Positions 1 through 64,000 of a stretch of 64,000 bases of DNA are shown piece after piece. Both the position numbers and the translations under genes were made by a program. Within the stretch, counting starts at the first letter, position 1. Each line of letters begins with the position of its first letter. The DNA is from Vitrella brassicaformis CCMP3155 (lineage: Eukaryota; Protista; Chromerida), in NCBI GenBank assembly GCA_001179505.1, contig CDMY01000447.1:186001-250000 (forward strand). The letters run 5' to 3'. The notes below the pieces were generated by a model. It was not told the origin of the DNA, made no database searches, and saw only the letters and a program-made list of their open reading frames with translations.

Positions 1-3000
1 GGAGCCCCACCACACTTACCTCGCTGACATGGGCGCCTCGGCAAATGGGCGTCTGTTGGTGGCGGCACTGCTGATCGACAGAGGCGGCACGATGATGGAG
101 CCCCCACCAACGCCAACACCAGGACCAGGACCAGCTCCAGCCACAGCCGCCGCCGCCGCCGAGGTCTGACCGCTCTTCGCAACCCAACCGTTTTTGTTGT
201 CGACACGAACCACGGGAACCTCCTCCCGGCCTGTCTCCACCTTCCCACCTTCCTCCTTCGGACGCACCTCATCCAATCTGCCACCTGTAAGCGAGACAAT
301 GCACAACGGAGTGCGCCAACAAAGTGAAGGTCACGATTTGTCTTCTTCTTACCGAATGGCTGTGGCTGTGGCTGTGCGCGTTTCGCTGCGGGCGGAGCGG
401 GTCCGCGCGCCTTGGGGCGGGTCGTGTTCACCACTCCTGCCCCTCCACGACCAGACAAAGCGAGCGATAGCGGCCGGCCTGATGATGGACAACACAACAC
501 GCCACCACAGCATGACAGCATCACAAAATCCGTGTTGTTTGGTATGTATTCCTCGGTTGTGCTATCCCTCTCGTGTTTGGATTCGTACGCAGCGTGGTGG
601 CCGCCGTGGGACTTGCGACTTTGCTGACAGCCGTACGATTGACCCCTCCCCCAACGCGGCTGCCTGCCGCAACAGACCCGCCCCGCACTCCACCCCCGCC
701 CACTCTCTTGTTGGCTCCCGCACCCGCCAGTGTCACGACAGCATGAGCCGGCTGCCCAGCGGCCCCAGCCACCACATGCTGGTACGGCAAGCCCACAGAC
801 GTGCCGCGATGGTAGGCTACCGAGTGCGGGATACCGTAGCTCGGCTGCTTGGACGACACGACGCGAGACGCACCACCGCCGGCCTTCCTGACGACACCCG
901 GACTTCCCTTGTCTTTGTCCTTATCTTTTGGCGTGGTGGTGCTGGCGCGGGCAGTGGCGGCTCCCGTGTTGATGGGCGACCTGGCCGTCAGGGTCGGCTG
1001 GGTGCCCTTGCTGCGAGTTGATGTGGCCGTGCCGGGGCGAGAGGTGGCAGCAGCTGGCGGGGCGGGCGAAGCGGGGAGAGGGGGTGCGGGCGACGGGCCC
1101 TCCTCCTCCCCTTTCTCGACCAGACGCGGTGTCTCCTCGGCCAAAGGGGGAAGCAGCTCCAAGGCTTCGTCTGTGTCGTTGTTGATCTCACCATTCTCGG
1201 CCGCGGGACAACCCTCGTTGTTGTTGTTATTGTTGTTGTTGGCCACCACCTCCCCCTCAGTGACACCCGTCGAAAGCTGGCGCAGATTTGGCCGCCCGCC
1301 TGGTTCACCACCTGAGCCACCGGCAACTTTAACGACCTTGGAGTCGTCCATCTCAGCCAGATCGCGCAACGCGTCAGTCATCGAGAATTGGGGTGGCGGG
1401 GCGCCCGCGGGCTCCCCAGCTGGCTGCTCTCGTCCGTCTGCGATGTGAGGCGGCCGTGGGATGGAGGGCCCCGGCGAACCCGACAGCTGACAGAGCAGAC
1501 AACGAACAGGTAGACGAAATGAAGATGAAGCCATCAAGTCCTGTATCTCACTTAACTAAGTTTGTCAGTAGATTACGTACGTACCTGTAGAGGCAGTGAG
1601 TACATGTGTGTGACCTTGTCCCCGCCACCTTGCCCCGTCGCCTGCGTGAACACCGGTGGAGGTGTCTGCACGCCCCTCGCCGTGCTTGGGGCGCTGGCGT
1701 ACACGGCCACGTGGGGAGGCACCACAGAGTAGGCCGTCGCCGGCAGGAGGGGCATTCTCGGCGGAACAGAGGCACCAGCATGGAACTGGAAGGTACCAGT
1801 AGCCGCAGGCCGCTTGGGGAAGCAACAGGGCGAGAAGCTCGGCTGCTGCGGCTGCTGCTGATGGTGATGGTGGAGTGCCATTTCTGCGGCGAGTGGACCG
1901 TAGGCCACATACCGCTGGCAAACACAGACACAAACAGCATGACTCACATGTCTCTCTGTGTGAGTTCGTCGCGTGTCTTGACTGCTCACATGTCCTCTGA
2001 TGGGCGGTGTGCGGGGCGAGTCGACGCCCGACGGCGGCTGTGTGTGAATGGCGGGACGGGCAGTGGCCGGCACGGCTTTGGACCTGGGGCTGTTGTTGTT
2101 GTTGTTGGGTGCGCGGGCGTGGATACCTCCGCGGTACGATTGAGCGTAGGACGACGGGATCGCTCCACCCGGAACACCAGCTGAGGGCAGCAAGGGAGGG
2201 AGAGGGGAAAGAAGGGCCGTGCCTGACACTGTGAAGGCCTGGCTGCGGTGCGGTGTGGTGTGGTGTGGCGTACCCTGCATGAGTTTCTGGCGGTAGCTGT
2301 GACGACGCCGATCGAGCAGAAAGAACCTGAGTGAACGGAAAGAACCACACGAACGGTGGCAGAGAATGTCAGCGGCAGTGTCGGTCTTTCGTGTGAGTGT
2401 GAGTGTGACTTACGTTGTGGTGATGCCGTTGTGTTTGTTCTGCTCCAGCTGTGAAACGATGTCCCGCTTGCTCATCTTCCACACACGCACACACTCGTCC
2501 AGGACCTCCTTGTCCAACTGCACCGCATCCGACCAACAGACACACAGAGACAGAGACAGAGACAGACATGTATGTATGCGTGCGCGCACATACAGGCTGT
2601 GCCTTGTCTTGCCTGTATCAATTCGATCTCCCTCCAGTTGCGGCATTGCTCACAGGAAATCACCTGACAGAGGAATGAATGACGGATGAGAGACGACAGA
2701 TGCACTGTCCGCCAGCGTGATACCTCACAGGACGGGAAGTGTCCCCCCTCTGACAACCGCGGCGCCCTCTCGGGGTCCATGATCTCAACCTGGTGATACC
2801 TGCACTCAACCCCCCCCCCCCCCCCCNNNNNNNNNNNNNNNNNNNNNNNNNNNNNNNNNNNNNNNNNNNNNNNNNNNNNNNNNNNNNNNNNNNNNNNNNN
2901 NNNNNNNNNNNNNNNNNNNNNNNNNNNNNNNNNNNNNNNNNNNNNNNNNNNNNNNNNNNNNNNNNNNNNNNNNNNNNNNNNNNNNNNNNNNNNNNNNNNN

Positions 3001-4929
3001 NNNNNNNNNNNNNNNNNNNNNNNNNNNNNNNNNNNNNNNNNNNNNNNNNNNNNNNNNNNNNNNNNNNNNNNNNNNNNNNNNNNNNNNNNNNNNNNNNNNN
3101 NNNNNNNNNNNNNNNNNNNNNNNNNNATACCTGCACTCACCCACCCACCCACCCACACACGCACACACACGTGCCCAAATCACTTGGTGTCGGCCTGCCT
3201 GTCTCTCTGTCTGTCTGTCCGTCGCCTCCCTCCCTCCCTCCCCTCAGTGCCTCACCAAGGGTGCTGACGGATCTGGTCGATTTGGAGACGTTGTTTGGGA
3301 TCCACCATCAGCATGCCGCGGATCAGATCGGCAGCTCCTTCAGAGACCCAACGGGGCAGCTGATCGATCGAAGACACGCAAGCACCAACCATCCTTCCAT
3401 CCAGTGAGTGAAGTGAGCATGTGATGTGACGTCTGCGTGTGTAAGTAGATACCTCGTAGTGGCCATTGAGTATCTTCCCGTAGAGCTTGGCCGTGTCGGG
3501 GTCCTCGAAGGGCAGGTACCCGCATATAAGCGCGTAGAGGATTACCCTGCAATGCATCCCATCCACAACACGGCACAACACGACACAGACGTGTATGGTA
3601 GGTATGCGTTGTGTAATGCATGCAGGCTGCTTGGGCTGGCTTGGCTTGGCTTGGCTGGCTCACCCACAGGACCAGACGTCACACCCAGCGGGCACGTAGT
3701 GATGTCCAGCGATCATCTGCAAGACCACACCACACAACACAACACACGTGAGCGACCAAGAGAGCATTGGGTGAGGAGGAATGCATGTCTGTGTGTGTGT
3801 GTCGTGTCTCACCTCAGGGGCTGCGTAGCATGGCGACCCACACGCCGTCTTGAGCAACTGACCGGCCTGCACTCACACACATGCACAGAGAGACAGAAGA
3901 TGATACCGCGCCCAACCCGGATGTGTGTACATGTGCCGACGGCTGATGCATGGAGGCATGTGTGTATGTTCCCCCTCCCTCCCTCCCTCCCTTACGTGGT
4001 ATGTATTCGATAGTCCGAAATCCACGATCTTGATGTTGCGATATTCATCCAAGAGAAGGTTCTCGGGCTTCAGGTCCCTGACAACCACAAAATAAAAGGG
4101 AGAAGAGGGCGAGACACGCGGTCCCCAGAGGAAACACATCTTCCTCCCTCCCCGTCTGCCATCTACCTGTGTACGACCCCCATCTGATGGATCTTTTCAA
4201 CGCCAGCCAGGATCTGGTGAAAGAACTTACACGCCTCCCTCTCCTTGACCTTGCGCTGCGCCACGATGTAGTCGAAGAGCTCCCCGCCCGACGCATACTC
4301 CATGATCAAAAGCAACTGGTCGTGCGTCTGCAGAATCTGATAGACACACAGAAGAAGACAGCCTTGAGAAATGGATGGATAGCTAGGTGAGTGCGGTACG
4401 GTACCTACCTCGTATAGCTGAATGACGTGAGGGTGTCGGATTCGCTGCAGAATGCTGATTTCACGCTTGACCCTGTTCCAGTCCTCGTCCCCCTGGATCT
4501 TCTCTCTCTCCAATATCTTGATAGCAACTTTTTCGTCTGAACACCAACCAACAAAACACACACACACACACACACGCACATCCAACACACGTGTACCCAT
4601 TCCCCCAGCCCAGCCCACAGTGCCCCGTCTTCTCACTCACTCGTCTTTGTGTGGGTCCCGAGCCTGACTTTGCCGAATGTGCCTTCGCCGATCGTCGCTC
4701 CCAGGACGTAGTCGCCAACCTTCTTGACTTGGTGCTTCTCGCTGGTCGCCCCGGTCGCCGCAGCACTTGCCCCACTTGCCGGGCTGGAGCCGTCGATGTT
4801 GGCACGGTCACATGTCGGGCCGGAAGGGCTGACCGGCGCCGAAGGGTTGCTCACACGCGCTGTCGGCTCAGGCATGTCGGTGATAGGGATGAGCGGCACG
4901 GGGGAGGTGGGAAGCACACGCACGGCCAT
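1..4929 (-). CDS. SNF1/AMPK-like (CAMKL) Ser/Thr kinase, multi-exon, with UBA-like segment and long low-complexity C-terminus; 3' end runs off the window
   Basis: Spliced exons give IGEGTFGKVRLG, EKVAIKIL, HPHVIQLYE, MEYASGGELFDYI, HR/DLKPENLLLD, DFGLSN, TACGSPCYAAPE, DVWSCG, GYLPFED and DPKQRL. ATG at 4929, GT-AG introns. Confidence 0.9.
2827..3126. other. Assembly gap (300 N) inside a kinase intron
   Basis: Exactly 300 N after a poly-C run. ATACCTGCACTCA occurs on both sides (2796-2808 and 3127-3139). Confidence 0.99.
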
Positions 4930-5546
4930 GGTCAGTCAGCTATGCGTGTGGAGATAGACAGAGGGAGGTGGGCCTAGGCTGAGTGGAGGGAGGGACACCT
5001 CCAGGGGCCGACGCTAGAAGGCACCTTGCTGACTGCGCCACCCTCACGAGCTGGCTGGTACGGTCGAACGAACAATTGAAAGGTCGGATGGACACGTCTT
5101 TCGCCCCGGGGTGTGCTGTGCCTCCGATGTGACCTTCAAACCGTTACTGTCAGGGTAATGAGTTCCCCGTGTAACAGATCTCCGGCCACCGTGAAGATCT
5201 TTTCCTGCCCTCCTTTGGTGTGTGCGGCCTCGTGTGTTTTGCAATGGTGAGCCGGAGAACTTTTGCTGTTTCAAAACAGATCTATCTATCCATCCATCCA
5301 TTCGTTCGTTTCGCATCACCACCGCTATCCTCGCCATGAGTATCCATAGACACAAAAACAGGACGCCCTTACACACATCTGTCTGCCTGTCCGTCACCTG
5401 TCATATCGGTCCCACTCCCCGTCTCAAGCCACCATGCCCTTCATTGTCTCGAAGAATTCCCTCTGTTCGGGAGACAGCTCACGTAGCATCTGCACACACA
5501 ATGACATGCAGGCAGTGATCGTGCCGTGAGCCGTGTGTGCCCCTTC

Positions 5547-8179
5547 CTAGGTGGGTGGGTGTGTGCGTGCCTCGTCTGGTATTTGGCCGAAGTCGGCGCC
5601 CGTCGCTTTCCACGCTTCCCTCATATTCTCCTTGTCCTGCATGAATGAGACACATCCGCACCGCAACACTCGTCCGTCCATGTGTGTCGGCCGGCGGTCA
5701 TCGCCGCTTCCTCTTTGCTTTCGTCGGTCACGCACCTGTTCTGTGAGTTCGCCCGAGGTCATGACCTCCTGTATCTCTCTCATCAACGGCTCGACTTGCC
5801 GCCAATCGAAATCTATAAACACAACACAGCACAGACCACACGAGGCAGATGCACTGGCTGGTCATGTATTGTATTGTGTTGTTGTCGTTCGACGATGCAC
5901 GGCGCCGCAGGGCAAGGCAAGGCAAGGCAAGGCACCGGACGCAGGTACGGTACCTTTGGTGAGTTTGGCGAGTGCTTCAAGGCTCTCTGCGTCATCGTCG
6001 CCGAGCCCCTCGAGGCCGCCCCCTTCCTGCAGCTGCTGCATGAGCTTGTTGAAGTCGCCCCCGCCCTCGCCACTCATGAGCTTCATCAGGTCACCCGCAC
6101 CCTGCATACATCAATCCATCCATCGATACGCCCAAACACGTCAAAACACATACATCCTTTCTGTCTGGCTGGGCTGTATAGTAAGTATGTATGTGTGATG
6201 TGATGTTTGCCTACGGGCATTTGGGCCTGCATCCGTGACCTCCATGCCTGCTCTGACAGCTGCTGTGCCTTCCTGAAGACACACACGCCAACCAACAACA
6301 CAACAAGCACCATAATATGAGGCGACAGACAGACAGAACCACGCCTCTGCTCCCTCCCTCCCTCCCTCCCTTCAGGCACCTCAGCAACGTACCGTTCTGA
6401 TATGCCGAATATGACTCTAAGCTGGTCGACCTTTGTGTCGTCCCTATCCTCGTCGTTGCCGTCCAGACATGCGAGCGTGTACCGCAGGTAGAGCGACTCG
6501 AGCCTGTTCCGCGGCGCACGGCCGCTGTAGACGACGGGCGTGATGTTGACGTTGGACGCGAAGTGCATGAACAGGTGGGCCGCTGAGTCCATGTAGGCCG
6601 TCAGGGCATCCATCGCAGCTAGAAAAAGCAACGAAAGAAAAGGGGACGGACGAGAAGCCGTTCCAGTCAGTTTGCACCCCTTGTATTGTATCTGTCTGTC
6701 CGTCCGTCTGGCTCACCGAGTGTTGTGTTTCCCTCGATCTTGAGTGCGTCGACGGCGTTTTCCACCAGCCTGGCCAGCTGCACGCTCACCGCCTCGGCGT
6801 AGCTCTCGGCCGCGTCCGCATCGGTGAGATTGAGCTCCCGCTGCAGCGCCCGCAGCAGCAGCAGCTTCTCCTCCATCACAGGCGGCAATGGCTCCATCTC
6901 CTCTTCTTCCGCCTCACCCTCTGCGGGTGACGATGATGACGTGTCAGCTGATGTCGCGTTGGCGGCGGCGGAAGTCTTGTTTTGTTGCTGTGATGCTGCT
7001 GCTGTCGTGTTGACGATCCCCTCGATCGGTGCCTCAAAGATGGGCGAGTCGATGCCCATGTTGGTCAGGGCTTGCAAGAGCTCGGGCGAGGGGGGCTCGG
7101 AGGAATCCACCGCTGTCGCTGCTGTATCGTTGACCGCCACCCCGCTCGCCACAGTCGTTTCTGTTGTTGTGGCGGTGCTGTTGTTGGCAGAGGGACGGGC
7201 AGCGTCGGCCTTCACGGCGGTCTCTTCCTTGGTCGGCAGCGGCTCAAGCTTCACCTCGGGCAAGACGATCGTGTTTGCCTCCGGGAACTCGCCGGGCGGC
7301 GCGCAGGCCTCGAGCAGCTTAAATGCATAGAGCGCCATGGTCTTGTGTGGCGCTGGGTCGCCTCCACTGATTTCCTTGAATGAAGATGCCCGTAGGCCCT
7401 CTCTGGACCGCCTGAAGAAGCCGCTCAGCCACTTGCGGGGCTGGGGGGCGGCCGGGGGAGCCGAAGAGGGGGAGGGAGAGAGGGAGAGGGACTCGGCGAA
7501 GGGGGGTGCGGCAGCTTCTTGGGCAGTGGTGGAAGCGGATGGCTCGGAAACACGCTCTGCAGCAGTCGGGTGCCATAGAAGAAGACGTGCCTTCTGCGCT
7601 CGTCGTTCATCGTCTGATCGTCTTACCAATTGCCAGCGTCGTCGGGTCGGCATTGTTGACGGCTTTCCTCAGGTCCACCACGGGCGCAGGCGGGGCATTG
7701 TTGACCTCCCTCGTCACCCACAACGCCTCCCTCGCCCGCTTCTCCCTCTCAAGCACACTTGAACGGCCACCAAACCTATCAAACACATCCTCACGCCGCG
7801 CGGTCAACGCCACGACGACCGCCACGACACTCGCAAACAGCACACCCTTCTGCCAGAGTGGCAGCGACTGCATGGAAGGCCACAGGACGAAACGAATCCA
7901 CTCAGCTCCCCTGTAGGCCGGTGCCGGGGGCGGTGTTGGTGGCGAACGGCTGAACCATCTCGCGTGGAGAGCCACGGCAGATTCGCATTCACCATCAGAG
8001 GCAGAGGGCGATGGACACAATGGATGAAGCGTCGTGCCGTGTTGCCTTCTTGGTGGTGGGTGAGGCCTGTGCAGGGCAATATGACGCTGGAGGGGGCGAG
8101 ATCTTCGGAGGGAGGGCGGGATGAAGCCTGACGCGATGGGTGGAACGATGAGAAGGATCAGCGGCAAGATGGATGGCAT
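5547..8179 (-). CDS. Plastid-targeted alpha-helical membrane protein, possibly Tic110-like
   Basis: Signal peptide MPSILPLILLIVPPIASG, then F and an R/S/P-rich transit peptide. One TM helix (GVLFASVVAVVVALTA), then helical segments (LRALQRELNLTDADAAESY; LESLYLRYTLACLD...DQLRVIFGISE). The family call is pattern recall only. Confidence 0.6.
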
Positions 8180-8472
8180 GCGTGCTGGAGCTGACATAGC
8201 CTGTCGTCCTGATCGTTCTCCTCCTTCTTCCGTACCTTGGGAACGAACGAAAGAAGGACTTCAAGCTCGCATCTCCGTGAAACTGCTCCTGAGAGCGGTT
8301 CCTGTAGTTGAGCCATCCATCCAAGCCGTGCCGACACACCGGACAGTATCGGTTTCTCCGTTCGATTGTTCTGAGGGGCAGATGCGTTTGTCACATCGAG
8401 GAAACTGATGAAGCTGAGGGCTTGAGAAACCGAGCCAAAGTGGGAGCGAGGTAAACACATCTCCCGAAACGG

Positions 8473-11400
8473 ATGGGCCCGTATCTGTTGTTTGGTCCTC
8501 TGGACGTGCTCAACCTCCAAGGGGCATCCATCGGCAAGACCCATGCGCTCACGTGTCAAGTAGATGTGGTCGCCGGCACCACCGGACAATGCATCAAGCG
8601 GGCATCCATACAGGTCCATCCATCCATCCAAAGCTTCAAACGACCAACGCAAAAGACCGCCAACCCACCGTATCTCTGTGTTATGGTGCAGATCCCTCCG
8701 TCGAGCGAGGGTTCCATCGCTATCGACCTTCCCGCATTGAAGTCCCTCTCCCTCAGCCTGACCGTCACAGCCGACAGGGACAACACGACCACCCTCATCG
8801 GCCGTGTGTGCATCCCATCCTCATGCTTGCCGCCAGCGGGGCCCAACGCGCCGCCCTCTGAGGCCCTTATCCCGCTCGAGGGCACGCCCAGGGGCAGCGA
8901 CGCCCGCGCCGCATACGAGCCGTATGAGTATGACCTGAGGAGCGCGTGTGCTGGTGGGGTGAGGCTGCCACCCCCGCCACACGGGCGTGTGGGCGATTTG
9001 CGTGTGATGGTGCGGTATGTGGACGCCGCCATGGCCGCTGGGCAATCGGAGGTGGACAGATCATTCATCGCACAGGTAACTCTTGTGGGAGCGAAACGTC
9101 ATGTATGTATACGGGTCCATACTGGTTTTGTTTTGGTGTGTACGCAGGACTTCTACAATGTGTTGCTGACGAGTCTTCACGAGTCCACCTCCCCCCACTC
9201 CCTCAGCCCCTCTGCACGCCGCATGCCGCCTCTCCCCCAGCAGACACCCCCAGGCCCAGCGCCACACACAGCCACCCCTCCCACACACATGCGCAAGGGC
9301 GCCACGGTGGACGTGCTGCCGTCGCCAGGGGCCGTGAGTTACTACTCGGCCCAGTCGGGCGGACCGTCGCCTGCGGGCAAACTGGGGAGGGCGCAGACGT
9401 ACGGGACGGGAGGGAGGGGGGCGTGGACACCGGAGAAACCCAGAACTGCACGTAAGGTTGGAGAGGGGGGGATTCATTGGGTACAATGCGGCATTGTGGG
9501 TGGGTGTGTCGGTGAGCAGGAAGTCCTGTGTCGCCTGATTATGCGTCGCGGGGGATCGTCATGCGACGCACATTCACCATGGGCACACGGACCAATACAG
9601 TGAGCGCGGGTGTGTGCAAATGGGACGGCAATTTGCACACCTGCGTGTGTGTATGGGTTGGCAGCAAAACAGCGTAGCGATAGACGAGGAGAGCAAATCG
9701 CGCCGGCTCACCAGGGAAGAAGGTACGCGCCAACACGGGAGTCGCATTCCTGCCCACGTACGCTGCTGTGTCTGTGAGTATACAGACAGATTGGCGGCTG
9801 AGGAGCGGCGTCGTGAGGAGCAGCAGGCGGAGATAGACAACCTGGTGTACCATCGCACAGAACACCTGCAGCAACTCATCAACTCACAAGACGGTAAGTG
9901 GGTGGGTGGATGGTTGGGACGATGGGCGGTACGGTACCACAAGCACATTTCCACCCATGTGTGTGTTTTGGTGTGCAGAGAAGCTGGCCATGTTGGGCCC
10001 CATGCAGGAGGAGGCGGAGGCCATCAAGGCCAAATACGGCGAGCTCGAGAAAGCCAGACTAGACATGCAGGTACTCATGCAGAGACACGCACACACACAA
10101 CTTTCCACACACACAAGTGGGAGCCTCTTCGTTATCTGGTTATGTGTAGGGGAGTTTGAAGGCGGCGACGGAGAAGTTTGAGTGTCGTCAGCAGGAGGCG
10201 CAGCAGCTGCTCAGCGACCTCCACCAGGCCAAAGCCGACACCGAACGCCGCGATGTCGACCTCATCGGAGCCAACTCCGCAAAGGACACTGAGATCGAAC
10301 TACTCAAACAGACGCTCAGAGAGCATCAGCAGCAAAATGAGGTCGGCACCACGCAGGCACGGCACCTTCAGTGGTTCCAGGTGTATGTTGGTGCGTGAAG
10401 GCGTTGTCGCAGTGCATTGTGAGTCGCGAGGACTACCAGAAGCAGACGGAGGAGCTGCAGCAGACAATACGCCTGTAAGCAAGCCATTCATCGAGACATG
10501 ACATTGACAGACATGAGCCAATGGATCCCTGTCTGTCTGTCAGTGAGCGTGCTCGCCGCGAGGCCATCGAGAAGGAGGCGCAGCGGGCAGCAAGAGACTT
10601 CGAGGCGTGTGTGTCGAGTGAGACTGCCGTCACGCAACAAATCCTCGTCGAGAAGGAGCATCTCACCCAACAGCTAGCCGCACTCAGGACACAGAACGGT
10701 GAGTACACACACACTGAGGCCGACACTCATTCATTTCTGTGTGTGTATGCCCACTCCTTTTCCCACCAGATGAGTACCGTCGCAGTTTGGCTGCCTTCGA
10801 GGAGGAGGCCACGCGGCAGACGGCAGACAAGACAGACAAAGAGAAAATGGTATGTACTCGTGTGTGTCTGCATAGGCTCGCCACCTTCCCTCCCACCTCC
10901 CTGCGTGTCTACAGGCCATCGAGTTGTCGTCTGTGCGTCGGGAGCTGGAGACGGCCCTCAAGGAGATACACAGACTCGATGCCGCCAGACAACAACAGTC
11001 AGCAGGGGAAAGCCACGAAACAGCCACAGTCATCTCCCGCCGTTCGTATGTGTCGTGTGCAGGGCATCCGAGATGGATTCGCTTCAGCGGTCCGCCGAGT
11101 CTGAGCTCCGCGAGGCTGAGAACGCCAGGCTGCGGGCACTCGATGAGAAGAATGAAACACTCGCACAGATGCGGTGAGTGAGAGGGGCAAGGAAAGAGAG
11201 CGACGCAACCTTTGCCCCGTCTGCTGCAGGCAGGCAGAGCGGTTGCTAGAGGAGCGTGATGGCATGATCAGAGTGAGAAGAGGACGCTTAGCATTGCAAG
11301 CCTCTGAGTGTTGTTCTGGTGATGTGTGCAGCCTTTGGAGGACGAATCCTGCGCCAAGGACGCCCACATCCACGAGCTGACCAACCGCATCAACTCACTC

Positions 11401-13230
11401 AGGCACACGAGCATGACAACGAGAGGACGCAGATGTGAGAATGTCGTCTCTTCCCCTTCGTGTGTGTTGTCGTGCAGTGACTTGGACAGGATGGTCAAGC
11501 AAGCGAATGCCCGCAGCCTCGAGCAGGAACAGATCAACAGGCAGCTGCAAAACACCCTCGACGAGGAGAGACAGACGTACCAGCAGCTGCTGCGAGCAGG
11601 TAGGTAGGACGCCACAAGATAAGTCCATTCAGCACTGTGTGACATCCTGCTTTGGTGTTCCGGTATGTGTGTGTGTGTGTGCCGGGCCAGATCGTGAGCG
11701 CTACAGTGAGATGGAGGATAAGCTGCGGCAGGAGTGTGCTCAGCTGCAGGAGACATCCGGCGCCCTCGACTTAGCGCACAGGACGGCAGAGAACCACCGA
11801 CTCAAAGTGACAAACAAACAAACAAACAACCAGAGAACTTCCCCCCGGAACAACCCGCCCGCACTCGAACACTCTCTCCGTTTCCACCAGGTTGAGGATC
11901 AGTTGGCTGCCAGTCGCGCTGAGTGTGAGCGGCTCCGCGTAGAGAAGGCATCGTATAACGAAGTGAGATATACAGACAGACAGACAGACAGACGGTCGGA
12001 GGCATGTGTGAATGGAATATACCCCTCCTGCTGTGGCCTTCAGTTGCACCGTGAGTTCGAGAGCGTCCAGAAGGAGCTCAACGAAAGCAACCAGGTCGGA
12101 GCACAGAGAGACACGATCGATCACGCAGCGACACACCATTCCCGTGCGGTTCTGTATGTGTGTGTCGTGTGTCAGTGCCGCGCGACACTTCACGGCGAGC
12201 TGGCGTCGCTGGCTCAGCAATTTCAGGATTTCTTGCAGGAATGGGAAAGTAATTCATCGACACAACACGATGAAGACGCCACAGGGGCGAGGCCGGGCTA
12301 TTGCTATTGTGTGTGCGGATGTGGTGTCGTGTCAGGTGGCAAGAGCACACACACGTCGGAGCTGGAGATCAAAAACGCCGAAATTAGGTGCCTCATGGCC
12401 AGGTGCGGCAGTCATTGCACAATTAACACGTGTGTCTCCACTCACTAATGAACTGCATCGCATCCGCCTGTGCTGTGTCTGTGTGTGTGTAGGCTGAAGC
12501 AGCTGATGACCAAGTACCAGCCGCTCAAGGGCGATGTCATCGACGAGCTGCTGGCCCAATACGTCAACACATTCCACCCGCCAGTACCTTTCTTCCGGCT
12601 CGATGATGGTCGGGCGACATACAGGCACACACACACAGGAGACAGACCTACACGCAGACGCCGATTCTCCTTGTCTGCGCCTGCCTGCCTGGCTGCCTGG
12701 CTGGCTGCAGGTGTGTATTTGTTCGGCACACGGCGGGTCATTGTCCGCATACACAACAACGACAAACTCGTCTGTAAGCACACAACACAACTGAGGCGAC
12801 AATACACAGTGCTAGGGCATCAAATGTGTGTCTCCGTGTAGTCCGCATTGGCGGCGGTTTCTGCGACTTCGAGAAATTCATCGACCAGTACGCAAGCGAG
12901 GAGCTAGCCAAACTAGAAAACAGAGGTGGGGTGGGGAGGGGGGCGCTGGCAGCTGGAAACACCAACACACACTCAAGTGCGCTCACCCTCGTGTGTGTGT
13001 CAGAGCTGGCTGCGTCTTCCCCGGCCCAGGTACGCACCGACGGCAGTCCGAAGGGAGACCTCCCCGGCCCACTGCCACCATCCGGTGCTGCCAATCGTCG
13101 GCAGCTGCGCAGCAACACCACCACGGGCATCCGGCTGCCTGGGTTTACCATCCGATCGCGGGGCGGAAGCGCACAGGTGACAGCACGGGTGACTTCACAC
13201 ACGAGGGGAGAGGGGCCGATGCAACAGTGA
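8473..13230 (+). CDS. C2-like domain + long coiled coil + C-terminal GAS2 (GAR) domain protein
   Basis: N-terminal beta-rich segment (SLSLTVTADRDNTTTLIGRVCIP) and many E/Q/R/A-rich coiled-coil exons. C-terminal YQPLKGDVIDELLAQYVN...FFRLDDG/VYLFGTRRVIVRI.../RIGGGFCDFEKFIDQY matches the GAS2 signature. Confidence 0.8.
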
Positions 13231-14114
13231 ATGGGTGAGGTGACTGGGGGAAAGGGAGAGGGGGTGTGCATGGCATGGTGTGCTCGTGGGATGGGAGAGA
13301 CAACACAGACCTTCCAGTGTTGCTTCATGTATGTGGGGGGAGGGGCTTGGCTTCAACGAGTGGACGGACGGACGTGTTGGTCGGGTATGTGGGTGGGGGA
13401 TGGATGGATGGATGGCTGCATGCCACGAATGTACACCAAATCCTTATACACGATAGAATAAAGGGCGGCCTGTCTGGCCAGGCCAGGCCAGGCCGCCCTG
13501 AGTCTGTCAGCCACTCGGTTCGTTCGAAGGTCTGTCTCTGTTAGCCAACACACGTGTCTCCCCTGCCCCCCCGATCAGCCAGCCATCCAGTCATGAATCC
13601 AGCCACTCGATTCGCGAGCGTCGTTACCTTGCGGGCAGAGAGAGAGGCAGGCAGGCAGGCAGACAGGAGGCCATTGCCCGGCTGGCCACTAGGTAGATAT
13701 TAGGTAGTGGTTGATATGATCTCTCCCCACCACATCACGGCACGGCATGACACGCCACATCAATCAATCAATGGATGGATGGATGGATTCATCAAGGCAC
13801 CGATGCGCTAACTGAGCGCTGGCTGGCAAACACCTCGCAGATAGGTAGGTAGTAGATAAGATAGTCAGATGGCTGGACGGGGGGAGAGAGACTGACTAGG
13901 CCATACACAGGAGAAGGCAGACAGGCAGGCAGGCAGGCAGGCCAGGAAGGGTAGAGAGGACGATAGGGGTGTGTGTGTGGGTGTGTGCGTATGTGGTTTG
14001 TTTTGGTGGGGAGGGGGCAAGGCAAAAATATGTACACGTGCGTGTCACGGAGACGGTGCCTCCATCCATCCATCAATCCATCCATCGATCCATCCTTTAA
14101 GCAGCCAGCCATTT

Positions 14115-14160
14115 CGCACGCCCATCCCGCCCGCTCGCGCACGCCCATCCCGCCCGCTCG
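14115..14160. repeat. Perfect 23-bp tandem duplication within a microsatellite-rich intergenic region
   Basis: CGCACGCCCATCCCGCCCGCTCG x2. Confidence 0.95.
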
Positions 14161-14786
14161 TCTCCCCACGTAAATCGGGCGGGGCAAATCCGGACAGGCA
14201 TACACACACTGACATCCATCGGCTGGCCTTCAAATCTCTCCCCTTCCTCTCTCTCTCTCTCTCTCTCTCTCTCGTGCATGCACATATGCATATCATCCGG
14301 GTGAATGCATTCACACATTCATTCGTCAACACGTCTGTCCGTCCGTCCGTCCGTCCGTCCGTCATTCCATTGATCGATCGCGGGCCCTCCTTTTGGCCAC
14401 CCAAACCACCCACACCCAACCGAACATCCATTCGTCCATCCGTCCATCGGCTATGCATTCACATACATACGCGCATTGATTGCATTATAGGTATACAGGT
14501 AGATGGGATAACAACCAAGCAAGCCAGAAGCGTACGCACGTACGCATCAGCAGCCAGTTATCAGCCAGTGATAGGTAGGTAGAGTGAGTAGGGTGAGTGA
14601 ATGAGCGACGCCATGCCATGCCATCCAGTAGTATAGCTGTGCACAGGTGAATAGATAGATAGATGCGCACCTGATCGACCAGCATGACCACACGCAAGCA
14701 AGGAGGCGCCTGTGCCCATTACCCATTCCATCTCTTCTGTGCACCCCACCCCCAAACCCCCCCACCGAGAGTGTGGATCCGTCAGG

Positions 14787-16207
14787 TCAGGGTGCGTTGA
14801 GGAAGACGACAATGACGGTGGTGTCGTCGATGACCTCCTCCTCGGCCCGCCATCTCTGGTTGCTCTCCTTGACCAGGGCGTCGCAGGCCGCCTGCGGGTC
14901 CTGCTTGTCGTGGAAGGGGCTCACGATCTTGACCACCTCCTCGTTGTCTATGAACTCCCACACGCCGTCGCTCGCCAGCACGATGAACTTGTCCTCGCTT
15001 GTCAAGGTAAAGATCTTGATCTCGGGCTCGGCCGTCACACCCACCGATGCTGCCACGCTGTCGCCCATCGACCGCGACATGGCGAGGCCCGGCGCGTCCT
15101 GGTCCTTGAGCCACACACGTGGGGGGCCGATGGGCTCCCCGTCTGAGCCCCGAAACGACTCGACGCGCCCGTCGCGGTCTTCGATGCGCTTCTTCTCGTC
15201 GGGGCGGTCCGGCTTGTGGTCGTCACTCAACGCCTGAGCTGACCAACGACCGTCTGCACGCACACACACACAGACGTGAATATGAATCCATGAGTGGGTG
15301 TCCATGCAGGTGTGGCTGGTGTGGTGGGTGGGAGTGGGGGTGTGTGGGACACGCGCCTTTGAATTTGCCGCAGATGGCTCGGCTGTCTCCCACACTGGCC
15401 GAGTAGAGTGTGGCGCCGCGGATGAACACTGATATGGTCGTCGAACCTGCACACAACCAGAAGCCCGCCAGTACAATGTCACTTGACCCTCTTCTCTCAC
15501 CCCGCCGCCCCTGTGCCCACCCCACCTGAGAATGTGATATCGAGTGACGACCGAAAGAGCTCGTGGTTGGTCTTGTGGAATGCCTTTTGTATGGCGGCCT
15601 TGGGGTCGGTGCGGAGGGTGGGCTCGCTCTGCAGGTAGTTGGGGAGCCGGCGGGTGATGAGTTGGCTGACCTCTCTGCCCTGGTAGCCGTGGCCGTCCAT
15701 GACGCAGAAAAAGTACTGCGTGGGGTCGTTGGCGAACTGCTCGATCTCAAAGTGGCTGTCCTGGTTGACCTTGTTGGGGTTCATCGGCACCACCCCTACC
15801 TTGCTCTTGCTCGCATACTTGGACACCACCCCGCCCCGCCCCACCTTCAAGTTGCTCTTGGCCTCCTCCTGCACAGCGTGCTCCACCACACCGTCCGCCT
15901 CGAACCCCTGAGTGCCCGACACCACCGACAGGCGGCGCCGCTGCTGGGTAGCCGCCGCAGACGCCTTGTCAGTGGGCGACTTGGAGGCAGGGGAGTTGGA
16001 GCGGTCCTTGCCGGCAGCGGGCGACTTGGCCCCCGACCCACCACCTCCCAGCTTCCCCGATGCACCCAGAGCACTCGAAGGGGAGGCGCCTCCCGAGGTG
16101 GGCTTGGCCGCCTTGCCTGCGGCCCCTGCCGACGGTGTGAGAGAGGGGTTGCCGGCGCCCTTTGGGGGGCTCTTTTTGCCAGACGAGGGGGACGACGAGG
16201 CCTTCAT
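14787..16207 (-). CDS. Protein phosphatase 2C (PPM family) with S/P/G/K-rich N-terminal extension
   Basis: Motifs NQDS, FFCVMDGHG, ASVGDSRAI, LSDDHKPD, GLAMSRSMGD, VLASDGVWEF and DDTTVIVV across spliced exons. Confidence 0.93.
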
Positions 16208-16542
16208 CGACAGATAGCGAGCCACACACACGCGAGAGCGACTTCGGCAGAGCCGAAAGGTCGGGAGGAGCGAGGGAACGAGAACGACTGTCGAGGGTCT
16301 CAAACAAGACAACAACTGCTCGACGGGCACCCTCTCCGATTCACTGCAACGGAGCGTGGCCTGGGGGAAGAGAAATCGCACCCTCTTCGGGCGATCGGTG
16401 CGAGCTTAGACGCAGAGGAGTTGAAACGTTCCCAGAGGCGTCCAGGGGAGTGAGTGTGTTGATCACAGCAGCTAAGCTTTTGTTTTTTCTGATCTCACTG
16501 AGGAGCTCTCCCAGTCTTGACGCCCTTCACTGTTTTGCCGAA

Positions 16543-17937
16543 ATGAGGTTGTTCTTCGGCGCCAAGAAGGAGGAGAACAAGGCTCCGGCGGTGCGTTTGG
16601 ACAGCACACACGCGATGCATAGATCAGCACAGCACAGCACAGATGCCCGGCGTTGCCGCTTTCTCCTGTGTGTTGTCTTGCGTGCCGCAGGTTGATCTGC
16701 CGACGGCCATCAAGTCCAACAAGGAGGCCATCGCGACTCTCGAGAAGCGGCAGCAGCATCTGGAGAAGCGCATCCAGGCGCAGGAGGATGAGGCGCGCGC
16801 CAAGACCAGGGCCAAGGACAAGCGGGGGGCGCTGCTGGCTCTCAAGCGCAAGAAGCTGTTCAACCAGGAGCTGGACCAGCTCAACAACGCCCGGCTGACG
16901 CTGGAGCAGCAGATCATGACACTCGAGAGCGCACAGACACAGACGGTGGCTGTCGAGGCCCTGCAGACAGGCGTCAACGCGCAGAAGATCATGAACCAGC
17001 GACTGTAAGCAAAGCAACCAAGAGGGCAGGGAGGGGAGGGGAGGGCACACACACATGGGTCGGGTGGCTGTGTCCAGTCCATGGTTGTTGATTTGGTGTG
17101 TTGGTTTGGTTTGGTTTGGCATGTCCTCCTCAGTAACATTGACAAGATCGACAATTTGATGGAGGACATGCAGGAGCAGCAGGACCTGCAGAATGAGGTC
17201 GCACAGGTCCTCTCCAGCGGACAACCCATCATGGACGACGTGCGCAATACATGCACACACACACACGCACGCCACAGCCACTGACAAGACACACACACTT
17301 GGGAACGCAACGCGGGAGTATCTGCGTTAATGTGTGGTTCAGGATGAGCTGCTGAACGAGCTGCAGGAGCTCGAGGCAGAGGGTACACACACAGACACGG
17401 GAAAACACGGGACAACACAGCCGGATACTTGCTCACGTATCTCTCTCGTGTGTGTGTGTGGATCAGAGCTGGACAACAAGCTGTTGAGTGCAGGCACCGT
17501 CCCGACGGGTGCGGCAGCGACACACACATACGGACGGACCAACAACCCACCGAGATTCGTGTACACGCCTAACTCTATCTGTGTGCGCGTATGTGTTTGT
17601 CAGGTCTGCCGGCGGTGCCTGCCGGAGCCGAGGCCGCCGGTACGTGTGTTGTGTTGATCCCCACGCATGGCACGGAGGAAGATTTCGTTCATCTGTGTGT
17701 GTGTGTGTATTGCGATGTTCAGGCGTTTCAGCAGAGGCGGCTCCCTCCGCCCCAGCGCCCGTCAAGACACAACAACAGGCCGCAAAGGTAGGAGAACAGG
17801 CCTGCAGCATGACATGAGCTGACCAGACAAGTGCAGTGCGTGTGGGGTGGATTGATGACATGGGTGTGTGTCACAATGTGTGTCAGCCTCTGAGCGACGA
17901 GGACCAGTTGGCTGCCCTGCAGGCGGAGCTCGCATGA
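16543..17937 (+). CDS. SNF7: ESCRT-III subunit Snf7/Vps32 (CHMP4)
   Basis: MRLFFG...KRGALLALKRKKLFNQELDQLNNARLTLEQQIMTLESA...IDKIDNLMEDMQEQQDLQNEV...DELLNELQELE...EDQLAALQAELA*. Confidence 0.95.
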
Positions 17938-18981
17938 TGGATACGCACACACATTCTGTACCTGCATCGCGAAGGTACCGAATGACAGACAGACAGACAG
18001 ACAGACACAAACACCGAGACAGACCGGGGGGCTACGCTACGTGAGTGCAAATACAGACGTCAGGCGTGCCCTTGTCTGTCTTTGTTTGTTCAGGTTGCTT
18101 GCCATCCGTCGAGACACACCTGTTGACGCATTTTTTGCTGAATGAATTGTGCGACACGTGGCTGCCGTTCAGGTGTGTCTTGTGATCGCTGTTTCCCCGC
18201 CGCAGTTGCATATGATCCCAGCACGTGGTGTCCCATCGTGCAATGATCATGCGACTGCAGCGAGGAACCCTCGACGCAACGACACACATCGAACAGCAGC
18301 GCACAGCCAGGCACAGTGAGAGGCAGGCGATCGCATTACAGTATGTGTCAACTCGACATCCCTGTGTGTGTCTCTCGTAATATCTCTCTGTCTGTCTGTA
18401 TGGCGTGGCCTGTGTGCGTGTACATTGGTCGCTTGATTGCTGTTGGGGTGTGATGACATGACGGGTGAGAGGGTGAGGGCGAGTCTTTGTTGTGGCTGGC
18501 CTGGCCTGGCCTGTCGGCTCAGACAGACAGGTAGGTATGTGGCGACTCACTTTTGATGCGAAACGGACCGACGGGTAGACAGACCCTCCCAGGCATGTGT
18601 GCATGCACTCCGTGTTTTTGGACGACGTAATACCCACATCAATCCCTGACCCTCAAACACAGGCGGAGAAACCGGACGGTGAGGTGCCAGCTGGCCACAT
18701 CGCCGCTCTTTGCTGAGCAGCCACAGCAGCTCGATGAAGAATGCCGTGTGGCCCGGGCACCAGCCGGTTGAAGATCCCGGCAATGCCCAGATCCTGCGGG
18801 ACAGCTTGCGGAGCGGGGGAGAGCCGTCATTTCGAAAGCGCTTATCTAAGCTCGCACTGGCAGAGCTTCAGATCGCGGACAGCCTTCCTTACTGTTGAGA
18901 ACCCATCTGAAGGGCCTTCTGGTGCTCTGGCAGACGAGTGAGTTGATCAGGGCTCTTGCCTGTATGCATTTCTGCGATATC

Positions 18982-21900
18982 ATGTCGCCCCGATTCCTCT
19001 TCCTCCTGAGCCTCTCTGTTGTCGTTTCAATGGTCAACCCGAGCTCCGCCACCAACGCCGATGTGCGATTCGGTAAGAGCAAAGATGAATGACATCCCCG
19101 GATCACATTTGTCCATGCTGTCGTCTCTGATCTTGGTCTCACGGTGCAGGCAGGTACAATATGACGGAGTCTGCCGTCGAGTCGGGCCATCGCAACTACT
19201 ATTATCTCAACTCTACCACCACTCTGTGCTCCATTGTGGTCTATGACGTCCCCTTCCAAGTATCGGATGACCACACGACTGTCTTGATGTCCATCAACCA
19301 CTTCGGCCGGAGACCGGACCCCACGCAGCCGCTTCGTAAGTAACTGACGGTGCGGGGCGGGGCGGGGCGGACGCATCCAGGCCTGTTGTCATCTGGGTGT
19401 TGTATGGTCTGCTTCTTCAGCTGCCAGCACCGGCTGGTTTGACATCAATTACAGTGGCGAGGCCAATGAGGGCTTCGAGGTGTGTGTGAACGACAACACC
19501 ACACACGTCAATAGGACTGACGATGGCAAGGGCAAGGGCGCTGTTGTGCAGTTCGACCACCATCCTGACCTGCACGTCGACTGGTATATTACGTGACAAA
19601 ACAAACGATCCATTCATGTGTGTCTCTATGCATCATTCTCAATCCGATGATCAATCAGGTTTGCCTTCCAGGGGAACCCTTTCTCTTTCAGCCAGGGCGG
19701 GCGCATCCGCTTGCCAAAGGTGGGGACCCGGTTCTACGGTGTGGGCTGCCGGTGGATCAATTTCTCTCCGCCGTTCAAGGGCTCGCCCCGCCTGCTGGTG
19801 GCTCTAGAGCACCAAACGACGGGACGACACCCTTTGAGGCATCAGGACACTGCTTGGGTGGAGGCGGTCGACCACCAGAGGGCCAGGGTGGGCCTGTGCA
19901 AGATACGCTCTGATCATGTCTCTCTATTGTCGTCGATCGACGATTGATGGATGGTGTGTTGTCCCTCCCTTCCAGGTGTGCGCTCGAGACGAGCCCATAT
20001 TCGAGACATCTGGGCATCGATCCATCCACATCAATTATCTGGCATTTGATCCATCCAAACTGCCCAACGAGCCGCACGCGCAGAGCGGCTCGGTCCTGAC
20101 GGCCTGGCCCAACAGCCCACAGCCTTCCAAGGACATGCTTGAGACCATCCACCACCCATTCGACGCTGTTCACCACCACGGTCATGGCGATGACACTCTC
20201 TTCCCCAACGCCCCCCACAGGATATGCATCAACGTGACCTTCTCGACGCCTTTTGACAGCGTGCCCTATGTCTTTGTGACGGCGAGCCACAGGGGCGAGA
20301 GGGAGAAGACCAAGGACTTCGAGGCCACGACTGCGTGGGTGGAGGAGCTGAGCGAGCGGGGGTTCAGGGGGTGCGTGACGGAGATGTGGTACCATGACGG
20401 GCCTCACGAGCCCATCTGGCTCGAGTGGCTGGCCTTCGACGATCTCTTCATGTGGGACCCCATGCACAAACAGTAAGCAAAGAAGGAGACAGCACACCCA
20501 CCCGCGCCGTGAACCTTCTCGTGTGTTTGCAGGCGTATGATGGGCGTGCGGGGGTCCCTCTTCATGCGTCTCGATTACTACTATTTCACCAGGAGTTCCG
20601 TGCCTTTTGCCTCGAGCATCCAGTCAGCCCTCACCGAGGCCGCAGGTCAGTCAATAGTCACACGGAAGCCAGAGCTCTCAGTGCAAGACAACGATCCGTG
20701 GTCGTGTGCAGGCATAGCTGCGGCCCGGGTGAACATCAAGAACGTGTCCGATGCCTCCGGGCAGCTGAGTGATGTGCCCAACCTGATGATAGTCGAGTTC
20801 GACATCGCACCGCCAGAAAATGTAATGACGCGACGAAAGGTCACGCACACACATCATGATAGACACGCCATTGGTTCTGACCAATGATGGCTGCTGTGTC
20901 TCCTTTGCTCCATGCAGGGCGGCTTGCGCGAGATGGGCGCAGTGGACGCCATGCAGAAGATCGACGACCAGGTGCGGGCAAAACAGACGGAAAGAATCCA
21001 ATGGAGCAATCCGGCGTTAAGCTGATCCATTCATTGATGCTGTGCAGATTGCTCGAGAGACGGGCTCCTTCTGGCAGACCAAGTTCGCAGCAGAGTACCT
21101 GTCAGACGCAGTGGTTGCACCAATCGCACCCAAGAACAACACGGACGGCGCTCCACCCCCTGCAAAGAAGAAGAACAAACGCAGCCCCCCTCCCCTATCC
21201 AGCGGCGCCGGAAAGACCTACCCGCCATTCAACATGCCCAAGGCGTGGCTAGAGTACAGGGCGGACTGTGTGGTGGGCCCTTGGACGATCGACGGCAAAT
21301 GCAGCAGCCAAGGGAAGGACAAATGCGACCGGATGCAGAGTGAGTTCTCAGCAGACAGGGAGGGAGGGAGATGGATGTCTTTGTTGGTCTGGCCGCCTTG
21401 CTGCGTGCAGGTGGTTTTTTGCGTCAGCGTCGTGAGATGGTGCGGCAGAAGTCGACTACAGGGAAGGAGTGCCCACCGCTCACCCGCAATGTGCCGTGCA
21501 ACATTCCACCATGCTGGGAAGAGGCAGCAGGGGCGACACAAGCAGGTAGCACCTGTGACGTTAGACTGACTGAGACGAACGCCATGCTACCTCTCTCTCT
21601 CTCAACCGTTTGTTTGTTGTGGCTCAGCCGGGGAGAGGAGTCCGGCTGCGGTGTCGTCACAGATGGGCGGCAGCAGCCGGGAGCCGGTCAGCACGCAGGA
21701 AGCTGCTCAGGTAGGCGGCGCACACTGGCACACAGAGACATGCACAGATGGCTCGTGAAGGAAGGGATAAGACGCAATGTCCACTGTCCATCAGGCGCAG
21801 GATGATTTCTCCAGCCAGCAGTCGATGGGTGGCGACAATCTTGAGGAGATCGAGCCGCCCCCCGGCGGCAACAAGGAGAAGAAGAACCCACATCGCAACC

Positions 21901-22417
21901 TCATCGTCGCAGCCATGTCTGTCGCCGTCATTCTAGCCATACCTTGCACCGGCGCCGCGATACTGGTCAGTCAGTCTTTGACGCCACACGTGAGACACAC
22001 ACATCCGTCCTTCGTCTCCTCCTGCAGGCGTGTGTGGTCTACTTCTGTCGGTCCAAGGAGCGCGGGCCCGTCAACATCTGTTCTGCCGATCCCTCCCAGG
22101 TGGACTCCCCCCAGCCCGGCGTCCCCAAGATGGTGGGCAGGTACCGCCAGCAAGTGGACGACATCGACATCACACGGACACAAAGAGACATCTGCGATGA
22201 CGCCGTGCCCCCAGCCATGCAGACCAAGGACGACCCTGCCCACGACTCAGCCCCAACTTTCAACAGGGAGAGCAGTCTAGACGAGATCGAATTGGCCACT
22301 CCGGTGGACGCGCAGTTCAAGTATACCCCAACACGCCTGCCGCCATTGGGTGTGGCCGCCCAGCAGCAGGCCGCTGCCAGAGAAAGGGGAGAGGCCGGGG
22401 GCGTTTCTCTCATCTAG
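18982..22417 (+). CDS. Type I membrane protein: signal peptide, three H-type-lectin-like repeats, spondin-type TSP1 repeat, TM helix, acidic cytoplasmic tail
   Basis: SP MSPRFLFLLSLSVVVSMVNPSSA. Repeats of the form F-x-x-PF...P-x-V...H...TAWVE...C. TSP1-like CVVGPW...C...RQRREMV...GKECPPLTRNVPCNIPPC. TM LIVAAMSVAVILAIPCTGAAIL/ACVVYF. Confidence 0.75.
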
Positions 22418-22961
22418 CATAGTGACAGCTGGACAGACGGCATCGTGTGATTGTTTTGAAGCGTGAAGCGCACGGTCTGTCAGGTGTTTTCTCAGCTAGC
22501 TGTGTCGATGGGATGGTGGATGGATGGATGGATTATCTTTCCTTATGTGAAGGAGACCGCGGGCGGGGCGGTGGGGTGGGGGAGGTGTCGTGTATATGTG
22601 TGTCGATTTCTGCTGCTGCGATTGGCTACTCGTCTGTCTGGCTGACAGTGGCTGTACAGTGGTTGGGTGACAGACAGGGGGGAACAGGACACCTGGTGGA
22701 TTGGATTTCGTGGACAGACACACACATATTGTATGGTTGACACACTCAGACCAACGCACATGCACATGCAAAAAGTGAGTGGGAGGTTATCCTATCACCA
22801 GCAACCATATGTACACGCAGCGCAGCAAACGGCAGGGCAGGGCAGCCGACACACTTGTACAAGTCAGCAACGGATGGACAGATTGATTCATTTGCACCCC
22901 CTCCCCCATCCATCCATCCAGCTCAACACATCCCCCCGCTATCAATCAGTCAGTCCATCGA

Positions 22962-24120
22962 TCAGGTGCCGCGTGCCGCCCGTGAGGACTTCTGCTGGGG
23001 CACAAACCGGCGGTAGTACGCATTGGCCCTCTCCTGCACACACACATCGGACACATCGGACACACACATCGAACACATCCGTATTAGCGCTTGGGTGGCT
23101 CGGCTGTCTGTGTGCGTGGCCCACGCACGCACCTTATGCACAAACTGCACGGACTCGGGCAGCTCCCCCAGGCAACGCCCTGACCGACCACACAGCAGCC
23201 GTGGTGTAGGAGAACAGAACAGACCGGCGTCAGTCCAGGGGGTCCCAGTCGCCCACCTGGCGTCCCTCCAAACACGGTGAATGGCGGCACCACTGTGTCG
23301 GGTGGCAGGATCGTCCCTGCAGAAGGGAGGCACCCACACACACACACAAAAAGAGCAACAGATCGTTGGGTGCCTTGTCGTCGTGCCTTCAAGTGTGCCG
23401 CCCGCCACGCCCTCACCCGGCAGTATGCGGCAGTTGTCCTTGATGACACACCGCTTGCACTGACAGCCCACAACACAACACAACACAACACAACAAGAGC
23501 CAACCAAGCCACACACACGTTGGCCTCTGGGACGGGCCAGTGCTCTGTGCATCCCTCCTGTGTATGTATCGCGTGGTTACTTACAATGATGCAGTTGTCT
23601 CCGATGTCGACATAGGATCCGATGAGGGCCGCGTTGACGACCGTCTTGTCCCCTATCGTCACGTAGTCGCCGATGGCCATCGGGAAGAACGCAAACCCAC
23701 TGCAGTCAGTGCAGTCAGTGCAGACACACACAGATGCGGAACAACATGTCATGACTTGGTGGTGGTGCTGTGGTGGGCAGGCAGGGCACCCCACCCTCTG
23801 TATTTCTTGTAAGGCGGCCTGAGCACGGTGTCCTCGCCCACAATGACATACTTGCCGATCCTCAGCAGCGCCAAATCGCCACGAAGGATCACACCGGGCT
23901 TGATTATCGACTGCATGACACACACAACACCGGAACGAACAGAGAGTCAGAACGTCAGCAGAGGTGTGTTCAGTGTTGTTTGTTTTCAGACCCGTCCTGA
24001 CAGCTGAATGTTTTGGCTGCCGCAGAGGACCGATTTGCGGCTGACTTTGTTGCCCGACGCCGTCTGGATGTACTCAGACTTGTGGTAGTAGATGGGATCC
24101 TCCACATACATCGACAACAT
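22962..24120 (-). CDS. DCTN5: Dynactin subunit 5 (p25)
   Basis: [85 protein letters not shown]. Confidence 0.93.
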
Positions 24121-24363
24121 ATCGATAGAACTATCACTCTCTCATCTCACGTCATGTGGGCCATGAAAGGCCTTGTGGGACCGTGACTGAGAAGAATTCT
24201 CCTTCAACGTCGCAGCTTCCTTTCCTGCCAAGCTCGCAGCCTGTTCCGTTTTTCTGTCCGCCCCAACCGCTGCTGATCCGGGCGTTTGTCCAAAGAGTTC
24301 TCTGCTACGTCTGTGCTGCTTTGAGAGACGAAATAAAGGCAGATCCGACGGCAGATCTCCGGA

Positions 24364-24867
24364 ATGGACTCATCTTGCCTGCTGCCATCCGTCCTCAAGG
24401 CGCTGCTGGTTTCAGCCCTGTGGGCTCTGCTGATGGTCCTTCCCGCATCTGGCGACTCATTATTGAGAAGAAGGAACGGCGCGGCGTTCGCTGCAACGAG
24501 ACCACAATGGCGCGGTGAAAGCACGAGGCCGCACCGACGGATGAGAGCGAGGCCCTTGCAAATGGTAAGAGAATAGCGAGGCAACGCGTTCAGGTTCATT
24601 CATTCTGCATCGGCTGCGCCTCTGCTGTAGGTGACGATAACGTTCGAGCCGAGCAAGAAGGCGATAGAGGCCAAGCCGGGCGAGTCACTGGCTGAGATAT
24701 GCGCCAAGAACAAGATCCCTGTCAAGTACAACTGCAAGAAGGGCCAGTGCGCCACGTGCGAGTCGACCCTGAGGAACGACAAGAACGGCCGGACGCAGAA
24801 GATAAGGCCGTGCATCTACACTGTGGGCTCCTTGCCAAAGGCGTGGACGTGCATCGTCAACGGCTGA
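24364..24867 (+). CDS. Small plastid-targeted 2Fe-2S ferredoxin-like protein (2 exons)
   Basis: Signal peptide plus R-rich transit peptide containing AAF. Intron 24565-24630. Mature domain has YNCKKGQCATCE...RPCI (C-x4-C-x2-C...C). Confidence 0.85.
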
Positions 24868-25329
24868 GTGAGGTGACGGACGACCTGCCGTGCACCCACC
24901 CCATCCAAGATAGACGAGAATGTGGCCTGTGGATGAATGATGTGAAGGTGCGGCGAGAGGGGGGAGGGAGATTGTTTCATTCATTCATTCGGTGGATAGA
25001 CAGCGCTTTGACTGCATGATGTTGGATTGGGCTGCTGTGCCCCCTTAGATTCGGAGACGATTGATGGGTCATATGGGATGTATGGCTGACGACTGACTCA
25101 ATCAGTGAACGAGTGCACATGTGCATGTGAATACATCAATCACATCAGTGGCTGCTGGCTCACAGCTGGCGATTTGCAGGGGGGACGCATTCAAGAGAAT
25201 CAGTTGATTGACAGTCCCATCGCATCAGACCAAAAACATCCTCACTTGGGTTTAGGCACACACGCTATGCTACTGTTTGTCCGCCTGTCTGACCGTCTGA
25301 CTGTCTGGGCCACACACATGCACTGCATG

Positions 25330-27166
25330 CTACCGTCCCCCTCCCCCTCCCCCTCCCCCGCCNNNNNNNNNNNNNNNNNNNNNNNNNNNNNNNNNNNNNN
25401 NNNNNNNNNNNNNNNNNNNNNNNNNNNNNNNNNNNNNNNNNNNNNNNNNNNNNNNNNNNNNNNNNNNNNNNNNNNNNNNNNNNNNNNNNNNNNNNNNNNN
25501 NNNNNNNNNNNNNNNNNNNNNNNNNNNNNNNNNNNNNNNNNNNNNNNNNNNNNNNNNNNNNNNNNNNNNNNNNNNNNNNNNNNNNNNNNNNNNNNNNNNN
25601 NNNNNNNNNNNNNNNNNNNNNNNNNNNNNNNNNNNNNNNNNNNNNNNNNNNNNNNNNNNNNNGCCCCTCCCTCCACCACCTGCACCAACACAACCCACAT
25701 CAGGCGAGTCAAACGCACGATTCATTCAACATCCAACGATCTATGCATGCAAAAGAGCTGCGTTTGGTTGGCCCTTACCTGCTCCGGCCTGGCCCTCCTC
25801 GGGCTGCTGCAGGAGGCTGAGGATCAGCGCAGCACCCAATAACAGCCACCACTGCAGCATCCAACGGAAGGCACAGATGTTTATCAGCCAGCGTCACCGG
25901 GCAGGCAGTGTGCAGTGTCCTCGTGTCTGTCTGTTTGGGTACGTACGTATTTCTGGAAGAAGGACGGCTCCTTCTGCTCCTTGCCGTCCTCCTTGCCACC
26001 CCCTGACACACACAAAGCAGCAGCAGAGCAGTGAGTGGTTCAGACACGGCAGCCGCCGGCTGGACGTGCGGTGCGCTTCGCTGTCACCGAGCACCCTTAA
26101 GTAATCACCTTCGGGTGGTCTTGGAGCCGTCAGTATGTGTGGCCTGACCCAATCACACGCACAGCCACGATATGGACGCATGTGTCGCTCTTTTCAGGTG
26201 TGGTGTGCGTGCTTACGTGTCTGCCTCTGTGGGCGTTTCGACAGCGATCTCAAGCTTCTCCAGCAAATCATACCCGAACTGACCCCACACCCCCACACAC
26301 AGCCATCTCATCTCATCTCACTGAAGCTTTGAGGGGCGTGTGTGTGTGCATATGTTCAATCACCTCCCGTTTGCTCGAGAAGGACATAGCTATGGGCGAC
26401 CCCTTGTCCGTCAGGTGGAGACTCAGCACACCCACACTCCCCTTCAGGTCCAGCCTGTCCTGTAAGCAGGATGTCCGCACGCACACAGACACACACGACA
26501 TCGAGCTTCGGGCCTGTGGCAAGCTTGTGTGTCTTTAATCTACCATCTACCAGAGCAGTGGATGCCATGATGCTCTCGTCCTTGGCGTCATTTGGAGTGA
26601 GGCGAAAGCTCAGCCACAGGCGCCCAGCCTGAAGGACGGACGAACCGCACGATTGATGCCAACACACACAGCAATGGATACCCTAAGGGGAAGGGCAGCA
26701 CGGTGTGTGTGCACTGCTTACGTGTTGAGTCTGCTGTAGGTGTTCGAGTGGGAGTGGCGGGTCAGCGACGGTGGCGCTTCCCTCGAGCACCACTCCTGTC
26801 ACCGGGCTGCGCACCAGCTCCAAATCAGCGTAGTGACGCCACGCACCTGCAGCCAACCACGCCATACACACACAGACGCTACACGTACACTCCCTCCAGC
26901 TGACTGACTCGCTGTGCTGTACCTGAGCTGGAGTCGCCAGGCAAGATGCACTCGAGTTTGTAGGTGTTGTAGGACGACGACACTGCCCTCGTTCTTTCGA
27001 TTCCAAGCAAGCAGCAGAGAGCGGCCGCAGCCAGGGGCAGGAAAGGAGTGCAGCGCCTCACTCGGGATGGGCGGCTTTGGCTTGATCTGTGATGGGTGTG
27101 CAGGGGAAGGGACGATGCTGCTGGTGTGTCCGTGATCTGCGGCGACGTCCGACACTCAGGCGCCAT
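25330..27166 (-). CDS. EMC10: ER membrane protein complex subunit 10-like
   Basis: N-terminal hydrophobic signal (FLPLAAAALCCLLGIERTRA). C-terminal PRPPEG...KEQKEPSFFQKY/WWLLLGAALILSLL followed by a Gly-rich tail matches the EMC10 SFFxKYW-TM-Gly pattern. The tail crosses a gap and the start codon is inferred. Confidence 0.7.
25363..25662. other. Assembly gap (300 N) in the Gly-rich last exon of EMC10
   Basis: 300 N flanked by C-rich runs. Confidence 0.99.
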
Positions 27167-27335
27167 CGTGATGAGTCTTCTCCACCTGCATCGACGCAAG
27201 AGGGCATTTTTTCATTCAATATGGGATCTGTGGCAGCAATGCCTTATCCGTCATCTTACCAGGACGTTGCTGCACTTTCCTGGTTCTCTCCTCAGCTAAG
27301 CGCGCAGACCAAACCCTGGACCTCAAACCCTACGA
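27102..27335. repeat. Repeat copy A: EMC10/HPR divergent promoter plus first EMC10 codons; inverted copy at 34529-34745
   Basis: Direct alignment, e.g. GGGACGATGCTGCTGGTGTGTCCGTGATCTGCGGCGACGTCCGACA and ATGGGATCTGTGGCAGCAATGCCTTATCCGTCATCTTACCA match the reverse complement of copy B apart from substitutions and small indels. Confidence 0.95.
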
Positions 27336-27371
27336 GGGTCATGGCGAGGGTTGCACCAACTCCGTTCCGTG

Positions 27372-29911
27372 ATGCAGGCGTTGAGCGCAGCAGCACGGCA
27401 CTGCCGCTCTCTGCCCCGGCCTCTCCCGCCCCTCCTGCCGTTTGTCCGGCGCCAGTCATCACCGGCGGCAGCTGCCCAATCTGACTTTGACTTTCATCGG
27501 TTCGCCTTTGCTGCGCCCGCATTCGAAGATCTGGCCACCGGCAACCTCTCCGGCTCCCTCAGCAAGGTTAACAATGATTTCCCTGTGTATGAGGCGGGAG
27601 GGGAGAGCGAGGGCCTCTGGCGACGGTATGCGGCTGAGCTGCGGAGGCGGGGCGTGACCAACATCGATGACTACGAGAGGATGGCCGAGGTCTTCGCCAG
27701 AAAGAGATTCCATCAGGTATGGAGTTCGCTGGCCGAATGTCAGTGCAGATGGGTGTCTGTCTGTCTGTCGCTGCGTGGGCCTTGTTTGTTTGTCAGGCGA
27801 CCTTTTGGGATAAGGTGACAGAGTCGTCTCGTCCCCTCTTTGAGGCGGAGCGCACCCACCTCGACCAGCTGCTCAACATCGGTAGACACACACACACACC
27901 AACGTCGTATGCAGGATCGGATCCTGCAAACGTTTGTGTGGATCCTTCGTCTGTGCGGATCGGATCGGTCAGGCGACCCGACTCGTACGCCAAGATCAGC
28001 TGTCGTTCAGACAGCCTGATCCAGCTGCTCATCCGCAGGGGCCGGCAGGACTTCCACGGCCTCCCTACCGACACCGTCACGCGCCTCGTCACCATACTCG
28101 CATCACTCGGCCGCAAACACATTCAGGTGAGATACATGTAGATAGTTAACAGAGGTGAGCACAGATCACATGGCGGGGCGGACAGTCACCCTTTGTGTGT
28201 CTGGTTTGTTGACGCGTCGATCAGTTGATAAATGACGTGGCCGAGTTGGTGATAGAGGAGGCGGTGGCCTTCTCCCCCCGCAGCCTGATCGACCTCCTGC
28301 ACAGCTATGCGGCGCTCGAGTCGCGGGACGACGAGATGCTGCGGCACGCTGCCCGCCGGCTGCACCCCCTGCTGTATGTGGGCAAGCTCACGCCCTTCGA
28401 GAAGACCAAACTCGCACGCACCTACGCGCTGCTCAAGTTCAGCCACTCCACCTTCTTCCGCACCGTGGCTGAGGAAATTCTGGGCGAATACGAACGGCTC
28501 CAGGCCAAGATAGGTACGGATGCAGGCACAGGACGACACACAAAGACTTGATATTTTCATGTGCATGTGTGGCGCTCGCCTCGCCGTGTGCAGGCCTGGG
28601 TCAGGTGGAGCAGCAGGACCTTGCCGTGACGGCCGCCCCGACAGACGCACTCTTCTCCCGCTACTCCCTCCCCAGCTACGAGTACGGCTGTGGGCTGCCG
28701 TCCCTCTATGGCCTGCCCCTGGGCAGCCGCATCCGGAAAAAGGCCGGCAAGGGCGGCGAGGAGGGGCTGGAGGGGTGGCAAGTGGAGATGAACGAGGGGC
28801 GTGAGAAGGAGGTGAATGCGGGGCTGGCTGAGGAGAGGCGGGACCTGCCAGAGGCTGTGGAGGGGCGGGTGGTGGAGTATGACCTCGGGCAGATCGCCAT
28901 CGTCATGGACGCAATTCTCCTGGTCAGTGCATGCCATACAGACGTTTTCTCACGGTGAACCCGTCTCTCGTCACGTGTGGGTCCGTGTGCAGCTTCGGTT
29001 TCACGAGTGGGCTGACTACTACCGTGAACTGCGGACGGTGCTGGCCAAGCGGCTGCATGAGCCACAGGCAGTGGAGCAGCTCGACCCCCTGCAGCTCGCC
29101 GCTGCCATGAACTTCCTCTCCACCAATCGGCTCGTCGCTGAGAACGAGGACCTCGTCACGGCCATGACCAGACGGTCAGCCAGCAACCACTTCCGCCCCA
29201 CACAACCATGCAGCCATTTCCCCCCGTTGTGTGTATTCTCCCTCTTTCGTGTGCAGCATGTTTCGCCTGTTCCACGCCGACCTGGCCAAGCCGTTCCACC
29301 TGGTGTTTTACCACAAGGGTCTGGTGAGTTGGCGGCAGACCCCCGCCCGCGCCAAAAATGCCCGTGGCCGCACTCTGCGGTTCTTCGTGTTGCGCAAGCT
29401 GCCGTGGCTGGAGGCCAAGGAAGAGGGAGAGCGCTTCAGTGTGCTCGAGAGGCTGGGGGAACACATCTGCCAACGCGTCCACTAGTAAGGATTGCTGGCA
29501 CGGCACATCACGCCCCGTCCACAGAGAATGTATACAACGTAACGTGGTGGTGTGGTGTTGGTGCGCATGGTCATAGTTTCACGTTGGGCGAGTTGTCGTC
29601 TGTGTTGCGGTCGCTGGCCTACCTCGACTTTGGCGACGCTGACTTCTATCGTGTCTTTGTGCCCTTCATCAAGGTACACTGTGACGCCTGTCGGATGTGA
29701 CGTCGCGTGTGTGAGTGCGTGTGTATATGGGTCTGTGTAGGAGCGTGTGGGCGACTTGGCGTGTGTGGATGTGTCCAACGTCATGCAGGCCTTCAATCGG
29801 CAGCGGCTGGAGGACAGGCATCTGTTCTATCTCCTGGGCAAGCAGTGGCAGGCCAAAGAGGCAGACTTCGTGAGCGTCAAATGGCGCGGCAAGGTCATTC
29901 AGGGACAGTAG
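27372..29911 (+). CDS. Mitochondrion-targeted helical-repeat protein (HPR/OPR/RAP-like, probably RNA-binding)
   Basis: Amphipathic R-rich leader MQALSAAARHCRSLPR. Degenerate helical repeats (FSPRSLIDLLHSYAAL; LTPFEKTKLARTYALL; FTLGELSSVLRSLAYL; LACVDVSNVMQAFNR). Confidence 0.65.
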
Positions 29912-30405
29912 ATACGGACAGACAGACGGCGGGGAGGCGTGTGTGGTGAGACTTTTGTGCCCATTACGCATGATTGTAACCGAACAACTTTATCGATTGT
30001 AACGGGACAACAGAGACACAGAGACGTCTGAATATAGAATGCAGGCAACGATGTTGCAGCTGCTGCAAATGCACACACTCTGGCACCCACTCTCTTGTAC
30101 CGCTGCGCTGCACACTTCATCCCCTTCCTCCTCCCTTCGACACCCGGACCTCACATAGACAGTCAGTCATCCAGTCAGTATACACCCTGCACACCTGACC
30201 GCAGCGAAGCGCCGTCCACCACTAGCAACTTACGAGTAGCAGAGTCGGCACCAGAACAAATGCACACATCATGAACAGAGAGACAGAGAGACACAGACAG
30301 AGACACAGACAGAGACACAATACATCCATCTCCTTGTGCCAACCAACCATTCGAATATAAAATGCAGGCAACGATCGACGTTACATGTGGTGTACACACA
30401 CACTT

Positions 30406-30517
30406 TCTGTTGCGTCTGCCCGTCCTTCACCGTTGGGTTGAGGTCCACCGTCTCTTTTTGAGGGTGTGCTGGTATGAGCCCAGCTTCCCGGGCTTCCGGG
30501 CTTCCAGGGGTGCACGC
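30406..30517. repeat. Diverged ~110-bp direct duplicate of about 31379-31485
   Basis: Both copies share CTGTTGCGTCTGCCC, TGGGTTGAGGTCCACCGTCT and TGAGGGTGTGCTGGT. Confidence 0.85.
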
Positions 30518-30523
30518 TTACTG

Positions 30524-31200
30524 TCAATCCAGTCCATCCAAAGCCATCAGCGGGCAAAGAGCCCAGCAGGCCAATCGGTGAGTGCCCTGCTTACTGTCAA
30601 TCCAGTCCATTTGGTGGGCCGTAACTCCCTCGACGCGTTCGCCGTTGGGCGTCGTGTACGGCAGCGGGATGTGGTAGACGGCCTGGCACTTGATGATGGT
30701 CGACGGCGGCAGGGGCCCCTCATTGGGCCGCTCGTAGCGCTTCCGGCATTCGTCCATCCCAGCCGTCAACCTGGTTGACATTCAGATCGGTGGGTGCGGT
30801 GACACACAGGCAGTGCAGTGCGTGTGGCATCCATCTCTCTCTGTCTGTGGGGGTGGGTGCGTACCAGTTGTGCATTGGCGTCCCGTTCGTCGTGCGACAG
30901 CAGCTTGACAGCCCACAGCCGGCCCTCAGAGTCCCTCATCGGCACCACCGTCCCGAAGCGGCCATGACGCAGCGGCACCGAGTACTCGACAGAGAAACCT
31001 GACTGCATCAGCCAGCCCTGGTGTCCATCAGAGAGAGACAATTAAGGCCCGTTGATTGATTGATTGATTGCCTTCCGTCCGTCGTCTGTGCGTGGGTATG
31101 TATGTACCATTGCCAGGGCAGTGTGCTTGGTTTGGTCGTCCAGCTGCTCGTACAACTCCCTTTGGCGCTGCTCCCAGGCATCGTCCCTAACACCCACTGC
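30524..31200 (-). pseudogene. Truncated protein-kinase N-lobe fragment
   Basis: HGRFGTVVPMRDSEGRLWAVKLL resembles subdomains I-II. The next exon ends in locally duplicated sequence and no HRD/DFG was found. Confidence 0.45.
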
Positions 31201-31892
31201 AGGCAGGCCACACAAGCCAAGACAACCCACACGAGGCAATGAGGGAAACGAAGAATGAGTTGGGCTAGGCCCCTTTCTCTTTGCTCAGTCTGCCGTTCGC
31301 TCGCCATAATATTGATCAGAAACGCAGAAACGTCACGACAAACAATTACCGGAGCCGGTGCAGGTAGTGGATGGTGCACTGTTGCGTCTGCCCACCGTCC
31401 ACCCGTGGGTTGAGGTCCACCGTCTTCGTGAGGGTGTGCTGGTCTTGGCCCAACAACCGGGGCTGCCGGGGGTGCATGGAAGGGGTGCTGCCGACGCTGA
31501 TGGTCTCGCCAGAGGTGCTCCTGACCTCTACGTTGAAACAAAACGCCCTGTATGGACACCACCAAAGATGGAGACAAGGCATGTGTATGTGGGCTGCATC
31601 TGGGTGCGCATCTTTCTTGTCTGTCTCGTTTCGACCACTCACTCGCTGCACGCAAAGATCATGATGAACTCCTTGCGGTCGCTAAACACGGCCTCGCCCT
31701 CCTCGCTGCTCTGCAGCCAGCAAGTCAAGCAGTGGATGGGATGACGCGTTGATGTGTTGTTTTTAGGTGGGTCGGGTCTATCTTCTTGGCTCCACTGCTT
31801 GCGGTATTTGTAGATAGTGGGCTTGCCGTCGTCGGACAATATCGCGCCGAATGTCTCGTCGTCGGTGTTGTCCAGGACGATGTTGTTGACGG

Positions 31893-33110
31893 CTATCTGG
31901 AACTCGCCGCACGTCCCGGCCAACCCTCCATCTGCGCTCTTGTGGCTTTTGTGCCGCAAAGTGTGGGGACATCAAGGAAATTTGCGCGGCACCGACGCCA
32001 CTCGTCATATACCCGCATGGCTGCCAGGTGGTCACTACGTAGGTCGGGACCTGCGTTTAGAGGAAGAAAACGATGCATCTAGAGAACACACATGCAGGCG
32101 TGATGCGTTGTCTCTACCACAAAGATTGGCTCGCGCAGCATCGCCTCTGCCTCTCTGTCGAGTGGCGCTTTGAAAAGACTCTCGACTGACAGCGCCGCGG
32201 CGATGGTGAGGGCCTGTCATGATATACATTCATTTGTACCGTAGCTCGTTGACAATGGATCTTATCCCTTCGCTGACCTGATTGGGGATGCCCAGCACAG
32301 CCAATCAGAAGCAGCTTCCCGCTGGTCAAGTCGATAGGCAGCCTGATAGGTGAGCACCAAGGGCTGCTGAAGGGCTGTGTACATGCAAGATATGCGTGCT
32401 GCATATTGTTGTGTCTCTGCGTCTCCTGCTGACCTGAATGGCCGAAATCTCCGTGAGATAGCGGAGCGATGCGCCGATGCGGTGTGGGTGAGGTGGATCG
32501 ATCATATCGTTGAAGAATGAATAGGGCTCGCCACTAAGCTCATTCTTGTTCATTTCAGCGTATGTAAAGGCAGACCTGTCAGTGACTGCGAGGATGTGTA
32601 AGGCAACCTCATCGAGTGACTCCCTTTCAATGGCCGGCACACTCGGATAGTAGATAGCCGCCAGCACGTACCTGGAGCGACCCGCCCTTTTCGTCCCTTT
32701 CTTTGACTGATCCGAAATTGGAAACAACCGATTTGCATGTGTGCGTCTCTGCTTCCGCTCACTTCCGCTCGCGATATAGTCATTGTCGTTAGTTCCTGGA
32801 CCGCTCTTCGGGGTCCTCGTTGTGCTTGGCGTCGTGTCGCTTACAAATGTGTACCAGCCGCTTGACTTGAGTCTCCAGCTTCCTGCACAACAGCTCGGTT
32901 GTGTACTATTTGTATCCTTACCCGGGTGTTGTTGTCGGAGAACATTGTTTTGTGCATCATCGTATCGACTACATGCCTGACAACAACCCTTATGACTCAT
33001 CCCTCTTTCTGTATTCATCTTCATGTTCTGTCGTTCATCCAATCGTTCTCACCGAACGTCGTCAATCGTAATCGAGTTGAGTGATGTTCGTGCTGAGTAC
33101 GATCTTCCTC
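31893..33110 (-). pseudogene. Decayed DEAH-box RNA helicase C-terminal half (motifs V-VI, HA2, OB-associated region)
   Basis: RKIVLSTNI-(frameshift)-NSITIDDVR; KRAGRS; ESLDEVALHIL...IDPPHPHRIGASLRYLTEISAI; LPIDLTSGKLLLIG; SDHLAAMRVYDEW...NFL. There is a frameshift in motif V and motifs I-III are missing. Confidence 0.75.
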
Positions 33111-33751
33111 GCACCTGAATCAAGGAACAATATACGTTATACATCTGCCTCTCTCTCTCTCTCGTGTACCCTCTGGCTGTATACTGCAATGCGCCATCTG
33201 ATATCTTGCGGCCTTCGCCTCTGCTGGCGATGACGCCAGCAGGGGGATGGACGGGGCGTTCTTCGAATTCCCTGGCTCCTCCAGCTCACCAAGGGAGCGG
33301 GAGCTCTCCTCGGCTGCCTTGTCTGCCTCGCTCGTCCACCCGCCCTCCTCTTGTCTGTCGCCTGCGTCCGTTGCCGCCTCAGCGTCGTCCGCCACCAGGT
33401 GGGTGGGGGGAGGGAGCGGGATGCAGCACTGGGTGGCTGCTTGGGTGAATGTGGCGGCCGACTTTCTCGGTGGCGTGGGCGACGAGCGATACAGAGGCAG
33501 CCCGAGGCGGGTCGGTGCTGGCGATACAATAATTACGCAATAATAAATTAGGCTTTGTGAGAGGTCCGTCTCGCAGTCTCGCCAAATCTCGAGGCGCATG
33601 GAAAGGCGAAGGCCATCAAGAGAAGACCGGCACGGTGGAAAGTGATGGTGCCTCCTGATGCGGCCCTTGTCTACAAAACCGTGCACGTGGAAAACCGTGC
33701 ACGCACGTGGAGAGGCGAATTCTGATCAATTGATTCTGATCTGGGCGACTG

Positions 33752-34340
33752 CAGTAAGTATCGCTTAAAGCAATCACCGTATAAACCAATCATTTCCATA
33801 AAGCAATCACCCCGTCACGGGGGGGAAACTGTCATTAACCGTAACACTCGTCTGTGTGTCCGTGATACTCATACAAATACAGTCCCATCAGCACGCAGAG
33901 TCAAACAGGCTCAAGGGGAGGAGGGATCAATCCCCGCCCCATCAGCACACCCCAGTCCCGCAAACCCTCCCCTCCCTCCCCCACGCAGACAGAAGCTAGT
34001 CGCACGCGCGAGGGCGATAGACAAGCGAGAGCGAATCCATCCAGACACATGACTGAACCCCCGACCCTTCCACCCCTCCTTCTCCAACAGCGCATGAGCC
34101 ATGTGGGCGATGAACACGTTGGCATCGTGTCCCAACACACCGTCACACGTCACCACCAGAGGGCAGAAGGTCACGCGGGAGTCGCAGACGGCCGAGCGGT
34201 ATTTCTTCTTCTTGGCGGTCTCGTGCTGCTTCAGGATGGACTTGGTCGATCGGTTCTTGGAAGCGTAAGACGTTGCGTCAGGATCCGTAATACAGATGTC
34301 AAATCACCCCGTCACTGATTGCTTTATGCGATACTTACTG
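33752..34340. mobile_element. MITE-like TIR element (92 bp once the insert is removed), Tc1/mariner-style CAGT termini
   Basis: 25-bp TIRs at 33752-33776 (CAGTAAGTATCGCTTAAAGCAATCA) and 34316-34340 match at 24/25. TAAAGCAATCACC is repeated internally. Flanks are TG (left) and TA (right). Confidence 0.8.
33819..34301 (-). mobile_element. 5'-truncated non-LTR retrotransposon (RLE-endonuclease, CRE-like), 483 bp, with 14-bp TSD
   Basis: Encodes FDICITDPDATSY...KKKKY...FCPLVVTCDGVLGHDA...WIRSRLSIALARATSFCLRG, stop at 33911. Identical AATCACCCCGTCAC at 33805-33818 and 34302-34315. Confidence 0.88.
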
Positions 34341-34528
34341 TATACCGATTTAATGGCGTGTAGCGGTGGCTTTCCTCTGTTTGTGGATTGGATTGGATCA
34401 TGATGGATGGATGGATACGGACATCCTATCTATCCTCACAGCTAGACGCACACGCATTCATTCAATATGAACCAACCAACCGTCTGGTCAATCAAAGCTA
34501 TCGACTCGTGTACTGGTGGCGATGCCAA

Positions 34529-34745
34529 TCGTAGGGTTTGAGGTCCAGGGTTTGATCTGCGCGCCGAGGAGGGAGAATCAACAAAGTGCAGTGGTAAGAT
34601 GACGGATAAGGCATTGCTGCCACAGATCCCACATTGAAATGGCCCTTTTGCGTCGATGCAGGTGGAGAAGACTCATCACGATGGCCCCTGACTGTCGGAC
34701 GTCGCCGCAGATCACGGACACACCAGCAGCATCGTCCCTTCCCCT
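34529..34745. repeat. Repeat copy B: inverted duplicate of 27102-27335, upstream of the aquaporin
   Basis: See copy A. Retains ATG at 34681, giving a 27-codon uORF MAPDCRTSPQITDTPAASSLPLARHAA* (34681-34764). Confidence 0.95.
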
Positions 34746-34879
34746 TGCGCGTCACGCAGCTTGATGGATTGAAACGAGCACTCGAGAAGAAAAAACAAAA
34801 CAGCGAGGAGGAAAGGTACGCGGAGCGGAAAGGCACACAGACAAAAACGATTCACCATCCCCATCTGAAGGATGTCGTC

Positions 34880-36195
34880 ATGGCAGCAGATCCGCCCGCT
34901 GCTTCTGAATTGAAGATGGCGTCATCTGATTTCACATCTCGTGCCAGTTCGCTGGCAGGCGAAGCACTCGGCGTGGCCTTGCTGCTCTCCATTGGTGAGG
35001 GATTCGGCGCCATAGCGACGCTGCTGCCCGGCAACTACGCGATCTGGCAGGTGGGTGCGTGTGTGTGGGCGTGGAATGGATGGAGTGCACCGAGGCACTT
35101 GTATCGTCGGGTGTGCCATTGCAGGTGGCCATTGCGTGGGGCGTGGGGCTGGTGTTAGCCATCCATGTGGCCAGCAAACTCAGCAACGCCCACCTCAACC
35201 CCGCCGTCAGCATCGCTCTGCACCTGGATGGCTCCAACAAGATGACAGTATGCACACGTCAGACAGGCAGGCAGGCATCGTCTCTGTGGTCTGCCATGGT
35301 ACATGTATATGATTGTCGCTTGTTGGTGCAGGCGACGGATATGGCGCTATACCTGTGCGGCCAGTTCATCGGCGCTTTTGCCGCTGCAGCGCTCGTCTAC
35401 GGCTGCTTCAGAAGCCACATCGAGTCACTGCAACGCGACGGCACCACTTTGTCAATGCTCACGGGGGCCTCCATCTTTGCCTGCTACTTCCCGCCACCAG
35501 GCAACACGTGAGCACGTCTGCTCTCCCTTGGACAGACAATCCATTCATCCAGCCAGCGACAGGGGTGTGTGGCCTGGCCTTTTGTGTGTGTGTGTGTGTG
35601 TGTGCTTAAGGTATGTTGACCCCTACGAAGCGGTGACACCCCAGCGAGCCTTTTTTCTGGAGTTCCTCGCTACTGCATCTCTTCTGGTCGTCATCAAAGC
35701 CATGGCTCATGAACCAGCCAACGATCCACAGCGAGAACAATTGGGGCTGCTGAGTAGACCTGCTCCCAAGCCCAGCGTGTGGCTTCCGTCGTCTGTGCTG
35801 GGGGTGACGCTAGCCATCTTGATAGTGTTGATAGCGCCGATGACGCAGTGCTGCTTGAACCCCTGCAGAGACCTCGCACCACGAGTGCTGCTGTGGCTAT
35901 GTGGTGAGTGAGGAGGGCACTGTGGGTGGGGGGTGCCTGCTTCAGATAGCTAGCTGGTGGCGTGACAATCTGTGTCCTCTTGTCTGCCTTTATCCATGCA
36001 GGCTATGGCCAAATAGCGTTCCCGGGTCCCCGCAAGATAGAATTGTGGCTCTACATGGTGGCGCCGACCGCAGGCGCCATTGCAGGAGCGTTTGGGTACA
36101 ATTTGGTGGTCCGGCTGAAGGAGCAGCAGAGACTCAAGAGCAAAGAGGAGAGCGAGCCGGGCTCGCCCAGAGTCGCGAGGGCCTCCGCCCTTTAG
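34880..36195 (+). CDS. Aquaglyceroporin (MIP family, GlpF-like)
   Basis: Six TM segments. First motif AHLNPAVS; second motif LNPCRDLAPR with the GlpF-type Asp after Arg. GASIFACYF and LWLYMVAPTAGAIAG also present. Confidence 0.93.
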
Positions 36196-36559
36196 TTGCG
36201 TCTCAGTGAGTTGGTCTGGAAGCGAAGTGCGCAGGAAGGTGCGGCGCGTGGCTTGGGTGTGCTTTATGAGGGCCTTGTGTGTGAGACTGTATGTGTGTTG
36301 GGATGCCTGGGGCCTTGGGACTTTCTGGAAGCATTGGCTTGTGGCGTGCAGACGAGAGTGTGGTGTCTCTGATAGATATCGATTTGTTGTGTGGCGGGGC
36401 CGGCTGTTCGTTCGTTCAGTGTGGCTGGCTGTTTGTTTGTTTGTTTGTCGACAGGGACATTATGACATTTGTGGATCACATCGTGTGGTGTCGTGTTGAT
36501 AGATCATATAACGCTCATGTCACTCATTGACCACTTCTATCCAAGTCGGCCCTCACTAC

Positions 36560-39500
36560 TCAGCCGCCTGTGGTCTTGAGAATGAAGCACCCCACAGGGC
36601 AGCTGAAGGTGGCCTTGGCCCGCTCCAGGTCGCAGTCGAGCGACGTCGTCCATCGCAACGGCTGCAGCCCATCTGGCCTCCCTCCCTGCGCATGATGGGC
36701 GGTGGGCGTCTTGTCCTCCTCGTGCTGCAGGTTCGTCAGCTCCTTCTTGCCCGCCATCATGCTCAGATACCTGCCAGACAGATCCAATCCCGGCAAACAC
36801 GGTGGGTGCTGTGGGTGGTGTGGGGGGTCGTGTCATTTCATGTACCTGGCGGCGTCTCCCGTGCCAGTGAGGATGACGATCAAGGAGTTGGCCGGCGCCG
36901 CATCGTAGAGGCGCCTCACGTGCCCCTCGATGGCTCGAAGGCACGACTGACGGGCGTCGGATGGCAGCGGGGGAAACAGGGCGCGGGAATCACGCTGAAT
37001 CGCCTCCAGATCTATGTCAACACACACAGCAGAGCAGCGATGCCTCTGCGCTGTTGTCATCTTGCTCATCCGGCCATGTGTGTACCGATGTCATTGCTGC
37101 GCGGGCTGCCGTCGCCCTGCCCGTCGTCCATGGCACCCTCCCTCTCCCTCTCCCTGTTCTTGTCCTTGTCCTTGTGCAGCGGCTCGAGCCCATCCCTCAC
37201 CCTCTGGTACACGTGCACCACCCGCTTGACGCGATGGTTGAAGGTGTAGAGCTTGCCCGTGTCCATCCCAACATTGGCCGAACACAGCCGCTGGTAGTCA
37301 CGCAACACGCACACCGACACACGGGGCACACAACCGGCCGCCGCGCTGGCACCGAGTGCGTGTGCTTGTGGGGGTGAGCGTTTGCCAGAGCCGTTCTTCT
37401 TGCAGGGGGGTGTGAGTTCCATGGCGCTGGGCAGGTCGGGGGGAGAGGGGGAGTGTGTGTGGGTGGCGGACGAGAGGCGGCGCTGCAGGGCCTCCATGTG
37501 GTTGACCGTCTCGGCGTCAGATTCCGTTTGGATGGCCTTCACACCCTGCACACATCCAGACAGACAGATAACACACAGGATATCACACGACATGATGCAG
37601 TGAGTGTCTCCTCTGTCTCGTCTCACTCTCCCTGGCCTGATAGATCTTACCTGGAACATGGGTCCGATCAGCGTGTGCTTCATCCTGTGTGGGACCGAGT
37701 CGCACAGCACCACCCGATCCGTCGGCTCAAACGCCACACCTCCCACACCAACCTCACCACCCAACACGCATCCCCCGCCACCACCATTGCCCATCGTCGA
37801 CCGCCCTTCATGATCCTCTTTTGCAATCGTCAACGACTGCAGAGTGTTGGCTGCCCCCGAGAGGGGGCCGGCCTGTGAGGAAGTTGATGCGCATGCGCAT
37901 GGGGCGGGCACCGTGGATGAGAAGGGCACTGGGGCGTTGGGTGCCAGGGAGCCGCCGAAGCCGGGGCCGTTTTCCAGCTTGAGGATGGCCAGCCGGAGGG
38001 CGGCCTTGGCGTCCTCGACTGAGTCGTGTCCGTCTTTCCTATCGAGACCCTCCTTGTGAAGATACGTCTTGACCTGCATGAACCCATGCAGCACTCAGCC
38101 AGACAGACACACAGACGAGGTGGGGGAGGTGTTGTGTTGTGTTGTATGGTGGAAGGGCTGCGTACGAGGTATTGCAGAGATGACTTGTTTGGCGGCCTGG
38201 GGTGGGGGTAGAGGAGGGCCGTGTCCAACACACGGGTGTGCACCAGACGGAGATACCTATGTGTGTGTCGTGTACGACAGCAGAAGGATCCACCATCAGG
38301 CCGTGTCTCTATCTTTGTGCGGCGGCTCACGTGAGATCGTTTTCCATTGAGTGTCCGACGAGTATGGCGTCATGGGGCAGGGCGCGACGCATCTCCTCGT
38401 GCACGTCAGACAGACCCGTTGTCACATCTACCAAAATGACGATAGATACACAAACCAAACAATCGACAAGTGGGTAACCCATCCCTTCTCCCTCCCTCCT
38501 TTTCCTTGCGTCCCTCTGCTCACCTTTGAGGGTCTCCTCAGAGATGCCGCTGTATCTGGTGAGGTAGTCTGTGACCTTGCCCGCTGGCCTGACAAACGTG
38601 TCCACCACCGTCTCCCACCGCACATTGACGATCGACACCCGCGTGATCTCCATCCCATTCTCCGTCTCACACATCTCGCAGTCAAGACCGAACAGCTTCG
38701 CGTGGTCAGGATCGTCCTCTATGCGGTCCAGCAGCTGGGTGGGCTCGGCGTCTGCAGCAGAGGCCTGCTGCTGCTCGCCGTCCAGCACGATAAAGCCACT
38801 TGGAGGGTTGCGTGACGTCGGGGGATCTGCAGAGGTGAGAAAAGCGTCTGGTGCATTGATTGGCAGTGGCTGGTGCGTTGCGTACCGAATGCGGGATAGC
38901 CATTGGCGCGGAGGTCATCGGGGGAGGGGAAGTAATGGCGCACCGGGGGCACCCGACGGGGAGGGGCCGACTTGTCCTGTTTGTTTCTCATCTGCGGCGG
39001 CCGACGACTGTCCTCTGGCTTGACAGCGTGATACGTCAACAGGCGCTGACAGGGCACGGACACACAGACACGATATGACCAAGAGTGGGCTGGCTAAATC
39101 GGTGTCACACGTTCATCCCCCCTCCACACGCATCGCATCGCACCGACCTCCACAAAGGAGCACCCGGCATTCCTGTCGACTGGCTCGTAGCGCCTGCAAC
39201 ACAAACAAAACAGAAACCACCAAACATCCAACGAACAAGCCAAGCCCCGTCTATCTCTCTCTCTCGTGGTCTGGTCTGCTGCATCCATCCAGCCATACAT
39301 GGTGCATGCGGTTGGCTCGCCCCTGTTGACGGTCTTGAGCAGCTCCCTGAAGGCCTCTCTGAAGGTCAGCTGGTCCAGGTAGGGCACCATGACGACCAGC
39401 GCCTGGCTGACATCCACTGGGGAGAGGTCTATCCAGTCGCTGCCGTAGCCGTCCTTCTCCCGGTCCTTCATCGCCTGACGCATTTCGGGCGGCAGGAACG

Positions 39501-39845
39501 CCCTGCAGGAAGAACAAAGAGTCAAGAGGACGGGTGCAGGAGACCCGACAGGATGGGTGCATTGAGTTTGGCTGTATGCTATGGCTGACTGACCATCTGA
39601 TGAGGTTCTGCACGTCAGCCATGTCAGGCTTCATCTCGCCAAAGAACGGACCTCTTCCTCCCGGGTTGGTGCGGCGGAGATTCAGCTGCATGACATACAC
39701 ACAATGCATTGCATTGCACAGACACCACACAGGATGAAATGGGAGCGGTGATTGAGGTGCATCTGTTAGCACATGGATCTGTCCGCCTCACCACGACCGC
39801 GGGATTTTCCCGTTCTTGCGCGGATCTCTTCTTGTTCTTGCCCAT
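36560..39845 (-). CDS. DEDDh 3'-5' RNA exonuclease, REX1/REXO1-REXO5-like
   Basis: FGLDCEMCET...TRVSIV, TDYLTRYSGI, ILVGHSMENDL, VLDTALLYPHP, SSLQYLV, GHDSVEDAKAALRLAILKLENGPGFG. Confidence 0.92.
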
Positions 39846-40043
39846 TGCGCCTCTGGGAACACCACAGGTTTGTTTCCGACTCCTGCCGTCCCGACGCTCA
39901 CCCACCGCTGCGAGCTCAGAGACTTGCTCGCAACTGCAGATCTGTCGTCCCTACTTTGCGTCACCGCAGCGCTCGTCACCAACATCACGTGACCTCTCGC
40001 AGCCTCATTTGCCTCTCTGTTCATCGCATATCCTGAGGCGGTG

Positions 40044-40854
40044 ATGACGCCCGCGAACAAGAAGACCGAGGTGACGTGCATCATGGCCGCCGGCGGGCAG
40101 CCGCTCGTCATATTCCGCCACAAGACGTCGCTCATCATCTGTGGCGGTCTCGCCAACGTGAGCCTGGACCACATCCACGTCAAGCCTGCCAAGGCCATGC
40201 TGCTGTTCGCTGCCAGTGGGGCTGACGGACGCAAGGACACCATCAACCTCCAGCCTGCTCAGCTCGAGATGAGTGGAGGTGGCGGCCTTGTGCTGCTGGG
40301 TGGAGACGCCTCGAGGGCAAGATCAAGACGCTGAGCGCTGCAAGTGGTCACCAGGCGGTGTTTGAGGGCATCTACGATGTGGCCGACATTGGCAGGTACG
40401 TGAGAGAGAAACACACGAGAGAGAAATACACATACTGTACGGGGCCAACGCAAGCGACGGTGTGTCTTCTCCTCTCCCACCCTTCAGTGTTGTTGCGGTT
40501 CATGGCGACGGTTCGCTGACGCTCTGCCTCGCGAAGAATGGCCTGGTGTTCCCTCAGGTCGAGGGGCCCGCAACCGACCCCACGGATATCGTCATCAAGG
40601 CCAAGGGCTACGACATCAAGGGCGAGAGCTGCAACACCACCCAGGACCAGGACGGCTACCACGTCTTCGAGACCACCGTCCGCCCCAGCGACACCAAGAC
40701 ACTGACGCTGACCCTCAGCCCCACCACGGCAGACAGCGATGCGGCCTCCCCTTCTGACAACCACAACCACAACCACAACGGCAACGGCAACGGCGATGAC
40801 ACGGCGTCTGACAAGGCGGACCCTTCCTACACCGTCGACCCCGACAACGAGTGA
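40044..40854 (+). CDS. Hypothetical beta-rich protein with an apparent 1-nt frameshift near 40305
   Basis: Coding-like GC3 bias and one GT-AG intron (about 40396-40486). Frame 1 stops at 40334 while the shifted frame reads RLEGKIKTLSAASGHQAVFEGIYDVADIG into the splice donor. Confidence 0.5.
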
Positions 40855-42967
40855 GGGAGAGGGAGAGGGAGGGAGAGGGAGAGGGGGAGGGGGGGGATAT
40901 ATATTGGCAGAGAGAATGAGATGGGGGTAGGCTCCATTGCCGACACGTGTGTCGTTTTGAGCGATGTGGCGACCAGTGAGGGATGCGGGGAGAAATCAAG
41001 TGAGGATATAGCGACACATACGTTTTGTCTTGTTGGCCTTCGTTCCCATTCGTTCGTGTGCCTAGAGGTTAGGTTCTTTTGTTAGCAGCCAGCAGGGTTT
41101 TTGAGTCCTTGCCTTTTGCAGGCAGGCGGGCCAGGCCTTCTCCTCTCTAGTGAGTGTGCATCGACCGACCCTTTGTCGTGTGTGGCCTGTGTACAGAGAG
41201 GATGGCTGTTTCTGGATTCTAAGACAATATGGAGAAGAGAGGTATCACATGTGCTCTTGTGTCCAAGGGGAGAGAAATGCTGGGGTGCTGTGTGTATGTG
41301 TATATATACTTCCGCTTTATCTACTGGCTTTCCGTGCGTTGTGTGTCTATACTTCATACAGAATCGGCTTTCTCTTCTGATCTGTCTGCTGTAGACGGTG
41401 GCCGCTGGACAGTCACGAACAAACACGAGAGACAGACATGTGCACGCGCACACATCCGAGCAAATACGATACAGCGAGACAACTACATGTAGGTGCCCTG
41501 GCGAACGCCACAAAGGACAAAGAAAACCCTCAGATAATTTAAGCAACTTGCGGGCAACGCGTCAAGCTTCCACGATGACAAGAGACAGCCTGCCTGAATG
41601 ACACACACATTTTCACATGAGCGCCTTCTCACCTACCCTACCTGCCCTCTCGTCTCGTCTCGTCTTACCTGGTCTTTGGCCAAGCTCGTCGCGCACGAAG
41701 GCCTCCTTCCTTCCGACCTTGGCGCACGTAGACGCTCGAGGGCAAGGATTCGACACGAGTCGACGGCGTCGAGGATGCGTTGATTGTGCGCGACTTTCGT
41801 CTCGGCTTGGCGGCAACAATGCTGCACAATGCCAATGCAGTCAAGAGAGAGCAGTTGTGAATCCATTGATTGATGCCGTCTCTGCAGCTATATATCGCTG
41901 ACTGACCTCTCGACATAATAAACCCGCCTAAGACATGTCAATCGGCTTCTGACATACATACATACATCAAAAGACAAGTGTACCATCAAGACGATTGTGT
42001 GCCTCACCCACTTTGTCAGGTGAATGAATGGACTAAGGCGGCAGCGACATGCCGTTTGTCGCCGACAATGCAATGCACGACAGACAATACATTACATAAG
42101 GAGGCCCTCCCTGCACACATATACATATCGGAGACACACATCTCGATTGAATGCTCTGTGTCTCTGCTTGTCTATGTATGTACCTACCTGTCTGTGTGGT
42201 ACATAGTGTTCTAAGGATGGCGCAGCGCCATCAACCCAGACGTGTCTGTGTGTGTGTGTGACGCAGTTCGTTTCACGAGAGACCGACAGACTCTGCCTGC
42301 CGTTGCGCTATGAGTTAACGTATGTCACACAGACGTGTCTGTCCGCCATAGATGGCCGAATGGCCCACATGTCACTCTGATCACATCACACGCCCACACA
42401 CATACATTCACACACGCACGCAGCTGGTTGCATGCTCCTAGCCGTGCGTATGCTGCTGACCGAGGTCAAATGCGATTCGCCACCAAGCATATGGAGGCAG
42501 CAAAGGACACCACCATGATACATATGAATAGTATCGCCAGCCAGCAAGAAGCGATGAACATCACCAAACAGACACATTTCCACCCAGCAGGCAAGGCAGG
42601 TAGGCAACAGGAATGGGGAGGGAAGGGGAGGTGGGAGGGTGACAGACAAATTAGGGAGGGGAGAACTCGGCAGGCCGAGGGGCCCGAGAAAACCGGTCGC
42701 GCCGAGGTCTTGGTTGAAGCACTGGCGCCGCGACGCAGCTGACGGCAGGGAGCAGGGGGCTGGCCGGGGAGGGGGGGGGGGCTTGGGGAAGGAGACAAGT
42801 CAGAGGGCCACAGGAGAATGATGAGGAGGGGTGAACAGAGGCGATCGGAGGCCGCCGAAAGGGGGATGGGGGAGCAGAATGGGGAGGGGCCGAAGAGAAG
42901 ATCCGGAGGGGCGGGGGAAGGGGAGGGAAATGCTTCAAGGTGTTATGGTAGCCGGGCTCTGCTCTGC

Positions 42968-44981
42968 TCACACCGCTCCCTCCATGGCCGCCTCAAACAC
43001 CTCGTGATCCCACAGTGCCCGCTGTCGTGTCTCGTGCTGTTGCCAGCCCTCTGTTTCCTTCATCTCCACCTCTGTCCACTCCTCTTCCTCCCGAGCCGCT
43101 TCCTCTGCATTCAGCTCGTCTGCTTTTGACCCCTTTCGACGGAAAAACGATGAGAAAAAGCGCCGCCACCTTGACTGTGACACTTGAACGTCGTTCTGCT
43201 CTGCGTCGTTGCCAGCTACTCGGACCGCTGCTACCTCTGATGTTGCCTGGCTTTCCTCCATGCCCATCACGGGCTCCACACTGCTCACGTAAGGCGCACT
43301 CGGTTCCTCGGAGTGGCCGCTAAGACCAACTGGCGCGGACTGTATAAGCCAGGCAACGAGACACGTAGGACAAGTAAGAGACAGAATCTCTGTAGTACCA
43401 TGATCGAATCGTGGACCGCGAGAAGAGCCGTCAAAATGTCTTGCAGATGTGGCCGTTGAGATGGGTCCTCGTTGAGTGCTGCCTGCGCCACCTTGCTGAG
43501 CTTTGCTGCGACCTCTTTTGTCCATTGCAGCTCGGCTTCCTCCCTCTTATGAAGCGGCTTCACCTTCCTTCTAAATGTCTTGGCCATACCATCGGGTTCG
43601 AAGAGAGTCGGGACGAAGTCCTGCCATGTAAGGCAGTTGGTCAGGTCCATCCTGTCTGCCAGCCTCTCCTCCTCTTGCTCCGCCGCCTGCACCTCGTCCG
43701 GCCTCCCTCCCTCCTTTGCCTCTCGTATTTTGATGTCCCACTTGAGGTTCTTCTGTAATGTTACCATCTTATAGTTGTCCCCACTCACGTAGTAGCGAAT
43801 CCCGTGCCCCGCGCCCCAGCTGGCAGCAGTCGGCCCGATGTAGATCGCCGTCCTATCCCAGGTCATTGTCCCTCGGATCTGCATTGCGGCTGTCATGAAG
43901 TCCATCAAATCGTTGATGCGCACCATCTCCGCGGCCTCTTGGTCTGGCTGTGCCGCGCGTGTGTGATTGCACACAGCTCTCCATCTGCCTACGGACGTCT
44001 CAGGGGGGGCTGCAAAGGGCGTCAGAGCGAGGACCTGTAGCTGCTCCTCTTGGTCGCGGGCGTCTGTCGGCACTCTGGCTGCATATGGCCCGATAGATTC
44101 TCGGCACTCTTCTGGTGTCTCCTCTGCCTTGAGAGCATTGGCGAGGTCGATGATGAGGGCTCCAGGACATCTCCCCAAAGCCGGCAGCTGCGCGGGTGAA
44201 GGGGTTGAGGGGAGAAAACAGACAGACCGAAAGAAGTCCTCGTCTGTCAGAGCTCTCCATTTGAGCAGGACGTCATTGCCGAGGTTGTCCACCGCATAGA
44301 GGAGGGCTTGGGATATCGTTATGTGAGCCTGGAGAAAGAGACAGAGGGCCCGGACGCCTCTGGCCATGTGACTTCGGATGGCGGCCAGATCAGCTGCTGA
44401 GAGCGGCCCGCTGTATTTCTCTGAGATCTTGCGCAGATTGTGGAGACGGAGGGCATCTGAAATGTCAATGTATTCGTCCTTGTCCGGGTCCTTCCCGACT
44501 GCACACAATCCAACAGACACACACATGGCCTTTCCCTCCACATGTGCCTGGCTCGTCGCATCAACTTTGGCTTACGTTTTTGCAACGGCGTTACGATGAA
44601 AACGCATGGTCTCTCTGTCCTGTCAGATCCCTCGCCCGTGATGAGGGTGGCCGGCCTCTCAGGGTTGGTATAGGCGTAGCGAAGCGGCAAGAAACCCCTC
44701 TCCCTGATGTCCTCGACATCGCCCTGTCCCTTGTGCAAGTCACGAAGGTAGATCATCCGCTGTTCTTCTGCTTTGAGATAGGCGGCGAGGCTTTCGGCGC
44801 CCTTCCCGTCGAGCAACCTCACCTTGAAGGCGGCCTCCTCTTCCATGAACATGCCGCCGTACACTCGTGAGGAGCCGCGGTGCGTGGACTGCTGCGTCAT
44901 TGTGAACGTTCGTTGAACTTCCGCCCCCTGCGGCTCTCGGACGCTGATCTGCGTCGGCTGCGAGACGGGTATCATAGGCAT
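42968..44981 (-). CDS. Highly divergent protein kinase / pseudokinase; 3' end uncertain
   Basis: Subdomain-like motifs in the expected order: RGSSRVYGG, AAFKVRLL, AVDNLGNDVLL, IIDLANA, FAAPPE, AALNEDPSQRPHLQDIL. Confidence 0.65.
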
Positions 44982-45563
44982 GGCTGCAAAGCTCTGTGTG
45001 CGAACGAACGAACGAAGGAACGAACGAACGTGTGCCTTGGGTCGTCCGCGCGTCTCAGCCTGGGGCCCCCCAGGCCCCCCAGTCACGGTAGACGATTGCC
45101 CTCACATGGGGCTGTGAATGCGGTTCTACAAGGGAAAAGCCAAGATCTACGCCTCCCCGGAGAGAAGATCGCACGCGTTGACGGATCAGCAGCAAGCGGG
45201 AGATAGCATGACCTCACTGATGGTTTCCGTCGACGATCTTGCGTTCGGATGGGCGATGAACAACAAAGCTGCTATGATCCTCTGAACTGGCGGCGTTGCT
45301 GATAGTGGCTCACCATGACGACCTCACCTGCTGCCGGCAGACAGTGCCAGACACATCATCACTCCCATTGGCGGGTGATCCGAACGGGTAAGAAGCTGCA
45401 GAATGAGCCATCGATTCATCTCTCTCCTGCGTGGCTTTTTCTCCCAGCCTGTCAGCCTCCGCCCGCCTCACTGCTAAGGGCGATGGACTCCACCGGCTGA
45501 TGTGGGATTGTCACAGGTAAGGAGATCACATCTTGCATTCTCACCATCAATGTGCCGCTGTGA

Positions 45564-46228
45564 GTGGGGGCAGACATCGCCCGGGTGTCCACGGCCACCC
45601 AACATCGGCCGCCGTGGTCGCCAGCTGGTGCTGGCCGAGTACAAGACGGTGGTCAACAGGCCCTTGCGCCGCCCCATGCTCCTCGTCCGTCGCGCCCCAT
45701 CATGATGGCGCCCGTCCCCACCCATCGCCCTCCAACCTCTCATTTGGCCCCCAAAAAGCACAGGCCATGGTCTGGAAGATTGGGGCGCTCCTGCACGAGC
45801 CCTCCGCTGCCATGGCGGCCATCGATGAGTACTTGACGGGCGACTCGGTGCTGGGGCGCCGTGTGCGGGCGGCCGGGCTGCATTTCGTGAAGCAGGCGGC
45901 CACACGGACGAGCAGCAACCGGGAGGTGGTCGGGGGGACGCGGTATGTGCAGCACGAGGGAGGGGCGGACAGCACCAAGGTGACCGTACCGCCCTTGCAG
46001 TGCTTCGCCGTCAATGGGGGGCAGCGGGGGGGCGGCAAGCATCGGCGGCTGGGTGTGCGTGAGGTGGCGGGTGCACAAGGCCCGCTGGACGAGGCGGCCC
46101 GGCACGGCGTGGAGGGGGTGGTCAAGGGCTTCAAGGGCGATAGCTCGACTGCCAGATCCAGCAGCGGCAGCAGCTGGGGTACATCAACAACCTTGACCTG
46201 TTCGTGCCGCTGGGCATCAGCTGACTGA
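45564..46228 (+). CDS. Hypothetical protein or gene fragment
   Basis: Coding-like codon usage in MVWKIGALLHEPSAAMAAIDEYLTG...; no recognisable domain and the structure is unresolved. Confidence 0.3.
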
Positions 46229-47745
46229 CGTCTGGCCAGCCATGGTGGAGCGGAGGAGAAGGTGGAGAGAAACAGCGAGAGGCTTTGGCATATATCATCA
46301 TCTGAGAAGATGAAAGACAGTGGGGTGTGTGTGAGGGGGAGTCGTGGCTACCGTGTACTGGACTGGCACCGCCCCGTGTTGTCATTTCAAACAAGGAATT
46401 TCTGGCGAGTGTCTGTGTGATTCGTGTGTGCATGTTTCAGTAATAGACTTGTGTCGGAACCGTAGTGGTTGACGCGGACTTGCCGGTCGAGTGAATCGAA
46501 TTGTTGCGTTCGTTCGTTCGTGTCGCGAGCATGTGACAGCACATGCAGCCGTAGGGGAATGAAATGAATGTACTGAGTATAGTACACGCATTGCATTGAC
46601 AGACAGACAGACAGGTAGACAGCTCGCTGCATCCATCGTCCTTCAGCCAGACACGCACACAACAGACACACACGGGGAGTGGCCCGACAAACAGACAGAC
46701 AAATGGCCGCACCACACCCGTCCCATCCGAGTAAGCAACGTACACGCACAGCCAGGCACGCACATTCAGACAGTGAGTGAGTGTGTGAGTTGACGCCCAT
46801 CAAGTGAGTGCCTCTCGTCACCCGCCCACTTTCCCACATCCATCCATCAAGCTTTCTTAAATCGACCCAAAGAGGGAGGGAGGGAGGGAGGGGCGGACAG
46901 ACTGAGAGCAAAGCATATCAGGTTAGACCAAGCAAGGAGGCCCAAAAATTGGGGACGGATGAGTCAGCGAGTGAGGGAAGAAACCTCCGGCAAAATTCGC
47001 CACGTGCTGCGCCTGTCTGCCTACGTATCTTTCTCTTCAGGTTTCCTGCCTATTTCCTGGCTAACTGCGCAAGACAGGCATGTCTTGGGGTCATGGTGTG
47101 TGTGTGTGCTTCGTGCTTCGTGTGTGTGTGCGTGCGTGTGTGGGAGGGGCGGGGGGTGGGCACATGTATGTATATTCACAGGCAGGCAGGCAGACAGTGA
47201 TTATCAGTCTATGGCGGTCCGCTCCACACTCACATGCATCCACGCAGGGCAATGCAATGCACTGCGCAGCGGCAATCCACGAACGAAGAGTGCATCCGTA
47301 AAGGAAACAACGTCCCCAGTCGGTCGGTCGTCAATCAAGACAGCAGCCAGTCAGCAATCGGTCAGCCATTAGTCATTCAGCGCCCCCCTTGCTTGATACA
47401 GGCAGTGTGAAGGAACACCGTGGCTCGCGCAAAATCAACCCCATGTCAATCAACCGCAGCCAGCCAGCCAGGCAGGCAGGCAGGCACATCGATGTTGGCT
47501 CAGCCAGTCAGTGAGAGTGTCAGCCAGCCAGCAGCAAGGCTGTGCATGTGTGGGGGCAGAGAGAAGCATGGAGATGGAGAGGCCAGCCTGCCTGCCTGCT
47601 TCCATAGGTAGGCAGATGGAGAGGGACGGAGGGAGGGAGGGAAAGGAACAAGACATTGGTTGCACCACAGCGCCACAGCACGTGACGCAGCACTCGTGCA
47701 GTCATGCACACATAACTCCTCCCACAGCACAGCCGGTAGGTAGCG

Positions 47746-48792
<1,047 letters not shown>

Positions 48793-48847
48793 GGTGCCTT
48801 CACACGAAAATACGTACGCGAAAGGTTCCTCAAAACTTCAAGCAAAC

Positions 48848-48873
48848 TGCGAGCTCACTTTTTTGTGCGAGCT
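48848..48873. promoter_or_regulatory. Two TGCGAGCT motifs in the 103-bp CaM/ARM divergent promoter
   Basis: Motif at 48848-48855 and 48866-48873. The same octamer occurs upstream of gene starts at 8264, 16399, 18849, 24231, 39909 and 52306. Confidence 0.6.
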
Positions 48874-48895
48874 TAATCCCAGGTTCTCCTTTGCA

Positions 48896-50641
48896 ATGCC
48901 AGCAAAGGCAAATGGTGAGGCTCAGGGCCTGTTGACGTCCGTCGTTGTGGACGGCAGGAACTCAGACGCCAGTCCGAGGGAGGCCCCAGCAGCCGCACCA
49001 CGTCTCCCCTCTCGCTCGTCCAACAACCATTCTCGCTCGTCCAGCAGCCATGCAGCAGCGTCCAAGGCGGCCGCCCGGAAAGCGAGCCGCAGGGCGGCCC
49101 CTCGGGAGATAGAGGACAGCACGGCACGGAGCAGGCGGCTGCTGATTTCGCCAGAGGACCAGGAGAACCAACTGCTCAAGATAGCCTGTGTCCACGGCCC
49201 GGCGGCGCTGCTGACGTGTCTGCTGTCTCGCCAGGACGTGTGGTGGTGGGTGAGGATGGGACTCAGGGCGGTGGAGGTGGCCATTGGACCGAGACCCACA
49301 GATATACCATACGTATGCCATGGCAAGAAATATGATGGATGGGCCTTTTGTGGATATGCCTGTCTGTCTGTCTGTCTGTGTGTCTGTACAGGTGGATGAG
49401 TGTGACCCCACGGCGTATGCCCAGGAGATGATCGAGATGGGCTTCATGGAACCCCTCGTCGCGGTCCTCCTCGCTTATATCGCACCAGACAGCTACACCC
49501 AAAGCCCCAGACGAGCCCGGCCAAGCATCCTGCCGGCAGCTGATGAGCCTCAGCAACCGACAGACGCCCAGAAAGGCCCCGCCGCTGCCCCCACGGCATT
49601 GGCCAACATCCATCAGCAGCAGCAGCAGCAGCAGGCTGCGAAAGGCCCCAGGGTGAATCTGAATTTCATGGAGCTGCAGACGATTGGTCTCAAGATAGTG
49701 GAGAGGCTTGTGACGGACGACGTGCAATGGCGGACGGAGATATGTCGGGTGGGCGGGGTGCCGTGGCTGTGTGAGGTGGGCCGCGAGTACAGGGAAAGGG
49801 CCGCCGTGCTGTCAAGGGTTGTGGGGGTCATTGCTTTCCTCGCGGCCGAGGAGCCTCTGGAGGTGTTTCTGCAGCGCCATGACGCACTGGATCGGGTGCT
49901 GTACGCCATATGCGCGTTCCCTGACGACCGTGAGATGGTCACCAAGGCCTTGCTTGCCTTGTTGAACCTCACCAAAGCTCAGGGACATGTGCTGGAAGTC
50001 ATGGAGAGGGACCTTGGTCAGTGAGTGAGAGAGAGTGAGAGAGTGAGAGAGAGAGAGAGAGGTTCTCACTTTATTGTTCCCGCGCTTCTCTGTGCAGGGT
50101 TGCTTCCTGTGCTGGTGTTGGGTCGTCACTGGCACCTTGATGTGGCTATCATGACCATTCTGTGTGGTGTGCTGGCCCATCTGGCCTCCAACCCCTCATC
50201 CAGACAGACGCTCGTCGACAACAACATATTCGACACCCTCAAGTCGGCCCTCCGGCTGGACACGGCCAATGCCACCCTCCAGGTACCCGATATCTCATCA
50301 GCCGTGTGACGGTATGAATGGAGGCACGTACATGTGTGTGGTGTTGGCAGGCCGCAGCGCTCAAGGCTGTGGTGCCCTTTGCCTTGAACAAGGACTTCTG
50401 GACCAAAATGGAGGAGGAGGGTATCATCGACCTGGTCAGCGCTGAGCACGTGATGTGATGCCGGCAGAGAGACAGACATGCATGGTGCAAGCTGCATGTA
50501 TTGTGTTATCGACCCGTCTCACTGCGTCATCAGGTTGCGGCAGCCCTGGTTGAGCACCCGACCGATGTGGCGGTGATGAAATACGGCGAGTTCCTCATGC
50601 GGCCCGAGAAGCCTGGCCGATGCTTCACCGCACTCTCGTGA
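48896..50641 (+). CDS. Armadillo/HEAT-like repeat protein
   Basis: Helical repeats (CRVGGVPWLCEV; VLSRVVGVIAFLA; MVTKALLALLNLT; IMTILCGVLAHLAS; NNIFDTLKSALR) and GT-AG introns. Confidence 0.7.
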
Positions 50642-50862
50642 ATGGGAGAGGCAGGGAATCCTCCCTGTAAAGTGCGTGCGACGTTCGTACGCCTGTGACG
50701 TCTGCTGCCGCCTCCTGTGCAGTCGCATTCATGGATATGCATATTGGTTGAGTGTAGGGTGTGGCCACACACACGTGGACGTGTGATGTAACACACATAG
50801 CTCCACGCTGACCCATGTACTTGTGCAAACCATTGCTGCCAATCCATCCATCCATCCATCGA

Positions 50863-52252
50863 TTATCCATTGGCTCGTCGGACATATCCATACAACTCCG
50901 GGAAGCCACTCGTCATATGTCGGTTACTGGTGCGTGTTTCTTGACGTGTGAGCCCTTGTTGGTGTGCCGGACACAGCAGTACCGATCCCACCGGTCGTTC
51001 ACGGGCGGGGGGTCTCTGCAAAGACCAAGACAGACAGACAGACAGGCAGACGGAAGATCGAGCACACACGTGGGAGAGAAACATGTATGTCAATGCTGAC
51101 CTCATGATGCGTATATTGAGGGACAGTGCAGAGGAGTTGCTCTGCTCATCCAGCGGCGCTATCAGACCTGCACCGCACCCAGCCAACCAGCCGTGCATGC
51201 ATGCAGACAGACAGACAGACAGACAGAGAGACACCGGTATAGATGGACATACCGGCGTAAGCGTGGAGTCGCTTGGTGACGGCTTGGAACTCCTCATTAG
51301 GCAGGAGCTTCTTCTTTCGTGCCAGCTGGTCACTGCACACACAAAGACAAGCACCACGCCGCTGTCCCAGTCGTCAATCGACAAGCAAGACATGTATGTG
51401 GTTACAGGATGGCGGCTGCCTTCGACTGGTACGGAATTGGCCGCTTTTTGTCCTCTATTATCTCCTTCCCTGCGCACACATACAACAGACAGGCAGGAGA
51501 CATGAAAAGGGGCGAGATAAGCACTGCCTTGTTCACTGGGCACCGTCGACAAGAGCAGTCATCCGTCTGCGGAAATCATCCAACACTGCCCTACCATGGA
51601 CACGCACAAACATACACACACACACACACACGTGCAGAGTCACGGGTGGCCCCATGCATGAATGCTGGAGCATCTGCGATGTACCGCTGTATCTCTTGAA
51701 AGGACAGCCGGCCGTCCTCGTCTTGCGGAATATGCGCCAGCAAGCCAAGCACCTCATCCCGTGTGTAGTGGCCCGCCGGGTTTAGAGCCGTCCTCACAAG
51801 CGACTCCACCAGTAAGTCGACGGTCTCCTTCGGTCGATAGAAAAGCTTGAACAGCTCCTGCCTATACATCTCTGCAAACGCCACTTTCAGCTCCCCATGA
51901 GTCATCACGTGACGACCCTTAAACCCTGAAAGAATCTCGGAGCACCACAAACATCACAAACAGGTGAATGCACCCGCCGTCTGCGTGTCATGACGCCAAC
52001 CTACATACCTGCGCGCATGAGTCCCTGCTCGTCAGCCGGCCCGCAATGCGCATAGAAGTCGAGTCTTGGTGTTGATTCGGGATGTTCGATGGTTTTTGGA
52101 AAGAGGAAGAGCATCAGGGAGGTGAGAGTCACTCTTGCGGGTGCGATGGGTGGGTCAACTGGGGCGAGGGGATTGGGCAAGGAAGGAGGAGGGAGCGCAG
52201 CTGATGCGCGAGGGCTGCCTCCATTCAGGGGTGGAGCTCCTGTGGTCTCCAT
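50863..52252 (-). CDS. Hypothetical protein with EF-hand-like loop; boundaries uncertain
   Basis: Exons FYAHCGPADEQGLMRA, VAFAEMYRQELFKLF...LLAHIPQDEDGRLSFQEIQRYI, EEFQAVTKRLHAYA and LIAPLDEQSNSSALSLNIRIMR. Confidence 0.55.
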
Positions 52253-52412
52253 TTTGTCACGGTGCTTCACGGTCAGCATGCATGCAGCCCCCAGGCAGCC
52301 CCCCGAGCTCGCACGACAGTGAAAGCAACCGCGCAGAAGGGTCCTCTCCAATTGATGCTTGTCGTTGTCGATGAGTCGGGGTCCTGGGGCAAGTCTGAGT
52401 TTGTCAGACTTG

Positions 52413-55400
52413 ATGTCCTCCACCAACAGTGAGTCCCTGCAGCTGAGACTCAGACTGACCCTCACCCCACCGCCGACCGCACCTCCTGTGACCGCCATTG
52501 CTGGAAGAGCCATCACCCTGCACCCGCCGCCAATGACTACGCCGAGCAAAGTCAAGGACAACAAGAAACGCACTGCAAAGGCAAATAGTATGGAACTGCA
52601 CACTGCACAATCATTGGCGCAGATCGATGGCGAGTATGGACCTCTCTTTTTTCTGTGCAGATGTGTCAGCGAGTCAGGCTCGCCTGCCACCCAAGCCGAG
52701 CAAACAGCAGTTCACCCCGTACATCACCTCCCCCGTCGCCAACACCACCCCCAAGCAGCGGCCTCCCAAGCCGTCCAAGCCATCCGGGCAGTCAACAGGG
52801 TCTCCAAGCCCCGCTCTCCCTCCCCCACGTGTGGTCCAGCCTCCCCCACCACCTGTGGCCCCGCCCCAGTCAGCCGCTGTGATCGCCCGCAGCGACATGT
52901 ATGTGTCGCCCTATGCGGCGGTGCAGCAGGTGCAGGCGAGGCCCAGGCCGTCACTCGCACCAGATGCTGTTGGAGTGGCAGTCGGGGCCAAGTCGACCAG
53001 ACGGGAGAGTGAGCCCATCACCCACTACCCCAGGATGGAGATTGCAGACGCGGGAAGACCCGAGGTACGTGCGTACTGGAGCATGCTTGGTGGGGGGTGA
53101 CTGCGTGTCTCTGCAGTGGCCTCGGTTGGAGCTGCCGAGGGTTCAGAAGAAGATGGTGTCGCCACGGTATGTGCCGTGGGGCGGAGACGGGCCCATCCCG
53201 TTCTCCACCGTCCGGTCCTCATACAAAAACTCATCCTACTCCACGTCCATCAGCAAGGAACCCGGCACTTACACGGTCACATAGCCATACACACACACAC
53301 ACACACGGAGATGAGGCGCATATGTATGTCTCCATTACCCATGCTTGTGTGGGAAAGCGTGTGTGTGTCATGGGTGCAGTGTGTGTTGGCGGCTGGGAAC
53401 AACCACAAGCTGGTGGAGCGGGTGTTGACGGAGACGCGTCCGTGGTGGCGTGTGGTGGAGACCACTTGGTGCTCGATCTTCGACCTAAGATGGGACCAGA
53501 CCGGACACGCCATCAAGTCAGCGAGACACACGCTGGTGCTTGCACGATGTGTGTGCGCCGTGTCTTTCACTTCTGTCTTTGTGCTGTGTGTGTAGGTGGG
53601 GCAGCATCAGCAATGTGCAACTAGTGAACCACTTTGAGTATGGCTACGAGATCGCCGTCAAGGGCAGACTACTCACCAACCTCGCCAAATTCACAGAGGC
53701 ATGCACGCAAGCAATGCAGCCAATGAGCATAGCACAACCACAACCAACACACCAAACTCTGTGTTGTCTCTCTCTGCCGATGGATCAGAGTCTGGGGCTG
53801 GATTTGTTTGAGTACATCCCGCTGACCTTCCTCATCAACAGCGATAGGGACAGCCCCACCTACCAGGACTTTGCACACTTCTTCAACCAACTCAAGGTCA
53901 CACCCACACGCACACACACCCACACACACATGGCTGAGCATGTGTCCTTTTCTCCCTGTCTGCCTGCTGCAGAGGCCTGCTGGCACCAAGGCCGAGCCGC
54001 CCCGGGGCAGCCGTGCTTCGTTGTTCACACACCCAAACCAACTCGTCTACGCAGGTAAGCTTACCGTTTTATGTCTGTAGGTCTGTATGTCTGTTGTCCG
54101 TGCTGTGCTCGTCAGTGACCCCGTATCCGTCATGCTTCACCTACACCGTTCGAGCGGGGTTCTCCTCGGGCCACAACCTGTGGATACTCAAACCGAGCGG
54201 CCTCTCGCGCGGCCGGGGCATACAGCTCTTCAAACGCCTCGAGGAGCTGAGATACCATCTTATAGAAGGCGCCAAACCAAAGCCTAAACAAATGAGGTAC
54301 GCAGTCACGCCACGTGGGTGTTTCTTGTCTGTCTGTGTCCATGAGTCTCTGTCTCTGTGTAGGTGGGTATGGCTAGACCCTCCGAGCCCTCTCTCCGATG
54401 CGAAAGATGGCAATGGCGGCTGTCCCCCTGCCAGCCTGACGGCCATGAGCACTGCGGACACCCTGTCAGCAGGATCGCCCTTCACACCCTTTCCTCCCTC
54501 GCCAACCGCAGCACTCTCACCTGACACACCCAAGGGCACCGAGCAGACCAACAACAACAACGACAAGTCCCCCCCAGCAGAGACGGAGACATCAGACGCT
54601 GCTGCCGCACGGTCATCTGATGGCGAGCCCCAGCAGCAAGAAGCACACCAGGGACAACTCGAGGCCACCTCCCCGACCACGATTACCAGTGTACTCTTCC
54701 CTGCGCGCCCACCTTCCCCTTTCCCTCCCCCTCCCCCTCCCCCTCCCCCTCCAGCCCTGCCTTCCAAACTCAGCCGCTCGGCGACCGTGCACACAGTCAA
54801 GAGCACTGGGACGGCTGGCAATGCCTCGCCAGATATCTGCCCGCCCTCCCCTGCCATTGTGAGTGCGCGAGGGGGGAGGGGTAAGGGCCGTGGGAGGGAG
54901 GATGACAGCATCTCTGGTCTGTCCCCGAATACGGGTGAGGTCGTGTCGCCCCCGTTCGCCATGATACGCCCCAGCCGACCCTCATCGGCATGGTTGGCCG
55001 CGGCCAGGGGGCGGGAGAAGGAGAATGGTGCTAATGGGGGGGGCGAGAAGGACTGGAGCACTCCATGTGAGGGCGAGAATGGGTCTCAGCAGGGGAGGCG
55101 GGGGTATTACAAGGTCCGGCCGCCCGTTAAGCCTGTTACAGAATGGGTAAGTGGCTCATGGAAGGAGGGGGGCAGGAACAAGGGAAAAACACGTAGGCTT
55201 CTGATATATGTGAATGTGTCTCATGCATGCAGGTGGCGCAGAAGTATATTGAGAGGTCTCTCTTGATTCGTGAGAGAAAGTTCGACGTCCGCATGTGGGC
55301 CGTGGTACTGAACGCTTCGTCGCACAGCACACACACGAGCCCATGCGTAGACAAAAAGAGGACTGACTTCTCTTTGACGCATATTGTGGCACAGGTGACA

Positions 55401-57665
55401 CCCAGCATGCACGTGTACCTCTACAGGTGAGGTGGGCTTCCTCACCCCCCCCCCCCCCNNNNNNNNNNNNNNNNNNNNNNNNNNNNNNNNNNNNNNNNNN
55501 NNNNNNNNNNNNNNNNNNNNNNNNNNNNNNNNNNNNNNNNNNNNNNNNNNNNNNNNNNNNNNNNNNNNNNNNNNNNNNNNNNNNNNNNNNNNNNNNNNNN
55601 NNNNNNNNNNNNNNNNNNNNNNNNNNNNNNNNNNNNNNNNNNNNNNNNNNNNNNNNNNNNNNNNNNNNNNNNNNNNNNNNNNNNNNNNNNNNNNNNNNNN
55701 NNNNNNNNNNNNNNNNNNNNNNNNNNNNNNNNNNNNNNNNNNNNNNNNNNNNNNNNNNCCCCCCCCCCCCCCCCTTCCTCAGTGAGTGCATTGGTTCATG
55801 TCCTGTATGGTCATGTGTCTGTCCCAGCGAGGGCTACATCCGCACGGCGAGTGAGCCCCTGCGGCTTGACGGAGATGGATACGGTAGACCAACACAGTAG
55901 ACTTGACGTCCGCTTCCCTCTGCATGTTTCCATTGATTGACGCAGTGGACCCCTTCATCCACATCACCAACAACGCTGTGCAGAAGCTGGGGGCCGCATA
56001 CGGTCAGTCAGCCAGCCAGCCAGCCAGCCAAGAAGATAGTTGTCTATCGAGCCAGAACACCGTGGATACATGTGTGTGTGCAGGCAAGCATGAGGCCGGC
56101 AACCAGATGTCGTTTCAGGAGCTGCAGGAGTACTGTGCGGAGCACTACCCTCATCTGCAGCTGGACTTCAGCCCGCAGGGTGGCGTCCTCAGACGAGTGT
56201 CAGAGCTGGTCGCTCTCTCAATGCAAGCCGTGAGCTTTAAAGAGGGGCGGCCGGCCTCGAAAGGGGCAGTAGCACATGTCTCCTGTTTTGCGCGCGTGTG
56301 TGTGTGTGTGTGTGTTGGGCAGATTCGTCAGTCCCTGAATCGCCGCATGAGGCGATGCTCATTCCAGCTGTTCGGGTCAATCTTTCATTCGACTCTGCCA
56401 GCAGCTAGCGTGGTTGCCTTGTGTGATCTCATTCTGTCTGTGCTGCAGTTATGACTTCATGATTGATGAAGGCGGGCACACGTGGCTCATCGAGGTCAGT
56501 GAGTGGAGCAAATGAAACAAAAGAAGGAAGACACGTGACCAGTGCATGTGTGCGGACGTGCAGGTCAACAGCAATCCGTGTCTGGAGGAGTCCTCGCCGC
56601 TGCTGCGTCGGTTGCTGCCCGAGATGCTGCACGACCTGTTCAAGCTCGTGGTGGACCCCTACTTCAAACCCATCCGTTCCACACATTGGAACATATACAG
56701 AAAATTCCAAGTGAGAAAGGGCACTCACGCTGTCTTTGCTATTTAAGAGTGTGTGTTGTCTGTGTCAGGTTGAGGAGCGTGCGTCTCGTTTCGAATTGGT
56801 GACGTGTCTCAACACGCCCCGGTCTGTGTTCCTCCCCGGTGGGGAGCTGCCTAAGTGGGGAGTGGGGCTACCCAGAGGTAGATCCGTCACACACGCATGC
56901 GTACATTGACAGACATGTCTCCTGCTTTTCTCACGCAGGCAAAGGCCAGCGCCTGCTCGCAAGGTAAGGGAGCCAACTGCCTGCCTCTCATCCTGTGGAC
57001 GTGGCTCTTCGTTTGTGTGTGGTTTGCTTCGGTTGACCAGTGCGTCTCGAACGCTGCTGGGCATCACTCAGCGCGCCGGCGCAGGTGGCGGTATGGGACC
57101 GATTTCCTTCCACCCCACACCATGGCGAATCATCAAAGGCACCCACACATGCACATACAATGAATCGTTCCTCCCTTCATTGTGTATCCTCTCTTGCGCA
57201 GGCACGAAGCCTCCCAGAGTCGACCATCAGTGTCCCTGGTGCTCGCCAATCCGGCTGCTCAAACACACCCCCGAGCTGCCTGAAGAGGGTGGACCTGCCC
57301 CTCGTCCCAACCCCTCTCTGTCGCCCCTGCCTCTCTCCCCGCCGGATGACCTCACCATGCCCCCGTGGCTGGCCAAACAGGCCAAGGACGATGTGCAGGG
57401 AGAAAGGGGGGCGAGCAACGGCAATGGTGGTGTTGCCGAGGCCGCCAAGGCCCCTTACGACAAGAACGACAAGGCGAGGAAACGAGCTGCTGTGAACAAT
57501 GGCAGGAGAAGACGAGATGAGAATGGCAAGCAGGAGGGGAAGAGAGAAAGTGGTGGTAGTGGTATCGCTATTCATCCCAGCTGGTCGCGGCCCAGCAGCA
57601 GCGGCCAGAGCCAGGGGCGGGCATCAAGACAGAGCATTCACAACGTCTCCGTCATCAAGCCGTAA
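52413..57665 (+). CDS. Tubulin-tyrosine ligase family protein (TTLL, possibly glycylase TTLL3-type); start may instead be 52533
   Basis: GNNHKLV, VNHFEYGYEIAVKGRL, WILKPSGLSRGRGIQLF, QKYIERSLLIRERKFDVRMW, EGYIRTASE, IHITNNAVQK, FQLFG/YDFMID...WLIE/VNSNPCL. Confidence 0.92.
55459..55758. other. Assembly gap (300 N) in a TTLL intron
   Basis: 300 N flanked on both sides by poly-C. Confidence 0.99.
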
Positions 57666-58156
57666 CGAAGGCAGCTTTCCATGTCTCTACTTATGTCTGT
57701 CTGTCTAGTTGCGTGAATTGGTCTTTGGCATGATAAGACATTCTGGGCGCAAGCTTCGGCCGGGCCGTCGTCGATCTTTGACAGACAATGCTGTCAATCT
57801 CAAGACATGTGGCACGGTGTGGCAAGGTCAATGAGCTACCTAGTCAATGAACGTCATAGGACCGACGTCTCATTCGATCGATTGCAATTGGCTCATGTCC
57901 GGATGAACGCACATGTACTACACACACAACACAGGAAGTATGTCATGACTGCCTCAGTCACTCACCGCCTACCAGGCTCGACGGCCTAACACAAATCTCT
58001 CTCTCTCTCCCCTTCTCTCTGTCTGTCTGGCCGCACAGAGCATACCAAGTGCAAAGTCACACGCATCAGCGGGCAGCGAAGGACAGCAAGGAGGAAGGCA
58101 AGACAAGTGGGGGGGCGGGCCTGTCTTGTACACTGGTGTGATAAGAGGGAAAGGCC

Positions 58157-61100
58157 CTAGGTGTACATGAAGTCGCACTGCCTGCAATCGGTAATCCCGC
58201 CCGTCGCAGCCCACACGACAGCGACCAAGCTTATGCACAGCGTGGACTCGTCGTTAACGTCCGCTTTCCGGCCCTCAAACATCTCGATAATCGCCACCAT
58301 CACCTGAGCAGTCACTGCAATCGCACCCACAGACATAGAGACACAGACGTGGGGCTGAGAAAGAAATCTTGGTATCGACTCTCTTCCGTACGCCAAGGAG
58401 CGACCAGCAAGAGCTCCTTAACAGATGAAAAGATAGGGACGAAGTACATAAAAGCCAAGAAAGCCATACAGAGGGGGGAGGGGGGTCACGCGGTGAGTGT
58501 TGTGGTAGCTCCCGTGTGCGATCCTTGGTTTACTTGCCTTGAGACAGTATTTGCCGTCGTCGTCAGGGCTGCAAAAGAGAACAGCGTTGGGCAGTTTTTT
58601 TGCAACATCCTATCTAATAGCTCACTAGACGTGACTGTTGTAAAGGAAGTCCATTATACTCCTGCACCTGACAGGGGCGCACTCGGATGAAATAGGCACG
58701 AGCGCACCATCACCACTGATAGGGCGGTCGCCCCCTCCGACGTCTTCCTATGAGCGGGATAGCCGATTGATGCCGCAGGGATCCATTTCTTTGACGAGCC
58801 GATCGAAACCAGCAGATGGATCAATAGATGGGTCTTCAAACCAGCTGCCAGCGCGTACCACTTGTAGGCCTGCACAATCCAGGGCCCACATCAATATGAC
58901 ACGCACAGCCGAAGAAACTTCAAACCTCTCTTCTTACAAACTGGGTTTGAATGGACGAGGAGCTTCTAAAAGATGCATGCAGACAAGAAATGAGGCCTTG
59001 TCGATTTATGGCGGTTCGGGCACCTCCAAGTGGCCATGCAATTTCCCCATGCACTGGCAAGTAGGCTATGGCATTGTGTTGGACATCCTGATATGACCAA
59101 TACAGACATTCGTTGGCGGTATGGCATGCAATCAGACATCGATTCGTAGGCTTTCTTACGATGACTCTGAGTTGTGTCATGCTGTAAATCATGGGTGGGA
59201 TATGGATGACGTTATTGAACATCAGAGTGATGTATGAGAGTTCACGAAGCTCGTTTATCCATGGGGGGATGGAACTGCAACCACAGGCAGAGATACAGAG
59301 AGAAAGTAAGGATCAGTGCATAGTACACGCTCTGTGCTAGAACCCAAGACGTGAGCTTCATATTTACCGGACGTCTGCCAGCTGAAACCCGAGGGTTCGG
59401 AGTTTGTGCTGCAGCCGAATGCCCTTCGGTATCTCGGTGATATTGGATATGAAGTACTTGTAGGACTTCGATGAATGAGTATCGCCCACAAACCCGAAAA
59501 TAACAGCCTGGCACAAGACAACACAACAGGGGAAAGCAACACAGAGACACAAAGAAGCAGACTAACGGTTGATTCTGTCATCTTGCTGTATTGTAGTTTT
59601 TTCTCACCTCTAGTGTAGTATAATGATCGAGTCCTTCGATGAATTGCATGGTGGCGCTATAGTCATTCAGTGTGAGCTCCTAGATATGCCGTAATATCTG
59701 TCATTCGCCATACCAGGCTCATCCAGTGAGTCAGACATAAAACTCGACTCCGACACGTACCTGCAGTCACAAGGAAGCTTCGTCCTGCTGGCTCCGAGGA
59801 CTGGATAAGTCCGGTAAGAGCAGAACTGATGTCCTGGAAGTGTGGGACAGATGACGCCGCCACGCCATCGTTGAGACACTTGTAAGAGGGTGAAGGCGAA
59901 GAGAAACAGCATCAGGAGTATGGATGCTGGCCATATCACAGTCTTCTCAATGCAGATGACTCGCGTCGATCGGCCAGAAGGTGGCGCATAAAAGGCGGAC
60001 AGCTGCTTTCGGAGGCGAAATTCAACTCTTTCGTCTCCTTTGGACAGATCATTTCCATGAGCGCGGTGAGTTGCGGATGGAGACGCTGAATTGCCTGACT
60101 CTCGTAAGCCCTCCTTTTCGCCGAGGACCTCCTCTTCTTGTGCCCCTTCGTTTTCGTCGCCTTCATGTGTGCCGTTGTCTTCTCTTTTTGGCTCATCTTG
60201 TATGGCATCAGTTAGCTGTTGCGTAATATCATACGTGCCGTTATCTTGCTGTGCTGGCCGATGCTCATCTGTCATATCAAAGTCCACTACATGGATGTAG
60301 AAGTCGGCCACACGGATGCGCGGCTCTTCAGCTTCGGACGTTTGTGACGAAGCCGACCGCAGGATGGTGGAGAAAGCCACCGAGTCAACCCTTGCCACTG
60401 CGGTCTCGTCAAATGCAGCGAACTTCTCTGCCATTCCGTCGGTCTCCTGAACATTGCCGTCTGCCCTTTGGGAATCGTTCAATTCCCAGTCTCCATTGTC
60501 GGGATCGCCGAGATTGACCATGGCTGCTCGTGGGGACTCTTCGACATGGCCTTGACGATCAGTCTGGTCGGTCCCCTCTTTCAGGTACTTGGATCGCATC
60601 TGCTCACGGCTCCTCTTCCAGTCGGTATAGCGTTTGAGGGTAAGAAGTGCATCGATGGCACGAAGCTCGAACAAAGCCAACAACAGGGGGCAATACGCTG
60701 CCAAGAACTGCAGCCATCCTCAATTACAGATAGACAACTGATCAACGTATCGTGATACTTACTTGAAGCACATTGTGCGTCCGAAGGGATACAAACATGC
60801 CGATCGACCAGGTCACTTTCCATTGAAATCGTCCCACCTCCAAGAGCCCAGCTGATGAAAGCATCAGGTGCACCGAATAAAGCAGGTTGATCCCCAAAGA
60901 CGTGAAAATGGCCCAGCCCTGCATACATGGATGGATGAATTGAAGAAACAATCTTTTCATGCATGTATCCATCCATTTTACTCTCTTCTTCCGGGCGTGC
61001 ACAATAATGATCAGGAGTGAATGGATGAACATGAGAAGGGACAACAGAAAATGAGACAGCCACGGTTGTGCGGGCAGGTCCTGTAGAATAAAACACCATG

Positions 61101-62581
61101 CAGCGGGGCAGAAAGCGGATACATCTCGACTCCTCTTACTTTTGAGCCAAACAGATCCCAGCCACCAAGCATGAGACATGAGGATAGCTGCAAGGCGATG
61201 TCTCCTGTCTCATCTATTATCGGGTCAGCAAAGAGGAAAACACCAAGGACTCAGACTATTCTTCTCTATGATTTATCCTTGTTTACCGCAAAAGTGCCTG
61301 ACAGACGATTGAATGCAAACCAAGTGGACCTCTTCAGGCAAGAGAGACGTGATTTGGTAATTCTTTGTTTTACCTACACGATCCAAAACATGCTGCCACT
61401 CAATCCAAAGAGTGTCCAGGCCTTGAGAAGCGCCGTCTGATACCACTCCACTAGCTTCGCCACACGAGCCACCATGAGACTAGCATAACTCAAAGACTTC
61501 TGTCTCAGGCCAAAGGCCGCGGGGGTATTTTGGATACATCCGATGATTCCATCGGCGACTTGTCAGTGAGGCCGCTCGTCCGTTGGTGGTGAAGTGAGGT
61601 GAATCTCCTGCTTTGATGCTCAACAGAAAGTTTTGCTAGCCTGCGCCTACTCTCTTTCCTGAGACATAAGAAGACACAATGGATGGCAAATGGTGCGCAT
61701 TTTGATTGTGGCACCATCTTTTTCTCATCCCACGAAAGCCAAACGCATGGCTTATAAGCACAGCGAATGCCCAGACGCCCAACGCAGTCCACAGCGTTCC
61801 GTAAATGATCGATCTACCGCAATGAAGCAGCAGCTGAGACCGACACCTTGAATGCAACAGAAAACTGATTTCACCTCGTTGTTGCGATGAATACATAGTC
61901 TTCTGTTGAGAGAAGTTTGTGAACGTAATCCTCCTGAGAAATCGTGCGCAAAACGTTCGCAGCTGCCATATCGCTCTCTCGTGTTCGTTGTTTGATGATT
62001 TGCTTACCATGTCTGCATACCCCATGAAGCCCATACTGTCAAAAAAGTCAGCAAAATGCCTGTGACAGTGATAGAAAAAGAAAAACACAATGAGTTAAGT
62101 CCACGTCTGTCTTTCCCTGACCTTTCCAATTGCTCCCCGAGTGCATGCAGCGCACAGAAGACGCCAATCACGGACATTGAAGCCCACGAGACATAGTTGG
62201 ACAGCCCAGTCGCTTCACAGAAAGAAATCTCTCTCACAGCATCCGCGTCCGACAGCTTCACCCGGTGAATGTGGCGGTGTGAATCAGCTAGTCCTTCCTC
62301 CATTGTGCCGGCTTTGCCTGCTCGGCTATTCTTCTTCTCATCGTGCAGCTGGGGTCCAGACAGAGATGCGAAGCCTTGCCAAGTGAAGTCAAGTGAATGC
62401 ACGGTCCGTGTTTGCGGCTCACCACACTCAAGTAATGGTCCACAGTGGTTTCGACGGCCTCTACGGCAGCTGAGATATTCAGGGCGTCATACACGGCGTT
62501 ACCCAGGGAGCCGACTGATTCACGAGAAGTGCGGCGCACTCTCTCAATGAAGCTGACTCCGATTCGCCTTTTCGCCTTCAT
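58157..62581 (-). CDS. Multi-pass membrane protein with Cys motif and C-terminal leucine-rich repeats; 3' end uncertain
   Basis: Several hydrophobic helices, an acidic loop, then ICPTLPGHQFCSYRTYPV...PCDC. LRR units splice in frame: ITEIPKGIRLQHKLRTL...VR/SIPPWINELRELSYITLMFNNVIHIPPMIYSMTQLRVI/DVQHNAIAYLP. Confidence 0.55.
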
Positions 62582-62750
62582 GATGGATGGATGGATGGGA
62601 AAGGCGATCAAAACCACGCGCGGGCGCTTGCCAAGGGAGAAAACGGGGGCCTGTGAAACGGAGACGCCGAAGACAAAAGCGAATCGAACGTGGCTGGACC
62701 TGTAGATGGACACAGGAGGGCTTGACAGCTGAACCTTTCTGTCCCTAGCA

Positions 62751-64000
62751 ATGCAGCTAGGACGTCGAGCATCAGCTCTGGCGCGAAAGGAGCTTGGCAG
62801 ACGATTCTTTGCTTCTCGCCCTTCATTGGCCTCACAGCACCCCACAGGCGACAGCCGGGGCGACCAACGACGCCTGTTTGAGCTTGCCGCTGGAGCTGGC
62901 GCCCTCCTGTTTGCTGTTGGTGGAGCGGCAGCCTACGCCCGGCGCTCACGTCCCTCCAGGTGTGAAGAAGCAGTTGCTGCGGGCACCAAAACCGACAATC
63001 TGCAACTGGTACAAAACGCTCAAGGGAATGGACAAGTCGAACGAAGTGTGTCACCACTCTGCGGTCGTCGTTGTGTGTGTCCTTTTTGTGCACCCTGATA
63101 TCAGGCACACCGTTTCCATGATAGTACCTCCCCGTCCCACGTGTCACTCCCCATCCCGACCCTCCCCCCTCCCCCATCATCCACCGTGACGCTTGTGACG
63201 GCCGACGGCCCGCCCTCGCCCAAGGCGGGGGAGTGGATAAAGGGTCTGCCTGAGTACAGCAAGGAGCAGGTGGCCGAACACAAGACGGCCGACAAACGGA
63301 TATGGGTCAGCTATAAGGACGGAGTCTATGGTGAGGCCAGCTGACTTCGGGAAAGTGAAGACAAGAAGCCGGCGAGATTGATGGGCTGGATTGGATGGCT
63401 GTGTGTGTGGCTCTTTCCTCTGGTGTGTGTGCAGATATCACTGGTTTCATCGACAAGCATCCCGGCGGTGCTCGGCGGATATCGTTGGCTGCCGGCGGCT
63501 CCATCGAGCCCTTCTGGGCCATGTACCAGCAGCACAACAAGCCAGAGATACTCGAGATGCTCGAGGAGTATCGCATCGGTCGGTCGGCCTGTAAACATAA
63601 TGACAAACACATGCACATCCCCGATTGTCTGCTCAGGCAACTACCTGAGACCGGCCGACAGTCCCAGTGTCGACGACCTTCGTACCACGGCAGATGGTAC
63701 GCATAGCGGACAGAGATACGTTCCTGTGTCACATCGACATGACATTTCGCTGTACGCCTTTCCTCACACCTCAGACCCATACCGCAACGAGCCCTCCCGC
63801 CATCCGGCGCTGAATGTGGTGTCTGAGCGGCCCTTCAACGCAGAGACCCCCGTGGCCCTCCTCGCCGACCACTTCATCACCCCAAATGAGGTCTTCTTCG
63901 TCCGCAACCACCTCCCCGTCCCCACACTCGAAGGCGACGGATACGAGGTGCAGATTTCCGGACTGGGCTTCCAGGGGCCCCTCAACCTGTCACTCAACGA
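62751..64000 (+). CDS. SUOX: Mitochondrial sulfite oxidase (cytochrome b5 + molybdopterin domains); 3' end runs off the window
   Basis: R-rich presequence plus TM. b5 domain RIWVSYKDGVY/DITGFIDKHPGG...AAGGSIEPFWAMYQQH. Moco domain start DPYRNEPSRHPAL...PFNAETP...ITPNEVFFVRNHLPVP. Confidence 0.95.

Follow-up and report, generated by a model that had tools for sequence, protein, structure and literature searches.

A 5'-truncated R2-like LINE nested in the hairpin loop of a short inverted-repeat unit in Vitrella brassicaformis

In a 64,000-nucleotide stretch of the genome of the chromerid alga Vitrella brassicaformis CCMP3155 (contig CDMY01000447.1; hereafter, the window), a fragment of a retrotransposon encoding part of a restriction-like endonuclease (RLE) interrupts a short unit with terminal inverted repeats. 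Is this a case of a retrotransposon that recognizes the sequence of a DNA transposon, or one of nesting at a site that the host repeat sequence did not select? The former had been suggested by a reading of the DNA letters alone, made before any database search (hereafter, the sequence-only reading). We address the question by examining, in turn, the insert and the family to which it belongs, the host unit, and the sites occupied by other copies of the family.

The insert and its family

The 483-nt minus-strand insert and the identical 14-mers that flank it (Table 1) were confirmed as first described. No third copy of the 14-mer, even with two mismatches, was detected in the 187.6 kb of sequence scanned. 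Comparison with ten other copies of the same family placed both breakpoints of homology at the edges of the 14-mer repeats. The homology of the insert to these copies begins at ..TT|TGACATCTG, where 2 nt could equally belong to the end of the target-site duplication (TSD), and stops at ..GACAGTTTCCCCCCC, flush against the TSD; by our own arithmetic, the chance of finding a 14-mer repeat at both breakpoints is about 4^-14 times a few. Because the identity match at the 5' junction runs 2 nt (TT) into the TSD, a microhomology, the true TSD is 12-14 bp long. The 14-mer is not part of the ends of the element in other copies, as it is absent from their loci. Together, the breakpoints and the family match bear out the original description of a truncated RLE-type copy with a 14-bp TSD and without a poly(A) end.

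Frame 2 of the minus strand of the insert encodes 129 amino acids (34300 down to 33914), the peptide already quoted in the sequence-only reading, followed by a stop codon (33913-33911) and 92 nt up to the junction, where the G7 of the plus strand is the C7 tail of the element strand. This portion of the open reading frame (ORF) corresponds to the C-terminal RLE, from the catalytic Asp of the FD(I) motif (FDICI) through K..KY to the end, and excludes the reverse transcriptase (RT), the CCHC knuckle, the RHNE motif and the first catalytic Asp. Because the insert retains no more than the C-terminal half of the nuclease plus the 3' UTR, it was non-functional from the time of insertion. A repeat search of the window detected no further copies of either the insert or the host unit.

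Table 1. Coordinates of the insert, its target-site duplication and the host unit in the window
Feature	Position	Strand	Remarks
Left terminal inverted-repeat arm, CAGTAAGTATCGCTTAAAGCAATCA	33752..33776	+	25 nt, 24/25 (96%) complementary to 34316-34340
Three direct 11-bp motifs, TAAA(G/C)CAATCA	33766..33811	+	Starts at 33766, 33782 (1 mismatch) and 33799; resemble sub-terminal repeats
Left stem of the perfect 13-bp inner hairpin, CATAAAGCAATCA	33797..33809	+	Partner 34316-34328, 100% complementary
TSD, left copy, AATCACCCCGTCAC	33805..33818	.	Hairpin loop, preceded by the final 5 nt of the left stem
5'-truncated LINE insert, 483 nt	33819..34301	-	Identity to Vitrella copies
3' UTR, 92 nt, ending ...AATGACAGTTTCCCCCCC	33819..33910	-	C7 tail at 33819-33825
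Last 129 LINE codons and stop	33911..34300	-	Invariant columns, R2 profile match, R2 fold match
TSD, right copy	34302..34315	.	On the element strand, its final TT could also be read as a continuation of the element by two bases
Right terminal inverted-repeat arm, TGATTGCTTTATGCGATACTTACTG	34316..34340	+	Aligns to the L011 reverse strand through CTTACTGTAYAC

The 129-aa peptide matches unnamed proteins of V. brassicaformis CCMP3155. The nucleotide identity of the insert to Vitrella copies and the 300-N convention for scaffold gaps, common to the window and these scaffolds, agree with the origin of the window; a protein search with a nearby exon (38327-38788) gave no match. The copies compared with the insert were nine from scaffolds of this strain (assembly GCA_001179505.1; L001, L002, L004, L005, two in L006, L007, L008 and L009) and one from a separate JGI contig, L012. 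Nucleotide identity between the insert and the nine genomic copies ranges from 76 to 95%, with 91-95% to the 3' ends of six of them and 76-82% to L001 and L009, which are older copies. All 11 copies share a common 3' end, vary in the point of 5' truncation and have no LTRs. The nine genomic copies end in ...GAGTGTTACGGTTAATGCAAGTT, often followed by GTC.., and the 3'-end variants in the family are ..GCAAGTTGTC and ..GACAGTTTC7-8. After ..GCAAGTT, most copies read GTC(T/A)C.. (3' junctions at 8713 and 9447 of L006 and in L002, L001, L009, L004 and L007), where GTC may be the final triplet of the element or may reflect a slight preference for certain targets; GTGAC likewise opens the window TSD when read on the element strand, and A-rich runs follow the 3' end in three copies.

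The closest relative of the insert is L012 (sample 3300017148, Ga0186167_105294), a longer copy with 482 of 485 identical positions (99.4%), which is truncated at another point and has different flanks. It ends in ...AATGACAGTTTCCCCCCCC, the same tail with C8. Because L012 carries this tail, the C-run is a templated trait of a young subfamily, and an untemplated addition of the C7 was rejected. From the genomic consensus of nine copies, the insert differs at 14 of 475 positions (2.9%). At this level of divergence, a 28-nt pair of TSDs stays intact in about 45% of cases (our own arithmetic), so that intact TSDs alone were rejected as proof of recency. The insertion is nevertheless recent, as the sequence-only reading maintained, because of its 99.4% identity to L012. 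By these sequence comparisons, the family is apparently still active in Vitrella.

A nearly full-length copy, with one ORF starting at 3960, occupies approximately positions 3914 to 8718 of L006; allowing for duplicated sequence around a 300-N assembly gap, the full-length element is about 3.3 kb long. The 5' end of this copy (CCATGAGTGAGTCGGTG...) is also present in another copy, in L002. In the ORF, RT motifs (..GVRPIGIGE.., ..DA.NAFN.., ..TQGD.., CWYADD) are followed by a helical linker, a CCHC knuckle (CDHCNQPLTVDHALCC) and the nuclease motifs RHNELRD, VRAD, FDICI and KKKKY, in this order. Vitrella copies additionally contain an acidic, Ser-rich, low-complexity insertion of about 90 aa (..SDSDGSESDMDENENAPSEAQE..SSASSASSS..) that separates the TQGD motif of the RT from the YADD box (approximately 5300-5670 and 6850-7100 in L006; P0010, P0011, P0014); neither the MMETSP relative P0015 nor the family consensus has it. 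Within LINE copies, the stretches flanking 300-N scaffold gaps duplicate each other (L004, 1-1070 and 1373-2757; L005, 34-950 and 1253-2454; L006, 4501-5670 and 5971-7138); these duplications are probably an assembly artefact, and they inflate gene models, among them P0004 and P0006 with their internal repeats.

The insert family is an RLE-type (R2-like, early-branching) non-LTR retrotransposon. This relationship emerges at the level of profiles and folds. Pfam searches with the 129-aa peptide and Vitrella P0005, P0009, P0010 and P0015 gave nothing useful, and a single-sequence phmmer search of the PDB gave no matches; R2 was reached only with a profile of 37 sequences, which matched the R2 proteins in the PDB, the RLE reference proteins compared here (9nl2, 1e-17; 9nl3, 9dou and 8gh6; range 1e-17 to 2e-8), and also the RT of human L1 ORF2p (2e-16). 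Another, weaker part of the profile match aligns the CCHC and RHN motifs to R2 residues 940-1021. A profile search of 1.84 billion representative proteins retrieved 18,877 relatives at E <=1e-3 and 973 at E <=1e-30, many of them 1000-1200 aa long; the cluster members of ten relatives carry no informative names. In 37-53 relatives, the columns C, C, H, C, H (of RHNE), D, D and K show little or no variation, and the YADD box is present (CWYADDSSALG). The Pfam RVT_1 model scored 21-28 bits in six of nine full-length relatives, just under the 29.6 cut-off. No APE (Exo_endo_phos) domain was detected by Pfam in the Vitrella N-terminus or the nine full-length relatives, and the Vitrella N-terminus has no recognizable Pfam domain.

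The AlphaFold model of P0005, which spans the end of the RT, the linker, the knuckle and the nuclease (pLDDT 91.8, pTM 0.88), has R2 proteins as all seven of its best fold matches in the PDB (E 7e-8 to 3e-6, 420-560 aligned columns). Weak later matches include the PD-(D/E)XK nucleases BstEII, MspJI and EndoMS and the cap-snatching endonucleases of bunyaviruses and arenaviruses. The family thus combines a non-LTR RT, a CCHC knuckle and a PD-(D/E)XK nuclease downstream of the RT, and a single ORF without an APE domain. Its genomic copies show the footprint of target-primed reverse transcription (TPRT), namely, a common 3' end, variable 5' truncation, no LTRs, and a TSD at the window copy. Early-branching LINEs are defined by a single ORF with an RT, a gag-knuckle-like CCHC motif and an RLE (PMC5678591), and the profile, column and fold results bring the Vitrella family within this definition.

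The host unit

Removal of the insert and one copy of the TSD leaves a 92-nt unit with a predicted folding energy, as single-stranded DNA, of -20.7 kcal/mol (z = -8.5). Within it, the inner hairpin pairs CATAAAGCAATCA with TGATTGCTTTATG around a 9-nt loop, CCCCGTCAC (33810-33818), and TAAAGCAATCACC forms a direct repeat at 33766-78 and 33799-811. The motif TAAAGCAATCA has five matches with at most one mismatch in the window, compared with 0.35 expected; the host unit contains three direct copies and one inverted copy of TAAA(G/C)CAATCA.

An exact-pattern scan of metagenome contigs with the terminal 23-mer identified a sole contig, L011 (JAAUYB010153000.1), in which positions 478-502 are identical to the 25-nt left terminal arm and which contains four motif copies in all. 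Between CTAAAGCAATCAC and CTTACTGTAYAC, the window unit and the reverse strand of L011 are collinear, a stretch that takes in the hairpin and three copies of the motif. Where the window carries the insert, the L011 loop is uninterrupted (AATCAGCCCTGTACTGATT), and this paralogous empty site supports the reconstruction of the pre-insertion unit. With L011, the host unit qualifies as a repeat family whose flanks are unrelated. The second terminal arm is missing from L011. Apart from L011, the unit recurred neither in the remainder of the window nor in some 120 kb of sequence from Vitrella scaffolds; overall, about 190 kb of related DNA yielded no further copy.

The label MITE, applied to the unit in the sequence-only reading, is reasonable and partly supported: the unit is short and non-coding, has terminal inverted repeats and recurs in L011, but has no demonstrable TSD. 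The flanks read ..GACTG|CAGTAAG... on the left and ...CTTACTG|TATAC... on the right. Vitrella has been reported to contain very little class 2 DNA, along with 632 kb of LINEs (Woo et al. 2015; PMC4501334, supplementary file 2). The unit could instead be a non-mobile, low-copy foldback or palindromic remnant, or a regulatory hairpin, an interpretation that we consider possible, if somewhat doubtful, and that leaves the retrotransposon reading unaffected. It would account for the ends without a TSD (..CTG to the left, TATAC.. to the right), for the single other copy found, itself devoid of one terminal arm, and for the absence of the unit from L001-L010 and L012. It is less easily reconciled with the occurrence of the same 25-nt terminus and motif array at an unrelated locus, L011. 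Furthermore, TA abuts two of the three observed termini (the right end in the window and the L011 terminus; the left end in the window has TG), which is compatible with a decayed TA TSD.

Each terminus of the unit reads CA|GTAAGTAT, which is splice-donor-like, and its complement on the other arm, ATACTTAC, is branch-site-like. Donor-like CA|GTAAGTATCGC and branch-site-like GCGATACTTAC occur at 33752-33764 and 34328-34340 of the window and at 478-490 of L011, where the last motif copy ends in the acceptor-like TTGCTTTAG. Inspection of ORFs around the L011 unit revealed no coding in the flanks and thus no exon continuity. It seems improbable, although worth stating, that the host unit is an introner-like MITE and, separately, that the resolvase-like nuclease of the LINE weakly prefers extruded hairpin loops. 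If true, either reading would make the nested insertion informative, on the interplay of transposon and DNA structure or on intron gain in chromerids.

An intron-containing aquaporin/MIP-like gene (34880-35510, plus strand, ATG at 34880; NPA motif in ...SNAHLNPAVSIALH...) begins about 540 bp downstream of the host unit, so that the insertion lies in the upstream region of this gene. One copy of an inverted dispersed repeat of 234 bp with 87.6% identity (27102-27335 and 34529-34745) is located between the host unit and the start of the aquaporin-like gene; no paralogous gene was found beside the other copy at 27102-27335. A short tandem repeat, (ACAGAGACACAG) x 3.9, is present at 30275-30319.

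Choice of the insertion site and mode of insertion

The overlap of the TSD with an internal repeat of the host unit, the third TAAAGCAATCA motif, pointed out in the sequence-only reading, is real. From this overlap came the proposal that the LINE family is sequence-specific for a sub-terminal motif of a DNA transposon or MITE and hence a parasite of a parasite, an idea in keeping with the predominance of target specificity in four of the five RLE clades (PMC4640811). The check suggested along with it, a search for a target motif shared by the collected copies, had the outcome that its proponent had named as contradicting it. The 3' flanks of the ten other copies are mutually unrelated, including that of the near-identical sister L012, where the sequence after the 3' end is TATATAGGTAGTCGG. 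Neither TAAAGCAATCA nor the 14-mer occurs at the loci of any of these ten copies; one of the copies is located within a Ty1/copia element and a second where a host gene model ends. RLE elements without site specificity do exist, in the HERO clade (PMC4640811). The 11 junctions examined include no spliced-leader, U2, rDNA or microsatellite target. Since insertions of the family lie in unrelated sequences, the sequence of the host repeat did not direct the choice of the site, and motif targeting appears exceedingly unlikely.

The copy in the Ty1/copia element (L002, 4264-8840 and 8843-10656) is 5'-truncated inside the RT and nested after the ...RPDLSYVCS region of the polyprotein; it follows that nesting in other transposons happens without a common target. 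In L009 (10001-11695), the Vitrella gene model P0016 joins a ubiquitin-like-domain protein to a 5'-truncated LINE fragment, reflecting either an annotation chimera or an insertion in the 3' part of the gene.

A second form of targeting would depend on DNA structure rather than sequence. RLEs resemble archaeal resolvases, and second-strand cleavage by R2 proceeds via a branched four-way intermediate (PMC6895275, PMC5678591); a nuclease related to Holliday junction resolvases might thus prefer hairpins or cruciforms and nick at the loop-stem boundary of the 13-bp hairpin. The first-strand nick indeed coincides exactly with the 3' boundary of the 9-nt loop that closes a perfect 13-bp stem. However, the two nicks are asymmetric relative to the hairpin, and no hairpin spans the junction at the reconstructed sites of L001, L002, L006a and L009 (z of -2.5, -0.1, 0.0 and +0.3, respectively, vs -3.5 in the window). 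We consider structure-directed targeting very unlikely.

The locus is an ordinary nested insertion. Very probably, it arose by target-primed, 5'-truncated insertion of an R2-like, single-ORF LINE of about 3.3 kb into the loop of the hairpin repeat, undirected by the repeat sequence. In this scheme, with nick positions and order of events that we infer from the insertion product, the element nuclease would have nicked the plus strand where the hairpin loop ends on its 3' side, separating C33818 from the T that is now position 34316. The 3'-OH released in this way would then have primed cDNA synthesis from the C-run at the 3' end of the element RNA (...GACAGUUUCCCCCCC), the end of the primer and the RNA tail showing no complementarity, and reverse transcription would have ended after 483 nt. 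Cleavage of the minus strand 14 bp away, joining of the cDNA end through the 2-nt TT microhomology, and fill-in would have produced the 14-bp duplication. A TSD of at least 7 bp was not found at L001, L002 or L009, nor one of at least 6 bp at L006a, in searches of both junctions. Because these four older copies have no recognizable TSD, the 14-bp stagger is a feature of the window copy and not a demonstrated trait of the family.

Palindromes are a recognized type of fragile sequence. The site is a palindrome, and the 5'-truncated copy has a 2-nt microhomology at its 5' junction, as might be expected if a LINE cDNA or RNA fragment had been patched by end joining into a double-strand break at this position, independently of the element endonuclease. 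Such a capture is hard to square with the clean 14-bp TSD and with the complete 3' end of the element, the same as in L012, accompanied by neither deletion nor filler DNA. These are marks of endonuclease-dependent TPRT, and we attach little probability to end-joining capture.

The Vitrella family among known elements

Without support for the reading of a retrotransposon that targets a DNA transposon, the locus is routine, and its modest value lies in annotation: it reveals that a chromerid alga harbours a young LINE family of the RLE type that is not site-specific and has two copies at 99.4% identity. This as yet unnamed family, of an already known type, is characterized by a compact, 3.3-kb single-ORF element and an unusual 3' end with a short C-run. 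Public data contain over 18,000 cluster representatives of the very large group to which it belongs, and standard Pfam annotation gives this group no name. For the R2 systems now used in genome engineering, R2-like elements without site specificity provide comparators of some interest.

The host unit resembles MITEs (for example, those derived from Stowaway/Tc1-mariner) and foldback elements in being short (92 bp) and non-coding, with 25-nt inverted termini, internal short motif repeats and recurrence at a second locus. Unlike MITEs, it has no clear TSD or known autonomous partner, and its second copy is missing one terminus.

The best sequence-profile and fold matches of the LINE family are to R2 (R2Bm, R2Tg, R2Pm; PDB 8gh6, 8ibw, 9dou, 9nl2, 9nl3). 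The two have in common a single-ORF organization, in which the RT is accompanied by an alpha-helical linker, a CCHC knuckle and a C-terminal PD-(D/E)XK nuclease but no APE domain, and both leave TPRT-type 5'-truncated copies without poly(A). Unlike R2, the Vitrella family occupies unrelated sites and has an N-terminus without a Pfam domain. Rfam searches of the locus and the full-length copy yielded only sub-threshold noise, with no R2 3' RNA element and no HDV-like or twister ribozyme, another difference from R2. Fold identity between the Vitrella model and R2 is only 12-15%. The Vitrella knuckle, CX2CX7HX3C, is one residue shorter than the CX2-3CX7-8HX4C of RLE LINEs (PMC5678591).

In its dispersal over unrelated sites, the Vitrella family is similar to HERO, the one RLE clade with many families that are not target-specific (PMC4640811). 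NeSL/Utopia, R4/Dong/Rex6 and CRE are likewise RLE-bearing single-ORF LINEs. The conserved motifs LLVDA.NAFN, WYADD, RHNE.RD, FDVRV, KKRKY and FTPLV resemble those of uncharacterized RT-RLE proteins common in marine animals, a lead only. NeSL/Utopia, R4/Dong/Rex6 and CRE target spliced-leader genes, U2, rDNA or microsatellites, unlike the Vitrella family at its 11 junctions. Some Utopia families generate TSDs of about 20 bp (PMC4640811), comparable to the 14 bp of the Vitrella window copy.

Follow-up and report, generated by a model that had tools for sequence, protein, structure and literature searches.

An inverted duplicate of an EMC10-like 5' end as probable core promoter and leader of an aquaporin gene in Vitrella brassicaformis

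Genes and repeats at the locus

The locus lies on contig CDMY01000447.1 of Vitrella brassicaformis CCMP3155. Positions refer to the window, i.e. the whole 64-kb stretch of DNA that was analysed, and 186000 has to be added to obtain the coordinate of the public record. The following features were found between the EMC10-like gene and the far side of the aquaporin gene, the two arms of an inverted repeat being called arm A and arm B.

25741-27166, minus strand: EMC10-like gene, public gene call (P0121, CEM13726.1, 268 aa)
27102-27345, minus strand (EMC10 sense): arm A, its inner end secure to 27335, with weaker similarity to ~27345
27311-27331, plus strand: two AAACCCT motifs of arm A, telomere-unit-like (starts 27311 and 27325, 14 bp apart)
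27345-33750, plus strand: block S, a segmental duplicate of ~6.4 kb, collinear with contig positions ~107403-116529 (L010 9969-19095)
27372-29911, plus strand: HPR/RAP-domain gene, public gene call (P0123, CEM13728.1, 634 aa), the first gene in block S
30720-32505, minus strand: gene of unknown function, 285 aa, public gene call
33752-34340, no strand: TIR element, 589 bp, with 25-nt terminal inverted repeats CAGTAAGTATCGC.TAAAGCAATCA (24/25 match)
34341-34518, no strand: unique sequence, 178 bp, between the TIR element and arm B
34519-34745, plus strand: arm B, the inverted copy, in aquaporin polarity (212/226 aligned bases equal to arm A, 4 indels)
34533-34553, minus strand: the two AAACCCT counterparts of arm B (starts 34533 and 34547), lying 12-32 bp ahead of the 5' end of the aquaporin mRNA
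34916-36195, plus strand: aquaporin coding region (P0001, 306 aa, five coding exons, Pfam MIP)
36560-39845, minus strand: RNase_T-domain gene, public gene call

The identity of the aquaporin is clear. Joined from five GT-AG exons, its protein is 100% identical to the 'Aquaporin' P0001 of Vitrella brassicaformis CCMP3155, it scores 106 bits against PF00230 (MIP; cut-off 25), and its first box reads NPA, the second NPC. The EMC10-like protein carries the UniRef name ER membrane protein complex subunit 10, while its match to Pfam PF21203 (E 4e-4) falls slightly under the curated cut-off. Paralog-guided reconstruction of the HPR gene gave models of 597-648 aa and never the annotated 634 aa. In the databases searched with both proteins, EMC10 and HPR were represented by genome-annotation proteins only and by no transcript-derived protein. 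Both genes stand head-to-head, their ATGs at 27166 (minus strand) and 27372 (plus strand) being separated by 205 bp and thus by less than the 1 kb expected of a bidirectional promoter. The Vitrella genome is very compact, with a median gene spacing of 92 bp and head-to-head pairs over-represented (PMC4501334). Consequently, the divergent spacing of EMC10 and HPR is ordinary and a core promoter of ~50 bp is plausible.

The first-pass annotation had reported that the segment 27102-27335 recurs in inverted orientation at 34529-34745, and BLASTN confirmed this (27102-27335 against 34745-34529, 234 columns, 87.6% identity, E 1e-80), with no further match to the arms elsewhere in the 64-kb window. 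A repeat search resolved the similarity into three collinear inverted blocks, namely 27102-27210/34637-34745 (95%), 27215-27261/34592-34638 (98%) and 27300-27345/34519-34564 (89%). In a global alignment, the arms share 212 matches, with 14 mismatches and 19 gap columns in 4 indels, which corresponds to a substitution divergence of 6.2%; the longest run identical between them comprises 53 nt (34693-34745). The 86.5 kb examined of the 72.7-Mb genome hold two copies, 7.2 kb apart. As had also been claimed, arm A covers most of the interval between EMC10 and HPR plus about 22 EMC10 codons: by the public gene coordinates it contains the EMC10 ATG (27166-27164), 65 nt of EMC10 coding sequence (~22 codons) and nearly the whole 205-bp ATG-to-ATG interval, within which lie the presumed EMC10 5' leader, including a conserved GT..AG intron, and the two AAACCCT motifs.

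Divergence is unevenly distributed along the arms. The outer 149 bp, which correspond to intron 1 and exon 2 of the aquaporin mRNA described below, differ by 2.7%, the inner 77 bp by 13% (Fisher p = 0.006), and the introns of block S, too, exceed the outer part in divergence (p = 0.007). Any of three causes could explain this gap: a constrained leader, gene conversion, or a promoter end that changes faster.

Beyond their ends, the arms share nothing recognizable: neither the aquaporin leader compared with EMC10 exon 1 nor the region left of 34519 compared with the HPR start gave similarity above shuffled controls. Inverted or direct internal repeats of at least 10 nt were found in neither arm, nor were TIRs. 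A target-site duplication around the arms is absent, and their flanks differ (…GGGTGTGC beside arm A, TTGCGCGT beside arm B). Lacking TIRs, internal repeats and target-site duplication, the arm was rejected as a transposable element. It was likewise rejected as an RNA gene or SINE, there being no Rfam family and no tRNA. A 20-mer common to both arms gave two chance matches of 20-23 nt, in soil metagenomes, when compared with the collection metagenome_contigs, which is without Vitrella.

The arms flank a 7.2-kb composite insert that consists of block S, the TIR element and the 178-bp unique stretch. The counterpart of block S lies inverted on the same contig, 97 kb away. Window positions 27362-33749 and L010 9991-19095 align in collinear blocks at 82-96% identity, as in a segmental duplication, and the HPR paralogs of both loci, P0123 and P0122 (624 aa, at the distant locus), fall into one 90% cluster. 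Between the block copies, HPR exons have diverged by 2.4%, introns by 9.0% and other non-coding DNA by 2.6-8.1%, which is comparable with the 6.2% of the arms. The left breakpoint of block S (27345-27362) abuts the inner end of arm A (27335-27345), a coincidence within 0-25 bp; a local alignment sharing CGAGGGTT moves this edge to 27345, an extension that taken alone is weakly supported. The right edge, 33750, is 2 bp before the TIR element. The latter is single-copy in the 86.5 kb examined, and neither it nor the 178-bp stretch has relatives in the window or in L010. Decayed retroelement and helicase remnants had been proposed for the DNA between the arms; the open reading frames there gave no Pfam match at E 0.01 or better.

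The aquaporin mRNA, its leader and its uORF

Four independent spliced assemblies of aquaporin transcripts were available (contigs L002-L005), two from JGI MMETSP and two from Logan RNA-seq runs. Together with the genomic sequence they define the following structure.

34565-34593, plus strand: 5'-UTR exon 1, inside arm B (L002)
34594-34661, plus strand: 5'-UTR intron 1, 68 nt, GTAAGA...TGCAG, entirely within arm B
34662-34815, plus strand: 5'-UTR exon 2, first 84 nt arm-derived, last 70 nt unique (L002-L005)
34681-34764, plus strand: uORF of 27 codons (MAPDCRTSPQITDTPAASSLPLARHAA) plus stop, its ATG homologous to the EMC10 start codon, present on L002
34816-34889, plus strand: 5'-UTR intron 2, GT..AG, 74 nt, containing the in-frame ATG 34880
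from 34890, plus strand: exon 3, with the start codon 34916 used by mRNA and annotation

Each of the four contigs crosses the junction between arm and unique sequence (34745/34746) with 100% identity to arm B and extends upstream of 34745. Thus a transcription start downstream of that position, one of the outcomes which the first-pass annotation had set against its own proposal of promoter capture, is contradicted by 4/4 assemblies. The furthest 5' end, 34565 in L002, lies inside arm B and is the end of a de novo assembly rather than a cap site; none of the four contigs passes upstream of it. L002 is also the sole contig to reach exon 1 and the uORF, and it carries bases specific to arm B, with 2 mismatches to arm A over 85 nt. 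One detail of the first-pass annotation has to be corrected: the aquaporin ATG was placed at 34880, ~135 bp after the arm, and this codon is spliced out within intron 2, the start codon being 34916.

Upstream of the mapped 5' end, arm B comprises only ~46 bp (34519-34564), compared with ~180 bp that are transcribed as exon, intron and exon. The captured unit would therefore amount to a core promoter together with a 5' leader. The idea of promoter capture stands insofar as the aquaporin mRNA runs through arm B and has its 5'-most end there, and it needs amendment in that the captured unit includes the leader. Because arm A preserves both splice sites of intron 1, donor as well as acceptor, the EMC10 leader very likely has the same intron-containing structure.

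The remaining contig ends can be explained differently. Both Logan contigs, L003 and L004, have their first base at 34716, which is exactly 30 nt within the 53-nt run identical in both arms. We rejected this position as a downstream start site, since 30 nt equals k-1 and is the break expected of a k=31 assembly graph. The start of L005 at 34725 was rejected as a genuine start site as well, being probably another assembly break. A k=31 graph branches at such a point if RNA from both arms is present, and the break is consequently an indirect sign of RNA bearing arm A, and hence of expression of the EMC10 exon, in two RNA-seq runs.

The former EMC10 start codon was said to open a 27-codon uORF at 34681-34764, and this uORF is indeed found on the assembled mRNA. 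Its start context, ACGATGG with A(-3)/G(+4), is that of the EMC10 ATG. On L002 the upstream ATG occupies mRNA position 49 of a leader that measures 209 nt, and the reading frame ends 19 nt beyond arm B and 77 nt before the main AUG, its stop overlapping a 2-codon mini-uORF (TGATG). Given the strong start context and the 77-nt distance, the uORF would be expected to lower translation of the aquaporin and to make it dependent on reinitiation.

Retention of both AAACCCT motifs in the copy, also claimed at first pass, was verified, each arm containing two. In the window as a whole the motif was found 8 times where 4.4 are expected, with 4/8 occurrences inside the arms. Among 21 genes scanned, only EMC10, HPR and the HPR paralog carry it less than 300 bp from the ATG, the paralog having a similar pair, AGGGTTT/AACCCTA, 21-30 bp upstream of its ATG. 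The pair of arm B lies 363-383 bp before the aquaporin ATG and thus outside the 300-bp scan. As a general promoter motif AAACCCT was rejected, being neither enriched in the window nor found upstream of the 18 other genes.

Origin and direction of the copy

With a probability of roughly 0.6, we take arm B to be a nearby inverted duplicate of the EMC10-like 5' end, one that now supplies the aquaporin gene with core promoter, leader and uORF; insertion of the block between the arms is probably linked to it. By this reading, the EMC10-like 5' end would have been copied locally and in inverted orientation ahead of a resident aquaporin gene. The copied unit would have comprised ~46 bp of DNA before the start site, exon 1, the 68-nt intron and the first 84 nt of exon 2, the last with the EMC10 start codon and the ~21 codons that follow it, and arm B would now act as core promoter and start site of the aquaporin gene.

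The true start of aquaporin transcription could lie upstream of 34519 and thus outside the copy. Promoter and start site would then be found further upstream, in the 178-bp stretch or in the TIR element, and the copy would account for 5'-UTR sequence, one intron and the uORF, yet not for the promoter. We consider this rather unlikely, while it is the alternative that survives best. It draws on the nature of the L002 end at 34565, an assembly end and not a mapped cap site, on the mere ~46 bp of arm B upstream of it, and on the AAACCCT motif, which, missing as it is ahead of 18 other genes, is no general promoter motif here. However, no contig reaches beyond 34565, where the differences specific to each arm would not interrupt an assembly. 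Furthermore, the very short intergenic spacers of Vitrella imply compact promoters (PMC4501334), and the counterpart in arm A must contain the EMC10 promoter, because the homologous position is only ~73 bp from the HPR ATG.

The direction of copying has to be considered as well, since the sequence gives no direct polarity of the event. On grounds of parsimony we favour arm A as source and arm B as copy. Between the arm end at 27102 and a hydrophobic, signal-peptide-like segment, EMC10 offers no other in-frame ATG; arm A is thus needed by EMC10, while the corresponding frame of arm B merely runs into a stop. In the reverse case, arm B would be the native aquaporin leader, and its copy would have given EMC10 its promoter, its leader and the N-terminal 22 codons. 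The unusually long stretch of ~39 residues that precedes the hydrophobic segment of EMC10, whose N-terminus reads MAPECRTSPQ..., looks graft-like and would suit this direction. However, it requires a stop-free in-frame fusion of a UTR-derived reading frame to EMC10, and an EMC10 gene without the arm would find no alternative in-frame ATG downstream of 27102 before the hydrophobic segment. We therefore judge the reverse direction to be improbable.

Even less credit is given to a third reading, in which the ~240-bp unit is a dispersed and possibly mobile promoter-bearing repeat that EMC10 and aquaporin acquired independently. The TIR element and the retroelement-like remnants close by might point this way. 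However, only two copies exist in 86.5 kb, 7.2 kb apart, and they are without TIRs, target-site duplication and internal repeats. In addition, the unit holds the start codon and a spliced intron of a host gene, and transposable elements make up only ~2% of the Vitrella genome (1.5/72.7 Mb; PMC4501334). That the arms at present mediate recombinational flips of the 7.2-kb segment, leading to an inversion polymorphism, is very improbable, since it has only the geometry of an inverted pair on one chromosome in its favour, whereas the arms, short at ~230-245 bp, differ by 6%, are interrupted by 4 indels and are identical over at most 53 nt, and the assembly and all transcripts present a single orientation.

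Returning to the local copy of the EMC10-like 5' end, the source was originally named as a bidirectional promoter of EMC10 and HPR. The divergent ATGs 205 bp apart agree with such an arrangement, while the breakpoint of block S abutting arm A speaks against it as the ancestral state. HPR stands beside the EMC10 promoter because of the segmental duplication, the block having been copied either to or from the locus 97 kb away, so that either copy may be the parent. The pairing of EMC10 and HPR may thus be no older than the duplication of the arms. Should pairing and copy be of one age, an 'EMC10/HPR bidirectional promoter' may never have been the source of arm B.

Arm duplication and insertion of block S were probably linked, as their breakpoints coincide (a rough estimate of the chance of this is 0.03-0.05) and their divergence is similar. 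Two potential scenarios could be envisioned: either a closely spaced inverted repeat was broken at its centre and repaired by ectopic copying, or a single multi-step template-switching or foldback event took place, possibly triggered at the end of the TIR element. One might speculate, and this is a tentative idea, that one complex rearrangement rewired three genes, with a break at the centre of a young inverted duplication of the EMC10 promoter or at the end of the TIR element into which the 6.4-kb HPR block was copied. If so, HPR would have been set against the back of the EMC10 promoter as a new head-to-head pair, the aquaporin gene would have gained the inverted copy as promoter and leader with a ready-made uORF, and the locus would represent a natural example of how repair of a break centred on an inverted repeat makes new pairings of promoters and genes in a compact protist genome.

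Comparison with known systems

It is a known route of evolution for one gene to adopt the promoter and the untranslated 5' exons of another. The Vitrella case is a new instance of it in an unusual structural setting and reveals no new kind of mechanism. Mammalian retrogenes and domesticated genes reportedly rely on promoters in their vicinity, which are often bidirectional, and acquire introns in the 5' UTR, as Fablet et al. are said to have described in PLoS Genet in 2009. The aquaporin gene resembles them in that its transcript start, its untranslated 5' exons and a 5'-UTR intron would come from the promoter region of another gene. In contrast to such retrogenes, the promoter region was here copied in inverted orientation before a resident multi-exon gene, and the coding start of the donor was carried along and became a uORF. 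Another point of comparison is the chimeric young gene Sdic of Drosophila, where duplicated coding sequence became promoter or leader. Similarly, EMC10 codons 1-22 now form part of the non-coding 5' leader of the aquaporin, whereas neither a new gene nor a chimeric protein arose and only 244 bp are involved.

What the locus offers is a clean and, with ~6% divergence, datable case in which the 5' end of a gene was replaced by a copy of its neighbour's. The move took along, as one piece, promoter-proximal sequence, an exon of the 5' UTR, an intron whose splice sites work, and the start codon that now opens the uORF. The setting is the very compact alveolate genome of a relative of apicomplexan parasites, poor in transposable elements. 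Two predictions follow: the EMC10-like gene and the aquaporin gene should be under shared transcriptional control, and translation of the aquaporin should be limited by the uORF. Moreover, the coinciding breakpoints suggest a way in which head-to-head gene pairs may come about, an arrangement that is over-represented in chromerids.

Regarding the rearrangement itself, fragility of inverted repeats and palindromes as well as foldback-primed inverted duplication at double-strand breaks have been described (PMC3855049, PMC7999016, PMC10622511). In line with these processes, the Vitrella arms flank an insertion whose breakpoint meets the inner end of an arm, a placement expected from a hairpin or cruciform cut at its centre or from foldback or template-switch repair. 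However, the Vitrella arms are short, their spacer measures 7.2 kb, and the mechanism is deduced from the breakpoints alone, where microhomology beyond ~3 bp could not be demonstrated.

Two further resemblances concern the leader. Translational control by uORFs is familiar from reinitiation of the GCN4/ATF4 type, and the aquaporin mRNA shares with these systems a short uORF in strong start context that ends 77 nt before the main AUG. It differs in that there is one meaningful uORF, accidental in origin and with a putative regulatory role. The AAACCCT motifs, on the other hand, recall the plant telo-box promoter element, AAACCCTA. While the motif is here not enriched near gene starts, and any function in chromerids is putative, the same sequence is found near the aquaporin transcript start and upstream of the ATG of the HPR paralog as well.

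Block S and the motifs at the HPR starts

The HPR/RAP gene of the window (27372-29911, + strand) is the first gene of a segmental duplication of about 6.4 kb, which carries this gene together with an adjoining unknown gene. Window positions 27345-33750 match positions 9969-19095 of L010, a stretch of the same contig (CDMY01000447.1, about 107403-116529), and the two copies lie 97 kb apart in opposite orientation. Their divergence ranges from 2.4% in exons to 9% in introns, and the distant copy contains 3.8 kb of extra sequence with a 219-aa gene. Within the window copy we also observed a tandem duplication of about 970 bp (30407-30509 and 31379-31479; 75-87% over the pieces detected), which overlaps the unknown 285-aa gene. 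In the distant copy, in contrast, this unit is single.

At the HPR paralog, AGGGTTT and AACCCTA are found 21-30 bp upstream of the ATG (L010 9969-9990), and the window counterparts of these bases are degenerate (AGGGTTG, CCAAC-TCC). The window HPR has two perfect AAACCCT motifs 47-61 bp upstream of its ATG, which lie in arm A, the inverted-repeat arm at the EMC10-like start. AACCCTA occurs at three sites in 86.5 kb, namely in arm A, in its partner arm B at the 5' end of the aquaporin gene, and at L010 9969-9990.

A TIR element next to the breakpoint

Only 2 bp past the breakpoint of the segmental duplicate, an element with terminal inverted repeats (TIRs) begins:

33752-34340: TIR element, 589 bp, with 25-nt terminal inverted repeats CAGTAAGTATCGC and TAAAGCAATCA
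33911-34174, - strand: 87-aa ORF enclosed by the element

The element also carries 14-nt subterminal direct repeats (AATCACCCCGTCAC). No clear target-site duplication was found at it. Its ORF gave no Pfam match; our impression, and only that, is that it is retroelement-like.

Aquaporin leader, protein and 3' neighbour

Inside the second 5'-UTR intron of the aquaporin (34816-34889), an ATG at 34880-34882 shares the frame of the aquaporin ORF. Retention of this intron, if it occurred, would add 12 N-terminal residues (MAADPPAASELK), and the intronic ATG may be left over from an earlier start or 5' end. Further upstream, the start of a 2-codon mini-uORF overlaps the stop of the 27-codon uORF (34762-34772; TGATGGATTGA). 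Stop-start overlaps of this kind are associated with reinitiation.

In the aquaporin (34916-36195) the first box reads NPA and the second NPC. Its closest database relatives, itself aside, are GlpF-type glycerol facilitators of bacterial or metagenomic origin (30-38% identity). In four assemblies, single transcript contigs (L002-L005) join it, across 36195-36773, to a convergent RNase_T-domain gene, the two stops being 365 bp apart. Since both genes were assembled into single contigs, their 3' ends overlap or abut. In the RNase_T-gene exons (37086-37555, 36843-37019) all four assemblies depart slightly from the genome and do so identically, at 99.4-99.6% identity; one of the shared differences alters the length by 1 nt. 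This suggests an assembly error or strain polymorphism.

Runs of N

Three runs of exactly 300 N are present in the window:

2827-3126: 300 N
25363-25662: 300 N
55459-55758: 300 N

The public record, compared at the second run only, is N there as well, and this run is therefore a scaffold gap. It lies beyond the EMC10 stop codon, separated from it by 79 bp.
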